Assembly: GCA_015222205.1 (NCBI GenBank)
Contig: JADFUW010000002.1
Location: 1,303-65,302, forward strand
Source: Chloroflexota bacterium
GTDB taxonomy: Bacteria > Chloroflexota > Dehalococcoidia > Dehalococcoidales > UBA5760
Direction of reading: 5' to 3'
Length of the DNA stretch: 64,000 nt
Part shown: positions 1 through 64,000 of the stretch, piece after piece
Numbering within the stretch: the first letter of the stretch is position 1
Layout: the number at the start of each line of letters is the position of its first letter
Notes under the pieces: generated by a model
What the model saw: only the letters and a program-made list of their open reading frames with translations
Databases searched by the model: none
What the model was told of the DNA's origin: nothing
Made by a program: the position numbers and the translations under genes

Positions 1-781
1 TAATCTGCATCATTTGATTACGAGCACGGCTGGCTTCATCATTGAGGATAAGAAGTCGCCCTGATGACTCCATAGCATTTTCCCAAGTTTTTCTACAAAA
101 GGCGCGCTCATCTAGTGTTTCAAAGGTCTTAGCATGGGCTACAAACCATTCACCTCCAGTGGCTGTAACTGAATGTTGAAGACCTGCTAATTCTACAGCA
201 TCGTAATAGGTGCCCACGCTGGCTCTAGAGAATCTTCCGCCAAACCTTGATAACGATTTGTAGAAAGTATCTGCTTTCCTAGCAAGGTTTTTAACCTTCT
301 CCTTAATATCTATGGGGACGCCTTCTTTTGGTCCTGCAAGGAATGGGGAAATGTCTCGTTTAATAGTTTCTATATGCCGAAGTTCGTCTCTAGTCCTATC
401 TTGAATTCCTCTCATGGCATCCTTAGCACTGCCAAACCAGAATGTTAAGAAAGCGAACATAATAGTTAGGATGGCAATACTGGCATACAGAATTGCAATT
501 CCTAGTGTAGAAAGGGAATTATTGGTGATTGAAAAAGGACTCTCTGAATGAAAATAATAAGAAGGAACATAGTGAATCAACAATGCTGCTATAGTGGCAA
601 TGCTGATAGCAGGCACATTGACCTTTACCCAACTGAAGAATAGAGTCTTCTTAATGCTTGAACGTTGGGCTAGGAAGATTGAACGCCATAGAGGCAAGCT
701 CCAAAAATCCTTTTGTGTTTCATCAAAGCCACTAGGTGGAGGGGGGACACTCTTAGAACCTGAACCACTTTTCTTTTTCAT
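1..781 (-). CDS. hypothetical membrane protein, C-terminus cut by window edge
   Basis: Hand translation of the minus strand from ATG (781-779) stays open to position 2 (260 codons). It is absent from the ORF track because no stop lies in the window. Starts MKKKSGSGSKSVPPPP. Two hydrophobic helices (VPAISIATIAALLIHYV; LGIAILYASIAILTIMFAFLTFWF) are followed by a soluble region. No family recognised. Visibly AT-richer than mutS. Confidence 0.55.
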   Translation of the reverse strand, partial: MKKKSGSGSKSVPPPPSGFDETQKDFWSLPLWRSIFLAQRSSIKKTLFFSWVKVNVPAISIATIAALLIHYVPSYYFHSESPFSITNNSLSTLGIAILYASIAILTIMFAFLTFWFGSAKDAMRGIQDRTRDELRHIETIKRDISPFLAGPKEGVPIDIKEKVKNLARKADTFYKSLSRFGGRFSRASVGTYYDAVELAGLQHSVTATGGEWFVAHAKTFETLDERAFCRKTWENAMESSGRLLILNDEASRARNQMMQI

Positions 782-785
782 CTTT

Positions 786-900
786 CTCTTTACATTATAC
801 CACATACCACTTATGCTACTGTCGGGGCGTCTAAGAGGGGTTTTGCCCCTCTTTTTTATATCTTCCCCTCTCCTTTGAAGGAGAGGGGAAGATATAATCT
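786..900. repeat. composite palindromic intergenic repeat, copy A
   Basis: Hairpin AAGAGGGG-TTTTG-CCCCTCTT (833-853) is followed by a T-run. Next comes a perfect 19-bp inverted repeat TATATCTTCCCCTCTCCTT / AAGGAGAGGGGAAGATATA (857-896). The left flank TTTACAT..TATACCACA.ACC and GGGGCGT.TA.GA are shared with copy B. Confidence 0.8.
794..802 (-). promoter_or_regulatory. extended -10 element (TGGTATAAT) for CDS 1-781
   Basis: The minus strand reads TGGTATAAT (TGnTATAAT) 12 nt before the ATG at 781, implying a very short leader. The motif TGTGGTATAA recurs upstream of CDS 4871-6058. Confidence 0.35.
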
Positions 901-948
901 CTATTTCTTATTTCTTTTAGCCGGAAATTCTAGTAGAATAAGCCTGAA

Positions 949-3537
949 ATGAGAGAAGGTTTAACCCCTATCCGTCAGCAATATCTCAGGATAAAGAGGA
1001 ATTATCACGAGGCTATTGTCTTCTTCCGCCTGGGGGATTTCTACGAGACCTTTGATAAGGATGCTGAGCTTACCTCTCGGGAGCTGGATATTGTGCTGAC
1101 GTCCCGGGAGATGGGTAAGGGGCATCGGGTGCCTATGGCTGGTATTCCCTATCATGCCCTGGATAACTATCTGGCGAGGCTTATTAGTAGAGGCTATAAG
1201 GTTGCTATCTGTGAGCAGGTGACCAGGCCCGGTGAGACGAAGGGACTGGTTGAGCGTGGTGTGGTTCGAGTGGTAACGCCAGGCACGGTAATTGAGCCGG
1301 CTCTTCTTGACGGTAACGCCAATAATTATCTGGTCAGCCTCGTTTTAGGTGATGATGCGGCTGGTATAGCCTATGTTGATATAACCACCAGCGAGTTTGC
1401 TGTTACTCAACTGCCCCGGGAGCGGGCTAACGCTGAACTGGAGCGGCTTAAACCATCGGAGATTATTACGGCGGAGAGTGCTGAACTACCTGATTTAGAA
1501 TTAAAGGCTCCGCTAACCCGGCTTGAGGATTACTGCTTTGAGCTAGAGACGGCCCGCCAAACAGTGCTGGAGCATTTTGGCGTGGCTACCCTTGATGGCT
1601 ATGGCTGTAGTAACCTGCCCCTGGCGATAAGTGCTGCTGGGGCAATCATTCACTATCTTCAGGAAACACAGAAAGGGGTTCTGGGACAGCTAACCCGGCT
1701 TTCTACCTACTCCACTGGTTCATTTATGGCGCTGGATATGCAGACCCAGAGAAACCTGGAGCTATTCCAATCAAGCCGTCTGGGCACTGCTGAGGGCTCA
1801 CTACTATCGGTTATTGACCTGACCAAGACGCCTATGGGAAGTCGGCTATTAAAGAAGTGGCTGGGGCAACCCATACTTGACATAACGGAACTGACCAGGA
1901 GACAGGAGGCTATTGGCTGGTTCTTTGATAATACCCTGGCTCGCAACCAGACGGTTTCCCTGTTTAGCGAGGTGGCTGACCTGGAGCGGTTGATAAACCG
2001 GGTGAGGGGTGATGTGGTTAGTCCGCGTGAGCTAATAAGCCTGAAGCGCAGCCTTGAGGTTATTCCCAAGCTCATAGAGGTAATTACGGCTGGTAAAAGC
2101 AGTAATAGTATTAGCTGGCTCAAGGATAAGCTTAAGCCTCGTCAGGATGTAGTTGACCTGATTACTGAGGCAATAGAGGAGACACCGTCATCAGCTCTGG
2201 GGGAGGGTGGTGTGGTGAGAAAGGGTTTTTCTGAGGAACTGGATAGCCTTTGTCTGGCGTCTAGGAATGCCAAGCATTATCTGGCTAATCTGGAGCGTCA
2301 GGAGCGAGACAAAACGGGAATTAAATCCTTAAAGATAGGCTTTAACAATGTTTTTGGCTACTATATTGAGGTATCCAAAGCTAATCTCGGTCAGGTGCCG
2401 GAGCATTATATCAGAAAGCAGACACTGGTAGGGGCTGAGCGCTTCTTCACCCCGGAGCTAAAGGAGTATGAATCACTGGTTTTGAATGCCCGTGACAGGA
2501 TTAGCGAGCTTGAGTCTGAGCTGTTTCATCGGGTATGTCGCCAGATAGCTACTGCTGGCGAGCGCATCCTAGCCGTTGCCAATGCCCTGGCGAGCCTAGA
2601 TGTCTTCTCCAGCCTGGCTGAGGTGGCGGTGCGTTATGACTACACTAGGCCCAAGCTAACCACGGATAGTGAAGTGGCTATCACTCAGGGACGCCACCCG
2701 GTAGTTGAAAGGAGCTTGACCTATAAGGGCTTTGTGCCCAATGATGCTCATCTTTCCAATGGTGATGCCCAGCTTATTATCCTCACCGGGCCCAATATGT
2801 CAGGCAAGTCAACCTACTTGAGGCAGGTGGCGTTAATCGTCCTTCTGGCACAGACAGGCAGCTTTGTCCCCGCTGATGCGGCAACTATTGGCCTGGTGGA
2901 CCGTATCTTTACCCGGATTGGTGCCGGGGAAGATATTGCCGCCGGTCAGTCTACCTTTATGGTGGAGATGGTGGAGACGGCCAATATCTTAAATAACGCT
3001 ACCCCTCGCTCACTGATTATCCTGGATGAGATTGGGCGGGGCACCAGTACCTACGATGGGCTGTCCATTGCCCGGGCAGTCTGTGAGTATATCCATAATG
3101 CCTCCAGACTGGGGGCGAAAACCCTCTTTGCCACTCACTATCATGAGCTGGTTGAGCTGGCTAGTTTCCTGCCCCGGGTGAAAAACTTTAATGTGGCGGT
3201 AACCGAAGAAGGGGGTAGGGTGGTCTTCTTGTACAAGATTGTGCCGGGCGGGGTTGATAGGAGCTATGGTATCCACGTAGCGCAGCTAGCGGGCTTACCC
3301 AAATCGGTGGTGCACCGGGCACACGAGGTACTGGAGGAATTGGAGGAGGCTAGCCGAGCTACAGGGGCTAAGCCCTTACCCAAGAGGCGCGGTAAGGAGG
3401 TAGCACGGCAGCTAACATTCTTCGGGCAACAATCACCGGTGGCTGAAGAGCTAGAAAAGCTGGACATTAATTCCTTAACACCTCTGGAGGCTCTCACCAA
3501 GCTCTACGAACTGCAACAGAAGGCTAAGGAGGGGTAG
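949..3537 (+). CDS. mutS: DNA mismatch repair protein MutS
   Basis: 862-aa ORF. N-terminal mismatch-binding motif (TPIRQQYLRIKRNY..FFRLGDFYETF), Walker A GPNMSGKST and STFMVEM..DEIGRGTSTYDG are all typical MutS signatures. Confidence 0.97.
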   Translation: MREGLTPIRQQYLRIKRNYHEAIVFFRLGDFYETFDKDAELTSRELDIVLTSREMGKGHRVPMAGIPYHALDNYLARLISRGYKVAICEQVTRPGETKGLVERGVVRVVTPGTVIEPALLDGNANNYLVSLVLGDDAAGIAYVDITTSEFAVTQLPRERANAELERLKPSEIITAESAELPDLELKAPLTRLEDYCFELETARQTVLEHFGVATLDGYGCSNLPLAISAAGAIIHYLQETQKGVLGQLTRLSTYSTGSFMALDMQTQRNLELFQSSRLGTAEGSLLSVIDLTKTPMGSRLLKKWLGQPILDITELTRRQEAIGWFFDNTLARNQTVSLFSEVADLERLINRVRGDVVSPRELISLKRSLEVIPKLIEVITAGKSSNSISWLKDKLKPRQDVVDLITEAIEETPSSALGEGGVVRKGFSEELDSLCLASRNAKHYLANLERQERDKTGIKSLKIGFNNVFGYYIEVSKANLGQVPEHYIRKQTLVGAERFFTPELKEYESLVLNARDRISELESELFHRVCRQIATAGERILAVANALASLDVFSSLAEVAVRYDYTRPKLTTDSEVAITQGRHPVVERSLTYKGFVPNDAHLSNGDAQLIILTGPNMSGKSTYLRQVALIVLLAQTGSFVPADAATIGLVDRIFTRIGAGEDIAAGQSTFMVEMVETANILNNATPRSLIILDEIGRGTSTYDGLSIARAVCEYIHNASRLGAKTLFATHYHELVELASFLPRVKNFNVAVTEEGGRVVFLYKIVPGGVDRSYGIHVAQLAGLPKSVVHRAHEVLEELEEASRATGAKPLPKRRGKEVARQLTFFGQQSPVAEELEKLDINSLTPLEALTKLYELQQKAKEG

Positions 3538-3629
3538 GGGCGGGTTATTGTGCCACTAGAATTCTAGATTCTATAAAAATACATCAGCTCAGGCTGGCTA
3601 TAGAAAGGCGCAAGAAAAGGAGGTAAGAG

Positions 3630-4199
3630 GTGTCCCAGTTCAGATCAAAAGAAGTGGAGAGGGAAGCAGTACGAATGACCGCAGTCATGATGGCATCGAG
3701 TGCTAGGACGGCTCCCAAGGCTAGAGGTCTTGATGCTATAGAAACAATGATTGTCGATGGTAGTGACCTCGAACTTCTGGTAAGTGCTATGGAGGATAAG
3801 GCGAAAGAGCAACCACCCTACCTTTCTTCAATCTTTGACAGGGATGCTCGCAATGTCAGAAACTCCAGTTGTGTATTGTTAATAGGGGTTGTGGGTAACC
3901 CCAAGAAGATTGAGGAATCGTTAGACTGCGGTGCCTGCGGCTACAAAACGTGTAAGGATTTACTCAATGTGAGGAAGCGTGAGGGAAAGGACTTTAGTGG
4001 CCCTATTTGCATATTCCAAGCACTTGACTTAGGTATTGCTCTAGGTTCAGCCGTCAAACTGGCTAGCGGACTCAACGTCGACAACCGCATGATGTACACG
4101 ATTGGGGCGGCGGCGAAGAAATTGCACCTCTTGGATTCTGACATCGTTATTGGTATCCCGCTATCCGTATCCGGTAAGAATATCTATTTCGATAGGTGA
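3630..4199 (+). CDS. DUF2148-like protein (uncharacterised ferredoxin-domain family, COG4739-like)
   Basis: 189 aa, GTG start preceded by AAAGGAGG. ARTAPKARG, CGACGYKTC and GIPLSVSGKNIYFDR match my recollection of the DUF2148 family consensus. Sits between two copies of the mutS 3' end. Confidence 0.7.
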   Translation: MSQFRSKEVEREAVRMTAVMMASSARTAPKARGLDAIETMIVDGSDLELLVSAMEDKAKEQPPYLSSIFDRDARNVRNSSCVLLIGVVGNPKKIEESLDCGACGYKTCKDLLNVRKREGKDFSGPICIFQALDLGIALGSAVKLASGLNVDNRMMYTIGAAAKKLHLLDSDIVIGIPLSVSGKNIYFDR

Positions 4200-4242
4200 T
4201 AGGGCGTTATCGTCCCTACCAGAGAGTCACGGCTCTTTCGTG

Positions 4243-4362
4243 GTCTTTGGGCAAAAATCACCAATATTAGACGAGCTGGAGAAACTTGACATAAACTCAC
4301 TGACGCCCCTTGAGGCCCTCACCAAGCTCTACGAGCTGCAGAAGAAGGCAAGGGAGGGGTAG
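4243..4362 (+). pseudogene. orphan second copy of the mutS 3' end (39 codons + stop)
   Basis: Encodes VFGQKSPILDELEKLDINSLTPLEALTKLYELQKKAREG*, against FFGQQSPVAEELEKLDINSLTPLEALTKLYELQQKAKEG* at the mutS C-terminus (3418-3537). The alignment is gapless and codon-for-codon. No mutS body lies upstream of it. Confidence 0.85.
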
Positions 4363-4375
4363 GGGGGGATTATCG

Positions 4376-4798
4376 GTGACTGGAAGGAGGTGGCTAATTT
4401 TGGAGACTGGGAAATATCGCCTAGTAAAGCGAATGAGGTTGGCAGCGCGGATAATTGGTTTTGGTATGGTGGGGTTTGGTGGAACGATGCTGGTTGGTGA
4501 GGCGGTGAGTGAATATCTTCGGGAAGGCTGGGCAGTAATCACCGAGGTAACCCCGACAGACCCAGGGGTTCTACTAGTTGTGATTGGAGCAGTTGCCCTG
4601 GCGGGCTGTATTCTGTCACGGTGGCGGGAGCGACTGGCTGGCATATTACTGGTTTCCGTTGCTGCTGCACTGGGTGCCCACATTGCTACCTATGCCGGCA
4701 GAAATCATGCCCTGGTGTGGGCTATGGTGGGTCTGCCGTTTCTGGTTTCCGGGTTGCTGTTCCTTAACGCCTGGCGGCTTTCAAAGGAACTAACTTAA
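4376..4798 (+). CDS. small hypothetical integral membrane protein
   Basis: The track ORF 4310-4798 overlaps the mutS remnant. The likely start is GTG 4376 (G-rich SD-like run just upstream) or ATG 4433. It has 3-4 hydrophobic helices (IIGFGMVGFGGTMLVG, VLLVVIGAVALAGCIL, ILLVSVAAALGAHI, WAMVGLPFLVSGLLFL). Confidence 0.55.
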   Translation: MTGRRWLILETGKYRLVKRMRLAARIIGFGMVGFGGTMLVGEAVSEYLREGWAVITEVTPTDPGVLLVVIGAVALAGCILSRWRERLAGILLVSVAAALGAHIATYAGRNHALVWAMVGLPFLVSGLLFLNAWRLSKELT

Positions 4799-4870
4799 AC
4801 AGAATACGCGGTATGCGAATTATAAGAGAAGGTGGAGGGGAGGGGTGAGGATGCTGAGCCGTGTGATTCG

Positions 4871-6058
4871 TCACAATGTTGGAGACTCGAAGGAAATATT
4901 CAGGTCCCCTATTTGAATACCAGATGTGTCGCCGATATACAGTGGTAAAGGCAAGACATCTTTATGCATATTATCATATTGTTCTAGAACTTTTACTTTC
5001 AGTTCCATAAGTTCTGGGGTAAATGTAATGGCGAATTTACTATTCCTGATTAACTCGGCCTTTGAAGATCGGTCTTCTCTTTTCTTTGTCGTGTCCTCTA
5101 ATGAACTCTTTGCATGGTAGAACTGGGACCTAACACGCATATCTTCAATTTTTGCTTTGGCTTTCGGTATTTCCTCTAGCTCTTGTAGCTCTTTACTGAG
5201 CTTCTCTATCTCAATAGAGTAAGAATCAATTTCCTCCAATAGCTCATTGTATTTGGATTCTAGTCTCTTAATAATCACTTGCATATCTGTTAAACATGAC
5301 CTAAGTAATTCTCTAGTGTCGGCTAGCGAAAAGAATAGATATTCCCTCCGCTCTGGATGCCCGAAACCGGTAAACACTGTGTCATTTATGTCATCGTCTA
5401 AAAACCAATTATAGTCCTTCTTCTGATAGCCATTTATCTCTATCGAGCGTATAAACAAGCGTAGTGATATGAGTTCTTCACGTTGATATCCAGCCCTGTC
5501 TTCTTCAGTAATTTTTGCTGCGTCTTTTAGAGCCTTATCTAACTCAGCGGAAATATTTCGAGGCGTGTACTTAATAGTATCATGCGTTTGTATGTTGAAA
5601 GCTAATTCTTGTCCTTCCTTCTGCAAGGGGATTACATACTTGCCTAATGCAGTCATTAGGCCATATTCATAGTAGACATTTGGGTTAGGGATATTTACCT
5701 TCCTCCCGTTTATTAGTTCCATAGTATCATCCAGTATTACAAGGCAAAATTGCGATTCTATTATTTTCCCACATATTTTTGTACAAAATATGTCCTGTCC
5801 ATAAGCTCTCTCTTTGATTGCGATTACAGGTTCAATACCGATTTTTGTAAGTTTTTCAATAATTAGAGCGAGTATAGTTTCTACTTCTTCCTCAGATGGG
5901 CAAGCAACAAAGCATGATTTTGAGGCGCCAAGAAACTTCCCGCAAGAATGGTCTTTGCGAACAAAACATTTAGGGATCTCTCTGAATTGAGTTGATTGTT
6001 GCATTTCCGGAAAGCGTAAAAACCCTCTATTATATCTATAAAATCTGTCCATACTCAT
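4871..6058 (-). CDS. hypothetical protein: N-terminal TIR-like / nucleoside 2-deoxyribosyltransferase-like Rossmannoid domain + C-terminal coiled coil
   Basis: 395-aa ORF, AT-rich. Residues ~48-165 (SCFVACPSEEE..KIGIEPVIAI..QFCLVILDD..NPNVYYEYGLMTALGKYVIPLQKEG) follow the strand/helix pattern and the N-x-x-x-E-x-G-x(4)-GK-x-V-x-L motif of TIR-like (Cap12-type) and N-deoxyribosyltransferase-like domains as I recall them. Residues ~255-330 are a heptad-rich K/E/L coiled coil. Confidence 0.45.
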   Translation of the reverse strand: MSMDRFYRYNRGFLRFPEMQQSTQFREIPKCFVRKDHSCGKFLGASKSCFVACPSEEEVETILALIIEKLTKIGIEPVIAIKERAYGQDIFCTKICGKIIESQFCLVILDDTMELINGRKVNIPNPNVYYEYGLMTALGKYVIPLQKEGQELAFNIQTHDTIKYTPRNISAELDKALKDAAKITEEDRAGYQREELISLRLFIRSIEINGYQKKDYNWFLDDDINDTVFTGFGHPERREYLFFSLADTRELLRSCLTDMQVIIKRLESKYNELLEEIDSYSIEIEKLSKELQELEEIPKAKAKIEDMRVRSQFYHAKSSLEDTTKKREDRSSKAELIRNSKFAITFTPELMELKVKVLEQYDNMHKDVLPLPLYIGDTSGIQIGDLNISFESPTL

Positions 6059-6093
6059 AGTAATATCTCACTAATTTTAGTCCTCTTTAATTT

Positions 6094-6102
6094 ATTATAT
6101 CA
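6094..6102 (-). promoter_or_regulatory. extended -10 element (TGATATAAT) for CDS 4871-6058
   Basis: The minus strand reads TGTGATATAAT ~35 nt upstream of the ATG at 6058. A second TGTGGTATAAG motif lies further upstream, inside repeat copy B. Confidence 0.35.
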
Positions 6103-6104
6103 CA

Positions 6105-6235
6105 TGCCATTGTTTACATGCTTATACCACACACCTCACTCACCAAAGGGGTTAAAGGGGCGTTAGACCCTTAAAGAACAGCTTCCCCCTCTCCTTATCA
6201 AGGAGAGGGGGACTAAGGGGGTAAGGTTACAATGT
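6105..6235. repeat. composite palindromic intergenic repeat, copy B
   Basis: Perfect 13-bp inverted repeat TCCCCCTCTCCTT-ATC-AAGGAGAGGGGGA (6184-6212). Its tail CTAAGGGGGTAAGGTTACAAT resembles the tails of copies C and D. The left flank is shared with copy A. Confidence 0.8.
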
Positions 6236-6296
6236 TGAGGGGAACTATATCCTTATTGGTGGGTTAGGGGATATAATAGGCTGGAGGGTATTAAAT

Positions 6297-7733
6297 ATGG
6301 AGCCTGCCAAGTTTTTTGAGAGACGAACCAAGATAGTTTGTACCATCGGTCCGGCGACTGCGTCGGTGGCTATGATTGAACGGCTGATTACGGCTGGTAT
6401 GAATGTTGCCAGGTTTAATTTATCTCATGGTACTGCTGGTGAGCACGCCCGTTATATCCGAATCGTAAGGAGGTTGAGTCGGCGTCTGGGGATACCGGTG
6501 GGGGTATTGATTGATTTGCCGGGGCCCAAATACCGAATTGGAAAATTGAAGGGTAGCCGGGCTATTTTGGAAAAGGGTGCCCCGGTAATACTTACCACAA
6601 GGGCAATAGAGGGTGATGCCAATTTAGTGCCGGTGAGCCTGCCCTATCTGGCGCAGGATGTGAAGGTAGAGGATACGATGCTTCTTGCTGACGGAGTGAT
6701 AGAGCTTAAGGTGCAGGCGATAGAGGGCGATGAGGTAAACTGCCGGGTAAAGGTTGGTGGTTTGCTTACTGAGGGTTGTGGGTTGGTGGTGCCTGGAATG
6801 CGTAGTTCTGTTCCTTTTATTACTGATACCCTGCGGCAGTATATTCATTTTGCTGTTGAGCAGCAACCTGATTACCTGGCGCTCTCATTTGTGGCTGCTG
6901 ATGAGGATATCACCAGTGTTAGAGCCATCCTGCAGGAGGCTGGTGTTGATATACCCATTATTGCCAAGATAGAGCGGCGGCAGGTGGTGGATACCTTTGA
7001 TAAGGTACTCTCGGTGAGTGATGGTGTTATGGTAGCGAGGGGAGACCTCGGTGTAGATATTCCCCTGGAGAAGGTACCGCTGGTACAGAAGGAGATTATC
7101 AAGAAGTGTAACTGGGTGGGTAAGCCGGTGATTACTGCTACTGAGATGCTGGAGTCAATGGTGAAATCAATCCGTCCCACGCGGGCTGAGGCTGCTGATG
7201 TAGCTAATGCTATATTTGACGGGAGTGATGCCATTATGCTTTCATCGGAAACCTCCGTGGGTAAACATCCGGTGCGAGCAGTGACCCTGATGTCCCGTAT
7301 TGCCCGGGAGGTGGAGAGAAAATTGCCCTATCAGCAAATGTTGACGGAAAGGGGCAGGTGGCTTGAGCATAAGACAGATGAGTTAATAAGCTATAATGCC
7401 TGCTACACAGCGTATAACCTGGGGGCGGTAGCCATAGTGGCCTTTACCCAGTCCGGCAGCACGGCGGGTCGGGTATCAAAATACCGCCCTAGAGTACCCA
7501 TCTTAGCCATAACTTCTAGTAATGTTGTATCGGGCCGGTTACTCCTGCGCTGGGGGGTGTATCCCTTCCGGGTAACTGGGTTATCGTCGGTGGATGAGCT
7601 ATTTGATGCGGGGGCCAAGCTTGTTAAAGAACTTGGGTTAGCTAGAGCGGGTGACCTGATAGTAATTACCGGCGGTGTTCCTATCGGCTTAATCGGGTCG
7701 ACCAATCTGCTGAAGGTGGAAGAGATTAAATAG
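6297..7733 (+). CDS. pyk: pyruvate kinase
   Basis: 478 aa. RRTKIVCTIGPA, NVARFNLSHG and MVARGDLGV..ATEMLESM are hallmark pyruvate kinase motifs. SD GGAGGG lies upstream. Confidence 0.96.
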   Translation: MEPAKFFERRTKIVCTIGPATASVAMIERLITAGMNVARFNLSHGTAGEHARYIRIVRRLSRRLGIPVGVLIDLPGPKYRIGKLKGSRAILEKGAPVILTTRAIEGDANLVPVSLPYLAQDVKVEDTMLLADGVIELKVQAIEGDEVNCRVKVGGLLTEGCGLVVPGMRSSVPFITDTLRQYIHFAVEQQPDYLALSFVAADEDITSVRAILQEAGVDIPIIAKIERRQVVDTFDKVLSVSDGVMVARGDLGVDIPLEKVPLVQKEIIKKCNWVGKPVITATEMLESMVKSIRPTRAEAADVANAIFDGSDAIMLSSETSVGKHPVRAVTLMSRIAREVERKLPYQQMLTERGRWLEHKTDELISYNACYTAYNLGAVAIVAFTQSGSTAGRVSKYRPRVPILAITSSNVVSGRLLLRWGVYPFRVTGLSSVDELFDAGAKLVKELGLARAGDLIVITGGVPIGLIGSTNLLKVEEIK

Positions 7734-7770
7734 CGACACTAGAGACTCGGTTTCTAGGCCTGGGTTGAGC

Positions 7771-8535
7771 CTATTCACCGTTTTTAACGACATAGTTTCT
7801 CAGCGTGCCTATCCCCTCTATCTTTATCTCTACGGTATCACCGGGGTACATGGGCCCGATGCCACTGGGGGTGCCGGTGGCGATAACATCACCGGGCAAG
7901 AGTGTCATGATGTGAGATATAAAGCTCACCAGTTCGGGGATGGGGAAGATGAGGTCGCTGGTAGTGCCTCGTTGCTTGAGTTCCCCGTTAAGATAGGCTT
8001 CCAGATTAGCATTACCGGGGTCAAGCTCGGTCTCAACGCAGGGACCAATGACAGAGAAGGTGTCAAAGCCCTTGGCCCGTGTCCACTGACCGTCCTTTTT
8101 CTGAAGGTCACGTGCCGTAACATCATTAAAGCAGGTGTAGCCCAGCACATAGTCCAGTGCCCTTTCTACAGGTACCCGGTATGCCCGGGTCTTTATCACG
8201 ACCCCCAGCTCTGCCTCATAGTCAACCCGCTCTGAAGAGCCGGGATAAACGATGTTATCCTCGGGGCCGATTACTGATGTGGACGGCTTCATAAAAAGCA
8301 GGGGTTCGGGGGGGATGGGTGACTTGAACTCTTTGGCATGGCTGTAGTAGTTAAGGCCCAGCGCCACTATTTTGGAGGGTGTGCACGGGGGGAGGAGTTT
8401 GACCTCGTTAAGATTATAATGACTATTAGAATGCTTGAGCTGACGGTAGGGGGTACCCGTAGCGCCCTGAATGACTTTACCATTTAATATTCCGTATTCG
8501 GCCTTTTTGCCGGTGGTAAAACATATAATTTTCAT
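7771..8535 (-). CDS. fumarylacetoacetate hydrolase (FAH) family protein
   Basis: 254 aa. DYEAELGVVI, GYTCFNDVTARD and PGDVIATGTPSGIG are typical of the FAH / 2-keto-4-pentenoate hydratase family. Confidence 0.88.
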   Translation of the reverse strand: MKIICFTTGKKAEYGILNGKVIQGATGTPYRQLKHSNSHYNLNEVKLLPPCTPSKIVALGLNYYSHAKEFKSPIPPEPLLFMKPSTSVIGPEDNIVYPGSSERVDYEAELGVVIKTRAYRVPVERALDYVLGYTCFNDVTARDLQKKDGQWTRAKGFDTFSVIGPCVETELDPGNANLEAYLNGELKQRGTTSDLIFPIPELVSFISHIMTLLPGDVIATGTPSGIGPMYPGDTVEIKIEGIGTLRNYVVKNGE

Positions 8536-8594
8536 GACTAACGCTAAGTTTACCAGTGCCTCTCGCGGATTTCAAACGGCAGGGTATCGGCTGG

Positions 8595-9158
8595 TTAAAA
8601 GTGGGGTTTGCAGAGAATCTCCTTGACCTTGAGGTCAAAGAAGTTACGGGTGTTTACCGGGCTGAGCACCAGTGCCGTATCAGCGCCGTGGCCGGTACCG
8701 GCTACGGAGATAATATCCTCGTCGGTGCGTACCAGTCCACTGTCGGCTGCCATCAGGGTTATCTCACAGGCGGCTTTTATCCCCTGACCAAAAATACGCA
8801 GCGTATCGGCGATTATCATGCCGAGGACATAGGTGTTATATTTGGTGCGCATAGCAGCACTCAGCCCGCTGAAGGCATGTGCCGTGGTTAATATTATGCC
8901 CCCCTTGTTTTCCACTATGTGCCGGTTCTCCTCCGTGAATTCTTGAATGTTGGGTCCACGCATGCCGGTAACATGGCTGACCACAATAACCCTTAGTCCT
9001 TGAAAAGCATCCATAGCCTTGACGGCAGTATCACCGGTTGTGGAGGCTACTAATATCTTCTTGATACCGAGTTCTCGTGCCCGCTCTCTGGTGATGCTGA
9101 GGGCTGTCTCGGTGGTCTCAGCGCCGGGATGCTCAAAATAGACTGTCTTTAATTCCAC
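8595..9158 (-). CDS. pyruvate kinase alpha/beta (C-terminal) domain-like protein
   Basis: 187 aa. YFEHPGAETTE..ILVASTTGDTA..FGQGIKAACEITLMAADSGL..ILCKP matches the stand-alone pyruvate-kinase C-terminal-domain-like family as I recall it. Confidence 0.7.
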   Translation of the reverse strand: MELKTVYFEHPGAETTETALSITRERARELGIKKILVASTTGDTAVKAMDAFQGLRVIVVSHVTGMRGPNIQEFTEENRHIVENKGGIILTTAHAFSGLSAAMRTKYNTYVLGMIIADTLRIFGQGIKAACEITLMAADSGLVRTDEDIISVAGTGHGADTALVLSPVNTRNFFDLKVKEILCKPHF

Positions 9159-9204
9159 TTTCGGTTCAAACCTCTCCCTTGATGTGTTGATTACTTATTT
9201 ACCT

Positions 9205-9228
9205 ATTCTACTACTAATTCTACTACTA
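9205..9228 (+). repeat. perfect 12-bp tandem direct repeat (ATTCTACTACTA x2) in the arg operon control region
   Basis: Read directly at 9205-9216 and 9217-9228, in the divergent intergenic region upstream of argJ. Confidence 0.9.
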
Positions 9229-9291
9229 AAGGTTAATCTTTGCCATAAAAACTCATTGCCTAGCTATAGCGACTATGTTATATTTTATTCA

Positions 9292-10509
9292 GTGGAAGGT
9301 GAGATTTCTTTTGTTGCCTCGGGTACGGTTACTTCCCCGAGAGGGTTTCGGGCGGGGGCGACGTATGCTGGGGTAAAGAAAAAGGGGAAGGGTGTCCTTG
9401 ACCTTGGCATCCTCCTGTCTGAAGTGCCCTGTGTGACGGAGGGCTTATTTACTGCTAATCGGATTAAGGCAGCCCCGGTAATCCTGTCGCAGCAACGTTT
9501 ACCGTCGGGGGAGGTGAGGGCAGTGGTGGTAAATAGCGGTTGTGCCAATGCTGTTGTTGGTGAGACGGGGCTTAAGGATGCTGCCAGGATGGCAGCTCTA
9601 GCCGCCCAGAATATAGGGGTATCGCCGGGGGCTGTTTTAGTGGCTAGTACCGGGGTGATTGGGAGGCGGCTACCGATGGAGCTTATAGAGACGGGCATAA
9701 GGCAGGCTACTGTTTCTAGGGATGGTGGTCATAAGCTGGCGAGGGCAATAATGACTACTGATACTGTTCCTAAAGAGGCGGCGGTAGCGGTCAGCGTTGA
9801 TAGGGGTGAGTTTATTATCGGTGGGATAGCTAAAGGCTCGGGGATGATTCACCCCAATCTGGCCACTTTCCTTTGTTTTCTGACCACTGATGCCGCCGTG
9901 GGGCAGGATTTTCTCAGGCTATCGCTAAAAAAGGCGGTGGATGTTTCTTTTAACATGGTTTCTATTGATGGTGATACCAGCCCCAATGATACGGTGCTGG
10001 TAATGGCTAACGGGCTGGCGGGTGGTAAGCCTGTTTTACCAGGGAGCAGGCGGGCTGGGGCTTTTCAGCAAGCCCTTAACCAGCTCTGTATCTACTTGGC
10101 TAAGGATATTGCCCGCGATGGCGAGGGGGCGAGTAGGCTTATTGAGGTTGCGGTTAGTGGGGCGCCCGGTATTGCTGAAGCCAGATTAGCAGCCAGGACA
10201 ATAGTAGGTTCCCCCCTGGTGAAGGCGGCAATACATGGTAGTGACCCCAATTGGGGGCGAGTTATAGCGGCGGTAGGGCGAAGTGGGGTAGAGGTGGTGG
10301 AATCTAAGATTAGCATCTATATTGGCAATATCTGTCTGGTGAAGTCTGGCTGTCCGGTGGCTTTTGATAGGGAGGGGGTGATAAGGTTATTGCGTGATAG
10401 TAAGGTGCTGATAAACCTAGAGCTTAACTTGGGCACGGCGACGGCTACTGCCTGGGGTTGTGACCTCTCGGAGGAGTATGTAACCATTAATAGTGAGTAC
10501 ACAACTTGA
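9292..10509 (+). CDS. argJ: bifunctional glutamate N-acetyltransferase / amino-acid acetyltransferase (ornithine acetyltransferase) ArgJ
   Basis: TSPRGFRAGATYAGVKK.., ATFLCFLTTDA (self-cleavage site region) and SEEYVTINSEYTT are ArgJ hallmarks. The track start 9184 adds an implausible hydrophobic leader, so GTG 9292 is proposed. The start remains uncertain. Confidence 0.9.
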   Translation: MEGEISFVASGTVTSPRGFRAGATYAGVKKKGKGVLDLGILLSEVPCVTEGLFTANRIKAAPVILSQQRLPSGEVRAVVVNSGCANAVVGETGLKDAARMAALAAQNIGVSPGAVLVASTGVIGRRLPMELIETGIRQATVSRDGGHKLARAIMTTDTVPKEAAVAVSVDRGEFIIGGIAKGSGMIHPNLATFLCFLTTDAAVGQDFLRLSLKKAVDVSFNMVSIDGDTSPNDTVLVMANGLAGGKPVLPGSRRAGAFQQALNQLCIYLAKDIARDGEGASRLIEVAVSGAPGIAEARLAARTIVGSPLVKAAIHGSDPNWGRVIAAVGRSGVEVVESKISIYIGNICLVKSGCPVAFDREGVIRLLRDSKVLINLELNLGTATATAWGCDLSEEYVTINSEYTT

Positions 10510-10530
10510 TGGTTTTCAAGGGGGTAGGGA

Positions 10531-11316
10531 TTGAATAGGGTTACTATAGTGAAGCTTGGTGGGGCTACTTTAGGTGGTCATGATACGGCTATTGAGGATA
10601 TGGTCAAGCTTCAGCAGCGAGGCATACCGCTGGTTATAGTCCATGGTGGGGCTAAAGTAGTAACCGAGTGGCTGTCGCGTCAGGGGATTGCTACCAGGTT
10701 TGTCCGTGGTGAGAGGGTGACTGACGAGGCAGCGCTTGAGATGGTAACCGCGGTGCTTGGTGGCTTGGTTAATAAGGGGATTGTGGCGGCTATCAATAAC
10801 TTGGGGGGGCGGGCAGTGGGTATTACCGGTATTGACGGAGCCATGATTCAGGGTAAAATTAGGGATGGAGAGATGGGCTATGTCGCCAGCATAGTTAAAA
10901 TAGATACGGCTCTCCTGGAGGCTTTGTTACGGTCAGGCTACATTCCGGTGGTGGCTCCATTAAGTATGTATTCATTTGAGAGACCAGACGGCGCCCCATT
11001 AGTGCTTAATGTTAACGGTGATACTGTGGCGGGTGAAATTGCGGTGGCTATGGGTGCAGAGAGGCTCATCTTTTTAACTGATGTTGCTGGCATCTGTGAC
11101 CGAGCAGGCAAGCTGCTGCCTTACTTATCGTCCCGTGAGGCTGAAGCGTTAGTAGCTTCAGGCACAGCTTCAGGGGGAATGATTCCTAAGGTTAAAGCTT
11201 GTCTGAGGGCTTTAACTAATGCTTCGGTTACATGCATTATAAATGGGAAACAGCCACACGCATTGCTTAGGGAGGTTGAGGAGGGTGATGTAGGCACAAC
11301 AATACAGCGTAAATAA
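10531..11316 (+). CDS. argB: acetylglutamate kinase
   Basis: 261 aa. IVKLGG...VIVHGGA...NVNGDTVAGEIA is the amino-acid kinase family ArgB pattern. TTG start after AAGGGGG. Confidence 0.93.
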   Translation: MNRVTIVKLGGATLGGHDTAIEDMVKLQQRGIPLVIVHGGAKVVTEWLSRQGIATRFVRGERVTDEAALEMVTAVLGGLVNKGIVAAINNLGGRAVGITGIDGAMIQGKIRDGEMGYVASIVKIDTALLEALLRSGYIPVVAPLSMYSFERPDGAPLVLNVNGDTVAGEIAVAMGAERLIFLTDVAGICDRAGKLLPYLSSREAEALVASGTASGGMIPKVKACLRALTNASVTCIINGKQPHALLREVEEGDVGTTIQRK

Positions 11317-11360
11317 GTGGGGGTGATGGGTTACTAAATAATCTTATGATAGAGGTGAAA

Positions 11361-12548
11361 ATGAGTCACTGGCAGGAGCTTGAGCACAGGTATTTTATGC
11401 CGACCGTGGAGCGTACCCCCGTTACCCTGGTTAGGGGGCAGGGGGTACGGGTGTGGGATGATGCTGGCCGGGAGTACCTGGATTTTGTTGGTGGCTGGGC
11501 GGTTGATAGTCTGGGGCACTGTCATCCGGTGGTAGCTCAGGCGGTGATAGAGCAGGTGCAGACACTTATTCACACCTCAAACCAGTTCTATACTATCCCC
11601 CAGATTCGCCTGGCTGAGCTTTTGGTCAAGAATAGCTGTTTAGACAAGGTCTTTTTCGGTAATAGTGGCACCGAGGCTAACGAGGGAGCGGTAAAACTGG
11701 CTCGTCGCTATGGGAAACGCTATCTGGATGGAGCCTACGAGGTTGTTACCGCTTATGCATCTTTTCATGGTCGCACTCTGGCTATGGTGGCGGCTAGTGG
11801 ACAGGCTAAGTTTCAGGAGCCATATATCCCCCTGCCGGTGGGATTTATCAATGTGGAGTATAATAATGTTGAGGCAATAAAGGCAGCCACCACCAGCCAG
11901 ACCTGTGCCGTGATGTTAGAACCGTTGCAGGGGGAGGGTGGGGTTAATGTGCCTAGCAAGGGTTATTTAGCAGCAGTGCGGGACTGGTGCGAGCAGGCGG
12001 GCATACTGTTTATTCTAGATGAAATTCAGACGGGGTTGGGACGGACAGGAACACTTTTTGCCTATGAACAGTACGGTGTTGAACCTGATATAATGACACT
12101 AGCTAAAGGTTTAGCCAGTGGCTTACCCATTGGGACTCTCTTGGCTAAGGATAGAGCCTCGGTATTTACCCCCGGGGAGCATGGCTCTACCTTTGGTGGT
12201 AATCCGGTGGCTTGTGCGGCTGGTTATGCCACGCTAAAGTTCATTATTGAAAATGACATTGCTGGGAATGCCCGTAGGGTGGGAGAGCATCTGCTTTCTG
12301 GACTGGGGAAATTGAAAGAGAAGTTCAGTTTCATTACTGACGTGCGGGGGCGCGGATTACTAGCGGCTATGGAGTTTAGTAGTGAGATTGCCCAGTCGGT
12401 GGTAACAGCCTGTCTTGATAGGGGCTTATTGGTTAACAAGCTTAAGCCCAATGCCCTACGTTTTATGCCACCCCTGGTTGTTAGTAGCCGGGAGGTTGAT
12501 GAGGCCATAGGTATTTTGGATAAAGCATTATCAAGCGTCAGTAGCTAA
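11361..12548 (+). CDS. argD: acetylornithine aminotransferase
   Basis: Class III aminotransferase motifs (GNSGTEANEGA, LDEIQTGLGRTG, TFGGNP) in an arg operon context. ATG 11361 has SD GAGGTGA. The track start is 11346. Confidence 0.93.
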   Translation: MSHWQELEHRYFMPTVERTPVTLVRGQGVRVWDDAGREYLDFVGGWAVDSLGHCHPVVAQAVIEQVQTLIHTSNQFYTIPQIRLAELLVKNSCLDKVFFGNSGTEANEGAVKLARRYGKRYLDGAYEVVTAYASFHGRTLAMVAASGQAKFQEPYIPLPVGFINVEYNNVEAIKAATTSQTCAVMLEPLQGEGGVNVPSKGYLAAVRDWCEQAGILFILDEIQTGLGRTGTLFAYEQYGVEPDIMTLAKGLASGLPIGTLLAKDRASVFTPGEHGSTFGGNPVACAAGYATLKFIIENDIAGNARRVGEHLLSGLGKLKEKFSFITDVRGRGLLAAMEFSSEIAQSVVTACLDRGLLVNKLKPNALRFMPPLVVSSREVDEAIGILDKALSSVSS

Positions 12549-12563
12549 TGTGAGAACCTGCGT

Positions 12564-13430
12564 ATGAAATTTAGTGAATTAGAGAATCTAATGGAATACG
12601 GATATGAGAGGTATATCACGGTAGGCGGGATGAATATTCGCTATGCAGTGAGGGGGGCTGGCCCTCCCCTTCTATTGCTTCATGGCTTCTGTGAGTTTCT
12701 AGAGACCTGGGATTTTAATCTTCGTCCCTTGAGTGAGTGCTACCGGGTGTACGCTATGGATTTACCTGGGCATGGCTTATCGGATAAACCTTATCGCGAT
12801 TACAATATTTCCTTTTTTACTGACTTTACTATTGGCTTTATGCAGGCGTTAGAAATTGACCGGGCTGATATAGTAGGGCATTCTTTTGGTGGTGCTATAG
12901 GCATAGGTGTTGCCACGAGCTTTCCGGAGAAGGTTAATAAGCTTGTCTTGGAATCTAGTTTTGGTTTGAGTAACGATGTATCCCTGCTTCATAGGCTGTG
13001 TAGTATTCCGGTTTTGGCTGATGTTGGTAAAGGAGAGGGGGTAGCGGTAAAGAGTGCTTTGGAGCAGAGAATAGAGCTGGAGTTCTATCGGCCAGACTTT
13101 GTTGCCCGGGAGATGATTGGACGAAGTTACCAGTTTATGCAAATGCCAGAAGCGAGGCGAGTGATGTTGAACATTATGCATAATTGGGTGGGCGTTAATG
13201 GTTTGAAGCCAGAGGCAGTTATGGTGGACAGGTTACACCTGATTAAATCACCTACTCTGCTCATCCACGGTGAGCAGGATAGCATCCACCCGCTGGTGCT
13301 CTCCCAGGATGCATGTCGCCTTGTTCCGAATGGTATGTTAAAGGTATTTGGCGAGTGTGGCCATTGTCCTCATATAGAAAGGGCGGCTGAGTTCAATGAG
13401 ACGGTCTTAGAATTTCTGGGGGCTAATTGA
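12564..13430 (+). CDS. alpha/beta-fold hydrolase
   Basis: 288 aa. LLLLHGF, nucleophile elbow GHSFGG and C-terminal GHCPHIE are typical alpha/beta hydrolase features. Embedded between argD and argG. Confidence 0.85.
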   Translation: MKFSELENLMEYGYERYITVGGMNIRYAVRGAGPPLLLLHGFCEFLETWDFNLRPLSECYRVYAMDLPGHGLSDKPYRDYNISFFTDFTIGFMQALEIDRADIVGHSFGGAIGIGVATSFPEKVNKLVLESSFGLSNDVSLLHRLCSIPVLADVGKGEGVAVKSALEQRIELEFYRPDFVAREMIGRSYQFMQMPEARRVMLNIMHNWVGVNGLKPEAVMVDRLHLIKSPTLLIHGEQDSIHPLVLSQDACRLVPNGMLKVFGECGHCPHIERAAEFNETVLEFLGAN

Positions 13431-13457
13431 GACTATTTATAGCGACGGAGGTTTACT

Positions 13458-14672
13458 ATGTCAGACAAAGTGGTATTGGCTTACAGCGGGGGGTTGGACA
13501 CATCAGTAGCTGTCAGATGGCTTAAAGAGAAGTATGACCTGGATGTCATCGCTGTTTGCGTTGATGTGGGAAATGAGCGAGACTTTTCGGTAGTTCAGCA
13601 AAAAGCACTGGATGTCGGCGCTATAAAGTCATTGGTGATAGATGCCAAGGATTCTTATGTTAGTGACTATGTTTTTCCTGCCTTGCAGGCAGATGCCATT
13701 TACGAAGGGGAGTATCCCCTGGCTACGGCTTTAGCTCGTCCCTTAATGGCCAGGTTGCTGGTGAATATAGCTCGGCAGGAGGGGGCTTCAGCAGTAGCTC
13801 ATGGCTGTACTGGCAAGGGTAATGACCAGGTGAGGTTTGATGTCAGCTTTAATGCTCTGGCGCCAGACCTGGGGGTCATTACCCCAGCTCGGGAGTGGGG
13901 GATGACGCGCCAGGAGACTATTAAGTATGCTGAGCGCTATGGTATTCCGTTACCGGTTACCGTGGCTAGTCCCTATTCTATTGATGAGGCCCTCTGGGGT
14001 AGGGCTATTGAGTGTGGTGTTCTTGAAGACCCCTGGGTTGAACCCCCGGAGGAAGTATTTACCTGGACAAAGTCGCCCAGTGAGGCACCCAGCGAGCCGG
14101 GCTATGTGGAGATTAGCTTTGAGAAGGGTATTCCGGTTACTATTGACGGGCAGAGATTAGCTGGCGTCGGTCTCATTCAGCGGCTGAATGAGCTGGCCGG
14201 AGAGCATGGAGTGGGTCGGATTGACCACATAGAGAATCGGCTGGTAGGCATCAAATCAAGGGAGGTTTATGAAGCCCCGGCGGCGGTAGTCTTACTTCAG
14301 GCGCACCTGGACTTAGAGCTACTGACCTTATCCAGAGACCAGCTGCGTTTTAAGCAGAGGGTAGCTCAGGTATATGCCGACCTTATTTATAATGGCTTGT
14401 GGTTTAGCGCCCTCCGCCAGGACTTGGCTGCCTATGTCCGGTCTTCACAGCGTTTCGTTACCGGGACCGTGCGCTTAAAGCTGTTTAGGGGAAGCTCAAT
14501 TGTGGTCGGGCGAAAATCACCATTTTCACTATATAAGTATGGTCTGGCTACCTATGATAAGGGCGACGAGTTTGACCAGAGTGCCTCTACTGGGTTTATC
14601 CATCTCTGGGGATTACCGGTTAGAACTCAGGCGCAGGCGCAGCCAATAATAGATAAAGCTGAGGGTTCTTAG
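13458..14672 (+). CDS. argG: argininosuccinate synthase
   Basis: VVLAYSGGLDTS, AHGCTGKGNDQVRF and GRIDHIENRLVGIKSRE are canonical ArgG motifs. Confidence 0.97.
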   Translation: MSDKVVLAYSGGLDTSVAVRWLKEKYDLDVIAVCVDVGNERDFSVVQQKALDVGAIKSLVIDAKDSYVSDYVFPALQADAIYEGEYPLATALARPLMARLLVNIARQEGASAVAHGCTGKGNDQVRFDVSFNALAPDLGVITPAREWGMTRQETIKYAERYGIPLPVTVASPYSIDEALWGRAIECGVLEDPWVEPPEEVFTWTKSPSEAPSEPGYVEISFEKGIPVTIDGQRLAGVGLIQRLNELAGEHGVGRIDHIENRLVGIKSREVYEAPAAVVLLQAHLDLELLTLSRDQLRFKQRVAQVYADLIYNGLWFSALRQDLAAYVRSSQRFVTGTVRLKLFRGSSIVVGRKSPFSLYKYGLATYDKGDEFDQSASTGFIHLWGLPVRTQAQAQPIIDKAEGS

Positions 14673-14703
14673 ACATTATAGAGCTAAAGGGGGAGAGCTT
14701 AAC

Positions 14704-16083
14704 ATGAGTCTTATCAGGGGTCGTTTTTCTAAGGCGGCGGATAAATTGGTAACCGAGTATACTGCCTCTATCCCCTTTGACTTCAGGTTATATTCTCAGG
14801 ATATTACCGGTAGTATTGCCCACGCCAGGATGCTGGCCAGGCAGGGTATAATCTCAGAAAAAGAGGCTGGGGTTATCACTAGTGGGCTGGAGTCTATCCG
14901 GGAGGAGATAGAGCAGGGTAAATTCCAGTTCAAGACCGAGCTGGAAGACATCCATATGAATATTGAAGCCCGGCTTACGGAGAAGGTAGGTGAAGTAGGC
15001 CGAAAGCTCCACACGGCTCGGTCAAGGAATGACCAGGTAGCCCTGGATTTACGCCTCTTTGCCAAGGAGGCAATCTCTGACACTTTGCTTGGTTTGAAAA
15101 ATCTCCAGCGGGTGCTGGTTAGCCTGGCTGAGGCTAACAAGGGCGTGGTTATGCCGGGATATACCCATTTGCAGCCAGCTCAGCCGGTGCTGCTGGCTCA
15201 TCATCTTTTGGCCTACTTTGAGATGCTGAAGCGGGATGCTATCCGATTTAGCGGTTGTCTGGAGCGGGCTGATGTCATGCCCCTGGGCAGTGGTGCCCTG
15301 GCTGGCGTTGCCTATAATGTTGACCGGGAATTCCTGGCCCGTGAGCTGGGCTTTAGCCAGCTCAGCCAGAATAGTATTGATGCTGTCTCGGATAGGGATT
15401 TTGTGCTGGAGTATGAAGCGGCGGCTAGCCTGTGTATGATGCACCTTTCCCGATTGGCGGAAGAGATTATTCTGTGGTCTTCTGAGGAGTTTGGCTTTGT
15501 TGAGCTTGACGAGGCTTATACCACCGGCTCAAGCATAATGCCGCAGAAGAAGAACCCCGATGTTGCCGAACTGGCACGGGGTAAGGCGGGGCGGGTCTAT
15601 GGCCGACTTATGGCACTACTCACTACCATGAAAGCCCTTCCCCTTGCCTATAATAGGGACCTGCAGGAGGATAAAGAGGGCTTCTTTGATACTGTAGATA
15701 CCATACTGGCGACATTAGCGGTGTTTGCTGGTATGCTTAAGACCCTTAAGGTTAAGGCAGAGAATACTGAGCTAGCGGTGAAGCGGGGTTATATTCTGGC
15801 TACCGACCTGGCTGACTATCTGGTTAGGAGGGGTGAAGCATTCCGTACGGCTCATGATATAGTAGCCAGATTAGTAAGCTACGCTATGGGAAAGGGTAGA
15901 TTGTTTAGCCAGCTTAGCCTCAGTGAGTATAAAGAGTTCTCTCCTCTCTTTGAGGAGGATGTTTATGCCATTACTGTGGAGTCATCTGTGGCGGCTAGGG
16001 ATGTAATTGGCGGCACGGCACCCAAGCAGGTAGACCGGGCGCTGGCTATCGCCAAGAAGATACTGGGGGAATCTAAAACTTGA
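14704..16083 (+). CDS. argH: argininosuccinate lyase
   Basis: 459 aa. TARSRNDQV and GSSIMPQKKNPD are fumarate-lyase signatures, and the overall pattern is ArgH. Confidence 0.97.
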   Translation: MSLIRGRFSKAADKLVTEYTASIPFDFRLYSQDITGSIAHARMLARQGIISEKEAGVITSGLESIREEIEQGKFQFKTELEDIHMNIEARLTEKVGEVGRKLHTARSRNDQVALDLRLFAKEAISDTLLGLKNLQRVLVSLAEANKGVVMPGYTHLQPAQPVLLAHHLLAYFEMLKRDAIRFSGCLERADVMPLGSGALAGVAYNVDREFLARELGFSQLSQNSIDAVSDRDFVLEYEAAASLCMMHLSRLAEEIILWSSEEFGFVELDEAYTTGSSIMPQKKNPDVAELARGKAGRVYGRLMALLTTMKALPLAYNRDLQEDKEGFFDTVDTILATLAVFAGMLKTLKVKAENTELAVKRGYILATDLADYLVRRGEAFRTAHDIVARLVSYAMGKGRLFSQLSLSEYKEFSPLFEEDVYAITVESSVAARDVIGGTAPKQVDRALAIAKKILGESKT

Positions 16084-16748
16084 AAAGTCCCGGAGTGAAG
16101 CTGGCTCCGTCTATTCTCTCTGCCGATTTCGGTTGTCTTGGCGAGCAGGTGGCTGAGGCTGCTGAGGCTGGTGCTGACTATATCCATATAGATGTTATGG
16201 ATGGGCATTTCGTGCCTCAGATAACGATTGGGGCTCCGGTGGTAGCTGCTATTCGTCGTTGGACTAACCTTCCCCTGGACGTCCACCTCATGATTAGTGC
16301 TCCTGAGAATCAGGTTGAACAATTTGCTGATGCCGGGGCAGATATTATTACCGTTCATGTGGAGGCTTGCTCTCATGTTTACCGGGTCGTGCAGATGGTT
16401 AAGGGGTTGGGGGTTAAGGTTGGGGTTTCGCTTAATCCAGCCACGTCTATAAGCACGCTTACTGAAATCCTGCCTGAGCTTGATATAGCCCTGGTAATGA
16501 CGGTTAATCCTGGCTTTAGTGGGCAGGCTTTCATTGAGGGTACGCTGGATAAGATAAGCCGCTTGCGTACTGAGCTTGACCGAAGAGGGCTGGCGGCTGA
16601 GCTGGAGGTGGATGGGGGTATCAATGCTGAGACAGCTCCCAGGGTGGTAAGGGCAGGTGCCAGGGTACTGGTAGCCGGCGCAGCGGTGTTTAATCCACAG
16701 CGAACAGTGAAGGAAGCTATAGACAAGATACGAGCTAGCTTTGACTAG
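16080..16748 (+). CDS. rpe: ribulose-phosphate 3-epimerase
   Basis: KLAPSILSADF, HIDVMDGHFVP and MTVNPGFSGQ match Rpe. The start may be GTG 16095 rather than TTG 16080. Confidence 0.94.
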   Translation: MKSPGVKLAPSILSADFGCLGEQVAEAAEAGADYIHIDVMDGHFVPQITIGAPVVAAIRRWTNLPLDVHLMISAPENQVEQFADAGADIITVHVEACSHVYRVVQMVKGLGVKVGVSLNPATSISTLTEILPELDIALVMTVNPGFSGQAFIEGTLDKISRLRTELDRRGLAAELEVDGGINAETAPRVVRAGARVLVAGAAVFNPQRTVKEAIDKIRASFD

Positions 16749-16938
16749 ATAGTTGCTTTTTAGCAGCTTTATGCTGAGTGCGTAGACACCTGGTACAGAG
16801 GTTTAAGCGTTTTGGCTGGCCATCTATAGTAATAGTAACCGGGTGAATGTTAGGTACCCAACGACGGTTGGTGTGGTGTTTAGAATGGCTTACATTGTGA
16901 CCGAACTGGGGTGATTTGCCGCATAAATCACATTTCAT
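16735..16938 (-). CDS. rpmB: 50S ribosomal protein L28
   Basis: 67 aa. MKCDLCGKSPQFGHNVSHSKHHTNRRWVPN is the L28 signature. Confidence 0.93.
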   Translation of the reverse strand: MKCDLCGKSPQFGHNVSHSKHHTNRRWVPNIHPVTITIDGQPKRLNLCTRCLRTQHKAAKKQLSSQS

Positions 16939-17187
16939 AACTAGTGTAAATACCTCTTTACTATTGGATAAATTTGGCGTAGAATTTTAATACAGTAAAT
17001 TATGCTCTCGTTATAATGCTAAAATATTAAGCGTTATAATGTTATCATAGTTGTGGCTAGCTTGGCAAGGATGGGATTAGGTGTTGGTAGGATTTTGCCG
17101 GGTAGGGCCAGTAATATAATTAGCCTTCCTCTTGACAAAGAGGAAGTAGGGGGAAAAATAAAAAATCTTAAGTAAGGAGAGCATAAC

Positions 17188-18819
17188 GTGAAGCACGTTG
17201 ATTCTCTTAGTGGGCAAGAGTTGAGGGATATGTTTGTAGCGGCTACTCACTGGCTGGAGAAGAATGCTTCGGATATTGATGCTTTGAATGTTTTCCCGGT
17301 GCCGGATGGAGATACCGGGACTAATATGTTGCTTACTATGCGTTCCACCATTGAGGAAGCCTACCGGGCTCCTGACCACAGCACTGCGGCGGTGGCTGGA
17401 GCTATGGCCAAAGGGGCTCTGATGGGGGCTCGGGGTAATAGTGGAGTAATTCTGTCACAGATTTGGCATGGACTGGCGCAGGGTTTGGGGGGGAAGGAGT
17501 CATTTGCCGGTAAAGACTTGGCTGATGCCTTACTGATGGCATCGGTAGCGGCTTATAACGGGATAGATAATCCGGTAGAGGGGACTATTCTTACCGTGGC
17601 GAAAGAAGTAGCGTCGGCGGCTAAGGCTCAGGTTGATAGTAGTAATGATGACCTAATATCAATTATGGAGGCGGTAGTTAGTGCTGCCCGAGAGTCAGTG
17701 GCTAATACTCCCAATCTTCTTTCTGTATTGAAGGAAGCCGGGGTGGTGGATGCTGGGGGGCAGGGTCTATACACGATTTTGGAGGGTATCCTGCATTACC
17801 TTAGGGATGAGGTAGAGGAGTTTCAGTCGAGCAAGCCGGGAATAGTCATTGGCAATATGCCTCTAGTGAATAGGACTCCACAAATGATGGTTGCGGATGA
17901 AGTACCGTATGGATATTGTACTGAGTTTCTGATTAAGGGGCAGGGGCTTGACCCGGATAGGCTTAGGACCAGACTGAAGAGGCAGGGGGAGTCTCTAATT
18001 GTAGTTGGGGATAGCTCTGCCGTTAGGGTTCACATTCATACTTTAGACCCGGGTAATGCTGTTCATCTAGCTACTGCTTTAGGCACGGTACATCAGGTCA
18101 GTATTCGGAATATGGATGAACAGCACCAAGGTTTCCTGGAGATGCAGAAGGGCAAGGTGCTGGCGGCTGATATAGCTATTGTAGCTGTGGTCTCTGGGGA
18201 TGGGCTTAGTGATGTTTTTACTAGCCTGGGGGCGGTTGTTGTTCCTGGTGGTCGAACGATGAATCCGAGTACTAAAGATTTGCTCCAGACGGTAAATTCA
18301 CTGGCTTCAGATAAGGTTATTATTTTGCCCAATAACAAAAATGTAATCCCGGCGGCGAGGCAGGCCCGGTCTCTGACCCAAAAAGTCGTTAAGGTGATGG
18401 CTACGGTATCAATTCCGCAAGGGATAGCTGCCCTTTTAGCTTTTAACAGTGAAGCCGACCTGGAGACAAATGTTCAGGTAATGAAGAAGTCACAGGTAGC
18501 AGTAAAGTCTATTGCTGTTACCCGGGCGGCTCGCTTTTCCCGGATAGGTGGTTTGAGTATTAAGCGGAAGCAGCCTATTGGATTTCTGGACGGGGAGTTG
18601 GTTGTTGCCGGTGATGATATCGTTGATACTTTGGGTAAGGTGTTAGCCAAGGTGGATTTGGACGCTGCCGAGGTAGTTACTATTTACTACCGGGGTGACG
18701 CCGAGCGAACTGAGGTGGAACCGTTTATCATTAGTCTTCGTGAGCAGCATCCCGAATTGCAGATTGAGCTAGTTAGGGGTGGGCAACCTCACTATGACTA
18801 TATTGTTTCTGTAGAATAG
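17188..18819 (+). CDS. DAK2 domain-containing protein (YloV-like)
   Basis: 543 aa. The N-terminal DAK2 pattern (LNVFPVPDGDTGTNM..RGNSGVILSQ) and its position directly upstream of recG match Firmicutes-type yloV-recG synteny. Confidence 0.88.
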   Translation: MKHVDSLSGQELRDMFVAATHWLEKNASDIDALNVFPVPDGDTGTNMLLTMRSTIEEAYRAPDHSTAAVAGAMAKGALMGARGNSGVILSQIWHGLAQGLGGKESFAGKDLADALLMASVAAYNGIDNPVEGTILTVAKEVASAAKAQVDSSNDDLISIMEAVVSAARESVANTPNLLSVLKEAGVVDAGGQGLYTILEGILHYLRDEVEEFQSSKPGIVIGNMPLVNRTPQMMVADEVPYGYCTEFLIKGQGLDPDRLRTRLKRQGESLIVVGDSSAVRVHIHTLDPGNAVHLATALGTVHQVSIRNMDEQHQGFLEMQKGKVLAADIAIVAVVSGDGLSDVFTSLGAVVVPGGRTMNPSTKDLLQTVNSLASDKVIILPNNKNVIPAARQARSLTQKVVKVMATVSIPQGIAALLAFNSEADLETNVQVMKKSQVAVKSIAVTRAARFSRIGGLSIKRKQPIGFLDGELVVAGDDIVDTLGKVLAKVDLDAAEVVTIYYRGDAERTEVEPFIISLREQHPELQIELVRGGQPHYDYIVSVE

Positions 18820-18931
18820 CCCTGTCGATACAAACCTAGTAATCGGTGCTCATACTAACCCTCACGTTCTTTTTTATCTGTATTAGGGGGAGAGGGGATA
18901 GGTACTGGCAGAGACGAACGGAGGCAATATC

Positions 18932-21389
18932 TTGGCACTAAATGTTAAGCCTCTGCGCCGGATTCTTGAGCTTGAGCATAAGAAGGGTTACCCGGACTCA
19001 GCCGTAATTGGGGGTCTGGATAGATTCCTCCATCAGTGGGTAAGTCAAGCTATAGAGTCGATAACTAACCCTAAACTCTTAAGTCACTTTCATAAACTCA
19101 ACCTGGTTAACTCTAACTATGCCTCTTTAACCACAGAGCAGCGTCGGCAGTGGGCTGAGGATATGCTTGGCTTTTTGGGTGAGCTAGAACACCAGGGTGG
19201 AGAGAGCACCACAGCTAAATTGATGTCTCCAGCTAGCCCATCAGTGCCAGTACCAAGGAAGTCGAAAGCCACTCCTAGCCAGTCTGTAAACTTGCCCATT
19301 ACGGCTATCAAAGGTATCAGCCCCAACCTAGCTAATAAGTTTAGTAAGTTGGGGGTGAAGACGATTCGGGACTTGCTCTACTTCTTCCCCCACCGCCACC
19401 TTGACTATAGTCAGAGAAAGTATATCTCCCAGCTTGCTGAGGGCGAGGAGGAAACGATAATTGCCAATGTGTGGCAGGCTCAGGAGGTCAGGCTGGGGGG
19501 TCGGCGCAGTACCGAGGCTATTGTCGGTGACGAAACGGGTAATGTCAGGGTAGTATGGTTTAACAACCCTTATCTGGCTAAAAAATTGACCACTAATACA
19601 AGAGTAGTTGTCAGTGGCCGGGTTGGCTTGTTTAACGGCCGGCATGTATTCCAGTCTCCAGAGTGGGAGTTGGTCGGGGATGAGGACCTGATTCACACCG
19701 GGCGTTTGGTTCCCCTCTATCCTCTTACTCAAGGACTGCGCCCACGCCAGGTAAGAAAACTGATGAAAGGGGTTATTGACCAGTGGGCGTGGCAGGTGAC
19801 AGATTTCTTACCCCCAGAGGTGAAAAAACGGCAGAGCCTTCTGGAGCTATCTCAGGCGATATGCCAGGCTCACTATCCCGATGATGAAGCCCTTAAGACT
19901 CAAGCCAGAATTCGGCTGGCTTTTGATGAGCTGTTTCTTCTCCAGCTGGGTGTGCTCAGCAGGAAGCATGACTGGCAGTATAGTCAGCCGGGTAATCCGT
20001 TTAGTGTCCAGGGGATGCTTATGGATACCTTTCTAGAGTCCCTGCCCTTTGAGCTGACCCCGGCTCAGCAAAAGGTACTCGGGGAGCTACTGGCTGACCT
20101 GCAGAAGTCGCAGCCAATGTCCCGGTTACTACAGGGGGAGGTGGGCAGTGGTAAGACAGTAGTGGCTACGGCGTTACTGCTTATGGCGGTGGCTAATGGT
20201 TATCAGGGGGCCTTTATGGCGCCTACCGAAATTCTGGCAGAGCAGCACTTTACCACTATCTGTCAACTCCTGTCCCGACTAGGGCATAAAGATAGTGGGG
20301 AAGATTGTCTCCATAGTTATTCCGGGTTTCTGTCTCATCCGGTTACGGTGGCGCTACTTATTGGTGATATTAACCTCAAAAGTAAGCAGAAACTAAAGCA
20401 GCACATTTTAGATGGCGATATAGGTGTTATTATTGGAACTCACGCCCTCATTCAGAAAGGGGTAGAATTTCACAAATTGGGGCTGGTGGTGATAGATGAG
20501 CAACACCGGTTTGGTGTTACTCAGCGCTCAGCACTCCGGCAAAAGGGGTTTAATCCTCATGTACTGGTGATGACGGCAACACCTATCCCGCGTACCCTAG
20601 CCCTGACACTATACGGAGACCTTGACCTCTCGGTTATTGACCAGTTGCCGCCGGGGAGACAGGTGGTGAAGACAAAGTGGCTTAAACCAGGGCAGAGAAA
20701 TAGCGGCTATGCCTTTTTGCATCGTCAGGTGGCTCAAGGCCATCAGGCATTTATTATCTGCCCTCTGGTTGAGGAGTCAGAGGTGATTCAGGCCAGGGCA
20801 GCGGTTGCTGAATATGAGCGTTTATCTAGAGAAGTCTTTCCTAACTTGAGGTTAGGCTTGCTCCACGGACGCATGACGGCGGCGGATAAAGATAAGGTAA
20901 TGCGTCGGTTTCGCTCTGGCGAGCTGGATATTCTGGTTTCCACTCCAGTAGTTGAGGTGGGTATAGATGTGCCCAACGCTACGGTAATGATGGTGGAGAG
21001 CGCTGACCGTTTTGGTCTGTCGCAACTACATCAGTTTCGGGGCCGGGTGGGACGGGGCCCGGAGCAAAGCTACTGCATGCTGCTTGCCCAGAACCCATCC
21101 GAGGTGGGGTAGAGAGCGGCTTGACATAATAGAAAAGTTTCACGATGGCTTTCAACTGGCTGAGGAAGACCTGAAGCTGCGGGGTCCGGGTGAATTCTTT
21201 GGCACGAGGCAGAGTGGACTGCCCGACCTCAAGATGGCTAAGCTCTCTGATGTCACCCTGCTGGAACTGGCACGTAGTGAAGCGATAAAGGTCTTTGAGG
21301 TAGACCCCCGTTTAGAAAAGCCGGAGCATAAGCTTCTGGCTAAAGAGCTAGCCTGGGTCTGGACAGCCGAGGGTGGTGAGTGGAGCTAG
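18932..21389 (+). CDS. recG: ATP-dependent DNA helicase RecG, reading frame broken by an apparent 1-nt insertion in a G4 run (21106-21109)
   Basis: Track ORFs 18932-21112 (helicase motifs GEVGSGKT, DEQHRFG, QLHQFRGRVGRG) and 21012-21389 (ERLDIIEKFHDGFQLAEEDLKLRGPGEFFGTRQSG, the RecG C-terminus) are consecutive parts of one RecG. Deleting one G from GTGGGGT restores ...SEVGRERLDII.... Confidence 0.9.
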
Positions 21390-21456
21390 ATACCTCATGG
21401 GTCAAATCCTGACCGAGACAGGCAAGAGTGCAGATTATCCTCTCTTGCTAGCTTTG

Positions 21457-21465
21457 TGCTATAAT
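21457..21465 (+). promoter_or_regulatory. extended -10 element TGCTATAAT upstream of argS
   Basis: TGnTATAAT match ~35 nt before the argS start. No good -35 at proper spacing. Confidence 0.35.
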
Positions 21466-21497
21466 TTGGGCATACAGGAGGCTAAGGCGGGATATTA

Positions 21498-23159
21498 GTG
21501 ATTAAACAGAAGTTAGTAGAGCTGCTGACTCAGGCGGCAAGCGAGGCCCAACAGCAGGGCAGGCTGCCGTCAGTCGTTTTGCCTCAGGTTACAGTAGAGC
21601 ATCCCCAGAATCCAGAATACGGGGACTATGCCTCAAGCCTGCCCCTGAAATTAGCCCGGGCAACCGGTGTTAAGCCTCTGGCTATTGCCGAGAGTATAGC
21701 CGGACTTATCATACCCGGCCCGGAGATTGACACTATTACGGTAGCACCGCCCGGTTTTATCAATTTCACCCTTAAGAGCGATTGGTTAACCAGGCAGGTA
21801 GATGAGGCCCTTGAAGCTGGCGATTCTTATGGCAATATTGACCTGGGACAGGGCAGCCGGGTACAGATAGAGTTTGTTAGTGTTAATCCCACCGGGCCGC
21901 TTCATGTCGGGCATGGCCGCGGGGCTATTCTGGGTAGTACTTTAGCCAATATACTCACGGCTACTGGCTATAATGTGGAGAAGGAATACTATATTAACAA
22001 CGCTGGTAGCCAGATAACCGCCTTTTATCGTTCCCTATATGCCCGTTATCAGCAGTGTTTGGGTATTAGTGCCGAGGTACCTGCTGATGGCTACCTGGGT
22101 AGCTATATGGTTGACCTGGCTAAGGAGATTATCGCCGAGGAGGGGGACAGGTTTCTGGCTCTAGCCGAACCAGAAGCAGTGCTAAGCTTGGGTAAGCTTG
22201 GGCTGGACAAGATGATAGCGCAGATCAGGGCTGACCTTGAGCTATTAGGGGTAGTTTTTGATGTCTGGTTCAGTGAGCAAAGCCTTTACGATAATGGTCA
22301 GTATCAGAAGGCAATGTCGCTGCTGCGTGAGGGGAGCTATATTGGCGACAAGGAAGGGGCTACCTGGTTTATGTCTACTGCCCTGGGTGAGGATAAAGAT
22401 AATGTGGTGGTGCGGGGTGATGGTTCTCCCACCTACTTTGCGGCTGATATTGCCTATCACTACAATAAGTTTGTTGAGCGCCATTTTGATAGGGTGATTA
22501 ATATTTGGGGGGCTGACCACCAGGGGCATGTATCTCGCATGAAAGCCGTGGTCGGTGCCTTTGGTATTGCCCCAGAGCAGCTTCAGGTGATAATTTCTCA
22601 GCTGGTTACCCTGCGCCGCGGTGAGGAACTGGTTCGTGTTTCCAAACGCAGTGGTGACATCATTACCCTGCGTGAGGTAGTTGATGAGGTGGGGGCTGAT
22701 GCCTGCCGCTTTTTCTTTCTGTCCCGCTCGGCGGATAGTCAGATGGACTTTGACCTGGAGTTAGCTAAGAAGCAATCAGAGGACAATCCTGTTTACTATG
22801 TTCAGTATGCCCATGCCCGTATTGCTAGCATCCTTCGCCTGGCTAAAGAAAGGGGGATTGACTTTGGGGATGGAGATGTTTCTTTACTAACTACTGAGCC
22901 TGAGCTGAGCCTGATAAGGAAGATGCTACTTTTACCGGAGATAATTGAGGTAGTGGCTGGTACACTGGAACCCCATCATCTTGCCTATTATGCTCAGGAT
23001 TTGGCTACTATATTTCATAGCTTTTACACGCAGTGTCGTGTTGTTTCTCAAGATGACGAGATACTAACCAAAGCCCGTCTCAAACTGGTGGCGGCGGCCA
23101 AGCTGGTGCTGGCTAAGACCCTTTATCTTATGGGGATGACAGCCCCAGAGACAATGTGA
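21498..23159 (+). CDS. argS: arginine--tRNA ligase
   Basis: 553 aa. [14 protein letters not shown] (HIGH region), the class I aaRS layout and the C-terminal DALR-type anticodon-binding pattern are present. Confidence 0.96.
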
Positions 23160-23268
23160 GGGTATAGTAGCCGTCAGGTTTAAAGCCATTGCTTTAATTG
23201 GGGTAGGCTATTACTAATTAACTATCTGCCAGGGGTGAGTTGAACATGATTAAGGAGGAACTTTAGGG

Positions 23269-24243
23269 ATGAAAAACCGTGTTTTTTCTGGGGCTCGTCC
23301 TACCGGCCGGCAGCACTTGGGCAACTACCTGGGTGCCATACAGAATTATGTGAACCTTCAGGACGAGTATGACTGCATTTATTGTATTGTTGATATCCAT
23401 GCCCTGACCACGCTGGATGATACCAGTTCGTTGCAAAAGAATATCCATGAGATGATGCTCGACTGGCTAGCGGCTGGCCTTGACCCCAGAAAAAGCATCC
23501 TTTTTGTTCAGTCTCATGTGCCTGAGGTTACAGAACTGCATACCCTGCTTAGTATGGTTACCCCATTGAGCTGGCTGTTACGGGTACCTACCTTCAAAGA
23601 AAAGGTAAAGCTTCAACCTCAGAATGTAAACTATGGGTTGGTTGGCTATCCCGTTCTGATGACGGCTGACATTGTGCTTTATAAGGCTGGGGTTGTACCC
23701 GTTGGTGAAGACCAGTTACCCCATCTGGAGTTAGCCAGGGAGATTGCCCGCCGTTTCAATAACCTGTTTGGTGATACCTTTCCGGAGCCTGAAGCCAAGC
23801 TTACCACCTTTCCCTTGATACTGGGGCTGGATGGTAAGGAGAAGATGAGTAAGCAACTGGATAATGATATTGAATTAGCCCTCTCCGATGAGGAGACAGC
23901 AGCCCGGGTAATGGAGGCAGTTACTGACCCGGCGCGCCGCTATCGCAGTGACCCGGGGCATCCTAAGATATGTAATATTTTTCGGCTTCACGGATATTTT
24001 AATCCATTCCAGTCAGATAATTTAGCCGAGCAGTGTCGCTCAGCCGAGATTGGCTGCGTTGATTGCAAGAAGGCTCTGGCGCAGGAGATTAATTCTACGC
24101 TTAAATCCTTCCGGGAACGTCGGGCAAAACTGGCTGAGAAACCAGAGTATATCGTTAATGTTCTTGCTGACGGTGCTTCCCGCGCCCGAGTTATTGCCCG
24201 GGAAACCATAAAAGAGGTTAAGCAAAATATGAGGCTTCTCTAG
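23269..24243 (+). CDS. trpS: tryptophan--tRNA ligase
   Basis: 324 aa. SGARPTGRQHLGNYLGA (HIGH-like) and KMSKQ (KMSKS) motifs are present. Confidence 0.96.
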   Translation: MKNRVFSGARPTGRQHLGNYLGAIQNYVNLQDEYDCIYCIVDIHALTTLDDTSSLQKNIHEMMLDWLAAGLDPRKSILFVQSHVPEVTELHTLLSMVTPLSWLLRVPTFKEKVKLQPQNVNYGLVGYPVLMTADIVLYKAGVVPVGEDQLPHLELAREIARRFNNLFGDTFPEPEAKLTTFPLILGLDGKEKMSKQLDNDIELALSDEETAARVMEAVTDPARRYRSDPGHPKICNIFRLHGYFNPFQSDNLAEQCRSAEIGCVDCKKALAQEINSTLKSFRERRAKLAEKPEYIVNVLADGASRARVIARETIKEVKQNMRLL

Positions 24244-24265
24244 ATTTCAGCTACCTAGTACGATA

Positions 24266-24349
24266 TTTGGGGGCTTTGCCCCTCTTAAAATAAATCTCCC
24301 CCTTCCCCTTATTAAGGGGAAGGGGGATACAGGGGATAGGGTTAATAGA
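24266..24349. repeat. composite palindromic intergenic repeat, copy C
   Basis: Small hairpin GGGGC-TTT-GCCCC followed by TCTTAAAA. Then a perfect 15-bp inverted repeat TCCCCCTTCCCCTTA / TAAGGGGAAGGGGGA centred at 24312. Tail ACAGGGGATAGGGTTAAT. Lies between convergent trpS and the aminotransferase. Confidence 0.8.
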
Positions 24350-24362
24350 TTAGTCTTTCGGC

Positions 24363-25535
24363 CTAAGCTACTCGGTGTTTATCTAAAAATCGTTTTATTC
24401 GGGACAGTGCCTCTTCAATTTCAGCCATTGATGTAGCATAACAGGCACGGACATATCCGTCGCCCTGCTCTCCAAAGGCTGTGCCCGGGACCACGGCTAC
24501 CTTTTCCTCCATGATGAGCTTTTCCACAAAGTCCTCTGAGGTCATACCGGTGCTCTTTATTGACGGGAAGGCATAGAATGCTCCATGAGGTTCAAAGCAT
24601 GATAGACCAAGCTCGTTGAATCCCTTGACTATTACCCGGCGTCGGCGGTCATATTCAGCACGCATCTCCTCACCATCGGCATCGCCGGTTTTTAGTGCCT
24701 CTATGGCGGCTACCTGTCCCATTGTTGGTACGCACATAATAGTGTACTGGTGAATCTTGGTCATCGAGGCAATAATTTCTTTATTAGCTGCGGCGTAGCC
24801 AACACGCCACCCGGTCATGGCAAAATACTTGGAGAACCCGCCCAGGAAGATAGTGTTATCCTTCATCTCAGGCAGAGCCGCTATACAGGTGTGTTCCACG
24901 CCATAGACTAGCTTGGCGTAGATTTCATCAGAGATTATCAGTAGCCCATGATGCCGGGCCATCTCAGCTATCTCGGCCAGTTTATGTCTGGGCATTACGG
25001 CGCCGGTGGGGTTGGCGGGGTAGCCAATGAGAATGGCCTTAGTCTTGTCTGTGATTCGTTCTTCAATATCGGCGGCACTGAGTTCAAAGTTATTCTCCTC
25101 ATTGGTGGGTATCATAACTGGTGTGCCGCCAGCCATGATTATAGAGGGGACATAGGAGACATAGCATGGGTCGTGGGTAATGACCTCGTCGCCGGGGTCA
25201 AGGATTGCCCTCATGGCTAGGTCTAATGCTTCACTGACGCCCACTGTTATCAGAAGTTCGCCGTTAGGGTCATACTCTACATTATAATTATCATTCAAGT
25301 AGCGTGATAGCTCCTGACGCAGTTCGGGCATTCCTGAATTTGAGGTATAACTGGTTTTGCCCTTTTCTAGTGAGCGAATAGCTGCCTCAGTAAGATGCTG
25401 TGGGGTGGAGAAATCAGGCTCGCCCACCCCGAGTGAAATGGAGCCTTCCATGCCGGCTAACAGGTCAAAGAACCTTCGTATTCCTGAAGGCGATATCTGG
25501 TTTACTTTTTGTGAGGTAAGACTGCGAGTTTTCAT
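24363..25535 (-). CDS. pyridoxal-phosphate-dependent aminotransferase, class I/II (aspartate aminotransferase-like)
   Basis: 390 aa. GVGEPDF, NPTG and the SKYFAMTGWRVGY PLP-lysine motif are present. Confidence 0.9.
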   Translation of the reverse strand: MKTRSLTSQKVNQISPSGIRRFFDLLAGMEGSISLGVGEPDFSTPQHLTEAAIRSLEKGKTSYTSNSGMPELRQELSRYLNDNYNVEYDPNGELLITVGVSEALDLAMRAILDPGDEVITHDPCYVSYVPSIIMAGGTPVMIPTNEENNFELSAADIEERITDKTKAILIGYPANPTGAVMPRHKLAEIAEMARHHGLLIISDEIYAKLVYGVEHTCIAALPEMKDNTIFLGGFSKYFAMTGWRVGYAAANKEIIASMTKIHQYTIMCVPTMGQVAAIEALKTGDADGEEMRAEYDRRRRVIVKGFNELGLSCFEPHGAFYAFPSIKSTGMTSEDFVEKLIMEEKVAVVPGTAFGEQGDGYVRACYATSMAEIEEALSRIKRFLDKHRVA

Positions 25536-25609
25536 GTACTCCTCCTAGTGTTTATTGATATAAAGTTATACTCGTCATAGCCTGGGGTATTGCTGGCTGC
25601 TATCTGGGT

Positions 25610-25840
25610 TCAGTTATACCGTAGCTCAATTAGAGACCACTGCTTTTCAATTTCATTATAGCAAAGATTGAACAGCCTGTCATCCTTGGTTCTGACCTGA
25701 AAGCATCTTTTTTCCGGCTCCTGCCAGGTCTTTTCTACTTTATCAACTTCGTATTCTATGCCCTGCCATGCAAAAGACCTTGGCTCTTCGGCATAGGTAT
25801 ACCCTGAGTAGCAGCTAACTTTAAGATTATTCACCCCCAT
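25610..25840 (-). CDS. small hypothetical protein (76 aa)
   Basis: ORF with a plausible beta-rich sequence (PRSFAWQGIEYEVDKVEKTWQ..CFQVRTKDDRLFNLCY). No family confidently recognised. Coding status is uncertain. Confidence 0.4.
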   Translation of the reverse strand: MGVNNLKVSCYSGYTYAEEPRSFAWQGIEYEVDKVEKTWQEPEKRCFQVRTKDDRLFNLCYNEIEKQWSLIELRYN

Positions 25841-25963
25841 CCCCCTTTAGGGTTTTTATTGGGTAACTCTCCCCCTTGTGTTCCCCCTCCCTTGATAAGG
25901 GAGGGGGAAGTAGTTATATAAGGGAGGCGAAGCCTCCCTTCAACTCTCTTTAATAAAGAGTCT
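25841..25963. repeat. composite palindromic intergenic repeat, copy D (inverted orientation relative to A-C)
   Basis: 13-bp inverted repeat TTCCCCCTCCCTT-GAT-AAGGGAGGGGGAA (25881-25909). 8-bp hairpin AGGGAGGC-GAA-GCCTCCCT (25921-25939). 6-bp hairpin CTCTTT-AAT-AAAGAG (25946-25960). The reverse complement aligns with copy B, including the tail AAGGGGGAGAGTTACCCAAT. Confidence 0.8.
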
Positions 25964-25974
25964 GGCATTACCCC

Positions 25975-26003
25975 TTGACAAAAATAGGGTTAAATGTTAT
26001 AGT
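25975..26003 (+). promoter_or_regulatory. near-consensus sigma70-type promoter (TTGACA-17 nt-TATAGT with TG) pointing antisense into CDS 26118-26870
   Basis: TTGACA at 25975-25980, a 17-nt spacer ending TGT, and TATAGT at 25998-26003. A second CTTGACAAAA box lies at 26018-26027. No plus-strand ORF follows. Confidence 0.35.
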
Positions 26004-26117
26004 ATGGACGGTTAGGTCTTGACAAAAGGCAACTAAGCGTATATCGTACAAAAGAGAACATAAATTAAGTTATTTATAAAGTAGGCTGATGTTTATGATT
26101 TGCCAAGATTGGCATCC

Positions 26118-26870
26118 TTAAGTAAGTGGTTCAAAGTCGTTCCATCTCTGTTTCCATTTATCGAATCGGGGATGTTCCTTTAAGCTATTAAGTTTTTGCT
26201 TAGCTTCCTCGCGGTCTTTAGATCCTATACGAGGAAGTACATAACGAGAGAAGTAAATTGTTTCTTCTGTTGATTGTGACTCGTGAAGAGGCATTTCGCT
26301 TTTATGTTTTTTTAACAATTCTTCTAGTTCATGACCCACCTTGTAGGCTAAGTTTGTATCACCTAAGTCATGCCTCTCTGACAATGCCATTAAGTAGTTG
26401 TTAAGTGCCATTCCTTTTAATTCCCAATGGGTCTTTTCGTCAATTTCTCTAGCATAATTTACTGCCTTCTCTGCTTCGGTAACCGCATAGTCAATAAGGT
26501 AGGTGGCCGTCTTATCATGTTCATAGAGGCGACCCCACAACGGTGCGACTTTCATGTGTAGGGTGCTAAAGAAGTCGTTCTTACACTCTTCAATAGCACC
26601 GCTAAGTTCAGCCCTGAGATCACGTAATAGCATATTTCGAAGAGCCCAGCCAAGTATAGCTATTAGTACTGCCGTAAGGACAGTCAAAACTGCTATCACA
26701 ATCAAAATCACATCACGTAGAACATTATAGGCATCCTCCCCACTAGTGAGCAGAATTGGATGTTGTGAAAAATACAAATACGCAAAAAAGCCTGCTAATC
26801 CACCAAATATAACTACTAAAAGAATTAGTAAGGGCGGTAGTAATGACAGCCTCCTCGTTCTCATCGTCAT
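26118..26870 (-). CDS. hypothetical membrane protein (two N-terminal TM helices + helical soluble domain)
   Basis: 250-aa ORF, AT-rich, SD AAGGAGG before the ATG. Helices LSLLPPLLILLVVIFGGLAGFFAYLYF and VILIVIAVLTVLTAVLIAILGWAL. No family recognised. Confidence 0.6.
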   Translation of the reverse strand: MTMRTRRLSLLPPLLILLVVIFGGLAGFFAYLYFSQHPILLTSGEDAYNVLRDVILIVIAVLTVLTAVLIAILGWALRNMLLRDLRAELSGAIEECKNDFFSTLHMKVAPLWGRLYEHDKTATYLIDYAVTEAEKAVNYAREIDEKTHWELKGMALNNYLMALSERHDLGDTNLAYKVGHELEELLKKHKSEMPLHESQSTEETIYFSRYVLPRIGSKDREEAKQKLNSLKEHPRFDKWKQRWNDFEPLT

Positions 26871-26894
26871 CCTCCTTATCCTGTTTTTAATAAT

Positions 26895-26942
26895 TTATAT
26901 CTCCGGTCTCCTCTTATGCCACTCGGTTGCCTGCTGGTAGGC
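26895..26942 (-). pseudogene. orphan second copy of the gatA 3' end (15 codons + stop)
   Basis: The minus strand encodes [15 protein letters not shown], identical to the gatA C-terminus (27088-27135). 5 of 48 nt differ and all are silent (including TAG vs TAA). Confidence 0.85.
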
Positions 26943-26975
26943 GATTTTCATTTTTCACCTTTTACCAAGTAACTA

Positions 26976-27004
26976 TTGACAAATGTCTGATTATCTGATA
27001 GTCT
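26976..27004 (+). promoter_or_regulatory. promoter-like element (TTGACA-17 nt-TAGTCT)
   Basis: TTGACA at 26976-26981, a 17-nt spacer, and a weak -10 TAGTCT at 26999-27004. It lies ~30 nt upstream of the terminator hairpin. Confidence 0.25.
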
Positions 27005-27030
27005 TAAGGCTAGAATCACGACGAAAAGCA

Positions 27031-27069
27031 CCCTGTGAGGTTCCGTCCTTACAGGGGGTTTTTCTTTTT
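27031..27069. terminator. bidirectional intrinsic terminator (gatCA on minus strand; strong U-tract on plus strand)
   Basis: 10-bp stem CCCTGTGAGG / CCTTACAGGG with a 6-nt loop. It is followed by GGTTTTTCTTTTT on the plus strand. On the minus strand the hairpin is followed by TGCTTTTCG. Confidence 0.7.
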
Positions 27070-27087
27070 ATACTCCAATTTTCCACT

Positions 27088-28557
27088 CTAAATTTCCGGT
27101 CTCCTCTTGTGCCACTCGGTTGCTTGCTGGTAGGCGTAGGCAATTTTTAAGATAGTTTCCTCAGCAAAGGGCTTGCCGATAATCTGCATGCCTATGGGCA
27201 GCCCGTCGGCAAAGCCGGCCGGGATGGAGATAGCCGGCACTCCGGCGATATTTATCGGCAGGGTGCAGATATCGCTTAAATACATCTGAAGGGGGTCGTC
27301 TACCTTCTCCCCGATTTTGAAGGGGACGGTGGGGGAGGTGGGGGTTATCAGGGCATCAAATTTGCTAAAAGCCTGGTCAAACTCCTGCCGTATTAAGGTG
27401 CGCACCTTTTGGGCTTTTAGGTACCAGGCATCATAGTAGCCGGCGGACAGGGCATAGGTTCCCAGCATAATACGCCTTTTCACCTCAGGTCCAAAGCCAT
27501 ACTGGCGGGTCTTTTCCAGCGCCTCCCACATATTGTCGGTCTCCTGATAGGAGAAGCCATACTTTACCCCGTCGTAGCGAGCCAGGTTGGCTGAAGCCTC
27601 TGATGGGGCGATGATATAGTATGCCGCCAGGGCATAGGGGGTTGATGGTAGTGATACTCCCCACTCTATCTTGGCCCCCAGTTCTTTAAGTTTAGCGATA
27701 GCGGCTCGTATGGCTGTTTCTACTTCTGTCTGCATTCCCTCAACGAAATACTCCTTGGGGACACCGAGGCGAAGGCCATTAAGGTTGCCGGTTAGGCACT
27801 GAGTGTAATCGGGCGTAGGCTCGGGAACCGAGGTAGAATCTCTTGGGTCATAGCCAGCGATGGCGTTTAATACTAGGGCACAATCAGTAACATCCTGGGT
27901 TAGCGGTCCAATCTGGTCAAGGGAGCTGGCAAAGGCGACCAGACCGTATCGGCTCACCCTGCCGTAGGTAGGTTTGAGGCCGGTAACACTGCAGAAGCCA
28001 GCCGGCTGGCGAACACTGCCGCCGGTATCCGAGCCCAGGGCATAGATGGCTTCGCCAGAGGCTACCCCCACGGCTGAACCCCCACTACTTCCGCCAGGCA
28101 CGCGGCTCAAGTCCCAGGGGTTATGGGTGGGGAAGAAGGCGGAGTTCTCGGTAGACGAACCCATAGCAAATTCATCCATGTTTGCCTTACCTATAATTAC
28201 GGGGTGATGCCCGTTTAACCTTTCGACTACAGTGGCGTCATAGGGTGGCACAAAATTTTCCAGCATCTTTGATGAGCAGGTGGTTTTTATCCCTTTGGTG
28301 CACATGTTGTCCTTGATTAGCACCGGGATGCCGGTAAGTGGGTTAGTATTGCCAGTCGCAATAAGCTCGTCAGCCTCTTGAGCTTGCTTTAGTGCTAGCT
28401 CATCAGTAACAGTAACCAGGGCACTAATCTTTGGCTCGATTTCATGTATACGCGCTAGATGGGCTTTGGTTAGTTCAACTGAGGAAAGTTGCTTGGTTTT
28501 AAGTAGCTGATGTGCCTCATGGATTGTCAAATGGTTATGATTAGTTATATTACTCAC
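27088..28557 (-). CDS. gatA: Asp-tRNA(Asn)/Glu-tRNA(Gln) amidotransferase subunit A
   Basis: 489 aa. Amidase signature [20 protein letters not shown]. Located downstream of gatC. Confidence 0.97.
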
Positions 28558-28565
28558 CCCTTTGA

Positions 28566-28859
28566 TTATGTATTACCAAGTACAGCTCGCACTCTAAAGA
28601 AGTCTCCGTCCTTTCGGGGGGCATTGGCTAGAACCTGGTCTTGGGATAGGGAGGCTTGGGCTTCATCACTGCGGACTACATTCTGGAGGGCAATAGATTG
28701 GGCTGTAGGTGGGATACCAGTGGTATCTACCTGCTGTAGTATCTCAAAGCTCTCTAAGAGATTGGATAATTGCTTGCTAAACCTATTCACCTCAGCTTCG
28801 GTCAAACCAAGTCGAGCCAGGAGAGCAATATGTAATACCTCTTCGCGGCTAAGTTTCAT
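28566..28859 (-). CDS. gatC: Asp-tRNA(Asn)/Glu-tRNA(Gln) amidotransferase subunit C
   Basis: 97 aa. [14 protein letters not shown]...D is the GatC pattern. Immediately upstream of gatA. Confidence 0.93.
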
Positions 28860-28932
28860 TCTTTACCTCTAATTATGACTACATCGGCTAATTATAGCAC
28901 CCATATTTAATTATCAGCAACAGGGGCATTCC

Positions 28933-28941
28933 TGCTATAAT
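28933..28941 (+). promoter_or_regulatory. extended -10 element TGCTATAAT upstream of the NfeD-like gene
   Basis: TGnTATAAT match 18 nt before ATG 28959. Confidence 0.3.
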
Positions 28942-28958
28942 AGATGTGGTGATAGGAT

Positions 28959-29369
28959 ATGAATATGAGGCTTAGATTTGTACTGGCTATTTTGTCTACT
29001 TTGATAGAGGAGATAGCTATAGTAGTTATTGTGCTTTGGGGTTTGCCCACTCTGGGGGTTCAGATACCTTTGGGTGGTGTTATTGGCATTGTGTCGGGAC
29101 TAGCTGTCTACGCCGTTTTCTCTTACCGTCTTGGTAGCCGAGCCCTGATGCAGAAACCGATAATTGGTTTGCCGGATATGGTTGGTAGTAGGGGTGAGGT
29201 AGTAAAACCTTTAGCCCCCCAGGGGGTTATCAGAATTAGTAGCGAACTCTGGGAGGCTAAATCAGCCAGCCGGAAGATAGACATGGGCAAGGAAGTCGTT
29301 GTCGTGGGGCAGGATGGCCTTAAGCTCACTGTGCGTAAGAGTGACCATGGTAGTGCGAGGGGGAATTAG
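28959..29369 (+). CDS. NfeD-family membrane protein
   Basis: 136 aa. Two TM helices followed by a C-terminal OB-like segment (GSRGEVVKPLAPQGVIRISSELWEAKS...G..V.V), typical of NfeD. No SPFH/stomatin partner lies adjacent. Confidence 0.7.
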   Translation: MNMRLRFVLAILSTLIEEIAIVVIVLWGLPTLGVQIPLGGVIGIVSGLAVYAVFSYRLGSRALMQKPIIGLPDMVGSRGEVVKPLAPQGVIRISSELWEAKSASRKIDMGKEVVVVGQDGLKLTVRKSDHGSARGN

Positions 29370-29537
29370 GTACATATTGACATCGTGAAGCTCTACTGCC
29401 GTTGGCTTTAGATCTCGTGGGAATAGATTAACCTTGCTTTAGTGATACGTGTAATAACCTCAATGGTCTGGCTTTAGAACCTTTCCTGAGGAACTCAACC
29501 TAGGCTGCCGGCTGGAATGTGCTTGCTGCCCACGAGA

Positions 29538-30308
29538 CTATATTATTACCGGTACCCCTTTTTCTTTTAGATATAGTTTGGCTTGTGGTATAGATATTTC
29601 CTTAAAGTGGAATATGGACGCAGCCAAAACCGCAGATGCTTTACCTACTACCACGGCTTCGTACAGGTGCTCTAGCTTCCCGGCACCCCCGGAGGCAGTA
29701 ACTGGAATGTGGACGGCTTCAGCAACGGCTTTTGTCATCTCTAAGTCATAGCCTGCCTTGGTTCCATCAGCATCCTTACTGGTGAGTAGAATCTCCCCGG
29801 CTCCTAGTCCCTCTACCCTCTTGGCCCAGTCAACAATCTCGATGCCGGTAGCCTCATTGCCACTTTTCACCACTACCTCTAGTCGAGGAAGATTGCTGTC
29901 TGGTGGGTTCTTCCGGCCGTCAATGGCGACCACGAGCCTTTCCTTACCAAATTCTCTGGCTGCTTTGGTTATAAGCTCAGGGTTCTGCACTGCGGCGGTA
30001 TTTATAGAGACCTTATCTACACCGAGGTCAATCAGTGCCTTCATATCTTCAATACTACCTATGCCACCACCGACGGCAAAGGGAACGGTCGTTACCTCTC
30101 GAACCTTCTTGACCCATTCCAACCTTGTTTTTCTGTTTTCAACAGTAGCGAAGATATCAAGGAATACAAGTTCGTCGGCTCCCTCTCGGCAGTAGGCTGC
30201 TGCTGCTTCTGCAGGGTCACGGGCGTCTTTCAGGTTGACAAATTTGACCCCTTTGACCACTCTGCCTTCTTTGATATCCAGGCAGGGTATGACTTTAACC
30301 TCTTTCAT
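29538..30308 (-). CDS. hisF: imidazole glycerol phosphate synthase, cyclase subunit HisF
   Basis: 256 aa. IPCLDIKEGRVVKGV..., VPFAVGGGI and ASGGAG are HisF motifs. Confidence 0.96.
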   Translation of the reverse strand: MKEVKVIPCLDIKEGRVVKGVKFVNLKDARDPAEAAAAYCREGADELVFLDIFATVENRKTRLEWVKKVREVTTVPFAVGGGIGSIEDMKALIDLGVDKVSINTAAVQNPELITKAAREFGKERLVVAIDGRKNPPDSNLPRLEVVVKSGNEATGIEIVDWAKRVEGLGAGEILLTSKDADGTKAGYDLEMTKAVAEAVHIPVTASGGAGKLEHLYEAVVVGKASAVLAASIFHFKEISIPQAKLYLKEKGVPVII

Positions 30309-30430
30309 CTCATGGCTCCTTAATTTTGATTAAATTTTGGTATTATAAGATTTTCGTCTCCGATACTAAGTCGGGTAAAACAAAAGTGCCTGGAATCCTG
30401 TATTATATCTCAGACACAGAGGTTTCGGGT

Positions 30431-30784
30431 TGGTGGAGACGGGGGAGAGTTGAACTCCCCGTCCAGAGGAAGCTACCCAAAATATCCTACAAGCTTAGTC
30501 AGCTCTTTTTCTTACTTAGCTAGCCTCTGCTAACCGAGTTTAGCCAAGCCAGCCAATAAATCTTTCGTCACTCTTTATTGGCATCAGAGCGGCGGCACCT
30601 CAACTTTTCGTCACCCAATCCTAACCCATTGAGGCGAGGTCAGGTTGGATGTGCAACCTATTTAATTAGGCTGCAAGAGCGAATTCAGGTTCGCCAGTTA
30701 TTTCTGCCACTTGTTTTATGAGGGTAGCGGCACCTCAGCTTGCAATTCTGCAGCATACCTCCCCTGTCGAACCCATGCGTCCCC
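30431..30784 (-). ncRNA. ssrA: tmRNA (SsrA)
   Basis: The minus strand reads 5' GGGGACGCATGGGTTCGACAGGGG ... GGACGGGGAGTTCAACTCTCCCCCGTCTCCACCA 3'. It has a tRNA-Ala-like acceptor stem with a G3:U pair, a T-arm and an encoded CCA. The internal tag ORF ends ...GGC GAA CCT GAA TTC GCT CTT GCA GCC TAA, giving (AEIT)GEPEFALAA*. The resume codon is not determined. smpB is adjacent. Confidence 0.95.
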
Positions 30785-30811
30785 ACTTATTAGGGAGGGT
30801 TTAGATGTGAA

Positions 30812-31276
30812 CTACCTCCTTTTGTATTTCTGTCTCTTTAAGGCTCGTCCTATTTCCCGCTCTGTCTCACGACGGGCTATTGACTCTCGCTTGTCGTATA
30901 ACTTCTTGCCCTTGGCTAGTGCAATCTCAACCTTGGCGATACCGTCTTTAGTATAGAGTTTTAGGGGAACCAAAGCAAAGCCCTTTTCCAGCACTTGACT
31001 GCTAAGATTATCTATCTCCTTGTGGTGCAAGAGAAGCTTCCGAGGTCGGGTTGGTGTGTGGCTCATATAGCTACCCGCTTCATAACGGGCAATGTGAGCG
31101 TTTAGTAACCATAGTTCCCCAGCCTCAGGCTTAACATAAGCATCCCCAAGACTTACTCTACCGGCTCGGATTGACTTTATTTCCGTACCGGTGAGCACCA
31201 TTCCAGCCTCTATACTCTCCTGTATATGATAATTATGATATGCTTTGCGGTTGGTAGCTACCGTCTTTATAACCAC
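30812..31276 (-). CDS. smpB: SsrA-binding protein SmpB
   Basis: 154 aa. NRKAYHNYHI..EAG..L.GTEIKSIR and a basic C-terminal tail fit the SmpB signature. Confidence 0.96.
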   Translation of the reverse strand: MVIKTVATNRKAYHNYHIQESIEAGMVLTGTEIKSIRAGRVSLGDAYVKPEAGELWLLNAHIARYEAGSYMSHTPTRPRKLLLHHKEIDNLSSQVLEKGFALVPLKLYTKDGIAKVEIALAKGKKLYDKRESIARRETEREIGRALKRQKYKRR

Positions 31277-31435
31277 GGTTTTTACCTTTAGATTATATCA
31301 TATAATTAAGGACTAGACCAAAAGTCAGGAGTAGTCAAGGAGCACTCAGTCTAGCCTAGTATCAAATCAGGGGCAGGAAATGAGGCAACTCCCTAAAGAC
31401 CAACGGCTTCAGGTAGGGTGGTTGACAGTATCATG

Positions 31436-32980
31436 CTATTGCTTTACCAGTATGATGTGGTGCTGCCACTCGGGTAGAGTCTGGGGAAAGTCAGAGCGAA
31501 AGTGGGCGCCTCGGCTCTCTTCTCTAAGAAGGGCAGCCTCAGTTACTAATCGTCCGGTTATCACCAGGTTATTTAGTTCATGTGAGGGGCGGTCTGTAGG
31601 CTGGGGCAAGCATTTTTGCCAGGTAGCCAGGACATCTGCCGCCTCAGTCAGGTTCTCTTTGTTTCGTATGATGCCAACTTTATCCCAGTGTAGCTGTTGT
31701 AGGGTGGAGAGGTTGGGTGGGGGTGCTGTTTCAAGAGGTTCCCTCTGACTCAGCGAGCAGCGAACTCCGGTGCCTTGGTCAGTGTCGGGTGTCTTGGGCG
31801 CAGTCTTCTTAATTGTTCTTTCCACGATTCTCTGGCTGAAGACAACTGCCTCAAGCAGTGAGTTTGATGCCAGGCGGTTGGCTCCGTGGACATCGGTGCA
31901 GGCGGTTTCACCGACAGCGAATAAGCTGGCGATATTGGTCTCCCCCCAGCTATTGGTTTTGATACCGCCCATTATGTAATGGGCTGCTGGAGACACTGGT
32001 ATCAGATCTTTGGTAATATCCAGACCATGGTCTCGGCAAAAGCGGTAGATCTGGGGGAACCTGGTGGTGGTAACATAGGGCGGGAGTTGGGTAATATCAA
32101 TGAATACCCTGTCTGAGCTCGTTTTTCTCATCTCGTAGAGTATGCTACGAGTGACCACATCTCGTGGTGCCAGGTCAGCCTCTGGCGTATAGTCGGGCAT
32201 GAAGCGATAGCCGTCTACATTACGCAGTACCCCGCCTTCACCCCTGACGGCTTCTGATATGAGGAACGGGGTCACTCCTGGCAGGTGGAGGGCGGTAGGG
32301 TGGAACTGGAGGAACTCCATGTCAATCATCTCAGCCCCGGCGTTATAGGCAAGAGCTATACCATCACCGGTAGCTACGTTAGAATTCGTAGTGAACTTAT
32401 ATAACTGCCCGGCACCACCGGTGGCCAGTACTAGAAAGTGACAATCAAACTTCTCCACCGAGCCGGTATGGCAATCAAGTGCTTTTACCTGCTTAACTGT
32501 CCCTCTATCTACCAAAATCTCGGTAACTAAGCAGTCTTCAAGTACCTGGATTTTTGATGAACGCACCCGGCTACTGAGAGTGACTTCAATGTGTTTGCCG
32601 GTGGCATCACCCCCGGCATGAAGGATACGGGGCACACTGTGAGCTGCTTCCTTAGTGAGGGCGACCTCTCCATTAAGGGTGTCGAAGGGTACCCCTAAAT
32701 TGACGAGGTCAGCGATACAAGCCGGGGCTTCGCTGGCTAGAATATGCACTGTCTCTATATTGCACAAGCCGTCTCCAGCGGCTATGGTGTCCTTAAAGTG
32801 ACTCTCCGGGGAATCATTTTTGCCTACAGCGGCGGCAATGCCTCCCTGGGCATGTTTGGTATTACAATCATCAATGCTGCCTTTGGTTATGATAAGCACA
32901 CTGCCGTGCTCCTTGGCCAGCAAGGCAGTATAGAGTCCAGCAATGCCGCTGCCAACTATGATATAGTCATACTTACCCAT
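31436..32980 (-). CDS. nadB: L-aspartate oxidase
   Basis: 514 aa. FAD motif YDYIIVGSGIAGL, QGGIAA, HPTAL and ESRGAHFR fit the succinate dehydrogenase/fumarate reductase flavoprotein family. The length and sequence pattern fit NadB. Confidence 0.9.
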   Translation of the reverse strand: MGKYDYIIVGSGIAGLYTALLAKEHGSVLIITKGSIDDCNTKHAQGGIAAAVGKNDSPESHFKDTIAAGDGLCNIETVHILASEAPACIADLVNLGVPFDTLNGEVALTKEAAHSVPRILHAGGDATGKHIEVTLSSRVRSSKIQVLEDCLVTEILVDRGTVKQVKALDCHTGSVEKFDCHFLVLATGGAGQLYKFTTNSNVATGDGIALAYNAGAEMIDMEFLQFHPTALHLPGVTPFLISEAVRGEGGVLRNVDGYRFMPDYTPEADLAPRDVVTRSILYEMRKTSSDRVFIDITQLPPYVTTTRFPQIYRFCRDHGLDITKDLIPVSPAAHYIMGGIKTNSWGETNIASLFAVGETACTDVHGANRLASNSLLEAVVFSQRIVERTIKKTAPKTPDTDQGTGVRCSLSQREPLETAPPPNLSTLQQLHWDKVGIIRNKENLTEAADVLATWQKCLPQPTDRPSHELNNLVITGRLVTEAALLREESRGAHFRSDFPQTLPEWQHHIILVKQ

Positions 32981-33070
32981 TAGACTATCTCTTGAGCTTT
33001 AATCTGAATTTTTGTGTTTTACAGGTTTCTTTATTCCTGGGTTTAATTGGCTTCTAGAGCTAATATACTT

Positions 33071-33622
33071 CTAGCCTATCCTGTATTTGGCTTTTCCCTC
33101 CTCGTAGAGGTCTCCGCCATAGATATCATTTATCACCGTGACTGGGAAATCTTCTACCTCCAGGCGGCGCACTGCCTCAGTGCCAAGCTCCTCATAGGCT
33201 ATCACCTCTGACTTTTTGATTCTCTTGGAGATGAGGGCACCGGTGCCGCCAATGGCTCCAAAGTACACTGCTTTATATTGCTTCATCGCTTCTTTAACTG
33301 CTACTGAGCGCATCCCCTTGCCAATCATACCTTTAAGTCCCTCAACTATCAAGCGGGGTGAGTAGCTATCCATACGGCCACTGGTGGTTGGGCCGGCTGA
33401 GCCAATTACCTGCCCTGGTCTAGCTGGGGAAGGCCCCATAAAGTATATTGTTTGCCCTTTAATATCAAAGGGCAGAGGTTTTCCCTGGTCTAGAGCCTCA
33501 ATCATTCTTTTATGGGCAGCATCTCGTGCCACATATATAATGCCAGTAAGCAAAACATCATCCCCGGCTTTAATGTCTTTTGAGGCCTCGTCAGTTAGAG
33601 GGAGTATAATCTTTTTAGCCAT
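33071..33622 (-). CDS. class I (Fe-S) fumarate hydratase / hydro-lyase, beta (C-terminal domain) subunit
   Basis: 183 aa. GIIYVARDAAHKR, GPTTSGRMD and AIGGTGAL match the FumA/TtdB C-terminal domain family. Confidence 0.88.
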   Translation of the reverse strand: MAKKIILPLTDEASKDIKAGDDVLLTGIIYVARDAAHKRMIEALDQGKPLPFDIKGQTIYFMGPSPARPGQVIGSAGPTTSGRMDSYSPRLIVEGLKGMIGKGMRSVAVKEAMKQYKAVYFGAIGGTGALISKRIKKSEVIAYEELGTEAVRRLEVEDFPVTVINDIYGGDLYEEGKAKYRIG

Positions 33623-33658
33623 TACTAGCCCCTTTTACTTAACTAATTGCTTAATAGT

Positions 33659-34504
33659 TTAGATAGTTGCTTCTTTATGTCGGGCACACCAGCACTGCAG
33701 GTTAACCGCTACTGGTAGGCTGGTGGTATGGGTGGGGAAAACCTCAATATGAACTGCCAGAGCCGTAGCTCGGCCACCGTATCCCATCGGGCCGATGCCC
33801 AGGTTATTGACTCGCTTGAGAATTTCTCTCTCCAGTTCAGCAACCTCAGCCTCCGGGTTGGGCTCACCTACCTTTCGTAATAACGCTCGTTTTGCCAGCA
33901 TAAAAGTCTTTTCTGCAGTGCCGCCAATGCCGACACCAACAATAACCGGGGGGCAGGGATTGCTGCCGGCTCTGTCCACAGTATTAACCACAAAGTCTGT
34001 GACCCCTTGACGGCCTTGCGCCGGGGATAGCATAGCCAGGCGAGCCATGTTCTCAGCGCCACCCCCCTTCGGCAGGGCAATAATTTTAAGCTTGTCGCCA
34101 GGGACAATATCGGTATATATAATAGCCGGTGTGTTGTCCTTGGTGTTAATTCTAGCAGTACAAGGCTGGCTCACCATAGACTTGCGTAGATAGCCCTCGG
34201 TATATCCCTGCCTCACTCCTTCATTTATTGCTGAGCCTAGGTCGCCGCCAACTATGCAGGCATCCTGCCCTAGCTCTAAAAAGACTACGGCGGTTCCTGT
34301 ATCCTGACACAGGGGGATTTTCTCTCTGGCTGAGATGTCGGCGTTCTCTAGTATTCTATCCAGCACCTCACGCCCTATGGACGATTCCTCTGTCTCTCGT
34401 GCCCGCTTGATAGCATTTAGCACATCCTCAGGGAGGTAATGGCAAGCCTCTTGGAAAAGCCGAGATACTGTCCTTGTTATTTCCTTTGCTTCAACCTCTC
34501 TTAT
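33659..34504 (-). CDS. class I (Fe-S) fumarate hydratase / hydro-lyase, alpha (N-terminal domain) subunit
   Basis: CQDTGTAVVF and GGGAENMA motifs are present. Homology-like sequence (IREVEAKEITRTVSRLFQEACHYLPED) continues 27 codons upstream of the track's GTG start (34423), up to an in-frame TAA at 34513-34511. The only start-like codon there is ATA (34504-34502), 9 nt after GGAG. The 5' end is therefore uncertain. Confidence 0.85.
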   Translation of the reverse strand: MREVEAKEITRTVSRLFQEACHYLPEDVLNAIKRARETEESSIGREVLDRILENADISAREKIPLCQDTGTAVVFLELGQDACIVGGDLGSAINEGVRQGYTEGYLRKSMVSQPCTARINTKDNTPAIIYTDIVPGDKLKIIALPKGGGAENMARLAMLSPAQGRQGVTDFVVNTVDRAGSNPCPPVIVGVGIGGTAEKTFMLAKRALLRKVGEPNPEAEVAELEREILKRVNNLGIGPMGYGGRATALAVHIEVFPTHTTSLPVAVNLQCWCARHKEATI

Positions 34505-34568
34505 AGTCGCTTACTCCTTTCCCTACCCGCCGGTAAGTCAACAACTCTAGGCATCAATCATAAGCCAG

Positions 34569-35924
34569 TTATTCTTCAGGCACAGGTGGTATCAGCCCTG
34601 ATTTCATGAGAAGAGCGGTAGTTTCCCTCGACTCCTTGATCATCTTTTCAGCTTGCTTGGTCAGCTCTTCGTGGTCGGCTGTTTTGCGGGCTACACCCTG
34701 CTCTATGGCCTTCATGCCTACGGCTACCGCCTCTTTGATAAAGACCTCCCATTCTCCCATAGTGGGGATAACATAATCATCGTGTATTCCCCGCTCCTCG
34801 GCACATTTAGCTAACTCGTAGGCGGCGGCAAGGCACATCTCGTCGGTGATGGTTCTAGCTTTGACATCCAGGGTGCCGCGGAAGATAGCGGGAAAACCGA
34901 TGGAGTTATTTACTTGATTGGGGAAGTCTGACCTGCCGGTAGCTACAATCCTGGCGCCGGCCTCTTTGGCTTCCCACGGCCAGATTTCAGGAATAGGGTT
35001 GGCACAAGCAAAGAGTATGGCATCCTTGGCCATAGATTTTATCCATTCCGGCTTGATAGTATCTGGTCCTGATTTAGACAGTGAGATACAGATATCAGCT
35101 CCCCTAAGAGCCTCGTAAGTTCTGCCAGTTCTCTTCTCGGGGTTAGTTCTCTGACACAGGTCCCACTTGTAGGGATTCTCGGCTTGCCTTGCCTCAAGGT
35201 CGGTTCTACCGGTATGCAGGGTACCCTTGCTATCGACAAAGATGGCATTCTGCGGCTTGAAGCCAGCGGTGAAGAGGAGCCTAGCGATGGCTATGTTGGC
35301 CGCCCCGACCCCATTTAAGGTGACGCTTACCTCATCCTTCTTCTTGCCCACTATCTTGAGGGCATTGACCAGTCCAGCCAGGGTAACTGCGGCTGTCCCC
35401 TGCTGGTCATCATGCCATACCGGGATAGCCATTTCTTGGCGCAGGGTGTCCAGAATATAAAAGCATTTGGGGTTAGCAATATCCTCCAGATTAATGCCAC
35501 CAAAGGAGGGTTGAAGCCACTTTACTGCCTGAATTATCTCATCGGGGTCTTTGGTGTCAAGACAGATAGCGACGGCATCAACGCCACCCAGGTATTTAAA
35601 TAGTAGGGCTTTACCCTCCATTACTGGTAGGCCTGCCTCGGGGCCAATGTCACCTAGTCCCAGGACCCTGGTACCGTCGGATACTATGGCTACGGTATTC
35701 CACTTATTGGTATATTCATAGACCTTTTCTTTATCTATCTTTATTGCCTTGCAGACCTCGGCAACACCGGGGGTATACCAGATAGCAAAATCATTAACAT
35801 CACGAACGGCACATTTAGCCGTAGTCTGCATCTTACCCCGGTAAAATGGGTGCAATCTCATAGCGTCTTCTGCCGGTTGGCGTGCTTTAGCCAGGAGCTC
35901 TTCTTTGGTTACTTTTGGCGACAT
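34569..35924 (-). CDS. NAD(P)-dependent malic enzyme
   Basis: 451 aa. [12 protein letters not shown], the [19 protein letters not shown] pattern and the Rossmann motif [10 protein letters not shown] fit the prokaryotic short malic enzyme family. Confidence 0.92.
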
Positions 35925-36087
35925 TGCTTACCTCTTTTAATCAGTGGTCATTCATACTTTCAACGAATATAGGCGTTATAGCTCTTATTAATCTATTAAG
36001 GCATTATTAGTTTAAGGGGTGTAAATTAAGTGAAATGCTTCCCGAAGGTTAAGGCCAGAATTTGAGACGAATATTAAAACCCCTTAA

Positions 36088-37674
36088 TCATGTTGGTATA
36101 ATGCCGTGCTTCTTTTTAGGTCTTGGTTCCATCTTATCTATTACCATCTCCAGTGCTTTTATCAACCTTGGTCTTGTTTCTGCTGGGTCAATTACATCGT
36201 CAACATGGAGGTGTTCGGCGGCCCTATATGGATTGGCGAATATACTTCGGTATTCCTGTATTTTCTCCTGCAGTAGCGCATCAGCATCTTCAGCCTTTTC
36301 CAGTTCTTTTCTGAATATTACCGCCGCCGCTCCCTCTGGCCCCATCACTGCTAGTTCTGTGGTAGGCCAGCAAAATACCGTATCAGCACCTAGATCTTTA
36401 CAGCACATTCCTAGATAAGCACCCCCGTATGCCTTTCTGATAGTGAGGGTGATTTTGGGTACTGTGGCCTCCGAATAGGCGTAGAGCATCTTGGCGCCGT
36501 GCCTGATTATCCCCCCCCACTCCTGGTCGGTGCCGGGTAGATATCCGGGAACATCAACCAGATTGATAATCGGGATATTAAAGGCATCGCAGAATCGGAT
36601 AAATCTTGAGGCCTTATCGCAGGCATCAATATCCAGACATCCTGCCTTTGACATCGGCTGTTGAGCTATTATGCCTACTGACCACCCGTTAAGTCTGGCA
36701 AAGCAGGTGATTATGTTGGTGGCAAATATGGGGAAGAGCTCAAAGTAATTCTTCTTTCCATTCGGTTCCTGGTCAAATACTCGCTCAATTATCTTGTGTA
36801 TATCATACGGTTTGTTGGGACTGGCGGGGACAATATCAAATAGGGTTGGGTCTATACGGTTTGGGTCATCGCCGAGGTCAACCCTTTTCGGTCTCTCCCT
36901 ATTGCTTGATGGCAGGTAGCCCAGCAGCTCCCTTATGCTTTCCAGACATTCAGCCTCGCTATTTTCAGAGCGGCAAGCCACCCCCGCCTTCTTTTGTGCC
37001 GTAATAGCACCGCCAAGCTCCTCGGGGTTAATCTCCTCCCCCATTACGGCCTTGACCACCTGTGGTCCGGTGATAAAGGCATAGCTTATGCCTTTAACCA
37101 TGAATATAAAGTCCATTAGTGCTGGGGAATATACGCCACCTCCAGCGCAGGGACCGAGAATGGCACATATTTGAGGGATTACCCCGGAAAATATCGAGTT
37201 TCTGTAGAAAATTTGACCATAGCCAGCCAGGGCATCAACGCCGTCCTGAATTCTGGCACCCCCGGAATCATTTATGCTGATGATAGGGCAACCTACCTTA
37301 GCGGCGCTATCCATTATGTGGCAAATCTTGGCGGCGTGTATTTCGGATAGACTTCCTCCAACAGTGGTGAAATCTTGAGCGTAGACATATACTTTTCTGC
37401 CATCAATCTTACCGTAGCCAGTAACTACCCCATCGGCGGGCACCTGTATCTTATCCATACCAAGGGCAGTACCTCGGTTGGTGGCGAACATACCCGTTTC
37501 ACAGAAAGTTCCCTTGTCAAGTAATCGGTCAATCCGCTCGCGGGCGGTTAGCTTGCCTCGCTTTTTCTGTTTTGCCACGCCATCCCTGCCCCCCATCGCC
37601 TTAATCTTTTCCTGGCGCTCTTTTAGGTCAGCGAGTAATTTGTCCTTTATTTGTTTATCTTCCCGTGTTGCCAT
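36088..37674 (-). CDS. acyl-CoA carboxyltransferase (methylmalonyl-CoA decarboxylase alpha / propionyl-CoA carboxylase beta family)
   Basis: 528 aa. Two carboxyltransferase domains (DFTTVGGSLSE..., PKITLTIRKAYGGAY). No biotin carrier or other subunits in the window. Confidence 0.9.
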   Translation of the reverse strand: MATREDKQIKDKLLADLKERQEKIKAMGGRDGVAKQKKRGKLTARERIDRLLDKGTFCETGMFATNRGTALGMDKIQVPADGVVTGYGKIDGRKVYVYAQDFTTVGGSLSEIHAAKICHIMDSAAKVGCPIISINDSGGARIQDGVDALAGYGQIFYRNSIFSGVIPQICAILGPCAGGGVYSPALMDFIFMVKGISYAFITGPQVVKAVMGEEINPEELGGAITAQKKAGVACRSENSEAECLESIRELLGYLPSSNRERPKRVDLGDDPNRIDPTLFDIVPASPNKPYDIHKIIERVFDQEPNGKKNYFELFPIFATNIITCFARLNGWSVGIIAQQPMSKAGCLDIDACDKASRFIRFCDAFNIPIINLVDVPGYLPGTDQEWGGIIRHGAKMLYAYSEATVPKITLTIRKAYGGAYLGMCCKDLGADTVFCWPTTELAVMGPEGAAAVIFRKELEKAEDADALLQEKIQEYRSIFANPYRAAEHLHVDDVIDPAETRPRLIKALEMVIDKMEPRPKKKHGIIPT

Positions 37675-38156
37675 ATTAGTCCCTCAGTTCAACTAGTTCG
37701 ATTAGTATTTTTGGTTTCTTCTTATTAATTAAAGTTAAAACAATATTATTATTGCCTAAAGATATATTCCTAAACTTGGCAGGGTCATCCCTGCTAGGTT
37801 GAGCTAAAGCTTAACAACTTTTGCAGCGTTTGTCTATCTCCTGATAGAGTTCCTTGATACCCATATCATTTATGACTTACGCAATGACAACTTGACAGCT
37901 TAAACTGTATTTCTTGTTGTTCTGCCTTTCTCTCAGTTTATTTTACTATATTCCCGCTTCTCTATAAAGGGTGCCTGCTTATTTGAGTTATTGGTAACAT
38001 ATAACTAACCTCTTCAGTCCTCTTTTTCTGTTAACTGCTTTAAGAGCTGAACTGGGAGTCTAGTTGGTGTTAAAGCCTAGAAATCCTAACCCCGCTAGGC
38101 TATAATAAACACTAGTTCAAGTAGCTGGAATGTCGTTCTGAGAACAGGAACGGGTT

Positions 38157-39323
38157 GTGAATATAGATGAACTAAAGACCTTAGTTATTGGCGAAGTGGA
38201 TGCTCACCGTGACCAGCTTAACGAGCTCAGCCTAAGAATTCACTCTAATCCAGAGCTGGCTTTCCAGGAAACTAAGGCGGTAGCCTGGCTAACTCAATAC
38301 CTGGAGGCAAACGGTTTCTCTGTAGAACAAGGAATCTGTGGACTCCCGACTGCTTTCCGGGGAGACTATGGGCATGGAAAACCGGCTATTGCCATTCTGG
38401 CTGAATATGATGCCCTACCCGGGCTGGGGCATGCCTGTGGCCATAATCTTATTGCTACTCTGGCTGTTGGTGCTGGGGTGGCTTCTAGGCTGGCGGTTGG
38501 CCAGCTTGGGGGTAGCATCCTCGTTATCGGCACACCGGCCGAAGAGCTATATGGGGGCAAGATAAAAATGGCTAGCCGAGGAGCCTTTGACAGTGTGGAT
38601 GTAGCTATGATGGTACACCCGGGGACACATGATGTTGCTACTACCCAGGCCCTTGCTTGCCAGACTCTAGAGGTTGAATTCTTCGGTAAGGCAGCTCACG
38701 CTGCTGCCAAGCCGGAGGCAGGCATCAACGCCCTCGAGGCAATGGTTCAATCCTTCGTGGCTATTAATTCACTGCGGCAGCATATCAAGGATAAATCTCG
38801 AATCCACGGTATTATTACTGACGGTGGGCAGGCGGCTAATATAGTCCCCGCCCACAGTGCTGGGATTTTTATTGTGCGGGCTGAGAGTGATGTTTATCTT
38901 GATGAACTAAAGCAAAGGGTCATAAACTGTTTTGTTGGTGCCGCTACAGCTAGTGGGGCTCGCTTAGAATACAGGTGGGAAGATGTCCGTTATGCTAACA
39001 TGCGTAATAATCTAACCCTGGCCCGATTATTCAAGCAGAATATGGAGTTCTTGGGGCGCAAGGTTAAGCTCACTGACCCCGATAGCAGTGTCGGTAGTAC
39101 TGATATGGGTAATGTCAGTCAATTAGTGCCCGGTATTCATCCCACGGTAGCAATAGCTCCAGAGGGTGTAGGTATTCATTCCCCGCAGTTTGCCTCGGCG
39201 GCCGCTTCGGAAGCAGGGAGCCGTGGTCTCTTTGATGCCGCTAAAGCCCTAGCTATGACCGTTGTTGACTTAGTGACCAGCCCCGGGATAATTTTCAGGG
39301 TTAAAGAGGAATTTAGGCAGTAA
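38157..39323 (+). CDS. M20-family amidohydrolase/metallopeptidase (AbgB-like)
   Basis: 388 aa, GTG start. HACGHNLI and GTPAEE motifs and an M20D-type layout. Confidence 0.85.
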   Translation: MNIDELKTLVIGEVDAHRDQLNELSLRIHSNPELAFQETKAVAWLTQYLEANGFSVEQGICGLPTAFRGDYGHGKPAIAILAEYDALPGLGHACGHNLIATLAVGAGVASRLAVGQLGGSILVIGTPAEELYGGKIKMASRGAFDSVDVAMMVHPGTHDVATTQALACQTLEVEFFGKAAHAAAKPEAGINALEAMVQSFVAINSLRQHIKDKSRIHGIITDGGQAANIVPAHSAGIFIVRAESDVYLDELKQRVINCFVGAATASGARLEYRWEDVRYANMRNNLTLARLFKQNMEFLGRKVKLTDPDSSVGSTDMGNVSQLVPGIHPTVAIAPEGVGIHSPQFASAAASEAGSRGLFDAAKALAMTVVDLVTSPGIIFRVKEEFRQ

Positions 39324-39379
39324 CCGCTGCTGGTGATGGGGCTACGGCGGCCATTAGTGCCGAAAAATTTCTCACCTAA
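39317..39379 (+). pseudogene. orphan 3'-terminal fragment of a thioredoxin-disulfide reductase (trxB-like) gene
   Basis: 20 codons + stop encode AVTAAGDGATAAISAEKFLT*. This matches the conserved TrxB C-terminal pattern QA(I/V)TAAG(D/S)G..AA..AEK(F/Y)L. An in-frame TAG lies immediately upstream, no trxB body exists, and the fragment overlaps the last two codons of the M20 gene. Confidence 0.65.
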
Positions 39380-39439
39380 CCGTTTGATAAGCTTTTACTT
39401 GGTTGTCTGGTGAAGTATAATTAGAGAGAAGGGGAAACT

Positions 39440-39916
39440 ATGAAGGTTATTTTCCTAGAGGATGTATCCAATATGGCTAGAGCCGGTGACATAAAAGAGG
39501 TGGCTGATGGCTACGGCAGGAATTTTCTTATCCCTAAAAAGTTGGCTCTTCTGGTGAATTCTCAGGCTATTAGCCTGGTGGAGGCACGGCGTCAAATAAG
39601 GGTCCGACAACAGGCCGAAAGCGAAGCCGAACTACTTGACCTGGCTAAGCAGCTAGACGGGAAGGAGATTACCCTGAAGGCTCGGGTAGGGGCTAAAGAC
39701 CGTCTGTACGGCTCAATTACTAGTGCCGATATTGCAGATGAGCTTAAAGGTAGTGCCGGTCTGGTGGTTGACAAGAGAAAAATAGAGTTGGCTGAGCCTA
39801 TCCGTAAACTCGGTAGCTATGAGGTAGTGGTTAAGCTGGGTAAGGATATACTGCCCCAGATAAGGGTTAGGGTGATAGAGGAGGAGGTTACAGCAACAGA
39901 GGGGGCGTCAGAATAG
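39440..39916 (+). CDS. rplI: 50S ribosomal protein L9
   Basis: 158 aa. MKVIFLEDV...G..G.IKEV.DGY.RNFLIP is the L9 signature. Upstream of dnaB as in many bacteria. Confidence 0.95.
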   Translation: MKVIFLEDVSNMARAGDIKEVADGYGRNFLIPKKLALLVNSQAISLVEARRQIRVRQQAESEAELLDLAKQLDGKEITLKARVGAKDRLYGSITSADIADELKGSAGLVVDKRKIELAEPIRKLGSYEVVVKLGKDILPQIRVRVIEEEVTATEGASE

Positions 39917-39917
39917 A

Positions 39918-41297
39918 GTGAACGGCGAGAAATTACCGCCACATGATATTGATGCTGAGGAAGCCGTAATCGGCTCGCTCCTGATAGAGGGCACAGCCAT
40001 CTACAAGATTACTACCCTTATTGAGCCATCGGATTTTTACGGTGAGAGAAACTCACAGATATATCGGGCATGCCTGGCACTTTACCAACGCAGTGAAGCC
40101 ATAAACCAGATTACCGTAGCCCAAGAGCTTGACCGACAGGATAAGCTGGAGGCATGCGGCGGTGCTGCTTATCTAAGCCACCTGATATCTATAGTGCCTA
40201 CGTCACTCGATATTGAGCACTATGCCCAAATTGTTTACCGTCTATCAGTAATGCGTCGTCTTATTAATGCGGGTAATCAGATTGAGGCTATTGGTTATGA
40301 AGCTGACCCGAGTGTTGAAACTAGCCTGGGTCGGGCGGAGAATATTCTATTTAGGCTGCGTCAGGGGGAAAGTGCTCAGGACCTAGTTCCTATCCGCCAA
40401 GTGCTGGATAAGTATTTTGAAGCCGTTACTCCTACCCTGGCTACTGAAGAAGGCCGTGCTGAGTCAATCCCTTATGTGCTATCCGGTTTTGCTGGCCTAG
40501 ATGAATTTCTTGGTGGATTTCAACACTCCGACCTGACTATTGTTGCTGGTAGGCCCAGCATGGGCAAGACCAGCTTAGCCCTTAACATCGCCCGAAATGC
40601 GGCGGTGGAGCAAGGAGCTTGCGTGGCTCTGTTCAGCATGGAGATGGCGCGAGAGTCACTGGTGTTGCGCCTCTTGTCCAGTGAATCCGGGGTTAATTTG
40701 AGGCAGGTTCGTCTTGGGCTGCATACGGAAGCAGAGGAAAAAAGGATTATGGACGCTACCGGTGTCCTTTCAGAGGCGCCGATTTATATTGACGATACCC
40801 CTCAGCTACGGGTAGTAGAGATGCGAAGCAAGGTCCGGCGACTGCAATATGAGCGTGGTGTCAACCTCATTATTGCTGATTACCTGCAGTTGATGCAGGG
40901 GGATAGTAGAGCCGAAAACAGGGTTCAGGAGGTTAGCTATATCTCTCGTTCCCTTAAAGGAATAGCGCGTGAGCTTAATGTGCCCGTGATAGCTGTATCT
41001 CAGCTCAGCCGCGCGGTGGAGTGGCGGGCTTCACATAAGCCTCAGCTCTCTGACCTGCGTGAAAGTGGCAGTATTGAACAGGATGCCGATGTTGTTCTGT
41101 TTATCTACCGGGATGAAGTACGCTATGCTAACCAAAAAGCCTGGGAGGATGAGCATCTCGGTGAGGCCTATCCACCTCCAGCTGAGATTATAATTGGCAA
41201 GCATCGTAATGGCCCTACCGGAGAAATAAATCTGCGTTTTATCCCAAGACTGGCTAAGTTTGAAAATATTGCTAATGCCGAGCCGAGCCTGCTATGA
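39918..41297 (+). CDS. dnaB: replicative DNA helicase DnaB
   Basis: 459 aa. PPHDIDAEEAVIGSLL, Walker A GRPSMGKTS, IADYLQLM and SQLSRAVE are present. Length is normal, so no intein. Confidence 0.96.
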   Translation: MNGEKLPPHDIDAEEAVIGSLLIEGTAIYKITTLIEPSDFYGERNSQIYRACLALYQRSEAINQITVAQELDRQDKLEACGGAAYLSHLISIVPTSLDIEHYAQIVYRLSVMRRLINAGNQIEAIGYEADPSVETSLGRAENILFRLRQGESAQDLVPIRQVLDKYFEAVTPTLATEEGRAESIPYVLSGFAGLDEFLGGFQHSDLTIVAGRPSMGKTSLALNIARNAAVEQGACVALFSMEMARESLVLRLLSSESGVNLRQVRLGLHTEAEEKRIMDATGVLSEAPIYIDDTPQLRVVEMRSKVRRLQYERGVNLIIADYLQLMQGDSRAENRVQEVSYISRSLKGIARELNVPVIAVSQLSRAVEWRASHKPQLSDLRESGSIEQDADVVLFIYRDEVRYANQKAWEDEHLGEAYPPPAEIIIGKHRNGPTGEINLRFIPRLAKFENIANAEPSLL

Positions 41298-42013
41298 AGC
41301 AGTTTAGCGGTTTCCCGGCTAAGATGCAGTTTATCCCCCTGCCCAATCTTTTCTTTAGTGCACTCTTGCCGCAAATCAACGATATGGCTGAGCTAAAGAC
41401 AACTCTATATATCTTAGCCACTCTTTACCGCAAGCGGGGCTACCCTCGCTTTGTCAGTTATAGAGAGCTATTAAGCAGCACCAGCCTGATATGTAGCCTT
41501 AAAGAAATAGCTGAGCCACCCGAAAAGTTATTGCGTAAAGCCCTGGAGATGGCGGCCAAGCGGGGCACTGTCCTTCATATAGTAGTGGATAGGGATGGGG
41601 TGTCTGAGGATATTTATTTTTTGAATACTGAGGAAAGTAGACAGGCGGTAGCTAAGATTGAGGGTGGTGAGCTTATCCTCCCTGGACTGGAAACTGCGGG
41701 GCGAACTTATCTTGGTGCCGGGGTTGGTGAGCAGTCTAACATCTTCACCCTCTACGAGCAGAATATTGGTATGCTAACCCCGATGATTGCTGAGGAGCTA
41801 CGGGAGGCGGAGAAGCTTTATCCTGCAGCCTGGATTAAGGATGCTATCAAGGAGGCAGTTAACCAGAGTAAACGCAAATGGAGCTATATTTCGGCAATAT
41901 TAGAGCGCTGGTCATCAGAGGGTAGGAGCGATGGAACCTATAGGCGAGATTCTGAAAAGACAGACCCGGATAAATACATCAAGGGCAAGTATGGGCACAT
42001 GGTCCGGCGCTAG
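41294..42013 (+). CDS. DnaD-domain (DnaB_2-type) replication protein
   Basis: 239 aa. ATGA overlap with the dnaB stop. The C-terminal NIFTLYEQNIGMLTPMIAEEL...WIKDAIKEAVNQSKRKWSYISAILERW is the DnaD C-terminal domain pattern. Confidence 0.75.
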   Translation: MKQFSGFPAKMQFIPLPNLFFSALLPQINDMAELKTTLYILATLYRKRGYPRFVSYRELLSSTSLICSLKEIAEPPEKLLRKALEMAAKRGTVLHIVVDRDGVSEDIYFLNTEESRQAVAKIEGGELILPGLETAGRTYLGAGVGEQSNIFTLYEQNIGMLTPMIAEELREAEKLYPAAWIKDAIKEAVNQSKRKWSYISAILERWSSEGRSDGTYRRDSEKTDPDKYIKGKYGHMVRR

Positions 42014-43340
42014 CGAGACTGAAGAAGACCTCCCAGGTGCAAACTGCCCTATTTGTGGCGGGGCGGGGTTTGTTCACCCTCTTCTCCCCACCGGGAAGGC
42101 CGATTTTAGTCGGGTTATCCCCTGCCGTTGTAGCCGGGAAGCCTTGGATAAGGAGCGCCAGACTCACTTGCTCAGTTACAGCAACCTGGGAGCACTGACC
42201 CGCTTCACTTTTGCCAATCTATTACCCCAAGGGAGAAGTGGGGACCCGATAAACCAGGAGCAGTTTACCCGTGCTCATGAAGCTGCCAAAGCCTTTGCTA
42301 GTCAGCCCGAGGGATGGCTAGTCCTGACTGGCCCCAGTAGCTGTGGTAAAACGCATCTAGCGGCGGCTATTGCTAACGAATGTATTAGCCGAGGTCAGCT
42401 AGCCTTTTTTATCTCTGCGCCTGACCTCCTAGACCGTCTGCGCTCTGCCTTCAGCCCCAATAGTGAAATGCCCTATGACGAATTCTTTGACCGGGTGCGT
42501 AATGCTCCGCTATTGGTTTTAGATGATTTAGGGGCTCAAACCAGTACCACTTGGGCCAAGGAAAAATTGGACCAACTGCTAAATTATCGCTTTAATAGCC
42601 AGTTACCCACGGTGATTGTTACTATTGCTCTTGTTGAACAGCTTGAGGAGCGAATACGCACTCGCCTGACCGACCCTGATTTGTGTCATATATGTGTCGT
42701 TGAGGCAGAGCCAGTCCTGTCAGAATATAGCTGGGGTCCAGAGTTCGAGCTACAAAAAACTATGACCTTTAAAAGCTTTGACCGTCGGCGGCTTAATCTG
42801 CCACCAGAGCAGCGCGAGAACCTGGAGTCAGCATTTGATTTGGCTTTTAACTTTGCCAAATCACCTGAGGGTTGGGTAGTATTTATGGGCGTTACCGGCT
42901 GTGGTAAAACGCATCTAGCGGCGGCTATTGTTAACTATTGTTATCAAGCCCAAAAGCCTGCCCTGTTCGTGGTGGTCCCTGAGTTCCTTGACCATTTGCG
43001 TTCCACTTTCAGCCCGGAGAGCAAGGTTTCCTATGACCAGCTGTTTGAAAGAATAAAGACGGCGCCGTTACTCGTTCTGGATGACTTTGGTGAGCAGTCA
43101 ACCACACCCTGGGCACAAGAAAAGCTCTATCAGGTTATTAACTACCGCTATAACGCGCGATTGGCGACAGTAATTACTGCCCGCGGTTCACTAGATGAGA
43201 TCGATAGCCCTATCAGTTCCCGGCTAGCAGACCCTAAAATAAGCACCCCATTTAATATCATCGCTCCTGATTATCGGGGTGATTTACAGTCCAGCCGGAG
43301 GAAAGTATCCCATGGTGGTAGGAAAAGGCGCTGGGATTAG
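41991..43340 (+). CDS. tandem-duplicated DnaC/IstB-like AAA+ helicase-loader protein with N-terminal zinc ribbon
   Basis: Two consecutive DnaC-like modules, each with Walker A (GPSSCGKTHLAAAI / GVTGCGKTHLAAAI) and Walker B (LLVLDDLG / LLVLDDFG). They are preceded by CPICGG...CRC. The start is ATG 41991 or 41931. Confidence 0.8.
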   Translation: MGTWSGASETEEDLPGANCPICGGAGFVHPLLPTGKADFSRVIPCRCSREALDKERQTHLLSYSNLGALTRFTFANLLPQGRSGDPINQEQFTRAHEAAKAFASQPEGWLVLTGPSSCGKTHLAAAIANECISRGQLAFFISAPDLLDRLRSAFSPNSEMPYDEFFDRVRNAPLLVLDDLGAQTSTTWAKEKLDQLLNYRFNSQLPTVIVTIALVEQLEERIRTRLTDPDLCHICVVEAEPVLSEYSWGPEFELQKTMTFKSFDRRRLNLPPEQRENLESAFDLAFNFAKSPEGWVVFMGVTGCGKTHLAAAIVNYCYQAQKPALFVVVPEFLDHLRSTFSPESKVSYDQLFERIKTAPLLVLDDFGEQSTTPWAQEKLYQVINYRYNARLATVITARGSLDEIDSPISSRLADPKISTPFNIIAPDYRGDLQSSRRKVSHGGRKRRWD

Positions 43341-43461
43341 GAAGCCATAAGCCAGGCTTGTATACCCAGAGAGTTTTTAGTAAAATGGGTAAACCTACCT
43401 GTGGGAAGAAGCTTTTCGAACAAGATACTTAAGCCTGTTTGTGGAAAGAGAGCTTATAAAC

Positions 43462-43965
43462 ATGGTAAATCAGTCAGTCCTAGTATTAAATCAGAGCTAT
43501 GAGCCACTCAATATATGTCTAGCCCGGCGAGCAGTAGTGCTGGTTTATCAAGGCAAGGCTGAGATGTTAGAAAACGGTGCTGGCTTTATCCAGTCAATCA
43601 GTTGTAGCTTTCCCCTTCCCTCAGTAATACGGCTACACCGTATGGTTAAACGCCCCCGACCTAGGAGAAGGCTGACTCGCCTGGAGGTTTTCAGCCGTGA
43701 CCAATACACCTGCCAGTATTGTGGCCGGGAAAGTCGACAGCTTACATTGGACCATGTTATCCCTCGCTACCGAGGTGGTGAGCAGACCTGGGAAAATGTG
43801 GTTAGTGCTTGTATCTCCTGTAATCGGCGCAAAGCCGGCAGGACGCCTGAAGAGGCCGGGATGAAATTAAGACACCGTCCGTCCCCTCCGCGAGATAACC
43901 TTCTTTTTTATATCCCTCTCCCCCTCAAAACTCAGGTTCAGTGGCAAAAGTATCTCCCTCATTGA
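43462..43965 (+). CDS. HNH endonuclease
   Basis: VLVLNQSYEPL...RRAVVLVYQGKAE at the N-terminus and CQYCG...LTLDHVIPRYRGG..TWENVVSACISCNRRK (HNH with zinc-finger cysteines). The start is ATG 43462 (the track uses GTG 43441). Confidence 0.88.
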   Translation: MVNQSVLVLNQSYEPLNICLARRAVVLVYQGKAEMLENGAGFIQSISCSFPLPSVIRLHRMVKRPRPRRRLTRLEVFSRDQYTCQYCGRESRQLTLDHVIPRYRGGEQTWENVVSACISCNRRKAGRTPEEAGMKLRHRPSPPRDNLLFYIPLPLKTQVQWQKYLPH

Positions 43966-43984
43966 AATCGTAAGTAGTGACCTG

Positions 43985-44821
43985 TTAAACTTCAGCCTGT
44001 TTCGTCTGCTTAGGGGGATGCTTAGCCTCAGCAGTTACCTCACTGAGAGCAAGTTCTACAGTTGCCCCACTCTCTAGTTCAGCCAGTACCGTTTTCTTGA
44101 GTAGGTTATTCCCAACCACAGTAGCTCTGCCCATGGGGGTCAATACCTGCTGGCCCTTTTTGGGTAATTCATCTCGCATAGCATGATAGAGCTCACACTC
44201 ATAACCTAAACAGCACATTAAACGCCCACAAACACCCGATATTTTCATAGGATTAAGAGGCAGGTTCTGTTCCTTGGCCATTCTAATAGAAACCGGGGCA
44301 AACTCAGTTAAAAAACTCCCGCAACATAGCGGACGTCCACATCGGCCGAAGCCACCTACCAGCTTAGTCTCATCTCTAGGCCCTACCTGTCGTAATTCCA
44401 CCCGTACTTTAAGGTAATTAGTTAACTCCCGCACTAGCTCACGGAAATCAATCCTCTCGGCAGCACTGAAGAAGAAAGTAAGACGGCTCCCATCAAGGTT
44501 GTATTCAGCTGATAGTAGCTTCATCGGTAAGTGTAGCCGCTCAACCTGCTTGCTGCATTCAGCTAGGGCCTCTATGCTTTTTTGCTCCAGCTCCTGTTCC
44601 TGTTTGATATCATCGGGTTCTGCCTTGCGTATTATTGGCTTGAGTTGTTCACCCAACTCACTATCTACTACCTGCTTGGGGGCAATGACCACGTATCCCA
44701 GCTCCGGGCCGCGGGTCGTCCTGACTACTACCCGGTCATTTACCTCCAGTTCAATACCGGTCGGGTCGAAGTAGTACACCTTCCCGGTTCTCTTGAAGCG
44801 TATGCCAACTATATCAGCCAT
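43985..44821 (-). CDS. PSP1 domain protein (YaaT/RicT-like)
   Basis: 278 aa. RFKRTGKVYYFD and the C-terminal Cys-rich GRCGRPLCCGSFL...CGRLMCCL are typical of PSP1/YaaT. Downstream of holB as in Firmicutes. Confidence 0.88.
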   Translation of the reverse strand: MADIVGIRFKRTGKVYYFDPTGIELEVNDRVVVRTTRGPELGYVVIAPKQVVDSELGEQLKPIIRKAEPDDIKQEQELEQKSIEALAECSKQVERLHLPMKLLSAEYNLDGSRLTFFFSAAERIDFRELVRELTNYLKVRVELRQVGPRDETKLVGGFGRCGRPLCCGSFLTEFAPVSIRMAKEQNLPLNPMKISGVCGRLMCCLGYECELYHAMRDELPKKGQQVLTPMGRATVVGNNLLKKTVLAELESGATVELALSEVTAEAKHPPKQTKQAEV

Positions 44822-44824
44822 CCT

Positions 44825-45841
44825 TTACTCTCCTCTTCCAGGTATACTAAGCATTAATACCTCAAATACTAGCTGTGGATTGGCGTTCTGCCTGAGCTGT
44901 TCCCCAGCCGCTTGAATACTACTAATAAAGCCCTTTATTTGCGATAGACTGTAATTCCTGGCTTGCTCGACAAGTATAGCTGAAATATCGGTGTTAGCAA
45001 TAGCATCAATACAGCCTATCTTAACTAACAGGAGGTCGCGCCACCAGTCAAGCCAAAAATCCAGAGTCTCCTGGACTAACCCCCTGTTTTGGCTGAATTG
45101 GGTTGCCAACTGGGTGGCATAGCCAATACATTCCTCGCAATCAGTATTGATAATGTGAAGTAGTCTCTCTGTCTTTTCCGTTCGTTGCTGAAGCCAGCCA
45201 TCATCTTGGAAGGCTGATAGCGCCCAACCCAGGCGGCCGTGGGAAAGTCTAGCTAAAAGCTTGGCTTTTTGGGACTCAACGGCCCAGCGATTATTAAGGG
45301 CAGTCTCTACCTCTCTGGCTGTTAGTGGGGGTAACTCTAGACGCTGGCAGCGAGAAATAATAGTAGCTGGCAGCGACCTCTCACTAGTGGTTAGCAGGAG
45401 AAAGATTACCTTCCCTGTCGGCTCTTCCAGGGTTTTAAGCAAGCAGTTGGCCGCTTCGTTTGACATTAGCTCTGCCCCGTCAATAATAAATATCTTGTAC
45501 TTGCCTTCAAATGGTGGCAAGCTGGCTGAGTGTTGCATTTGTCTGACCTGGTCAATGCTGATTTCTATCTGAGGCTTGGTCTCAACTGAATCTCCGTTTC
45601 TAATCACACCTATAATCTGGACATCAGCGTGCTTACCTGAAGCTATTCTCTGGCAGGAGACACATTCTCCACAGGGAGGCTCAGCTGCCTCACAGTTTAG
45701 CGCCTTGGCTAAATCCAGAGCCAGGGTCATTTTGCCCACCTGGGGTGGGCCAACCAGAAGATAAGCGTGAGCCACCGCCTCCCTCTCCAGGCTACGCTGG
45801 AGTAAAGAGATAGCCCTGGTCTGACCAACTACCTGCCACAC
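44825..45841 (-). CDS. holB: DNA polymerase III subunit delta'
   Basis: 338 aa. HAYLLVGPPQVGK, the zinc module C..C..C and SRCQRLEL are clamp-loader delta' motifs. Confidence 0.9.
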   Translation of the reverse strand: MWQVVGQTRAISLLQRSLEREAVAHAYLLVGPPQVGKMTLALDLAKALNCEAAEPPCGECVSCQRIASGKHADVQIIGVIRNGDSVETKPQIEISIDQVRQMQHSASLPPFEGKYKIFIIDGAELMSNEAANCLLKTLEEPTGKVIFLLLTTSERSLPATIISRCQRLELPPLTAREVETALNNRWAVESQKAKLLARLSHGRLGWALSAFQDDGWLQQRTEKTERLLHIINTDCEECIGYATQLATQFSQNRGLVQETLDFWLDWWRDLLLVKIGCIDAIANTDISAILVEQARNYSLSQIKGFISSIQAAGEQLRQNANPQLVFEVLMLSIPGRGE

Positions 45842-45861
45842 CCTAAATCTCCTCTTGCTCT

Positions 45862-47169
45862 CTAAACTAAGTCACAACTGGTCAGGTCGGCGAGGTTTTC
45901 CCGCCGACGAATAAGGCGTGCTTTGCCCTCCTTGACTAGAACAACTGCCGGTTTAAACGAGGCATTATAGTTACTAGCCATCGGTAGGCAGTACGCACCG
46001 CAGGTGGGTAAAGCGATGATATCGCCAGCTGAAACTGAGGGCAGGGTAATATCCTTAATCAATATATCACCCGACTCACAAAACTTACCGGCAATAGTAA
46101 CCTCTCTGGCTTCTGTCTCCCTCATCTTGTTAGCCACCACTGCCTCATATTTAGCCCCGTAAAGGGCGGGGCGGATATTGTCACCCATGCCGCCATCTAC
46201 CGAGACGTAGCGTCTGATGCCAGGTATGTCTTTGATGGCGCCTACTTCATATAGTGCCACTCCAGCCTGCCCTATAATAGCTCTGCCTGGTTCAACAACA
46301 AGCCCAGGTAGTGCTAGACCTAGCTTCTGGCAGTTACTGACAACCTTTGTGGCTATCGCTTGAGCATAGACGGAGACGGGTGATACCGGTCTGTCCTGAG
46401 TATACTGAATAGCAAATCCGCCACCAATATTTAGCTCTCTGGGTTCCAGCCTGTACCTTGACTTCATGTCATTGGCAAAATTAAGGACAATCTCAATAGC
46501 TTGCAAGTATGGCTCAACCTCAAAGATAAGGGAGCCAATGTGAAAATGCAGGCCGACAAGGTTAAGGTTAGGCGATGACATGGCTTGAGCTACCGCCTCT
46601 GCGGCGCCTGACAGGAAGAAACCGAACTTACTATCGGTAACGCCGGTGGCAATATATTTATGGGTATGAGGGTCAACCCCGGGGGATAAACGCAACAGTA
46701 TGTCGGGTTTAGCCCCTTGCTTCTTGGCTATTTCATCAAGCATTCTAAGCTCGTGGAAGTTGTCTACTACTATGCGGCCGATATGCCACTTTAAGGCTAG
46801 TTGTAGTTCCTCGGCTGATTTATTATTGCCATGAAAGTAGACCTTATCCAAAGGGAAGTGAGCTGATTGGGCAATACTCATCTCTCCAGCCGAGACCACA
46901 TCTAACCCTAGCCCCTCCTCTTTAAAGATAGTAGCCAGAGTTCTACTGATGAAGGCTTTGCAGGCATAGACAACTTTAGTATCAGTATAGCACCGGCTAA
47001 ATTCGTCTCTGAACTCAGCGCACTTGTGGCGCAGGCTAAGCTCATCAAAGATATATAGCGGCGTGCCAAATTCAGCCGCCAGCTCTATGCTGTCACAGCC
47101 GCCGATTACGAGGTGTCCAGCATCGTTTGCCTTAGTAGTTAATGGGAATAAAGAAAGCTTGCTCATCAT
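45862..47169 (-). CDS. lysA: diaminopimelate decarboxylase
   Basis: 435 aa. YACKAF (PLP-Lys region), HFHIGS, GGGF and CESGD are Orn/DAP/Arg decarboxylase group IV motifs with a LysA-like pattern. Confidence 0.94.
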   Translation of the reverse strand: MMSKLSLFPLTTKANDAGHLVIGGCDSIELAAEFGTPLYIFDELSLRHKCAEFRDEFSRCYTDTKVVYACKAFISRTLATIFKEEGLGLDVVSAGEMSIAQSAHFPLDKVYFHGNNKSAEELQLALKWHIGRIVVDNFHELRMLDEIAKKQGAKPDILLRLSPGVDPHTHKYIATGVTDSKFGFFLSGAAEAVAQAMSSPNLNLVGLHFHIGSLIFEVEPYLQAIEIVLNFANDMKSRYRLEPRELNIGGGFAIQYTQDRPVSPVSVYAQAIATKVVSNCQKLGLALPGLVVEPGRAIIGQAGVALYEVGAIKDIPGIRRYVSVDGGMGDNIRPALYGAKYEAVVANKMRETEAREVTIAGKFCESGDILIKDITLPSVSAGDIIALPTCGAYCLPMASNYNASFKPAVVLVKEGKARLIRRRENLADLTSCDLV

Positions 47170-47481
47170 TTCCCTTAAATGTTACCAGTGCCCTGAAGCG
47201 AAGTCAATCTATTGTCTTTGTTCATTCTACGGGCTGAGGGCAACAGACTGGTATTTTATTATATCTTCTAAGTAGTCTGCTGTGGAGCCGGCGGTAACTT
47301 TTCTTGCTTATCCTCATTGACGAGGTAGTAATCTATAGCTTATTATCACAGAGGCTTATTCGGCAACATGAGGCTAGATTGGGAGGCAGTAAGATATAGT
47401 TTTACTCTATAAGCTGAGCTCTAAGAACCTAAATATGAACCAGGTTGCATGGTGTTTACGGTCTAATTATGGGGGAGACAG

Positions 47482-49176
47482 ATGAAATGCTATAGAGTTT
47501 TCTGCGGGGTGGCGTTGGGTATTATCTTTGCCTTGTTAATGGCGGTATTTCCGACTATACCCGTCCACGCTGAGGGTGAACTTATTACCCTCTACCCTGC
47601 TGAGGGGGAAATTGGTGAGAAGATTGATATTGAGGGTGGGGGCTTTGGTGAAGGTAGCTATGTTTATATCTACTTCTCCGGCGATGCTGCCAATGAAGGC
47701 GATGACATTGATGGGGAGGTTACCCACTATAAGCTGTTGGAAAGAAATATTAGGGTTAGTGAAGAAACTTCATTGCATCCGGGTGAATTTAATACCTATT
47801 TCAAAGTGCCAGAGGAGCTTGATGACGGTGAAAGTAGGGAAGATGTGCATTGTGGCGACTATTATGTTTACGCTACTTATCGTACCAGTAAGGATATAAT
47901 TGCAGTGGCTAGATTTGCTGTAATTGGCTGTAAAATTGAGTTAGCCCCTGAGGAAGGCACAGTGGGTACTGAGGTTAAGGTTAGCGGTGAGGGTCTGTGT
48001 AGTAATAAAGAAATTACCGCTAGATATGATGATAGTGAGGTTGACATAATAAGTGGTGATACGAGGAGCGACGAAGAAGGTCAATTTGTATGTACTATTA
48101 TTGTACCAGAGAGTACTGTTGGTAACCATATTATAGCCGTTGTTGATGAATCGGGTAGTAAGCCTGAGACCGGGTTTTGTGTAAAGCCAGCAATAACTGT
48201 AAATCCTTCGTTACAGGCTGTAGATGGGATAGTAAATATTAGAGGCACCGGGTTTGAGGGGAGGGAACGTATCACCATCGTTCTTGATGGTGGTGAGATT
48301 TTCACTACCCCGGTAACCCTGTATACATCCCTACATACATCCCTACATACTAACTACTATGGTAGCTTTAATGGAAGTTTCATCGTGCCTCCCTATCCCG
48401 CCTATGTAGGTGGCGGCACCGGGAAGGTAAAGGCCTACGATGATAGCTTTAATGTGGCTGAGTCAGAACTAACTGTTGTGGCTATTCCAGCCAGCATCAG
48501 CCTGTGCCCGACTACTAGTCTTGCCTCACCTGGCCATGCTGGCATGGAGCTTACCGTTGATGGTACCTGGTTTATAGCCGACACGACGGTTACTATTACC
48601 TATACTAGTGGTGATATCCTCACTGTGGCTACAGCCAGGACTAGTGAAAGCGGGGATTTCTCAGTGACCTTTACGGTACCACCCAGCGCTGTGGGAGGCC
48701 ATGCCGTAACTGCTACCGATGGTACCAACAGGGTAACAACCATCTTTACTATGGAATCAGAAACACCACCAATGCCAGTGCCACGGCTACCAGAGGTTAC
48801 CGCTACGGTAGAAGGGGAGACATATTTTGATTGGGAGGATGTTACTGACCCCAGTGACATAACCTATGTTTTGCAGATTGGGGCTGATAGCGATTTTGCC
48901 GTTATAGTGTTGGAGAAGGAGGGGCTGGCTGCCTCAGAATATACCCTTACTGAAGAAGAGAAGCTAGAATCAAGTGAGAAGGAGATGCCTTACTACTGGA
49001 GGGTAAAGGCGATAGATGGTGCCTTCAATGAAAGTGGATGGACAGCCCCTAGCGCATTTTATGTTGGCACTTCCTGGGTATCAATTCCTACCTGGATTAG
49101 ATATATATGGATAGGGCTCGGTATATCGTTGGCTGCTATCCTTATCTTCCGGATGCGGAGAAGGGTCAGCGAGTAG
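47482..49176 (+). CDS. secreted, C-terminally membrane-anchored surface protein with repeated IPT/TIG-like Ig-fold modules and a C-terminal FN3-like module
   Basis: 564 aa. Signal peptide (...PVHA-EG). At least four repeats of the pattern P.EG.(I/V)G..(I/V).(I/V).G.GF......D..G.F...F.VP....G.H. C-terminal TM helice WIGLGISLAAILIF followed by RMRRR. Confidence 0.7.
   Translation: MKCYRVFCGVALGIIFALLMAVFPTIPVHAEGELITLYPAEGEIGEKIDIEGGGFGEGSYVYIYFSGDAANEGDDIDGEVTHYKLLERNIRVSEETSLHPGEFNTYFKVPEELDDGESREDVHCGDYYVYATYRTSKDIIAVARFAVIGCKIELAPEEGTVGTEVKVSGEGLCSNKEITARYDDSEVDIISGDTRSDEEGQFVCTIIVPESTVGNHIIAVVDESGSKPETGFCVKPAITVNPSLQAVDGIVNIRGTGFEGRERITIVLDGGEIFTTPVTLYTSLHTSLHTNYYGSFNGSFIVPPYPAYVGGGTGKVKAYDDSFNVAESELTVVAIPASISLCPTTSLASPGHAGMELTVDGTWFIADTTVTITYTSGDILTVATARTSESGDFSVTFTVPPSAVGGHAVTATDGTNRVTTIFTMESETPPMPVPRLPEVTATVEGETYFDWEDVTDPSDITYVLQIGADSDFAVIVLEKEGLAASEYTLTEEEKLESSEKEMPYYWRVKAIDGAFNESGWTAPSAFYVGTSWVSIPTWIRYIWIGLGISLAAILIFRMRRRVSE
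48323..48350 (+). repeat. in-frame 12-bp tandem repeat (ATACATCCCTAC x2.3) inside the surface-protein gene
   Basis: Read directly. Encodes the duplicated TSLH-TSLH. Confidence 0.9.
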
Positions 49177-49252
49177 TTAAAATATGTTAGCTTAAAGAGG
49201 CGTAGTAGATTTAACCAGGGCAATAAAGACTAGTCTTTAATATTTAATATGG

Positions 49253-49768
49253 CTATTCTGGTTTTAGCCTAATCTGGATTTTCTTGCCCTTCTTAACCAC
49301 CTGCTCTACAGGCGGCATTTCCCTTAAGATGTCTATTAAGGGGATGGATTTTTCCGCTGAGATAATAATCTCGCTACCTTCAGCTACTGAGCCACCAATC
49401 AATACTAGGCGTAGGTCTTGAACTTGGTGCAAGCACTCTTCTAACTTCCTAACCTGACCTAAATCTATCGGCGATACTATCGTTAGTTTTACTATTCCCC
49501 TATGAGGTTCAGCATTTACTGCTTCTTTAGCTCCTCTCTTGGCTGTCTCTTTGGCTGTCTGCTCAGCCTTCTTTTTAGCCTTTGCCTCAGCTTCTTTGGC
49601 TTTCTTAGCTTCTTCAGCTTCCCTCATTGCTCTCTCCTTGGCTTCTTGCTCGACCTTCTTTTTTGCCTTTGCTTTCCCGGTTGAGTCACCTCTCATTATA
49701 ATAGGGTAACCGCACCATCGGCAAAAGTCGCCATCAGTTCTTTGACCACAGCTAGGACATTTTGGCAT
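49253..49768 (-). CDS. hypothetical zinc-ribbon protein with K/A/E-rich low-complexity linker and conserved-looking C-terminal domain
   Basis: 171 aa. N-terminal CPSCG..(9)..CRWCG, then ~60 aa of K/A/E repeats, then an 80-aa alpha/beta-looking domain. No family recognised. Confidence 0.55.
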   Translation of the reverse strand: MPKCPSCGQRTDGDFCRWCGYPIIMRGDSTGKAKAKKKVEQEAKERAMREAEEAKKAKEAEAKAKKKAEQTAKETAKRGAKEAVNAEPHRGIVKLTIVSPIDLGQVRKLEECLHQVQDLRLVLIGGSVAEGSEIIISAEKSIPLIDILREMPPVEQVVKKGKKIQIRLKPE

Positions 49769-50134
49769 TCTACGCCCAGCTTAGTGTTAAATCTAAATTG
49801 CACTTATCACAGTATCATTAAACCAACGCCTCGGGAGCAGCCGGGCTATTCTTGAGTGCTTGTTAGTATAATCACAGTTAAAAGTGCCTGTCAATCACTG
49901 CTGTAGGGGTTCGTTCCTCCCTATTTCTCATCCTGAGATGGTTTCTCAGTTACCTATCTTCTCCTCGTCCTATTATTTGATTATTGTGGGATTATCTGCT
50001 ACCCTAGCCACCCTCCTACTATTAGGGGGTTGTTTATTATACTAATTGGTCCATTTGGGTGATTGCCTTGGGAATTAAGATAAGGTAGCATAGGGAGAGG
50101 TAAGTTTAAGGTAGTTTATGAGAGGAAGGAGAAT

Positions 50135-50371
50135 ATGGGGAATCACGAAGGGATTAACCCTATGCTGACAATAGGCGATGTTGCCCGCCTTCTTAATGTG
50201 CATATCAACACGGTAAGGCGATGGAGTAATCAGGGGATACTAAAGACATACCGTATCGGCTCTCGGGGTGATCGAAGATTTGAACGGGAGGATATTGCTA
50301 GCTTTCTTTTGCAACAGAGGTCAAAGATGGCAGAGGCAGGTGTGGAAAGAAAACCCCTCTCATCAAGCTAA
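50135..50371 (+). CDS. helix-turn-helix DNA-binding protein (excisionase/MerR-type HTH_17-like)
   Basis: 78 aa. LTIGDVARLLNVHINTVRRWSNQGILKTYRIGSRGDRRFEREDI is the excisionase-family HTH pattern. Strong SD GGAAGGAG. Confidence 0.8.
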   Translation: MGNHEGINPMLTIGDVARLLNVHINTVRRWSNQGILKTYRIGSRGDRRFEREDIASFLLQQRSKMAEAGVERKPLSSS

Positions 50372-50443
50372 GCCCGGGAGGATGAGATAACATATTAGAA
50401 GTCTGCCGGATATAAATATAGTACTTAAATGAGGAGCAGTTGG

Positions 50444-51139
50444 ATGAATAAAATCGTGGTGATGGTAATTGATGAGGAGTCATTTTTCAGGGTTGGTGTG
50501 CGCCAGGCACTATCTCAACAATCTGACTTCAGCATTTTAGATTGTGACCCGGCTCAGGACCCATTAGAAATGATTGAAGCCCACCTCCCCAATGTTGTGC
50601 TATTAGGTTCTAACCTTGCTGCCCACGACGGCCTTGAACTGGGTAGAAGAATTGCCCGATATTACCCAAATACTAAAGTAATAATGCTGAGTCCCAACCC
50701 TGGTGACGAAGAGCTTTTTGAGGTTATTAAGACGGCAGCCGTGGCTTGCTTAAGTAGGAACATCGCTACGGAAGAGCTGGTTAGCACGATAAGACGGGCG
50801 TACCGAGGTGAATACCCCATTAATGATAGCCTTATAACTAGACCTAAGGTTGCCCAGCGGGTGTTAAATCAGTTTCAAGAAATGTCGTCAATGGGGAAGG
50901 CCATAGAGACTATAGTCGCCCCTCTCACCCGTCGGGAAACACAGATTCTGAACTATGTTGCCGAGGGCAACACCAATAAACAGATTGCCCATACCCTGGG
51001 GATTAGTGAGCAGACGATTAAGAGTCATATCAGCGCTATCCTGCGCAAGCTGAATGCTAATGATAGGGCCCATGCTGTTGCCCTAGCTATACGTAATGGC
51101 TGGATTTCAGTGGAGGGGATATCAGGAGAGGCATACTAG
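50444..51139 (+). CDS. LuxR/NarL-family response-regulator-like transcription factor with degenerate receiver domain
   Basis: C-terminal LuxR HTH (LTRRETQILNYVAEGNTNKQIAHTLGISEQTIKSHISAILRKL). The N-terminal receiver fold lacks the phospho-acceptor Asp: VVLLGSNL appears where VVLMDLxMP is expected. Confidence 0.85.
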   Translation: MNKIVVMVIDEESFFRVGVRQALSQQSDFSILDCDPAQDPLEMIEAHLPNVVLLGSNLAAHDGLELGRRIARYYPNTKVIMLSPNPGDEELFEVIKTAAVACLSRNIATEELVSTIRRAYRGEYPINDSLITRPKVAQRVLNQFQEMSSMGKAIETIVAPLTRRETQILNYVAEGNTNKQIAHTLGISEQTIKSHISAILRKLNANDRAHAVALAIRNGWISVEGISGEAY

Positions 51140-51209
51140 ATTTAATGAAATTTAGACGCTGGTTTTATAGATATTTAATCCCAGCGGTTTAAAATTAAGG
51201 ATAGGTAAG

Positions 51210-53621
51210 GTGAGCAAAGAAGGAATTGGGAACATGGGTGATACCCTTGATTTTTGCCAGTTGGCGGATTACACCCCACTGGAGTGGTTGCAAGAGGAGG
51301 ATAAGGTACCCCAGTTGAAAATTGACTCAAAGCTAAGAGACCAGATTCGTGAATATCTGCAGAAGCAGGGTTACGAGATAACCGAGGGAGCTAGGCTCGC
51401 CGGTAAGTCGGGGATTGAGCATAGCTTTGACATGGTGGCGCAAAGGGAAGATGGTTTTACTAACTATACTGTGGCTATCTGCATTGCGGCTGGGGGTGAT
51501 AGAGAAACAGAAGTGAACACAATTTTTGGCTTTGCCAACAAAGCCTACGATACCGGTATCCATGACCGGGTTCTCATTGCCGTTCCTGAGCTTAGTCGAG
51601 AGGCGAAACAGTTGGCCCGCAAGCAGCGAATAAAGGTCATTGATGGAGAAAAAATAGGGGCGTTATTAGCCCTGGAGCCTATGCCACCAGTTAAACTAAA
51701 CGAGCCCTTTAGCTTTGAGACAAAGGAGCAATTGGTGGAATCGTTAGTGAACCGAGGCTATGTGGTTGAGGAGAATGCCAAGGTTCAAAGCCGCTCAGGG
51801 GTTGAGTATAGCTTTGATATATTGGCTCATATTGATATGGATAACGTTGGCCACAGCCTAGGCATAGATTTCCTGACTGGGGAGAGGGAGATAGGTCTGG
51901 AACAGGTGTCCTTATTTGATACTAAAGCCTACGAGACCGGCATCGACGATAAGGTCATTGTTGTGTCGCCGGGGCTTAGCCCTGAAGCGAAGCAATTTGC
52001 CCAGCACCAGCGGATAAGAGTCTTTGGGTTAGGTCGAAAGTCGGTTTCTAAAGACTCAGTAACTGAAAAAACCCCTACCCAGCCAGTGGAGAAACCAACT
52101 AAGTTAGCCCCCACCAAGCCTCGGACTAGGCAGCTGCGGCAAATGGTTCAACCTGAGGCGTTGCAACTGGTTCCCGAGGTGATGGCGAGAAGGTATAATG
52201 CTATACCTTTGGCTATCTCTGGTAACACGCTGAAGGTAGCTATGGCTGACCCGACGGATATCTTTGCCCTGGAGGCTTTCACTGCCCAGAGTAAGAAGAG
52301 AATTCAGCCTGTAGCCGCTGGTGCCAAGGAAGTTAGGGAGGCTATCGACTTTAGTTATAAAAGCTACGGCGAGATTGAGAAGCAGATTTCTAGTATCTCC
52401 ATCCCATCTGATGCCCTTGATGAGAGGCTGGCTATTGATGCTGCCGTTGATGCTCCTCTAGCTCAGGCTCTCGACCTCATTGTTGGAGAAGCGTTTAAGG
52501 CTCGCTCATCTGATATTCATATTGAGCCAGAAGAGGACAGGGTGAGGGTGCGCTATCGTATCGATGGTACGCTTCAAGATATGATGTCCCTGCCGCTAAA
52601 CATACATCGGGCTATTATTTCTCGAATTAAAATCCTGTCTGATATGAATATTGCTGACCATCATCATGCCCAAGATGGCCAATTCTCTACTGAGGCTAAA
52701 GGGCGGGAAATAGACATTCGTGTAGCTACTAGTCCCACTGTCTCTGGTGAGATGGCGGTACTACGTCTTCTTGACAAATCACGAGCTACTTTAGGGTTAG
52801 CCGACCTTGGTCTCCTGCCGGATAGCCTGGCAAAGTACGAAAGCATGCTCAAGGTTCCTTACGGCATGATTTTGATTAGCGGCCCTACTGGGGCCGGTAA
52901 AACTACTACTTTATATGCTTCAATCAATTCCCTTGATACCCTGGGCAGGAACATCATTACTATTGAAGACCCGGCTGAATATCGGTTCCGGGATATTAAC
53001 CAGATCCAGGTTAATCCTCAAGCTGGTATTACCTTTGCCCGGGGACTACGGTCTATACTTCGTCTTGACCCTGATGTCATATTGGTCGGTGAGATACGTG
53101 ACGCTGAGACAACTAACATAGCGGTTCAGTCAGCTTTAACCGGACACCTGATGCTCTCTTCTATCCATGCTAGCGATGCTGCCGGTGTGCTTACCCGACT
53201 CATTGACCTGGGTGTAGAACCCTTCTTAATAGCCTCATCGGTTATTGGTATTATGGCTCAGCGAATGGTGCGTCGCGTCTGTCCTGATTGCAGCCACCTT
53301 ATTGAGGCGCCTCTGGTAGAACGGATGGCTTATGAAAAGGAAATTGGGGAAGAGAGGACTGAATTTTTATATGGTACCGGCTGTGAGACATGTGCTTATA
53401 CCGGTTATCTGGGTCGGACTGGAATCTTTGAGATTCTAGCTATGAGTGATGATATAAGAACCCTCCTCTGTAATCAAGCTAGTAGCAGCGATATTCGTGC
53501 TCAGGCAGTTAAAGAGGGGATGACATCTATGATGAATGATGGCATGCGTAAAGTAAAAGAAGGTATTACTACTCCTGTTGAAGTGCTGCGTAGTGCCTAC
53601 TCTCCTGATTTGAAGCTGTGA
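51210..53621 (+). CDS. pilB: type IV pilus assembly ATPase PilB/GspE family with two extra N-terminal restriction-endonuclease-like modules
   Basis: 803 aa. T2SSE N-domain (ARRYNAIPLAISGNTLKVAMADP), Walker A GPTGAGKTTT, Asp/His boxes and the tetracysteine CPDC...CETC are present. Residues ~40-270 are an internal duplication of a ~115-aa module. Confidence 0.92.
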   Translation: MSKEGIGNMGDTLDFCQLADYTPLEWLQEEDKVPQLKIDSKLRDQIREYLQKQGYEITEGARLAGKSGIEHSFDMVAQREDGFTNYTVAICIAAGGDRETEVNTIFGFANKAYDTGIHDRVLIAVPELSREAKQLARKQRIKVIDGEKIGALLALEPMPPVKLNEPFSFETKEQLVESLVNRGYVVEENAKVQSRSGVEYSFDILAHIDMDNVGHSLGIDFLTGEREIGLEQVSLFDTKAYETGIDDKVIVVSPGLSPEAKQFAQHQRIRVFGLGRKSVSKDSVTEKTPTQPVEKPTKLAPTKPRTRQLRQMVQPEALQLVPEVMARRYNAIPLAISGNTLKVAMADPTDIFALEAFTAQSKKRIQPVAAGAKEVREAIDFSYKSYGEIEKQISSISIPSDALDERLAIDAAVDAPLAQALDLIVGEAFKARSSDIHIEPEEDRVRVRYRIDGTLQDMMSLPLNIHRAIISRIKILSDMNIADHHHAQDGQFSTEAKGREIDIRVATSPTVSGEMAVLRLLDKSRATLGLADLGLLPDSLAKYESMLKVPYGMILISGPTGAGKTTTLYASINSLDTLGRNIITIEDPAEYRFRDINQIQVNPQAGITFARGLRSILRLDPDVILVGEIRDAETTNIAVQSALTGHLMLSSIHASDAAGVLTRLIDLGVEPFLIASSVIGIMAQRMVRRVCPDCSHLIEAPLVERMAYEKEIGEERTEFLYGTGCETCAYTGYLGRTGIFEILAMSDDIRTLLCNQASSSDIRAQAVKEGMTSMMNDGMRKVKEGITTPVEVLRSAYSPDLKL

Positions 53622-53629
53622 GGTGAAAT

Positions 53630-54841
53630 ATGGATTATGCTTATGTAGCCTATACTAGAGATAGGAGATTGGTTAAGGGTAAGCTCTCTGCTACCAGCGA
53701 GGAAGTGGCGGTTGACATATTGGGTTATGGTGGCTATCAAGTGCTTAGTCTCAAGCAATTTATCCCCTTTTTTGATAAGAGGAAGCTAGCCAGTCGCTTT
53801 TCTCAGCTAAAACCGACAGAAATAGTAATGTTTTCCCGTCAGCTAGCCTTATTGCTTGAAGCAGGTATTGACATTGTTACTTCTTTGGGGCTGTTACAGA
53901 ACCAGACGACCAGTCAAACCCTGAAACGGGTGATTGGTGAGGTGGTTGCTGATATTCGTGGCGGTAGCGCGCTGTCAGTGGCGCTAAGTAAACATCCCCG
54001 AGTTTTCTCGCAACTATACCATCGGGCAATATCTGCTGGTGAGCAAGGTGGTAATCTGGAAGTGGTGCTGAGGCAAATGGCTGACCATATAGAGAAAGGA
54101 GTTACCACCGAAAAGAAGGTGAAGGGAGCCCTGACCTATCCTATTATCGTTGGCGTGGTAGCTATTGTCGTGGTAGGTATACTAGTCTCCTATGTTTTGC
54201 CCAGCTTCACCTCTTTATACGCTGCATTTGATGTTGAATTACCCTTACCAACGAGGATAGTTATGGGGATTAGTGACTGGTTTAGCCAGTACGGACTCTA
54301 TCTTGGGTTGGGGATAGCCGCTATCTTTGGCTCTATCTTTGCTTACGTCAAAACCCCGGCCGGAAAGTATCAATGGGATAGCTTATTACTCAGGTTACCT
54401 GTATTTGGGCGTATTAACCTCCTTAATCAGCTTTCTCGTTGTTGTCGAACAATGGCGCTGTTATTTAAGGTCGGCGTGCCTGTACCGGAGATTATGGTAG
54501 TAGCCATTTATGGCACTACTAATAAGGTTGTGGCTGAAGCTTTGACTGAGATTCAGGGTGAGCTATTAAAGGGCGAAGGCTTATCCCAACCCATGTCAAG
54601 GAGAAAGCTATTTCTACCCTTGATGGTGCAGATGGTCGGGGTCGGTGAGGAAACCGGCAACCTTGATGCCACACTAACCACTGTAGCCCAGAGCTACGAA
54701 GCCGAGGCTGAGGATAAGACCAGTGCTGCTGTTGCCCTTATTCAACCAGCTATGACCATAATTATTGGAGCCGTAGTTGGCTTTATTGCCCTGTCTCTGA
54801 TTTCAGCTATGTATTCTATCTATGGTGAGGTAAGTTTCTAG
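53630..54841 (+). CDS. pilC: type II secretion/type IV pilus platform protein PilC/GspF family
   Basis: 403 aa. Two T2SSF repeats and three TM segments. Immediately after pilB. Confidence 0.92.
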   Translation: MDYAYVAYTRDRRLVKGKLSATSEEVAVDILGYGGYQVLSLKQFIPFFDKRKLASRFSQLKPTEIVMFSRQLALLLEAGIDIVTSLGLLQNQTTSQTLKRVIGEVVADIRGGSALSVALSKHPRVFSQLYHRAISAGEQGGNLEVVLRQMADHIEKGVTTEKKVKGALTYPIIVGVVAIVVVGILVSYVLPSFTSLYAAFDVELPLPTRIVMGISDWFSQYGLYLGLGIAAIFGSIFAYVKTPAGKYQWDSLLLRLPVFGRINLLNQLSRCCRTMALLFKVGVPVPEIMVVAIYGTTNKVVAEALTEIQGELLKGEGLSQPMSRRKLFLPLMVQMVGVGEETGNLDATLTTVAQSYEAEAEDKTSAAVALIQPAMTIIIGAVVGFIALSLISAMYSIYGEVSF

Positions 54842-54853
54842 GAGCTAGAGTCA

Positions 54854-55276
54854 ATGAAAAGTGAAAAGGGTTTTAGTTTAATCGGGGTAGTAATAGCCAT
54901 GGCTTTAGTGGGTATAATTGCGATTGCCTTTCTTGGCGGCTTGGCTAATGCCTCTAAGACTCTGTTTATTGCTGATGAGCGGGAGACTGCCAAAGACCTG
55001 GCAGAAAGCCAGATAGAATATGTTAAGAACCAAGATTATATTGCCGCTCTTGAGGGGGGTGAGGCAACCTATAACAACATTGACGAACCCCTGGGCTACG
55101 CTGTTATGAGTATCAACCGTAACAGTGAAACTGTTGAAGAGATAATAGGTGTTCCCTGGGATACTCAAAATAATCAACCATCAACTACTGACGATGGTAT
55201 CCAAAAAGTAGTAGTTGTCATTAAGCATCTCGGCAAGGAAGTAATCGGGTTAGAAAGCTATAAGGTAAACCGATGA
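54854..55276 (+). CDS. prepilin-type N-terminal cleavage/methylation domain protein (candidate major pilin)
   Basis: 140 aa. Class III signal MKSEKG|FSLIGVVIAMALVGII. Position +5 is Gly, not Glu. Confidence 0.8.
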   Translation: MKSEKGFSLIGVVIAMALVGIIAIAFLGGLANASKTLFIADERETAKDLAESQIEYVKNQDYIAALEGGEATYNNIDEPLGYAVMSINRNSETVEEIIGVPWDTQNNQPSTTDDGIQKVVVVIKHLGKEVIGLESYKVNR

Positions 55277-55824
55277 TATTTCGCAGGCTTAGATTGGTAC
55301 ATAAGAACCAGAGGGGTTTTACTATAATTGGGCTGATTATGGCTATCGCCGTTACCGGTCTTATCAGCACTGGTGTCACGATGACTATTTTCCAGATGCT
55401 TGATTATAATGCTCGTGATACAGCCCGTATGACCGCTGTCAAGCAGCTGGAAAATGCTGTCCATTGGATTAGCCGTGATGGCCAGATGGCTCAAACCGTG
55501 ATAGATTCCGATGACCCGGCAACCGCAGATGTTACTGAGTTCTTTGTCTTGAGCTGGACTGAGTGGAATAATGATGTGCACCGGGTTGCTTATGTCCTGG
55601 AAGGTGGCGAGCTTAAACGGAGCTATTACATCAACCCCGGAGAGCCAAGCGAGACCCTGGTGGAGATTATGGTGGCTCAACATATTGTCCCTAGTGAGTC
55701 AAGCTGTGTTTGGAATGATATTGCGGGCAGGATTACCTTTACCTTAACTACCGCTGTGAGCCATGGCTCAGGGGAGGCTACCGAGGTTCGGGTATGGGAG
55801 GTTACCCCCAGGCCAAGCTTATAA
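55273..55824 (+). CDS. prepilin-type pilin-like protein (minor pilin candidate)
   Basis: 183 aa. ...NQRG|FTIIGLIMAIAVTGLI. ATGA overlap with the previous gene. +5 Gly again. Confidence 0.75.
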   Translation: MIFRRLRLVHKNQRGFTIIGLIMAIAVTGLISTGVTMTIFQMLDYNARDTARMTAVKQLENAVHWISRDGQMAQTVIDSDDPATADVTEFFVLSWTEWNNDVHRVAYVLEGGELKRSYYINPGEPSETLVEIMVAQHIVPSESSCVWNDIAGRITFTLTTAVSHGSGEATEVRVWEVTPRPSL

Positions 55825-55841
55825 CAAACGAGTATAGTGTG

Positions 55842-56987
55842 ATGAGTAAAAGGATAAGAGTGTCACTAAATAAATCCATAAAAGGGGAGAGGGGACAGGC
55901 GCTCGTTTTAGTCTTAATCATGCTGCTTTTGGGCGGTCTTATAATTGCTCCTCTCCTGGCTTATATGGGCACTGGGATTAAGACCGGCCTGGTATTTGAG
56001 AAAAAGACCGATGAGCTATATGCTGCCGATGCCGGTGTAGAGGACGCAGTATGGAAAATAATGAGCGAGGTTGCCAGCCTGCCCAGTGAGGAAAATCCCA
56101 TGCCGCTAACGTATACCGTTGCTGATGTGAATAGTAAAGATGCGGGGGTTACTGTAACCTATGAAGGCAAGGATAGTGAGGGCGGGGATGTTTATTTAAT
56201 TACCTCAACCGCCGATGAAACTGAAATTAAATCCTATGTTGTGCTAAGCGGCGGTTTTGGTATGATATTGGACAGTGTTATCACCTCTCAGGCTGATTAT
56301 ACACTGCAAGGCCCGACTAGTGTCACCCCCGGCGAGGGAGAAGAACACGGGCCTGTAGCTAACTATAACGGGGACTGGCCTACACCTGAGGAGCTTGCTG
56401 CATTTTACTGGCAAGATGTAGAAGATGAAGTCCCTTATGCTTCTGGCACTTTAGATGTCAAAGACTGGGCTGCTACTGGAATTGGGCCACTTTATAGAGA
56501 CGGAACGCTGAGCATACAAAACAGCGGAGCTAGCGGGTTAACATTGCAACTTAATGGAACTGTCTATATTACCGGTGATACACTGATTGGGACGATCAAC
56601 CATGATTTCACTATCAACCTTAACGGGAATACAATATTTGTTGAAAGCGCCACCATAGGTAGCCCATATGCCCTGGAAATCGGGAATAAATGCACCATTA
56701 CCGGCTCGGGGTGCATTATTGCTGTTGGTGACATTCAGTTTAAACCAAATTTGAACGCCAGCCCTGGCGATTATGTTCTTGTTATGTCTGTAACAGGCAT
56801 GACTTATATGCAACCTAACGGTGATTTCTACGGCACTTTGGCCGGTAGCTCTGAAGTTCAGATACAAAATGGTGATGCTTATTGGACTGACCCATCTGAT
56901 GTTGAGGGTGGATTAAACTTCCCTGGTGGGGGTGGTGGGGGCAGCAGCGGTCGTAGTCTAAAGATACATACCTGGGGGATTAGCTGA
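55842..56987 (+). CDS. PilX-N-like pilus-associated protein with C-terminal poly-Gly
   Basis: ATG 55842 (the track ORF starts at 55794). GERGQALVLVLIMLLLGGLII resembles PilX N-terminal segments. The large beta-rich body ends in GGGGGSSG. Confidence 0.55.
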   Translation: MSKRIRVSLNKSIKGERGQALVLVLIMLLLGGLIIAPLLAYMGTGIKTGLVFEKKTDELYAADAGVEDAVWKIMSEVASLPSEENPMPLTYTVADVNSKDAGVTVTYEGKDSEGGDVYLITSTADETEIKSYVVLSGGFGMILDSVITSQADYTLQGPTSVTPGEGEEHGPVANYNGDWPTPEELAAFYWQDVEDEVPYASGTLDVKDWAATGIGPLYRDGTLSIQNSGASGLTLQLNGTVYITGDTLIGTINHDFTINLNGNTIFVESATIGSPYALEIGNKCTITGSGCIIAVGDIQFKPNLNASPGDYVLVMSVTGMTYMQPNGDFYGTLAGSSEVQIQNGDAYWTDPSDVEGGLNFPGGGGGGSSGRSLKIHTWGIS

Positions 56988-57001
56988 AGTAGGAGTGGTT
57001 A

Positions 57002-57682
57002 ATGAAGTTTGGTAAGACAGCCCAGATAATTCTGACAGTCGGCATTTTTGCCGTTGCCCTTATCATGCTGTATAGAATGAATCTGCAACAGGGGGTTGAG
57101 CAGGAGCAGCTAAATATGCAGTTGGCTACGAGTCAGGGTCTTCTGCCCAAGCTCACCGCTGAAGAGGAGGATTTGCAAAGCCAGCTTACCCAGTTAAACA
57201 GCAACCTGGCTGAAGCCACCTTATCACTTGGTGAGGCTAAAGGAAGATTCCCTAGTTCAGTAGAGAGTATTGAATACGACGAGGTATTATTTGAGCTGGC
57301 GTATGAGTGTGACCTGGATATAATATCACTCGTTGCCTCAGAGCCGGCTGATGAGGAGGTAGAGGTTGAGCTGGAGGCGGATGAGGAGGACCAAGAGGTA
57401 GATAATGTTACCTACTCTGTTACTTTTTTTGAAATAGAGGTGCAGGGTAAGGCGGCGACATCAACCCTTGAAACAGAGGCGGAGTGTAAGGAATATATTT
57501 ATCAGACCGTGGCTGACATACTCAGCTATTTTAGCGCAGTAGCCAGTGGAGATTACTTCACTACCGCCACTGCGGAGCTGGTAAAGATTAGTGTTCCTGA
57601 ACCTGCTATAGGGGAAGAAGGAGAAGTTGAGGCAGCGTCAGCTACCATTAAGCTTGGCGTTTACAGCTATGAAGGTGAATAG
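57002..57682 (+). CDS. PilO-like pilus assembly protein (TM + coiled coil + acidic insert)
   Basis: 226 aa. N-terminal TM helix IILTVGIFAVALIMLY, a coiled coil, and an acidic run EPADEEVEVELEADEEDQEVD. The assignment rests on architecture and context. Confidence 0.45.
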   Translation: MKFGKTAQIILTVGIFAVALIMLYRMNLQQGVEQEQLNMQLATSQGLLPKLTAEEEDLQSQLTQLNSNLAEATLSLGEAKGRFPSSVESIEYDEVLFELAYECDLDIISLVASEPADEEVEVELEADEEDQEVDNVTYSVTFFEIEVQGKAATSTLETEAECKEYIYQTVADILSYFSAVASGDYFTTATAELVKISVPEPAIGEEGEVEAASATIKLGVYSYEGE

Positions 57683-57684
57683 TT

Positions 57685-59166
57685 ATGGCTGAAGTTACTC
57701 TATTTATTGAAGATACTGCCATCAGGCTGTTAGTGGCTAAAGGTCGGCGAGTGGAAAAGTGGGCAACACTGCCACTAGAGCCAGGTTTAGTGAGCGATGG
57801 GGTCATTCTTGATGAAGCTCAGGTGGCTAGCCGGCTCAAAGAGCTATTTAGGCTCCAAAGAGTAGGGGTAAGAACGGTCACTGCTGGTTTAAGTGGGTTC
57901 AACTCTATATATCGTCTGGTTTCTCTGCCTGAGCTACCGCCGGCTATACTTCCTGAGGCGGTAAAGCAAGAGGCGAGCCGGGTGATACCGACACCTATAG
58001 ACCAGGTTTACCTTTCATATCAGTCTATTCCTGCCCCAGCAGGGGAGACGCGTGTTTTTATGGCGGCTTTCCCCCGAAATACGACTGATGCTTTACTCAG
58101 GACGCTGAATAAGGCTGGTCTTAAGGCAAGCACTATGGACCTAGCCCCTTTAGCCCTGTGCCGAACTGTTGATGTACCTCAAGCTGTAGTTGTTGATGTT
58201 CGTTCTGCCAGCTTTGATATTGTTGTTATGGTGGATAGGGTGCCCCAGGTAATTCGCGGTCTTTCTCTACCCAGTGAGGCTAAGTCTCTATCGGAGAGGC
58301 TGCCGTCCATTGCTGAAGAACTTAATAGAACTATTGCCTTTTATAATTCTAGCCACCAGGAAAAGCCCTTAGATTCAACCGTGCCTATATTTGTCTCTGG
58401 TGACCTAGCTGTAGAGCCGGACATCTGGCAATCGCTGGTTGGTACCTCCGGTTATTCTGTCTCAGCATTGCCATCGCCTATGCAATCCCTTGAGGGGTTT
58501 GACCCCAGCCAATTTATGGTTAATATTGGGCTGGCTCTCAAGAAACTATCACTGGAGAAGGAGGGGGCGCTTTTCTCTTTGGTGAACTTTAACACCATGC
58601 CTGAGGCTGAAAAGCCTAAGGGTATATCTTTATCTAAGATTCTTATGCCGGTTGGTATTGTAATTGGTACTGGCTTAGTTTTCTGGATGGTAACGCTTGT
58701 CCAGAATAGCATGGCTCATACTGAGACCCTGCGTTCTCAGCTGCTACCTATTGAGAGCCGCATTACTGAGCAGCGCCAGGAGATAGTGGCCGTTATGGAA
58801 GGGATTAAGCTGATAGAACCGCAGGTTGAGCCGTTAGAGGCTACGGCGAGTATTTTTGAGACCACATTTACCAGTCTAGGAGAAGAGCGTGACCAGGTTG
58901 ATGGCGATTTGAGTAGGATTGTTGGCTTGTTGCCCGAGAGTGTAAATTTGACTGATATTAATCATAGCGTTGCTCAGGTGATAGTAAGCGGTATAGCTCC
59001 AGATGAGGATGGCATTTTTGAGTATGCCAGAAATTTAAGGAGTAGTGGTCGTTTCTCTATGGTTGTTATCTCATCTATAGATACTTCTATAGAGGCAGAG
59101 GGGGAAGAAGAGGAAATTACGGGTTTTAGTTTTGAGTTTCTACTTATAACTAACATAGGGGAGTAA
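57685..59166 (+). CDS. PilM (actin-like ATPase fold) fused to a PilN-like TM/periplasmic segment
   Basis: 493 aa. The N-terminal ~300 aa have a PilM-like pattern, followed by TM helix ILMPVGIVIGTGLVFWMVTLV and a coiled-coil plus alpha/beta tail. Confidence 0.65.
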   Translation: MAEVTLFIEDTAIRLLVAKGRRVEKWATLPLEPGLVSDGVILDEAQVASRLKELFRLQRVGVRTVTAGLSGFNSIYRLVSLPELPPAILPEAVKQEASRVIPTPIDQVYLSYQSIPAPAGETRVFMAAFPRNTTDALLRTLNKAGLKASTMDLAPLALCRTVDVPQAVVVDVRSASFDIVVMVDRVPQVIRGLSLPSEAKSLSERLPSIAEELNRTIAFYNSSHQEKPLDSTVPIFVSGDLAVEPDIWQSLVGTSGYSVSALPSPMQSLEGFDPSQFMVNIGLALKKLSLEKEGALFSLVNFNTMPEAEKPKGISLSKILMPVGIVIGTGLVFWMVTLVQNSMAHTETLRSQLLPIESRITEQRQEIVAVMEGIKLIEPQVEPLEATASIFETTFTSLGEERDQVDGDLSRIVGLLPESVNLTDINHSVAQVIVSGIAPDEDGIFEYARNLRSSGRFSMVVISSIDTSIEAEGEEEEITGFSFEFLLITNIGE

Positions 59167-59170
59167 CGAT

Positions 59171-60253
59171 ATGGATATTTTCCCATTGCTTCACACAGCT
59201 AAGTCAAGGGGTGCCTCTGATTTGCACCTGGTTACCTCCAGCCCGCCGCTAGTGCGTGTTAACGGTTGTCTGGAGCCGGTAAACAGTGTGGCGCCACTGA
59301 CTGCTAACGAGATAAGCCAGGCTTTTCTTCAGATAACTACGCCTGAAGAGAGGGAGAACTTCCACCGTCAATTGGAGCTTGATTTTAATTACACCTTATC
59401 CGGGGTTGGTCGTCTCCGTTGTAATGCTGCTCAGCAGCGTGGTGCTATCAGCCTTGCCGTGCGTCTGTTGCCACCAGAAATTCCGACTATAGATGAACTG
59501 GAGCTGCCTCAGATATATAAGGAGCTTTCCCTAAAGCCAAGGGGGTTGATAATAGTTACCGGGCCTACCGGTAGTGGTAAGACTACCTCACAGGCGGCTA
59601 TGATTCGGTATTTAAATGAAAATGAAAGCCGTCATGTGGTTACCATTGAAGACCCGATTGAGTATATCCACCCCAGTACAAAATGTGCTATAACCCAGCG
59701 GGAGCTGGGGAGCGATACCTTGTCCTTTGCTGAAGCACTGAGGCGTGTCTTGAGACAGGACCCGGATGTAATTCTGGTAGGTGAGATGAGGGATTTGGAT
59801 ACAGCAGCGGCGGTGCTTTCAATAGCTGAGACCGGGCACTTGGTATTAAGTACTGGTCATGCCCCCAGTGCCAGCCAGGCAGTAGAGAGGGTAATAGATT
59901 TGTTTCCACCTTATGAGCGGCACTTGGCTCAGACGCGGTTGGCATCTCTACTGATTGCCGTAATGTTTCAGACACTTGTTCCTAGGGCTGACGGCTCAGG
60001 GAGAATAGCCGCTCTGGAGATTATGCTGGCTAATTCACCGGTAAGGAATCTCATTCGTGAAGGCAAAATCTATCAGTTACCCAATGTAATCCGAACTAGT
60101 CGGAATGTCGGCATGATTTCACTTGATGAGTCCTTGGTTAGCCTCTATCTTAAGCGAATCATCAGCGGTGAAAACCTGTTTACTTTCTGTAACGACCGCC
60201 AGGAAGTGGAGAAGCTTATCGGTGGGGTGGAGATGAAAAGCCCGGTGGCTTAA
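59171..60253 (+). CDS. pilT: type IV pilus retraction ATPase PilT
   Basis: 360 aa. GASDLHL, Walker A GPTGSGKTT, ILVGEMRD and AIRNLIREGK-like (PVRNLIREGK) are PilT hallmarks. Confidence 0.93.
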   Translation: MDIFPLLHTAKSRGASDLHLVTSSPPLVRVNGCLEPVNSVAPLTANEISQAFLQITTPEERENFHRQLELDFNYTLSGVGRLRCNAAQQRGAISLAVRLLPPEIPTIDELELPQIYKELSLKPRGLIIVTGPTGSGKTTSQAAMIRYLNENESRHVVTIEDPIEYIHPSTKCAITQRELGSDTLSFAEALRRVLRQDPDVILVGEMRDLDTAAAVLSIAETGHLVLSTGHAPSASQAVERVIDLFPPYERHLAQTRLASLLIAVMFQTLVPRADGSGRIAALEIMLANSPVRNLIREGKIYQLPNVIRTSRNVGMISLDESLVSLYLKRIISGENLFTFCNDRQEVEKLIGGVEMKSPVA

Positions 60254-60302
60254 AGAAAAGCTGCGGTAAAGGCGATAACTCTATCGATTAACATACCCCC
60301 TT

Positions 60303-60330
60303 CCCCTTTGACTGAGAAGGGGTACTTTTT
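60303..60330 (+). terminator. intrinsic terminator of the pilus operon
   Basis: CCCCTT-(8 nt loop)-AAGGGG followed by TACTTTTT, 50 nt after the pilT stop. Confidence 0.55.
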
Positions 60331-60630
60331 GAGCTTACTACTAGGTGCCCTTTCCTCTAATGTTTCCTTGAACTAACTGCTGGGTGGCCTTTCCCCATCT
60401 TGCCGACAAATTGTCTGGCATTCCCCATCACTGGATAGTACATCTAGACACGAAATCCATAGTGGTGATGAGCATAATGATATGTAATGCTAGCTGGTGG
60501 GATTGGGCGGCACATCAAGCTTCTTACTTTTAATAAGATGACATTCAATCTAAAGGTCAAAAAATAGCTAACAAGTAGCTGACCAACGTAATGGTGTGGG
60601 TTATCACCAACTGGTATTTTAGCTTTGAAA

Positions 60631-60704
60631 TCGGGGTGGGCGGATTTGAACCGCCGACCACCTGAACCCCATTCAGGTGCGCTACCTGGCTGCGCTACAC
60701 CCCG
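60631..60704 (-). tRNA. tRNA-Pro (anticodon GGG)
   Basis: Hand-folded cloverleaf. Acceptor CGGGGTG/CACCCCG, D-arm GCGC/GCGC, anticodon arm CCTGA-ATGGGGT-TCAGG (U33, GGG, G37), T-arm GGCGG-TTCAAAT-CCGCC, discriminator A. CCA is not encoded. Confidence 0.95.
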
Positions 60705-60958
60705 ACTGACTCTTAGTACTTTGCAACCACATATTAGCATAATTCATTTTGGTGAGCAAATAAAGCTTATCTGTATAGCTAGGGTAACCAGATTTTCCAC
60801 TTTCTCATTGGATGTGGGGCATTTCTCTTTGGGATTAGGGCTAGTCGCCATCGGTTTGGTTATGGACAGGAACAATACAAATCTGCTAACATTAATATCT
60901 TGGCAAGGGAGATAGAAGATTTTAGTCACTAGTAGAGGAGAGGGGTAGTTATAGCACA

Positions 60959-61453
60959 ATGCCAGCACGGGTAATGCATCGTCTTCCTGATGATTCGGTG
61001 TTGAGGCGGAAGGCCAAGAGGGTACCCACTATAGATAAATCAATCCAGCGTCTGATTGATGATATGTTGGCGACGATGCGTCGAGAGGGGGGTGTGGGAT
61101 TGGCAGCGCCTCAGGTTGGAGTATCCCTGCGGGTTGTAGTGCTCCAAATGCCGGGTGAGGAGCCTGTAGCTATCATCAACCCGGAAATAGTAAAGCGTGC
61201 TGGGGAACGAGAGGTTACGGAGGCCTGCCTGAGCGTGCCTGGCTACGGCGGTGAGATAAAGCGGTCAATTTCGGTTACTGTCAAAGGTCAAGACCGAAAC
61301 GGGAAGACGATTAGAATTAAAGCTGATGGTCTTATGGCTCAAGCTCTGGAGCATGAGATAGACCACCTTGACGGTGTGCTTTACATCGACCATATAGAAA
61401 GTCAGGATAAGCTGCACAAGATTGAGACTGAAACTGGGGCTGAGGGGATGTAA
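60959..61453 (+). CDS. def: peptide deformylase
   Basis: 164 aa. GVGLAAPQVG, EACLSVPG and HEIDHLDG are the three Def motifs. Confidence 0.96.
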   Translation: MPARVMHRLPDDSVLRRKAKRVPTIDKSIQRLIDDMLATMRREGGVGLAAPQVGVSLRVVVLQMPGEEPVAIINPEIVKRAGEREVTEACLSVPGYGGEIKRSISVTVKGQDRNGKTIRIKADGLMAQALEHEIDHLDGVLYIDHIESQDKLHKIETETGAEGM

Positions 61454-61508
61454 GACTATCGCTGGTTTAATATCGCTTGGCTAGCTTGACCTCGGTTCTT
61501 TTAATCTT

Positions 61509-62204
61509 ATGATTAATCCATGTTTTAATGTGGGAGTTACTGGTAGAGCAGTGAAAACCCTTCTTCAGTGTGATTTTGATGGTACTATTACTCAGGAGGA
61601 TGCCAGCTTTTTGATACTGGATGTCTTTGGCAGTAAGGACTGGAGGCAACTGTTTCAAGAGTATGTAGAGGGTAAAATATCTGTCGGTCGCTTTAATATG
61701 ACAGCTTTTGCTAGGGTTAAAGCCGATGAGCCGACCTTAATCAAACTTGTGCAAGATAGGGTAAAGATACGGCCTGGATTGCATAATTTACTGGCGTGTT
61801 GTGATAGGCTGGGCTTTGAGTTTGTCATTGTCAGCAACGGTCTGGACTTCTATATCCAGGCGATTTTAAGAGATATGGGCATAAGTGGTATTAAAGTATT
61901 TGCCGCCAGAACCCGATTTGGTCCTGATGGTATTGAGGCCCGTTATCTAGGACCTGAAGGCAATATTATAGAGGACGGCTTCAAGGAGTCGCATCTCAGG
62001 TTATTTCAGAGTAAGGGTTATCGCATAATATATATCGGTAATGGTGTCTCCGATGTCTCCCCGGCAAGGCAGGCCTATGGCGTTTTTGCTACTGGCGACC
62101 TGCTAGCCTGCTGTAGCGAGATGGGCATTAATTGTATGCCCTTCAATGACTTTAATGATATAGTTAAGGACTTACCATCTCTCCTACAAGTTAAAAACCC
62201 TTAG
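61509..62204 (+). CDS. HAD-superfamily phosphatase (MtnX / phosphoserine-phosphatase-like subfamily IB)
   Basis: CDFDGTIT (motif I), SNG, and GNGVSD (motif IV). The start is uncertain (possible GTG ~61551). Confidence 0.75.
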   Translation: MINPCFNVGVTGRAVKTLLQCDFDGTITQEDASFLILDVFGSKDWRQLFQEYVEGKISVGRFNMTAFARVKADEPTLIKLVQDRVKIRPGLHNLLACCDRLGFEFVIVSNGLDFYIQAILRDMGISGIKVFAARTRFGPDGIEARYLGPEGNIIEDGFKESHLRLFQSKGYRIIYIGNGVSDVSPARQAYGVFATGDLLACCSEMGINCMPFNDFNDIVKDLPSLLQVKNP

Positions 62205-62258
62205 ATAACATAACAGAAGGGTTAATCCTTCGCCATAGCCCGGCATTATTTGCGGCGG

Positions 62259-62678
62259 TTAAACAGGTGAGATGCAATCCTGCTTGTCGCCAACACAATC
62301 AATGCAACATAGAAAGATAACTGGCTCAGAGTCACTGAGATTTTTTATAGCGTGAGGCTCAAAGGAGTAGGTGTAGCCGAAATCGCCTGGGTTAACCGCT
62401 TTTTCTTCCAGCTTCCCATCCTTAGTTAAGCAGCTGCAGACAGCCTTTCCGCTTACCACATACATAATTTGCGTATATCTATGGCTGTGCATGGGAATCT
62501 CACCCCCGGGGCCGATGGTGAAATGCCTCAGGGCATGGTTGTGCTGGTATTCATCGCCACCCAGGTCTTTGTGAGTTAACCACCTCACCAGGGTGTTCTT
62601 AACTTCGTAAATCCTATCCTCATACTTGAGTTCTTTTATCTGGGTCGGTGTGACATCTTTGGTGTGCTTACAAATCAT
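62259..62678 (-). CDS. cupin domain protein
   Basis: 139 aa. G.EIPMHSH......YVVSG and PGDF......PHA are cupin motifs 1 and 2. Confidence 0.8.
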   Translation of the reverse strand: MICKHTKDVTPTQIKELKYEDRIYEVKNTLVRWLTHKDLGGDEYQHNHALRHFTIGPGGEIPMHSHRYTQIMYVVSGKAVCSCLTKDGKLEEKAVNPGDFGYTYSFEPHAIKNLSDSEPVIFLCCIDCVGDKQDCISPV

Positions 62679-62761
62679 TTTTCCCTCCGAGTGTATTTAT
62701 ATTTTCCCTAGCCTATGCAATGCTATTTTAAGGGGCTAAATAGAAAGGGCAGGCAAATGGG

Positions 62762-63445
62762 TTATTGTGGCGTAGCTTGGCTACTTGTGTAATCCCGTTC
62801 CCCAAATAATTTAGTCCCTATTCTTACCATATTGGTTCCTTCCTCTATGGCAATTTTGTAGGAATTTGTCATGCCCATGGAGAGGTATCGCATCTCAACA
62901 CTGGGTAGATTGAGTTTCCTGATTTTTTCAAAGAGCTTTTTCGTTTCCACAAAATAGGGCCTTGAATCTTCGGGGTTGCCCCCAAAAGGTCCCATAGTCA
63001 TAAGCCCCATTATCCTTATGTTTTGATAGGTTGAAACTTCTTCTATCAGCTCTCCTGCCTTTTCGGGGAAGACGCCTGACTTCTGGTCTTCCCGACCGCT
63101 GTTTATCTCGATTAATATCGGCATAATTTTGCCAATTTGGGTGCATCTTTTGTCGATTTCTCTGGCTATTTCTACGGAGTCAACGGTTTCTACCATGTCA
63201 AATAGTCCTACTGCCTTCTTTACCTTATTCTTTTGTAGGTGTCCGATAAAGTGCCATCTTGCCTTATTACCGATTGCTTGATAGGCTCTTTCTGCCTCCT
63301 GAACATAGTTTTCACCGATAATTTTCACTCCGGCATCAACGGCCTCTAGGATTTCTTCGGGTTGCCTTGTCTTAGCGGCGGCTACCAGTTCAACACCATC
63401 CGGTAGCTCACTTAAGATTAGCTTGACATTTTCTCTAATCGTCAT
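62762..63445 (-). CDS. yggS: YggS-family pyridoxal-phosphate homeostasis protein
   Basis: 227 aa. LVAAAKTR, GENYVQE, WHFIGHLQKNKVK and LSMGM are YggS/PROSC motifs. Confidence 0.92.
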   Translation of the reverse strand: MTIRENVKLILSELPDGVELVAAAKTRQPEEILEAVDAGVKIIGENYVQEAERAYQAIGNKARWHFIGHLQKNKVKKAVGLFDMVETVDSVEIAREIDKRCTQIGKIMPILIEINSGREDQKSGVFPEKAGELIEEVSTYQNIRIMGLMTMGPFGGNPEDSRPYFVETKKLFEKIRKLNLPSVEMRYLSMGMTNSYKIAIEEGTNMVRIGTKLFGERDYTSSQATPQ

Positions 63446-63468
63446 GGGCTTCTACCTCGCTTACACTT

Positions 63469-64000
63469 TTATAGCTCAAAGATGGCTCCAGCACCGCAAT
63501 CCCAACATCTGTCTGGGAATAGGTGCTTAATCGCTGACTTATACTGGGTGCAATGACAGGGGCAAATCAGAGATAACGGCTCTAGCCTGTCAAGCTTATG
63601 AAAGCCGTGAAATCCACCAATGATACCGTATACTTTACCAAATCTGGCGGCGGTGTCAAGGATATTGCCGACACCGGGGTGCGAACAGCCGACTATTACC
63701 AGCAGGCCTTTATCAGTATTAATTACCAGGGATTGCTCAATACCCCCAATTTCACCGGTGGTAAAAATATTATGGCGAATCTCAAAGGGTTCTTTAACCT
63801 TGGTTACCAGCTTGGTGGAAACCTCCCCCCTGAACGACTGTGGCAGATAAAGCTCAGCATCAGGATTGGCTTCCATAATATCGTGAAGACCACCGGTATG
63901 GTCGCCGTGAGGATGTGAGATTACGACGATGCCAATGTCACTTGGGTTAATCTTTAGCTCTTTCAGGTTGTGTAGCAGTATCGAGCCGCTAGCCCCGGTA
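63469..64000 (-). CDS. MBL-fold metallo-hydrolase, N-terminus cut by window edge
   Basis: The track ORF starts at an internal Met (63876). Hand translation continues open to the window end and contains the metallo-beta-lactamase motif HPHGDHTGG. Confidence 0.8.
   Translation of the reverse strand, partial: TGASGSILLHNLKELKINPSDIGIVVISHPHGDHTGGLHDIMEANPDAELYLPQSFRGEVSTKLVTKVKEPFEIRHNIFTTGEIGGIEQSLVINTDKGLLVIVGCSHPGVGNILDTAARFGKVYGIIGGFHGFHKLDRLEPLSLICPCHCTQYKSAIKHLFPDRCWDCGAGAIFEL

Follow-up and report, generated by a model that had tools for sequence, protein, structure and literature searches.

A stand-alone TIR-like protein family of anaerobic bacteria and archaea as a candidate single-gene conflict or defence enzyme

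What does the lone AT-rich gene at positions 4871..6058 (minus strand) of a 64,000-nt stretch of Chloroflexota DNA, referred to here in its entirety as the window, encode, and might its product act in conflict with viruses? The original prediction described a candidate conflict/defence protein; the tests of its domain and of its stand-alone nature support that reading, the case for a defence role itself being circumstantial. The ORF is complete and intact, encoding 395 amino acids followed by a stop codon, and is as long as expected for its family (370-406 aa). Its minus-strand translation holds the residues quoted in the prediction, and it does lie opposite in strand to its neighbours, as mutS, DUF2148, DUF7670 and pyk all run along the plus strand. 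The AT-richness first noticed in spot counts holds upon full computation: the GC content of the ORF is 0.379 (GC3 0.359) against a mean of 0.485 for the window (standard deviation 0.028, in sliding frames of 1188 nt). The frame of the ORF itself has the second lowest GC content among the 1257 frames of the 64-kb scan, and the minimum of 0.370 belongs to the frame starting at 4951, which overlaps the ORF, placing the gene within the lowest-GC stretch. This low-GC patch (0.37-0.42), at 4800..6200, covers the gene together with its promoter region and is flanked by DNA with a GC content of 0.50-0.55.

The N-terminal part of the protein, residues 25-190 (5489..5986, minus strand), forms a cysteine-rich TIR-like module, identified by structural modelling, Foldseek and the Pfam family PF10137. 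An AlphaFold run with the full-length sequence and 45 close homologues gave a pLDDT of just 35-65 for the N-terminal domain; a second run, restricted to residues 25-190 and using 76 diverse sequences, yielded a good model (pLDDT 93.9, pTM 0.89). The elements of the module follow in the order N-terminal beta-hairpin, bA, aA, bB, BB loop, aB, bC, CC-loop hairpin, aC, bD, bE and aE. Searched against the PDB with Foldseek, the model has 65 matches at E<=1e-3, led by the TIR domain of SfSTING (Cap12; 7un8, E=8.2e-7, TMq 0.60) and also including TIR-STING, SPARTA TIR-APAZ, AbTir and SARM1. The fold that had been predicted, of TIR / N-deoxyribosyltransferase type, is thus recovered, since the same model matches TIR domains as well as DNPH1 and nucleoside deoxyribosyltransferases (NDT).

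The sequence profiles agree with what had been anticipated, namely PF10137 or PF05014. PF10137 is the best Pfam family, although the protein itself stays below the cut-off of 24.7 bits, scoring 19.0 bits at full length and 21.1 bits with the domain alone. Among its relatives, 44 of the 45 close and 73 of the 76 diverse sequences match the family (best E=1.7e-8), and the cut-off is passed by four distant relatives, P0239 (29.6), P0247 (27.3), P0242 (25.8) and P0204 (24.8), all of which have the same module at E values of 1e-17 to 1e-22. PF05014 comes second and is weaker, with 11.8-13.7 bits for the protein (E=0.07-0.26, below the gathering score of 28.8) and 18 of the 76 relatives at E<=1 (best 0.0014). 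Searching the sequences of the PDB, both with the single sequence and with profiles, returned coiled-coil noise and one marginal match, BlsM (5vto, E=0.078), so that sequence alone falls short of the solved TIRs. In PADLOC-DB v2.0.0 no model fits, and the hits, JetC, LmuB and mad2 (E>=3e-4, residues 159-367), are coiled-coil noise. Taken together, the profiles and the structural matches establish that residues 25-190 belong to the TIR / nucleoside-deoxyribosyltransferase superfamily and are closest to its CAP12/Pycsar TIR clade (PF10137).

Within this superfamily, similarity of fold does not tell TIRs from NDT/DNPH1 enzymes, because the superfamily fold is common to both. DNPH1 (8rpt, E=4.7e-5, TMt 0.73) and NDT (9emx, 6.2e-5) score nearly as high as TIRs in the fold search, which counts against an NADase and leaves room for a nucleotide or nucleoside N-glycosidase of the NDT/DNPH1/MilB-BlsM type, acting on (d)NMPs or modified pyrimidine nucleotides and serving in salvage or in starving or detoxifying the synthesis of phage DNA. 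The best viral structural match to the module (25% identity, E=3.7e-7) is annotated as a CMP/hydroxymethyl-CMP hydrolase, and further viral matches are NDT-like proteins; the PF05014 matches and BlsM, the sole PDB sequence match outside coiled coils, point in the same direction. The protein also shares a Glu-x-Gly catalytic-type motif with the PF05014 clan, and the bA motif of its relatives, (V/I)F(I/V)AGP, resembles what we take to be the NDT motif 'YFAGP'. We nevertheless consider an enzyme of this kind unlikely, as PF10137 outscores PF05014 by orders of magnitude (73 against 18 members), the best PDB matches are TIR-STING proteins, and the module carries a beta-hairpin insert in the CC loop between bC and aC (residues about 112-123, 5690..5725, minus strand; strands 88-92 and 95-99 of the model), which PF05014-clan enzymes lack. 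To our knowledge, the latter are small housekeeping or biosynthetic proteins that possess neither auxiliary domains nor the cysteine signature described below, NDT and DNPH1 in particular being compact housekeeping dimers or hexamers devoid of fast-evolving auxiliary domains. The CC-loop hairpin has been described as distinctive of CAP12/Pycsar-clade (SfTIR-STING-like) TIRs, NADases that employ a catalytic glutamate and are switched on by oligomerisation (bioRxiv 10.64898/2026.04.30.722052).

The start of helix aC bears the motif N127-V-Y-Y-E131-Y-G133 (5660..5680, minus strand), in which N127, V128, E131 and G133 (N127-V-x-x-E131-x-G133) are invariant in the retrieved relatives. E131 (codon 5666-5668) lies in the first turn of aC in the model and is predicted, from its conservation and modelled position, to be the catalytic glutamate. 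Also invariant in all retrieved relatives, wherever the positions are covered, are K94, K140 and five cysteines. Two of these, C31-x7-C39 (5942..5968, minus strand), lie in an N-terminal beta-hairpin that is specific to the family and outside the PF10137 profile; the others are found in C92-x-K94-x-C96 of helix aB and as C105 of strand bC (5744..5785, minus strand). Together, C31, C39, C92, C96 and C105 are proposed as a candidate Cys4 or Cys5 metal site. The five-cysteine signature had not featured in the original prediction.

The C-terminal half is of a different character. It had been described as a K/E/L-rich coiled coil with a tail of about 60 residues, of which the helical part stands, as an antiparallel coiled-coil hairpin at residues 249-338 (helices 249-295 and 303-338; 5045..5314, minus strand) in the model; the whole, however, is a folded domain, residues 196-395 (4874..5473, minus strand), in which the hairpin projects from an alpha/beta core and which is confidently modelled, pLDDT exceeding 90 in the full-length model once about residue 200 is reached. 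No solved homologue of this domain was found, as the full-length model gave nothing significant against the PDB, generic coiled-coil matches apart. The C-terminal half evolves much faster than the N-terminal module, mean pairwise identities being 0.29 and 0.71, respectively. The names 'TMF family protein' and 'Skp family chaperone' carried by database entries, together with sub-threshold Pfam matches to TMF_DNA_bd (20.5 bits; cut-off 35) and ZapB, would suggest an ordinary structural coiled-coil protein. These Pfam matches are all below cut-off and fall within the low-complexity helical hairpin (residues 247-342), while what is conserved is the TIR-like module; the names are coiled-coil artefacts arising from residues 249-338. 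The profiles, the N-terminal model, the fold search and the asymmetry of conservation effectively refute a structural coiled-coil protein, which we regard as extremely improbable.

The family is rare and patchy, occurring in 31 of 185,579 species representatives scattered over more than 15 lineages of bacteria and archaea, mostly anaerobes; its hosts include uncultured anaerobes, methanogens and ANME-type Methanophagales. Identity of the N-terminal module across phyla is 56-100%, and in at least 19 other architectures the module is fused, at one terminus or the other, to unrelated extensions, one case being a multi-transmembrane protein. Of about 40 loci, nearly all have a gene with a higher AT content than the flanking DNA, and its genomic position varies even between relatives that are 56-64% identical. 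Homologues residing consistently in core operons, which would have spoken against the prediction, are therefore not what is observed, positions differing even among the closest relatives. These observations show a family that is single-gene, patchy, modular and richer in AT than its hosts, and the gene probably, if by no wide margin, codes for a self-contained effector of conflict or defence and is spread horizontally. Patchiness and AT-richness, and the integrases, TraG and toxin-antitoxin genes near some loci, would also suit a mobile element's toxin or addiction module, or some other selfish function with the same chemistry and no immune role. This we hold to be very unlikely, given that no small antitoxin-like ORF is conserved beside the gene, that tblastn found no copy in the sequenced phage and plasmid collections and that the gene often stands alone amid housekeeping genes.

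The prediction that the gene is stand-alone, acting without a partner, agrees with its surroundings, where none of the neighbouring families is found at more than two of 32 non-redundant loci. All-against-all clustering of 529 neighbouring ORFs detected nothing common beyond near-duplicate contigs, except an N6/N4 methyltransferase present in three independent contexts, and a hidden partner gene suspected in the downstream ORFs of 280-330 aa at three loci was rejected, these ORFs being mutually unrelated. A minority of loci are clear defence or mobilome islands, with examples such as MTase/SNase/DUF1016, MqsA/LexA/MTase, TraG/DUF4062/SMC, and integrases, RT, SspH, Cas1 and GmrSD. In many others, including the window and locus L001, the gene is surrounded by housekeeping genes, and so no defence-island signal is present there. 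A signal-generating or adaptor TIR, comparable to the Thoeris sensor ThsB and paired with an effector from another part of the genome, or else a non-catalytic scaffold, would be in keeping with the fast-evolving C-terminal region and with the literature, according to which bacterial TIRs may be sensors producing cADPR-type or His-ADPR signals. Such a role appears highly improbable: a Thoeris ThsA-type effector (SIR2/SLOG, macro, TM) is no conserved partner in the 32 loci, a SIR2 and Macro pair adjoining the gene at a single locus (L017); the PF10137-clade TIRs so far described in the literature are NAD+-depleting effectors; and a scaffold is at odds with how extremely conserved the putative active-site motif is.

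Among known systems, the closest likeness is to the CAP12/Pycsar-type TIR effectors of PF10137 (TIR-STING/SfSTING, PycTIR and the amoeba TirC derived therefrom), which provide both the best Pfam and the best solved-structure match. The protein shares with them the flavodoxin-like TIR fold, the beta-hairpin in the CC loop and the invariant glutamate at the start of aC, and by analogy would be expected to be an NADase activated by oligomerisation. It differs in scoring below the Pfam cut-off, in adding the N-terminal beta-hairpin and the five invariant cysteines outside or on top of the profile, and in a C-terminal domain that is without solved counterpart. Unlike them, too, it has no STING, SAVED, transmembrane or other ligand-sensing or nucleotide-sensor domain detectable with Pfam or by comparing the full-length model with the PDB, and no CD-NTase or pyrimidine cyclase was seen near the gene in the 32 non-redundant loci examined; the gene hence has neither the adjacent cyclase nor the cyclic-nucleotide sensor domain by which a CBASS or Pycsar system is recognized.

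Evangelion comprises single-gene, NAD+-depleting anti-phage systems with a TIR-like DUF4062 domain (bioRxiv 10.64898/2026.06.25.731849). Here as there, one polypeptide joins a conserved TIR-like N-terminal core to a diversified auxiliary C-terminal region, with the same asymmetry of conservation, and Glu-dependent NAD+ depletion leading to abortive infection may be proposed by analogy. The pairing of a 71% conserved core with a 29% C-terminal half is the pattern reported for Evangelion and was therefore counted in favour of a defence effector. In contrast to Evangelion, DUF4062 (PF13271) is absent from the Pfam list of the protein even at E<=10 and from the family-level lists, the Q/W/E and acidic-SYT motifs are replaced by the cysteine signature, uncultured anaerobes and archaea serve as hosts, and the family is missing from the plasmid collection, whereas Evangelion is enriched on plasmids. 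A further precedent for a partnerless TIR effector, again from archaea, is the standalone TIR-SAVED NADase of haloarchaea, which defends without an operon partner (bioRxiv 10.1101/2025.06.19.660554); that standalone TIR effectors can do so was counted for a single-gene defence system. TIR-SAVED senses cyclic di-AMP through its SAVED domain, a domain for which the present protein has no detectable equivalent.

The protein is most likely, with a probability of roughly 0.55, an uncharacterised anti-virus suicide enzyme that anaerobic bacteria and archaea encode in a single gene, that is, an oligomerisation-activated glycosidase of conflict or defence type that acts on NAD+ (or a nucleotide). Against this reading stand the sub-threshold PF10137 score of the protein itself, the absence of a fitting PADLOC model and of copies in the phage and plasmid collections, and the housekeeping surroundings of many loci. 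In the mechanism envisaged, E131 at the start of aC would cleave the N-glycosidic bond of NAD+ or, less probably, that of a nucleotide. By analogy with the rest of the clade, the enzyme would be silent as a monomer or dimer and be switched on when TIR domains meet head-to-tail in a higher-order assembly, which the C-terminal alpha/beta and helical-hairpin domain may hold and release upon an infection cue. NAD+ would thereby be depleted, and the infected cell would stop growing or die.

TIR enzymes are central to bacterial, plant and animal immunity, and systematic surveys have deliberately left out standalone TIR proteins, as the literature states. The family would add a one-gene lineage of TIR effectors common to uncultured anaerobic bacteria and archaea, with an unusually rigid catalytic module, a cysteine signature beyond the PF10137 profile and a new auxiliary domain. 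Were the function confirmed, the catalogue of defence genes would be widened in environmentally important lineages whose phages are poorly studied, a compact system would become available for how a non-nucleotide-sensing domain turns a TIR on, and the misleading names 'TMF family protein' and 'Skp chaperone' would be corrected.

As for the five invariant cysteines, their most likely role is the binding of a structural metal, probably Zn, by which the additional hairpin would be clamped to the core of the TIR domain. It is also conceivable, though quite unlikely, that they constitute a redox-active or oxygen-sensitive metal centre (a Zn-thiolate switch or Fe-S) in a TIR, the protein being a metal- or redox-gated enzyme with a new C-terminal sensor domain. 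We know of no TIR for which metal or redox gating has been described. The near-exclusive confinement of the family to anaerobic bacteria and archaea is an observation invoked in connection with such gating.

The DNA flanking the gene agrees in part with what had been predicted. The extended -10 promoter is present as a consensus match, TGATATAAT at 6094..6102 (minus strand), 36 nt upstream of the ATG, and is a candidate promoter; it ranks as a consensus match only, because ten extended -10 matches occur across the window against 2.7 expected, and in a stricter -35/-10 scan promoter-like sites are no commoner than in shuffled sequences. A 'repeat copy B' said to border the gene on the pyk side could not be recovered, as the intergenic region 6059-6296 is not repeated elsewhere in the window by exact or 3-mismatch patterns, repeat finding or blastn-short; the region contains only a unique GC-rich palindrome, at 6184-6212. 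Homologues of pyk did not reveal an empty site that would prove an insertion, synteny being gone at 70% identity and a 97% identical contig stopping 146 bp upstream of pyk. On the mutS side, the small membrane protein that had been noticed corresponds to 4310-4798 (plus strand), assigned by Pfam to DUF7670, and the remnant of the mutS 3' end is real, 3419-3548 and 4244-4373 being 78% identical.

The 395-aa TIR-like protein carries an N-terminal module (residues 25-190) that belongs, as a divergent member, to the CAP12/Pycsar TIR clade. By itself this protein scores 19-21 bits against PF10137 (CAP12/Pycsar TIR), under the cut-off of 24.7; at family level the assignment is solid. PF10137 is matched by 44 of the 45 close relatives and by 73 of the 76 diverse ones (best 1.7e-8), and its Pfam cut-off is exceeded by four distant relatives that share the module. 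Weaker profiles among the diverse relatives are PF05014 (18/76) and TIR_2 (11/76). AlphaFold modelled this region poorly in the full-length protein, and a model of residues 25-190 built with a diverse alignment reached pLDDT 93.9 and pTM 0.89. Its topology consists of an N-terminal beta-hairpin, bA-aA-bB-loop-aB-bC, a second beta-hairpin (the CC-loop hairpin), aC, bD, bE and aE. Foldseek returned 65 PDB matches at E<=1e-3, of which the best is the SfSTING TIR (8.2e-7), followed by TIR-STING fibres, DNPH1, SPARTA TIR-APAZ, nucleoside 2'-deoxyribosyltransferase, AbTir and SARM1. The original prediction, a PF10137-type TIR-like candidate defence protein with PF10137 or PF05014 profile matches and structural neighbours among TIR and N-deoxyribosyltransferase folds, is supported.

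Searching the viral structure library produced the same mixture: a CAP12/Pycsar TIR protein from a giant virus besides a phage protein annotated 'CMP/hydroxymethyl-CMP hydrolase'. The PDB and viral matches are also compatible with the main rival, an NDT/DNPH1/MilB-like nucleotide glycosidase, which is less likely, as both the profile results and the CC-loop hairpin tell against it. Such a hairpin in the CC loop is reported as a distinctive trait of SfTIR-STING-like TIRs, which possess a catalytic glutamate and act as NADases upon oligomerisation (bioRxiv 10.64898/2026.04.30.722052). In the model and alignment, E131 lies in the first turn of aC, inside an invariant N-V-x-x-E-x-G motif, and is the predicted catalytic residue. 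The core motif region (residues 124-182, window ~5513-5689) is also matched by phrog_3634, a PHROG family whose function is not known, at E=2.7e-8, more strongly than by PF10137. This match implies phage-encoded relatives, yet tblastn found the gene in none of 50,697 phage genomes; none was found on plasmid records either.

The family includes at least 447 database proteins, mostly of 370-400 aa, that align end to end; a library reduced to 50%-identity clusters contains 247 matching clusters. A conserved core is joined to a diversified auxiliary region: pairwise identity averages 71% (minimum 56%) over residues 30-185 versus 29% over residues 195-395. C31, C39, F50, C92, K94, C96, C105, N127, V128, E131, G133, K140 and F154 are invariant where covered, as checked over 76 diverse relatives and then all 265 retrieved sequences, and H37, C49 and C53 vary. 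C31 and C39 are located in the extra N-terminal hairpin, beyond the PF10137 profile, helix aB bears C92 and C96, separated by one turn, and C105 is in strand bC. The simplest reading is a candidate Cys4-type metal site joining the N-terminal hairpin to aB.

The C-terminal half had been described as a coiled coil with a tail. A helical hairpin does exist (antiparallel, 249-295 and 303-338), but it projects from a folded alpha/beta domain (pLDDT above 90) with no significant PDB match. The database names 'TMF family protein' (identical NCBI protein) and 'Skp family chaperone' (81% JGI homologue) are misleading artefacts of this hairpin, produced by sub-threshold coiled-coil similarity. Among 179 complete copies, the N module carries at least 19 unrelated extensions, N- or C-terminal. 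The Cys-rich module is fused to a multi-TM region and a large extracytoplasmic-looking domain in P0247 (649 aa) and to an unrelated 270-aa C-terminal domain in P0239 (449 aa), and is itself C-terminal, after helical regions of 230-290 aa, in P0242, P0236 and P0153; Pfam recognises none of these partner regions. The five invariant cysteines, the folded C-terminal half and the mobility of the N module had escaped the sequence-only reading.

The function we infer is well grounded rather than demonstrated: NAD+ would be cleaved in dependence on E131, activation would proceed through higher-order assembly under control of the C-terminal domain, the invariant cysteines would hold a structural metal, and the outcome would be abortive infection. 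The protein belongs to none of CBASS, Pycsar and Thoeris, since it lacks a cyclase, a sensor domain and a partner; the missing partner gene also speaks against a Thoeris-like signalling role. It is not a DUF4062 member and matches no PADLOC model. Its closest functional resemblances are to the single-gene TIR-like Evangelion systems (bioRxiv 10.64898/2026.06.25.731849) and to haloarchaeal TIR-SAVED, a standalone TIR effector (bioRxiv 10.1101/2025.06.19.660554). Standalone TIRs were explicitly left out of the systematic TIR survey, so this class is under-explored. The chemistry and fold are already known; new is the cysteine-bearing sub-lineage with its new auxiliary domain, and interest in the family would rise if the cysteine cluster were a regulatory metal or redox centre.

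Relatives occur in only 31 of 185,579 species-representative genomes. Bacterial carriers are Dehalococcoidia, Omnitrophota, Planctomycetota, Smithella, Desulfobacterales, Atribacterota, Clostridia, Nitrospirota, Zixibacteria, Coriobacteriia and Latescibacterota; archaeal carriers are Methanophagales, Methanothrix, Methanoregula, Halobacteria and Thermoproteota. These lineages are mostly anaerobic, and the host range centres on uncultured anaerobes and archaea. This patchy distribution is also compositionally foreign, the gene being AT-richer than its flanks by 0.04-0.28 in nearly all of ~40 loci. The closest relatives (56-64% identity, Dehalococcoidia) occupy unrelated genomic positions, none between mutS and pyk.

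As first noted, the gene stands alone: no neighbour family recurs in more than two loci, either by clustering (42 loci) or by Pfam and PADLOC scans of the 101 nearest neighbours (32 non-redundant loci). Some contexts are housekeeping (pheST/rplT-infC-thrS in L001; ndk and ompA in L007). Others are defence or mobilome islets, with an N6/N4 MTase plus SNase- and DUF1016-type nucleases, flanked by phoU and the V-ATPase operon (L010-12), MqsA, LexA and MTase (L002), TraG, DUF4062 and an SMC-like gene (L004-6), or integrases, reverse transcriptases, SspH, Cas1 and GmrSD. In L013, a Dehalococcoidia MAG locus, tandem members (5083-6267, full-length, 394 aa; 6712-7410, 232 aa) adjoin an Xre-type HTH gene and an N6/N4 DNA methyltransferase. 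In L017 (Dehalococcoidia; 9563-10953), the family gene is directly followed by Macro-domain and SIR2 genes, whose products handle NAD+/ADP-ribose; this adjacency, at a single locus, may be coincidence.

In the window, the ORF (4871..6058, minus strand) lies amid plus-strand mutS (949-3537), a DUF2148 ferredoxin-domain gene (3630-4199), a convergent DUF7670 membrane-protein gene (4310-4798, 162 aa) and pyruvate kinase (pyk, 6297-7733). The opposite orientation and AT-richness noted earlier both hold: GC is 0.379 and GC3 0.359, against a window mean of 0.485 (sd 0.028, equal-length windows). Nowhere in the 64 kb is GC lower than in the stretch that contains the gene, whose own frame ranks second lowest of 1257 windows, the minimum (0.370) being the overlapping window that starts at 4951. 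The extended -10 is also present, no more than a consensus match, as TGATATAAT at 36 nt upstream of the ATG. The 'repeat copy B' reported on the pyk side is absent; that spacer has only a unique GC-rich palindrome (6184-6212; 13-bp stem, TCCCCCTCTCCTT..AAGGAGAGGGGGA) between the promoter region and pyk, flagged terminator-like on the minus strand, which may insulate the divergent genes. On the other side, the mutS remnant and small membrane protein were correctly recognised. The remnant (4244-4373) is 78% identical to 3419-3548 at the mutS 3' end, and these ~130-nt copies bracket the DUF2148 gene; the duplication resembles a trace left at that end by an old insertion or replacement, with no integrase nearby. 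The DUF7670 protein weakly matches the PHROG 'RexB-like exclusion protein' (E=0.0035); since its gene has host-like GC, a connection with the AT-rich TIR-like gene is improbable. The patch that ranks second-lowest in GC across the window (~25250-26050, about 0.40-0.42) may be another foreign insert. Two genes from full-length pyk, 8595-9158 on the minus strand encodes a standalone 187-aa protein consisting solely of the pyruvate-kinase C-terminal (PK_C) alpha/beta domain.

Follow-up and report, generated by a model that had tools for sequence, protein, structure and literature searches.

Mobile endonuclease ORFs of fungal mitochondria duplicate the C-terminal part of the gene they occupy, as described for atp6 in Allomyces and for atp6, atp9, cox2 and nad3 in Glomus (PMC3630166). 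The cassette described here, a stump of which lies in the window (the whole 64-kb stretch of DNA that was analysed), resembles these elements in placing a nuclease ORF in the 3′ part of a conserved gene, with the working gene end upstream and the native end downstream, in duplicated segments that differ from each other as orthologues do, and in its horizontal spread. In contrast, the mitochondrial nucleases belong to the LAGLIDADG or GIY-YIG types of DNA endonuclease (cleavage has been shown in Allomyces), whereas the protein encoded here is an NYN/PIN-like, putative nuclease. The cassette also includes an antisense RNA gene and is hosted by a bacterial chromosome, and the working gene end does not clearly travel with it.

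Type I toxin–antitoxin modules in which a convergent antisense RNA overlaps the 3′ end of the toxin gene, such as txpA/RatA and bsrG/SR4 of B. subtilis, provide another point of comparison. Like these, the cassette appears to pair convergent protein and small RNA genes that share a predicted bidirectional terminator, has a strong consensus promoter for the RNA and occurs in many genomic contexts. Its stumps have lost the protein gene but still carry the RNA gene, in the manner of orphan antitoxins. However, type I toxins are small hydrophobic peptides while the predicted toxin here is a 167-aa nuclease, and duplication of flanking gene ends is not described for type I modules.

Minimal mobile elements in Neisseria occupy insertion hot spots between conserved genes and are exchanged by homologous recombination. 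Similarly, the gaps between the same conserved genes here hold differing single-gene inserts, with no dedicated recombinase; the gap between gatA and the DUF6504 gene ranges from ~20 bp to 4.2 kb in relatives, and that between coaBC and valS is likewise variable. One of the two junctions can also be illegitimate, as in homology-facilitated illegitimate recombination (PMC3240628). Unlike the cassette, these systems are not known to produce orphan gene ends, and a conserved nuclease/antisense pair is absent from them. In the T6SS (type VI secretion system) clusters of Vibrio cholerae, orphan immunity genes are preceded by 3′ remnants of displaced effector genes; as proposed for the present locus, an arriving module displaces an old gene end and the remnant stays beside a retained protective gene. 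The T6SS genes nevertheless encode effectors and immunity proteins, and the remnant there comes from a cargo gene, whereas here it comes from a housekeeping gene. The orphan immunity genes of these clusters have been described (PMC5361080).

The duplicated gatA end in the window

The last 15 codons of gatA recur on the minus strand downstream of the gene (Table 1), as the first-pass annotation had claimed, with an identical peptide and five differences among 48 nucleotides, all of them silent (CAG/CAA, CAT/CAC, GAG/GAA, ATA/ATT and TAA/TAG). In the register 26896-26943 against 27089-27136, 44 of 48 positions are identical, and a 48-nt match at 92% only 193 nt apart is far beyond chance. The longest identical runs between the two repeats are 14 nt, the orphan has one GCCTAC unit fewer than gatA (KIAYAYQQ), and no copy of the repeated gatA-end sequence besides this pair was found within the window. 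The orphan is in frame with the ATG of the cassette tail, which is preceded by AAAGGTG, making an 18-codon ORF; its stop (26897-26895) lies 24 nt before ATG 26870 of the 250-aa ORF with AAGGAGG in the spacer, also as first described.

Table 1 Features of the gatA locus and its downstream region in the window
Feature	Position	Strand	Remarks
gatA	27088-28557	-	Amidase family; listed with 489 aa; gatC (28566-28859) lies upstream
Resident (functional) repeat copy	27088-27135	-	Final 15 gatA codons and TAG
NYN ORF stump SGKLEYKKKNPL	27049-27087	-	12 codons; stop TAA 27051-27049 inside hairpin
10-bp hairpin CCCTGTAAGG-ACGGAA-CCTCACAGGG	27031-27056		A-run and T-run flanks; shape of a bidirectional terminator
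Predicted antisense small RNA, ~55 nt	27012-27069	+	Ends predicted from promoter/terminator layout
Conserved 19-mer AGAATCACGACGAAAAGCA	27012-27030	+	Exact; predicted single-stranded 5′ part of antisense RNA
Antisense promoter	26976-27004	+	TTGACA 26976-26981; 17-nt spacer with TG before -10; TAGTCT 26999-27004
Distal cassette tail …AATAGTTACTTGGTAAAAGGTGAAAAATGAAAATC	26943-26975	-	SD-like AAAGGTG; ATG 26951-26949
Orphan gatA end	26895-26942	-	Same 15-residue peptide; read as displaced older terminus, joined to downstream ORF
Spacer with AAGGAGG	26871-26894	-	Including the 6 nt that follow, an exact match to the 30-nt spacer between gatA and the ORF in contig L092
250-aa predicted membrane protein	26118-26870	-	AT-rich (40.6% GC); no Pfam family
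Double-hairpin intergenic repeat	25870-25945	-	Directly 3′ of gatA stop in L058, L007, L033 and L011

The duplication is no assembly artefact, since three independent metagenome contigs join the same cassette tail to an orphan gatA end, and L139 additionally shows the resident gatA end upstream of the cassette. Elsewhere, a blastn-short search over the loci of 80 relatives returned no orphan gatA ends, and a protein-level search of the relatives’ loci returned only a decayed one, in L014. All five changes in the window orphan are silent (P ~0.002 under neutral drift). Pooling the window with seven coaBC loci gave ~32 silent and 20 replacement differences (pN/pS 0.18; P ~9e-5), with the coaBC cores chosen by similarity, which favours well-kept orphans. 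The predominance of silent differences between resident and orphan ends at both gatA and coaBC points to recombination between lineages. The silent-only pattern is not universal, as the L139 orphan has decayed (in-frame stop) and the differences in the L116 orphan are mostly replacements. An orphan end at mutS, of whose pattern the gatA duplication had been taken as a second, independent case, likewise differs mainly at silent positions (pN/pS 0.17) but involves no NYN cassette.

The 145 bp between the gatA copies had been described as containing only a terminator hairpin and a TTGACA box. Both are present, but the piece is the 3′ stump of a recurrent cassette of ~0.72 kb, so that what had been read as a module of replacement gatA end, terminator and promoter is instead the degraded end of an NYN-nuclease cassette. 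The last 11 residues of the ORF stump are identical to the C-terminus of the gatA-site NYN genes in L139, L133 and L106, and the window module, from 28 nt before the hairpin to the distal tail end, is 95% identical to L133. The hairpin folds at -26 kcal/mol (z -3.9), with a G.U pair in the plus-strand RNA where the sense strand has an A.C mismatch, and lies 26 nt from the -10 element (TAGTCT). The TTGACA box had been proposed as the promoter of a module that uncoupled the 250-aa ORF from gatA; it is on the plus strand, directed towards the hairpin and gatA and away from the ORF, and is therefore not a promoter for the latter. A consensus promoter scan of the minus strand likewise found none for the ORF. 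Of the cassette features, the window retains the hairpin with the stop, the 19-mer, the promoter and the flanking repeats, while an intact 167-aa NYN gene is absent. Because no NYN gene occurs anywhere in the 64-kb window, its deletion is deduced from relatives. No copy of the 145-bp piece was found elsewhere in the window or in the loci of the 80 relatives, and Rfam gave no match over 25500-27300 at gathering or permissive thresholds, its matches in the window being limited to tmRNA and tRNA-Pro.

A recurrent cassette with an NYN-nuclease gene and a predicted antisense RNA

The cassette was defined from contigs L101-L141, L143, L144 and L146. A scan for the hairpin stems alone identified 45 Dehalococcoidia-type metagenome contigs, against ~1 expected (a rough estimate), and 43 of these share the flanking sequence. 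As the scan pattern (20 bases) fixes the stems, hairpin-less copies are invisible to it and stem conservation among the 43 copies is not independent evidence. Intact copies comprise the 167-aa NYN gene, which lies ~17-25 nt after the host gene stop, the hairpin with its stop codon, the 19-mer and the opposite-strand promoter. The hairpin ends the NYN gene in 31 contigs, with a product of 167 aa where complete and some copies cut by the contig end. The antisense promoter is conserved, with TTGACA in 43/43 copies, a -10 element TAnnnT in 38/43 and a 17-nt spacer that varies in sequence and is fixed in length, and the distance from the -10 element to the hairpin is 25 nt in 37/43 copies. The antisense unit is also retained in a homologue of 60% identity at another locus, where a stem G-C pair has undergone a compensatory change to A-U. 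By eye, no more than a 7-nt seed can be drawn between the 5′ part of the antisense RNA and NYN codons 8-14, a protein-constrained stretch.

The NYN ORF has been lost from the window and from 14 of the 45 contigs, a count that takes in L129, where 24 codons are left, and the divergent L135. All of these stumps keep the A-run, hairpin, 19-mer and promoter, the hairpin being required by the search, and the window copy is a stump like those in L110, L117, L122, L127, L134 and L138. The SD-ATG of the tail was considered as a translation-coupling device and rejected, since among the 12 informative loci whose tails were read only ~5 have it in the reading frame of the orphan. Compared with L102, the cassette tail end matches at 15 of 24 positions, and the tail end may, judging from sequence, be either a decayed coaBC orphan or what is left of the beginning of a serine-recombinase gene (L109, L110).

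In Dehalococcoidia the cassette occupies a few fixed sites shared between contigs, mostly the coaBC 3′ end and also the gatA 3′ end. In L139 the order is gatC, gatA, 17 nt, NYN gene, hairpin, tail and decayed orphan gatA end, while L133 and L106 show the NYN gene, tail and orphan gatA end, and the window is colinear with all three from GTGGAAAATTGGAG… through the orphan. Working and orphan host-gene ends flank the cassette in L139 (gatA) and in L102, L116, L123, L130 and L134 (coaBC), with duplications of 40 to ~120 nt, depending on site and locus, that are 80-92% identical. The identity of the coaBC end stays at 0.69-0.74 up to its stop, indicating that the working end has not visibly travelled with the cassette between species, and a simple model in which the cassette carries a replacement end therefore does not fit. 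The gatA-type NYN C-terminus of L128 is found upstream of valS. The variable lengths (40-120 nt) and silent-biased differences of the repeats are not those of a transposon target-site duplication; the aligned cassette ends showed no obvious terminal inverted repeats, and neither the window nor the full cassette copies contain a recombinase or transposase between the repeats.

The NYN protein matches PF01936 in a profile search (E 3.4e-16), and its structure model (pLDDT 89.4) has a PIN-like alpha/beta fold with 2QIP as the best match (TM 0.73) and T5 D15 among the fold matches. Five residues (D12, D87, E89, D110 and D112) do not vary among 22 intact copies; in an alignment of 47 members reaching down to 60% identity, this still holds for D12, D87 and D112, and conservation of E89 and D110 is 90% or higher. 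The gene has a dN/dS of 0.065, and the cassette is younger than its host genes, with a dS of 0.49 for NYN versus 1.42 for coaBC in the same genome pairs (45/45 pairs) and an identity that is 0.60-0.74 before the NYN start and rises precisely there to 0.85-0.93. Copies at the gatA site are 96-97% identical to each other and 84-91% identical to the rest, with the divergent L131 at 67%. The family is large (2,740 clusters at E <= 1e-20), and its members are named in their sources only as ‘NYN domain-containing’ or ‘LabA/DUF88’. The protein was not found in viral contigs, has no NCBIfam model and obtained only a generic ‘NYN’ match in PADLOC, and the literature searched on NYN proteins with mobile elements, Dehalococcoidia or toxin–antitoxin systems contained no description of this cassette.

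Origin of the duplicated gatA end

Relatives within the Dehalococcoidales share the gene order NfeD(-)/gatC/gatA/DUF6504/aminotransferase/trpS(-), and the double-hairpin repeat marks the ancestral gatA-downstream sequence before the DUF6504 gene (25610-25840). The 250-aa ORF belongs to a small family of 17 proteins. AAGGAGG abuts its first ATG (26870), which makes translation likelier to start at the second (26864), where the 248-aa product of the public record (P0001) also begins; exact-protein look-ups of GatA, the 250-aa ORF and the aminotransferase found none on record. In L090 a complete gatA is directly followed by a homologue of the ORF, and in L092 a gatA end running to the contig start is directly followed by the same ORF, although the L092 sequence upstream of the ORF spans just 94 nt, in which a mere 4 nt tell a true gatA from a cassette junction. 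From these sequence comparisons, gatA directly followed by the 250-aa ORF is likely to be the older arrangement, and the older gatA terminus is most probably the orphan, because in L092 and L090 the gatA end abuts the ORF. Of the two models offered by the first-pass annotation, the one in which this order was older and a ~190-bp piece inserted between the two genes is thus broadly supported by L090 and L092, but it missed the nature of the piece.

The best explanation, to which we assign a probability of roughly 85%, is that the two gatA-end copies flank the remnant of an NYN/antisense cassette that inserted at the gatA end and later lost its nuclease gene. A small, selfish, horizontally spreading cassette would have entered the end of gatA, after which its nuclease ORF would have been deleted to the final 12 codons, and the surviving antisense RNA unit and hairpin would now form the terminator-shaped sequence after gatA. 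The orphan would still be attached to its original neighbour, the 250-aa ORF. The duplication was probably made, or renewed, when the cassette recombined into the genome of a related lineage, and since both copies would then be former working gene ends, their differences are expected to be silent only.

The second model of the first-pass annotation held that the ORF arrived together with a foreign gatA end. In its explicit form, the 250-aa ORF was imported with ~50 nt of donor gatA, one end homologous and the other an illegitimate join, downstream of the resident gatA and its terminator. Homology-facilitated illegitimate recombination is a documented route (PMC3240628). The GC content of the ORF region (40.6% versus 52% in gatA), the patchy family of 17 proteins that is absent from the loci of the 80 relatives, the donor-type gatA-spacer-ORF junction intact in L092 and L090, and silent-only differences, which suit an imported working gene end, all fit this proposal. 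However, L133, L106 and L139 share the tail-orphan junction …GGTGAAAAATGAAA/RTCGCCTAC… with the window but have other genes after it, so that the orphan belongs to the cassette insertion rather than to the arrival of the ORF, and the 145 bp are a cassette stump, not native gatA-downstream sequence, which in relatives is the double-hairpin repeat. Import of the ORF is therefore disfavoured and we regard it as unlikely, though in a variant the ORF could have entered through a subsequent exchange whose crossover fell within the orphan. Far less probable still is a local origin, by slippage or tandem duplication of the gatA end with the 145 bp as ordinary intergenic DNA, or by mis-assembly. Close short direct repeats can arise by slippage, and the missing GCCTAC unit of the orphan is a slippage-type change, but the DNA between the repeats shows 86-95% identity to copies of the cassette in unrelated contigs, the same architecture is present in independent assemblies, and five silent changes out of five would not be expected of a drifting copy.

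Duplication of a gene 3′ end with an element-supplied replacement is typical of integrative elements such as ICESt1 at fda and the ssrA islands of Dehalococcoides, and the gatA repeats might accordingly be attL and attR of a tyrosine- or serine-recombinase element at the gatA 3′ end that was later mostly deleted, as a remnant of the cis-mobilisable type. In L109 and L110 the tail also continues into 11-14 codons similar to the N-terminus of a serine recombinase, MK(I/T)TA(I/T)YCR(I/V)S. This origin is nonetheless very improbable, as a recombinase is absent between the repeats in all 31 NYN-bearing copies, where the insert is a single 167-aa nuclease gene, and no integrase lies near gatA within the window. 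The repeats vary in length and are 80-92% identical, with no clear identical core beyond ~14 nt.

Homing offers a further route, in which the NYN nuclease would cut the cassette-free 3′ ends of the essential genes gatA or coaBC and repair would copy the cassette in, making the cassette a new self-propagating element with a homing or break-inducing nuclease restrained by its antisense RNA. The L139 layout of working end, nuclease ORF and orphan native end matches the mitochondrial elements (PMC3630166); the same arrangement is implied in L133 and L106, while the window has only the stump. In addition, the same site is occupied across species whose host genes have diverged far beyond the cassette, NYN lineages group by site, and the PIN-like fold includes DNA flap nucleases such as T5 D15. 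Against this, a foreign C-terminal segment travelling with the cassette, as in those elements, is not seen, given the coaBC identities and the identical window peptides. Characterised NYN proteins are, to our knowledge, RNases, homing elements are not known to include a conserved antisense RNA, donor and recipient alleles must share one cell, and L128 combines a gatA-type NYN C-terminus with a position upstream of valS. Although homing at these ends is improbable, if it were true each invasion would leave a displaced gene end, and the cassette would be a bacterial counterpart of the mitochondrial mobile ORFs with a nuclease fold new among homing endonucleases.

A candidate addiction pair and its implications

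In the cassette as reconstructed here, the opposite-strand promoter would fire back into the hairpin and so produce an antisense RNA of ~55 nt against the 3′ end of the NYN message. It is possible, though we hold this only tentatively, that the nuclease and the predicted antisense RNA act as a toxin/antitoxin-like addiction pair. Such a pair would stabilise an insertion otherwise deletable through its own flanking repeats, and would account for the constant retention of the RNA unit in nuclease-less stumps.

For annotation, the hairpin after gatA is to be treated as cassette-derived, and the TTGACA box should not be annotated as a promoter of the 250-aa ORF. More widely, an orphan gene end together with the hairpin and 19-mer signals that a cassette common in Dehalococcoidia metagenomes once invaded, and the orphan ends at gatA, mutS and coaBC point to single-gene entry into streamlined genomes that lack dedicated recombinases, through recombination between lineages with a junction within the end of a conserved gene. 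The pairing of an NYN gene with a conserved, convergent antisense promoter provides a concrete, testable two-part unit. If this unit is an addiction module, RNA-antitoxin systems would extend to a nuclease toxin and to a phylum without described examples in the literature searched.

The duplicated gatA end and its neighbourhood

The C-terminal codons of gatA are indeed duplicated in the window with silent differences only, as the first-pass annotation had reported: the orphan encodes the last 15 residues of GatA a second time, and the 48-nt copies differ at five positions (CAA/CAG, CAC/CAT, GAA/GAG, ATT/ATA, TAG/TAA), none of which changes the peptide. The orphan is contained in an 18-codon ORF starting at ATG 26951, with one GCCTAC unit fewer than gatA. 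The first ATG of the adjacent 250-aa ORF (26870) lies 24 nt past the orphan stop and is directly touched by the AAGGAGG within that spacer; translation more probably begins at the second ATG (26864), and the product is listed publicly (P0001) with 248 aa. The TTGACA box, earlier read as a promoter, faces away from this ORF.

Features of the window discussed in the text
Feature	Position	Strand	Remark
gatA	27088-28557	-	resident end of the repeat at its 3' terminus
Orphan gatA end	26942-26895	-
TTGACA box	26976-26981	+
250-aa ORF	26118-26870	-	AT-rich predicted membrane protein
Double-hairpin repeat	about 25870-25945		just before DUF6504
Two-hairpin intergenic repeat	835-851, 6184-6212, 24269-24327, 25870-25945
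mutS-end copies	3419-3548, 4244-4373
DUF2148 ferredoxin-domain gene	3630-4199		between the mutS-end copies
395-aa ORF	4871-6058	-	AT-rich (37.9% GC), adjoining the mutS repeat region
469-aa ORF	41931-43340		contains the 91-nt direct repeat
91-nt direct repeat	42293-42383, 42851-42941		75% identity

The closest GatA relatives belong to Dehalococcoidia/Dehalococcoidales MAGs (85% identity and below), in which the conserved gene order is NfeD(-), gatC, gatA, DUF6504, aminotransferase, trpS(-). The gatA-DUF6504 gap varies from about 20 bp (loci L006, L012, L020) to 4.2 kb (L037), identifying it as an insertion hot spot, and a double-hairpin repeat directly follows the gatA stop in L058, L007, L033 and L011, which marks all window DNA from gatA to this repeat as inserted. 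Only 17 relatives of the 250-aa ORF were present in the protein collection. One locus (L090) has a complete gatA directly ahead of a homologue of the ORF. Another (L092) begins in gatA-end codons, which a 30-nt spacer, the same as in the window, separates from the ORF; it is 81% identical to the window across 877 nt and continues into the double-hairpin repeat. Upstream of other homologues gatA is missing, and these genes carry a TTGACA/TATAAT promoter of their own. The comparison across relatives proposed in the first-pass annotation thus yielded both a hot spot and, in L090 and L092, an arrangement suggesting that gatA was directly joined to the ORF before a 190-bp piece split them. Most likely, the orphan preserves the former join between gatA and the 250-aa ORF.

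Variation extends to the gap between gatC and gatA (0 to ~1.5 kb; L003, L004, L012, L014, L015, L016, L022, L023, L026, L037 and L139, the last with a 149-aa ORF between the genes), a second hot spot for insertions, within a gene pair that normally forms an operon. In L014 (GatA identity 78%), an independent decayed orphan gatA end (positions 7270-7410; …DYE*AIKWHKRRPNI*) occurs ~520 nt downstream of gatA, preceded by an unrelated inserted glycine-zipper-like ORF, whose 3' end is apparently an in-frame fusion to this gatA remnant (GLAIG… vs GLPIG…); beyond the orphan come the ancestral double-hairpin repeat and DUF6504. More generally, a dispersed intergenic repeat of two G+C-rich hairpins (GAGGGGC-n-GCCCCTC, then TCCCCCTCC-n-GGAGGGGGA) is found at gene boundaries across Dehalococcoidales, often edging inserted genes, including after gatA (L058, L007, L033, L011) and before valS (L103, L117, L124 and others); the window copies match no Rfam family. 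The 91-nt direct repeat, which includes a Walker-A-like GCTGTGGTAAAACGCATCTAGCGGCGGC stretch, looks from its sequence like an internal ATPase-domain duplication within one ORF.

A mobile NYN nuclease cassette and its stumps

Scanning JGI metagenome contigs with the hairpin stems alone (CCCTGTAAGGNNNNNNCCTCACAGGG) returned 45 contigs, and in 43 of these similarity extends far beyond the stems. Upstream of the hairpin, 31 contigs encode an NYN-domain ORF (167 aa where complete; contig ends cut some copies) that ends …GKLE(F/Y)KKKNPL*, with its stop within the hairpin, while downstream come TGCTTTTCGTCGTGATTCT, about 28 variable nt and TTTGTCAATAG…. The window aligns to this cassette from GTGGAAAATTGGAGTATAAAAAG, the final 12 codons of the NYN gene, and on across the tail, with module identities of 95% to contig L133, 89% to L106 and 86% to L139, compared with 79% nucleotide identity between the gatA genes of the window and L139. 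At the same place L139 carries gatC, the 149-aa insert, gatA, 17 nt, the NYN gene, hairpin, tail and a decayed orphan gatA end; L133 and L106 run from NYN gene through tail to an orphan gatA end (MKVAYAYQEATEWHKRKPQV* in L133; a 16-residue end in L106), and the gene after the orphan differs between them. This colinear match indicates that the window carries a stump of the cassette. The duplication is real, and the sequence evidence explains it as what an inserted cassette left behind once its nuclease gene had gone. To judge from the literature searched, the cassette has not been described before, and we consider it the more interesting result.

The NYN ORF is lost in 14 of the 45 contigs and in the window, a count that takes in the divergent L135 as well as L129 with its 24 retained codons. 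The left break of most stumps lies 12-31 nt from the hairpin, and the A-run, hairpin, 19-mer and promoter are kept in all stumps found, the search pattern having required the hairpin, so that hairpin-less copies were invisible. The window stump has the EYKKK motif and the tail sequence characteristic of the subfamily at the gatA site, indicating that its NYN deletion was independent of those in the coaBC stumps.

Most contigs (33) have the arrangement coaX-coaBC-cassette-(other genes)-valS; three, plus the window, represent the gatA site, five place the cassette beside a convergent yqeY-like gene, two hold divergent copies and two are apparent chance matches. At the coaBC site, the cassette has the working coaBC terminus on one side and an orphan terminus of the gene (41-121 nt, 80-91% identity) on the other. 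For the same genome pairs dS was 0.49 for NYN versus 1.42 for coaBC (NYN lower in 45/45 pairs), and the NYN start codon is the exact point at which mean pairwise identity steps up, with 0.60-0.74 before it and 0.85-0.93 after it. The cassette thus postdates the genes that host it and has passed from species to species, settling at the same positions. A ~316-aa gene (MLLIDGVKYELWTP…KAGDKIRFTVIEPMKKYRF) frequently occupies the coaBC-valS gap (L119, L127, L129, L130, L144, L115), and partial C-terminal copies of it upstream of the cassette (L119, L124, L125, L127) show that inserts of at least two kinds have left remnants in this hot spot. The tails of L109, L118, L126 and L140 (about +80 to +115 nt past the hairpin), and of L110, contain an ATG and 11-14 codons similar to the N-terminus of a serine recombinase (MK(I/T)TA(I/T)YCR(I/V)S), after which similarity stops; a recombinase gene may once have adjoined the cassette and left this relic.

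Origin of the duplicated gene ends

Of the two histories offered in the first-pass annotation, the insertion of a ~190-bp piece between gatA and an ORF that originally followed it holds in outline, given the adjacency in L090 and L092, with the amendment that the inserted 145 bp are a cassette stump. Arrival of the ORF together with a foreign gatA terminus is disfavoured, as the cassette tail-orphan junction precedes different genes in L133 and L106. If the target had simply been duplicated and the orphan had then drifted, about 30-35% of differences should be silent, whereas all five in the window are (P about 0.002). When seven coaBC loci are added, the totals are about 32 silent and 20 replacement changes (pN/pS 0.18, P about 9e-5). 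The coaBC orphans remain readable as (K/S)REVA(D/E)(K/R)ILD(K/R)V(V/A)(G/E) and resemble the working copy in the same genome no more than the working copies elsewhere; decay or replacements are seen in the orphans of L139 and L116. A simple model in which the cassette carries a replacement end of the host gene is disfavoured by the working coaBC end, which lacks the cassette's high identity.

In the window, mutS too has its final ~130 nt repeated 825 nt downstream, with 31 of 120 coding nt differing (20 silent, 11 replacement; pN/pS 0.17) and silent sites near saturation, so that the mutS orphan resembles the working mutS end of a fairly distant lineage. The earlier view that gatA repeats the mutS pattern stands for the silent bias; the NYN cassette and hairpin are both absent at the mutS repeat. 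Weak similarity links the adjoining 395-aa ORF with coiled-coil families and with a CAP12/Pycsar TIR domain (E 0.0015), and the ORF could be a defence-type gene of foreign origin.

The silent bias suggests that both copies, as at coaBC and mutS, once served as working gene ends in separate lineages. A cassette-bearing allele would recombine into a cassette-free genome with one crossover inside the repeat, turning the recipient's own gene end into the orphan or refreshing an existing one; the first event at each site would necessarily have been illegitimate.

The predicted antisense RNA and the putative role of the cassette

The cassette protein matches PF01936, and its structure model is confident (pLDDT 89.4), with 2QIP, an NYN protein of unknown function, as the top structural match and T5 flap endonuclease among the distant ones. 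Intact copies have a dN/dS of 0.065 and invariant D12, D87, E89, D110 and D112. The family comprises 2,740 clusters at E ≤ 1e-20, carrying generic names only, and nearly all of 120 listed are about 167 aa. On the strand opposite the NYN gene, TTGACA occurs in 43/43 copies, followed by a 17-nt variable spacer usually ending TG-n, a -10 hexamer TAnnnT in 38/43 (TATTCT in 17) and, in 37/43, 25 nt to the hairpin. The predicted transcript would consist of AGAAUCACGACGAAAAGCA, the hairpin and a U-run; that of the window has a folding energy of -26 kcal/mol (z = -3.9), and the antisense unit matched no Rfam family. A 60%-identical homologue at another locus, between mutS2 and pemK, keeps the hairpin with one compensatory G-C to A-U change, the GCTTTTCGT..CGATTCT block and a TTGACA-17-TATTAT promoter.

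A homing-type nuclease, likened to mitochondrial mobile ORFs (PMC3630166), is the main alternative for the role of the cassette and seems unlikely. Of the roles considered, a toxin/antisense-RNA-like addiction pair would be the most likely, at a probability of about 0.35. Consistent with such a pair are the convergent genes with a common terminator, the consensus promoter for the predicted RNA, strong purifying selection on the nuclease, the location in variable regions (once adjoining pemK) and the presence of the RNA unit in every stump found; an insertion flanked by direct repeats would, moreover, require protection against deletion.

Follow-up and report, generated by a model that had tools for sequence, protein, structure and literature searches.

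The window (the whole 64,000-nucleotide stretch of DNA analyzed here) carries, between an intact M20-family amidohydrolase gene and rplI, a piece of 63 bases that we interpret as a genuine leftover tail of trxB, position-orthologous to the TrxB of related bacteria. This piece very probably represents a non-functional scar of ordinary reductive gene loss, produced by a microhomology deletion of trxB. The comparison with related loci points to a simple deletion, in which M20 would not have been inserted and any integration-site duplication is absent. The features of the region are collected in Table 1.

Table 1. Features around the trxB remnant in the window and segments collinear with the related locus L010
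Feature	Position in window	Strand	Details
Carboxyltransferase gene	36088-37674	-	Occupies the place of the genes that come after meaB in L010
Collinear block 1	37807-37892		L010 9023-9108; meaB 3' end; blastn, 81% identity
meaB (methylmalonyl-CoA mutase-associated GTPase) 3' remnant	37814-37894	-	27 codons, one in-frame stop
Collinear block 2	38066-39318		L010 9906-11156; M20 promoter region and M20
M20 promoter-like site	38078-38106	+	TAGAAA-17-TATAAT; homologous to L010, within the part of the meaB-M20 intergenic region that was kept
M20-family amidohydrolase gene	38157-39323	+	Intact, 388 aa; TIGR01891, 220 bits (cutoff 153.75)
Putative deletion joint	39315-39320	+	AGGCAG, alignable to M20 R387-Q388 and to trxB (C AG GCA G)
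Collinear block 3	39315-39500		L010 12041-12228; last 20 trxB codons, intergenic region, rplI start
trxB remnant	39317-39379	+	Last 20 codons (AVTAAGDGATAAISAEKFLT) and stop TAA; 63 bases; read as relic non-coding DNA
rplI promoter-like site	39394-39421	+	TTTACT-16-TATAAT; apparently retained by the deletion
rplI (ribosomal protein L9)	39440-39916	+	TIGR00158, 137.7 bits
dnaB (replicative helicase)	39918-41297	+	TIGR00665, 515 bits

Identity of the trxB remnant

The remnant lies in the +2 frame relative to the M20 open reading frame, where the DNA reads GCA GTA ACC ... CTC ACC TAA, and it is immediately preceded by an in-frame TAG (39314-39316); its start codon and RBS are both missing. A previous sequence-only reading of this DNA had reported this frame, the preceding TAG and the overlap with the 3' end of M20, all of which match the sequence and its list of open reading frames. 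It had also seen here a trxB-like 3' terminus, an identification borne out by profile, structure-database and nucleotide comparisons. When the window was scanned in six frames with a profile HMM for which 34 TrxB proteins from relatives were used (the window sequence being excluded), the remnant ranked first among 2407 fragments (E = 5.9e-6, 22.6 bits), covering HMM positions 284-303 only. A phmmer search of the 20-residue peptide against all PDB chains returned 27 matches at E<10, all 27 of them thioredoxin reductases aligned at their C-terminal residues ~285-335, with single-chain E-values that are weak (0.25-9). The comparison with the single E. coli TrxB sequence gave E = 0.098, and tblastn with single TrxB proteins at E<=1 did not report the 20-aa remnant, for which the family HMM was required.

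These weak single-sequence values are what could be held in favor of a chance likeness between TrxB and a 20-aa translation rich in alanine and glycine. The probability of such a coincidence is negligible, considering that the family profile matches at exactly its C-terminal positions, that the PDB matches are without exception TrxR C-termini, and that the orthologous trxB tail aligns at the nucleotide level in a stretch that continues into rplI. In this blastn alignment with locus L010, the third block of Table 1 is unbroken (E = 1e-37) and runs from the 3' end of trxB through the intergenic region into the start of rplI. The remnant itself shares ~80% of its nucleotides with L010 (hand count from the printed sequences), without indels, the corresponding value for M20 being 78.5%. 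Likewise, 16 of its 20 residues are identical to the TrxB tails of the loci L001 and L010 (count from the printed tails), which end in AVTAAGDGATAAFYAEKFITQ and AIIAAGDGATAAIQATKFLT, respectively (longer C-termini: RQAVTAAGDGATAAFYAEKFITQ in L001 and RQAIIAAGDGATAAIQATKFLT in L010), and the peptide corresponds to the conserved TrxB C-terminal segment TAAGDG..AA..AEKF(L/I).

As the sequence-only reading had stated, there is no trxB body in the window: the six-frame HMM scan and the TrxB searches found no further piece of the gene, profile and tblastn searches detected neither trx nor trxB, and the GxGxxG FAD motif, the CxxC motif (CATC) and the NADPH-binding GGGNxA and HRR motifs of TrxB have no match in the window. 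The remnant shares with low-molecular-weight TrxB (TIGR01292; E. coli TrxB, PDB 1tde/1f6m) the C-terminal segment (R)QA(I/V)TAAG(D/S/T)G..AA..AE(K/R)(F/Y)L, whereas ~287 of 307 codons, including those of the GGGPAG FAD motif, the CATC redox center and the NADPH-binding domain, are absent. With 20 codons only and no open reading frame of ~300 aa, it fails as a functional TrxB, and no enzyme can be encoded.

Gene order in relatives and extent of the deletion

In the closest relatives, which are uncultured Dehalococcoidia, an intact trxB encoding 305-307 aa is found at exactly the place of the remnant, and the order trxB-rplI-dnaB is present in every close relative examined, so that the earlier claim that trxB formerly preceded rplI is upheld by synteny. 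With 377.7 and 392.2 bits, respectively, the TrxB proteins of L010 and L001 exceed the TIGR01292 equivalog cutoff of 343.45; the translated L001 sequence carries the GGGPAG, CATC active site and HRR motifs, and L010 likewise possesses the CATC active site and the FAD- and NADPH-binding motifs that the window lacks. The sister lineages L010 and L025 have the order M20-trxB-rplI-dnaB. In L010, minus-strand genes for SmpB, a FAD-binding flavoprotein, malic enzyme, SucDC, epimerase, a B12-binding protein, MCM and MeaB are followed, beyond MeaB, by M20, TrxB (307 aa, its start overlapping the M20 stop), RplI and DnaB. L001 and L002 have nusA on the minus strand and then M20, two DUF2229 genes, BcrAD_BadFG, TrxB (305 aa), RplI, DnaB, and DnaD-like, DnaC-like and HNH genes; L013 resembles L001 (M20, two DUF2229 genes, BcrAD, trxB, rplI). 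In L007 and L008, M20 is followed by two DUF2229 genes, BcrAD, PlsX, Trx, TrxB, RplI and DnaB, and in L011 by BcrAD, PlsX, Trx, TrxB, RplI and DnaB.

In a distance-based NJ tree of concatenated M20 and DnaB, constructed without support values, the window groups with L010 and L025, and the sister of this group is L001 plus L013. This tree and the arrangement survey (80 loci from GTDB species representatives) place an intact trxB at this locus in sister and outgroup lineages, which marks it as the ancestral state. Upstream, the window is syntenic with L010 for SmpB (89% identity), malic enzyme (87%), the FAD-binding flavoprotein and the meaB remnant, its immediately upstream genes being those for SmpB, the FAD-binding flavoprotein, fumarase, malic enzyme and the carboxyltransferase. 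Because L010 and L025 share M20-trxB-rplI and the upstream synteny matches as well, the immediate ancestor most likely had this same order, with a deletion of ~0.88 kb.

The alignments locate the missing DNA. A blastn comparison of window positions 37600-39500 with the loci of relatives yielded the three blocks collinear with L010 listed in Table 1. Between the second and the third, 884 bp of L010, corresponding to trxB codons 1-287, have no counterpart in the window, and a three-way MAFFT alignment with L010 and L025 shows the trxB gap directly. Measured against L001, the missing stretch amounts to 3971 bp. As these lengths are deduced from relatives at 78-80% identity, the deletion most likely removed ~0.88 kb if the ancestor resembled L010 and L025, and may have reached ~4 kb if DUF2229 and BcrAD genes still separated M20 and trxB, as in L001.

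We propose that the ancestor carried the M20 amidohydrolase gene, trxB (thioredoxin-disulfide reductase, ~305 aa), rplI and dnaB on one strand. The alignments show that a single illegitimate, microhomology-associated deletion cost M20 its stop and its two final codons and trxB its codons 1 to ~287. On the left, the dispensable C-terminal end of M20 would have set the limit of the deletion and, on the right, the rplI promoter; what was left between these two constrained elements would drift neutrally, its 63 nt being a chance remainder. Across M20, a separate deletion would have left meaB without the first two-thirds of its length, counted from the 5' end.

The sequence-only reading had envisaged instead that the 5' part of trxB was replaced by M20 plus the 480-bp AT-rich spacer. 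The presence of 3'-terminal remnants on both sides of M20 (meaB on the minus strand and trxB on the plus strand) could indeed resemble the outcome of a replacing cassette (meaB'-...-'trxB), and, unlike DnaB and RplI, which are nearer to L010, M20 is slightly nearer to L001 (80%, against 78% for L010). This 2% difference is, however, within noise, and M20 lies directly 5' of trxB in L010 and L025 and precedes the trxB-rplI block in essentially every one of the ~80 surveyed loci of Dehalococcoidia. Moreover, the intergenic region and the promoter ahead of M20 have their homologues in L010, and two plain deletions account for everything without imported DNA. An inserted segment carrying M20 and the spacer and overwriting trxB upstream of rplI is, hence, very improbable: M20 and its promoter region are collinear with the relatives, and the comparison indicates ~0.88 kb deleted and nothing inserted.

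Another proposal of that reading, a displaced original gene end left by an insertion event, leads to mobile elements. Integrative elements duplicate the 3' ends of genes as attL/attR, as in the ssrA-targeted islands of Dehalococcoides. Such elements commonly integrate at the 3' ends of genes, with remnants of this type as the outcome, and the window does contain another duplicated gene terminus, an amidase 3' end (26901-26954, minus strand). With these duplications the trxB remnant shares the condition of an orphan gene 3' terminus beside unrelated DNA, but it has no second copy on an intact gene, no integrase or island accompanies it, and its neighbors are ancestral (39 kb upstream inspected). 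No trxB body occurs in those 39 kb, the remnant adjoins the conserved neighbor M20 in collinearity with the relatives, and the upstream genes are housekeeping ones, with SmpB, the flavoprotein and malic enzyme syntenic with L010. It is, thus, extremely improbable that a mobile element integrated at the trxB 3' end, supplied a new end and displaced the original one next to rplI; the idea of a displaced end finds here neither an intact trxB partner nor inserted DNA, and the flanks are collinear.

The joint, its flanks and the age of the scar

The M20 open reading frame ends in GAA TTT AGG CAG TAA, and its stop codon (39321-39323) overlaps the trxB remnant. Whereas M20 orthologues have 390 aa and C-termini such as EFRQEK or EFRQGK, the window protein ends in EFRQ and lacks the last two codons (E/G-K) of the orthologues. 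Its TAA comes from trxB DNA, in which GTA-ACC is read out of frame. Orthologous M20 genes end in TTT CGR CAR G(G/A)A AAA TGA (F R Q G/E K stop) and trxB reads CGG CAG GCA GTA ACC (R Q A V T) in the corresponding region, the window having TTT AGG CAG TAA CC. The joint thus contains 3-5 nt of microhomology (AGGCA/GGCAG) that can be assigned to either parent, and the blastn HSPs with L010 overlap at 39315-39318, the M20 HSP ending at 39318 and the trxB HSP beginning at 39315. This identity exists because M20 ends in F-R-Q-(G/E)-K and TrxB contains P/A-R-Q-A-V-T. The register used at the joint is shifted by 4 nt; therefore, M20 keeps R387-Q388, drops two residues, and stops at the out-of-frame TAA. 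A crossover in register at R-Q would have given an in-frame fusion of M20 with the TrxB tail. The codon for Arg387 is AGG in the window and CGN in relatives, which reflects either a crossover to the left of 39315 or a later synonymous change. Microhomology of 3-5 nt is typical of illegitimate recombination. The junction had been called sharp; sharp it is, but it lies inside this short microhomology, so that trxB-derived DNA may begin at 39315 and not at 39317.

The M20 protein of the window is identical to a database entry from a Chloroflexi MAG and has three more matches at 97-100% identity; the remaining matches form a large set at <=80% from uncultured Dehalococcoidia, and the best one in a scan of GTDB species representatives reaches 80%. 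The joint is common to three other assemblies, L005 and L006 (JGI metagenomes) and L093 (ENA), at 96-97% nucleotide identity. Since these come from other samples, the joint is not an assembly artefact and must have existed before these strains diverged. Across all four sequences, differences affect 1.5-7.7% of the positions of the remnant, compared with 2.5-3.4% in M20, which corresponds to only 1-5 differences in 65 nt; changes that are non-synonymous in the old trxB frame include V to I and A to S in L093. This pattern is consistent with neutral drift of the remnant, with small numbers (1-5 substitutions in 65 nt) that give little statistical power. The ~80% identity to L010, at the level of M20, and the absence of indels imply that the loss is recent compared with the split from L010.

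On the other side of M20, the 482-bp spacer is partly a second deletion scar, composed of the meaB remnant and the kept meaB-M20 intergenic region. The first ~220 codons of meaB and its start codon are deleted. What is left matches residues 222-248 of the L010 MeaB (tblastn E = 1.3e-6, 67% identity), a protein that itself matches TIGR00750 with 288 bits; the remnant reads QVVIA, a stop, VINDMGIKELYQEIDKRCKSC and a final stop, compared with VITTQAINDIGIEELYQEIDKRRKSC and a stop in L010. It was placed by local blastn and tblastn searches and translations, given that a global MAFFT alignment of the spacer with L010 misplaces it. The window lacks the genes that come after meaB in L010, namely those for MCM, the B12-binding protein, epimerase and SucCD.

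Downstream, the rplI promoter-like site is conserved in relatives between the trxB stop and rplI, and a block from GCTTTTACT to GGTGAAGTATAAT is conserved in L001, L010, L025 and L015. Beyond dnaB, the window preserves the gene order of the relatives, with a DnaD-domain protein gene followed by those for DnaC/IstB-like and HNH proteins. The proximity of the promoter-like site raises the question of a retained function of the remnant as an upstream element or operator of rplI-dnaB or as a needed M20-rplI spacer, since it ends 15 nt upstream of the conserved promoter-like site and is still free of indels after ~3% divergence among the four sequences. Nevertheless, such a function is improbable: no sequence of this kind occurs upstream of rplI in the L031/L034/L039/L045 group or in the L056 to L074 clade, the remnant shows a substitution frequency no lower than that of the flanking genes, and no structure or motif was detected in it, terminator and Rfam scans of the region giving no terminator-like hairpin and no Rfam family. 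A residual cis-regulatory role, for instance as the upstream region of the rplI promoter, is supported by nothing and equally improbable.

The reading of the remnant as a scar places it in an already known kind of feature, the ordinary gene-loss scar. Like other bacterial gene remnants from microhomology-associated illegitimate deletion in reductive evolution, it has collinear flanks, a missing gene interior and a few identical bases at the joint; it also lacks start codon and RBS, may drift neutrally, and has given its neighbor gene a new stop codon. There is no essential difference from that class, its particularity being the shifted-register microhomology coding for R-Q in both M20 and trxB.

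Recurrent loss of trxB in Dehalococcoidia

Across the 80 loci of the arrangement survey, the M20-rplI interval holds from zero to seven genes, and the state of trxB varies within it. L015 has a 33-codon in-frame mini-ORF (MGEEVVIIGGGPAGLTAGDGATAAIYAEKFITE, followed by a stop), which corresponds to an in-frame internal trxB deletion joined within an LTAG/TAAG microhomology, and L058 has a 5'-truncated trxB pseudogene with an in-frame stop. In the L031/L034/L039/L045 group, trx is directly followed by rplI, and in the distant clade from L056 to L074 M20 lies directly before rplI, with no detectable trxB remnant. The complete chromosome CP070642.1 (L064) is one in which M20 adjoins rplI. A BcrAD 3' remnant stands ahead of an intact trxB in L071. 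A candidate decayed trxB remnant in the L031 group (NNDYG.V...) was dropped, as it had no support in the HMM scan.

These arrangements indicate that trxB decayed independently several times in the M20-rplI interval and that the scar in the window is one case of a recurrent loss. It would be a much longer step, and a doubtful one, to count at least four or five independent erosions (the window, L015, L058, the L031/L034/L039/L045 group and the L056-L074 clade) in which the NADPH-thioredoxin reductase system was given up or replaced. The titles and abstracts of the literature on Dehalococcoidia and thioredoxin reductase yielded no paper about trxB loss.

For annotation, positions 39317-39379 should be described as a trxB remnant and not as a gene, the end of M20 set at 39323, and the 482-bp spacer recorded as containing the meaB remnant. 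At the level of single bases, the scar illustrates cleanly how a microhomology deletion can give a neighbor gene a new end. The lineage has apparently lost meaB and, across M20 from it, the trxB copy retained ahead of rplI-dnaB in its relatives. Beyond this, the one general point concerns the recurrent loss of trxB between M20 and rplI, which matters only if no paralogue compensates. Should these genomes contain no further thioredoxin reductase, several anaerobic lineages with a free-living habit would do without the NADPH-thioredoxin reductase system, or with an unrelated replacement, and the M20-rplI interval would in that case be a natural series of stages of trxB loss.

Duplicated and apparently interrupted gene ends

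The 3′ end of the amidase gene is present twice in the window, the second copy being located ~135 nt downstream of the gene end and in a different frame (19 residues for the gene end and 19 for the copy). This copy adjoins an ORF of low GC content (0.40), for which we found no Pfam match. In contrast to the 20-codon trxB 3′ remnant between M20 and rplI, which is a deletion scar, the amidase copy could be an att-type terminus duplication.

recG is seemingly frameshifted: the stop lies close to a G-run (~21100-21110 of the window), past which the C-terminal 91 aa resume in the +1 frame, with 80% identity (E = 1e-38) to RecG of the related Dehalococcoidia loci L011 and L023. The break may be either a real frameshift or an assembly error of the MAG. 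In the case of fumarase alpha, similarity to the orthologue of L025, another related locus, reaches ~32 codons 5′ of the earliest ATG, GTG or TTG in the ORF, which points either to damage at the N-terminus or to the use of a non-canonical start codon.

Features of the window and of related Dehalococcoidia loci
Feature	Locus	Position	Strand	Details
recG, main ORF and C-terminal piece	window	18932-21112 and 21114-21386	+	
Low-GC ORF	window	26118-26870	-	
Amidase 3′ copy	window	26901-26954	-	
Amidase gene	window	27088-28557	-	
tmRNA gene	window	30431-30784	-	tag peptide GEPEFALAA
smpB	window	30812-31276	-	beside tmRNA gene
Fumarase alpha	window	33659-34423	-	
Upstream homology of fumarase alpha	window	34424-34519	-	
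meaB 3′ remnant	window	37814-37894	-	27 codons
HNH protein	window	43441-43965	+	174 aa; 3′ of dnaB, DnaD-like and DnaC-like genes
tRNA-Pro(GGG)	window	60630-60705	-	
meaB	L025	7343-8006	-	
trxB mini-ORF, in frame	L015	11065-11178	+	MGEEVVIIGGGPAGLTAGDGATAAIYAEKFITE*; E-value 8.9e-7 (profile of relatives' TrxB)
BcrAD_BadFG 3′ remnant	L071	11213-11302	+	aa 286-315
trxB pseudogene	L058	11225-11842	+	more distant Dehalococcoidia MAG

The HNH protein, kept at the same location in relatives, partially matches the HNH region of IscB/Cas9d models, far under their cutoffs.

Gene erosion around M20

A second deletion scar is found on the opposite side of M20 from the trxB scar: the 3′ remnant of meaB, the gene for the methylmalonyl-CoA mutase-associated GTPase, which contains one in-frame stop. 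The window also lacks the genes that come after meaB in L010, a sister lineage, namely those for MCM, the B12-binding protein, the epimerase and SucCD.

trxB has also decayed in relatives. The L015 mini-ORF results from an internal deletion that fused two motifs, GGGPAGLTAG from the N-terminus and TAAGDG from the C-terminus. The L058 pseudogene is 5′-truncated, retaining profile positions 101-303 with an in-frame stop and degenerate NADPH-binding and CxxC motifs. The L071 BcrAD_BadFG remnant lies between M20 and an intact trxB, and the L025 meaB match is split over three HSPs, a pattern suggestive of frameshifts. These two cases likewise point to repeated erosion of genes near M20 in this group.
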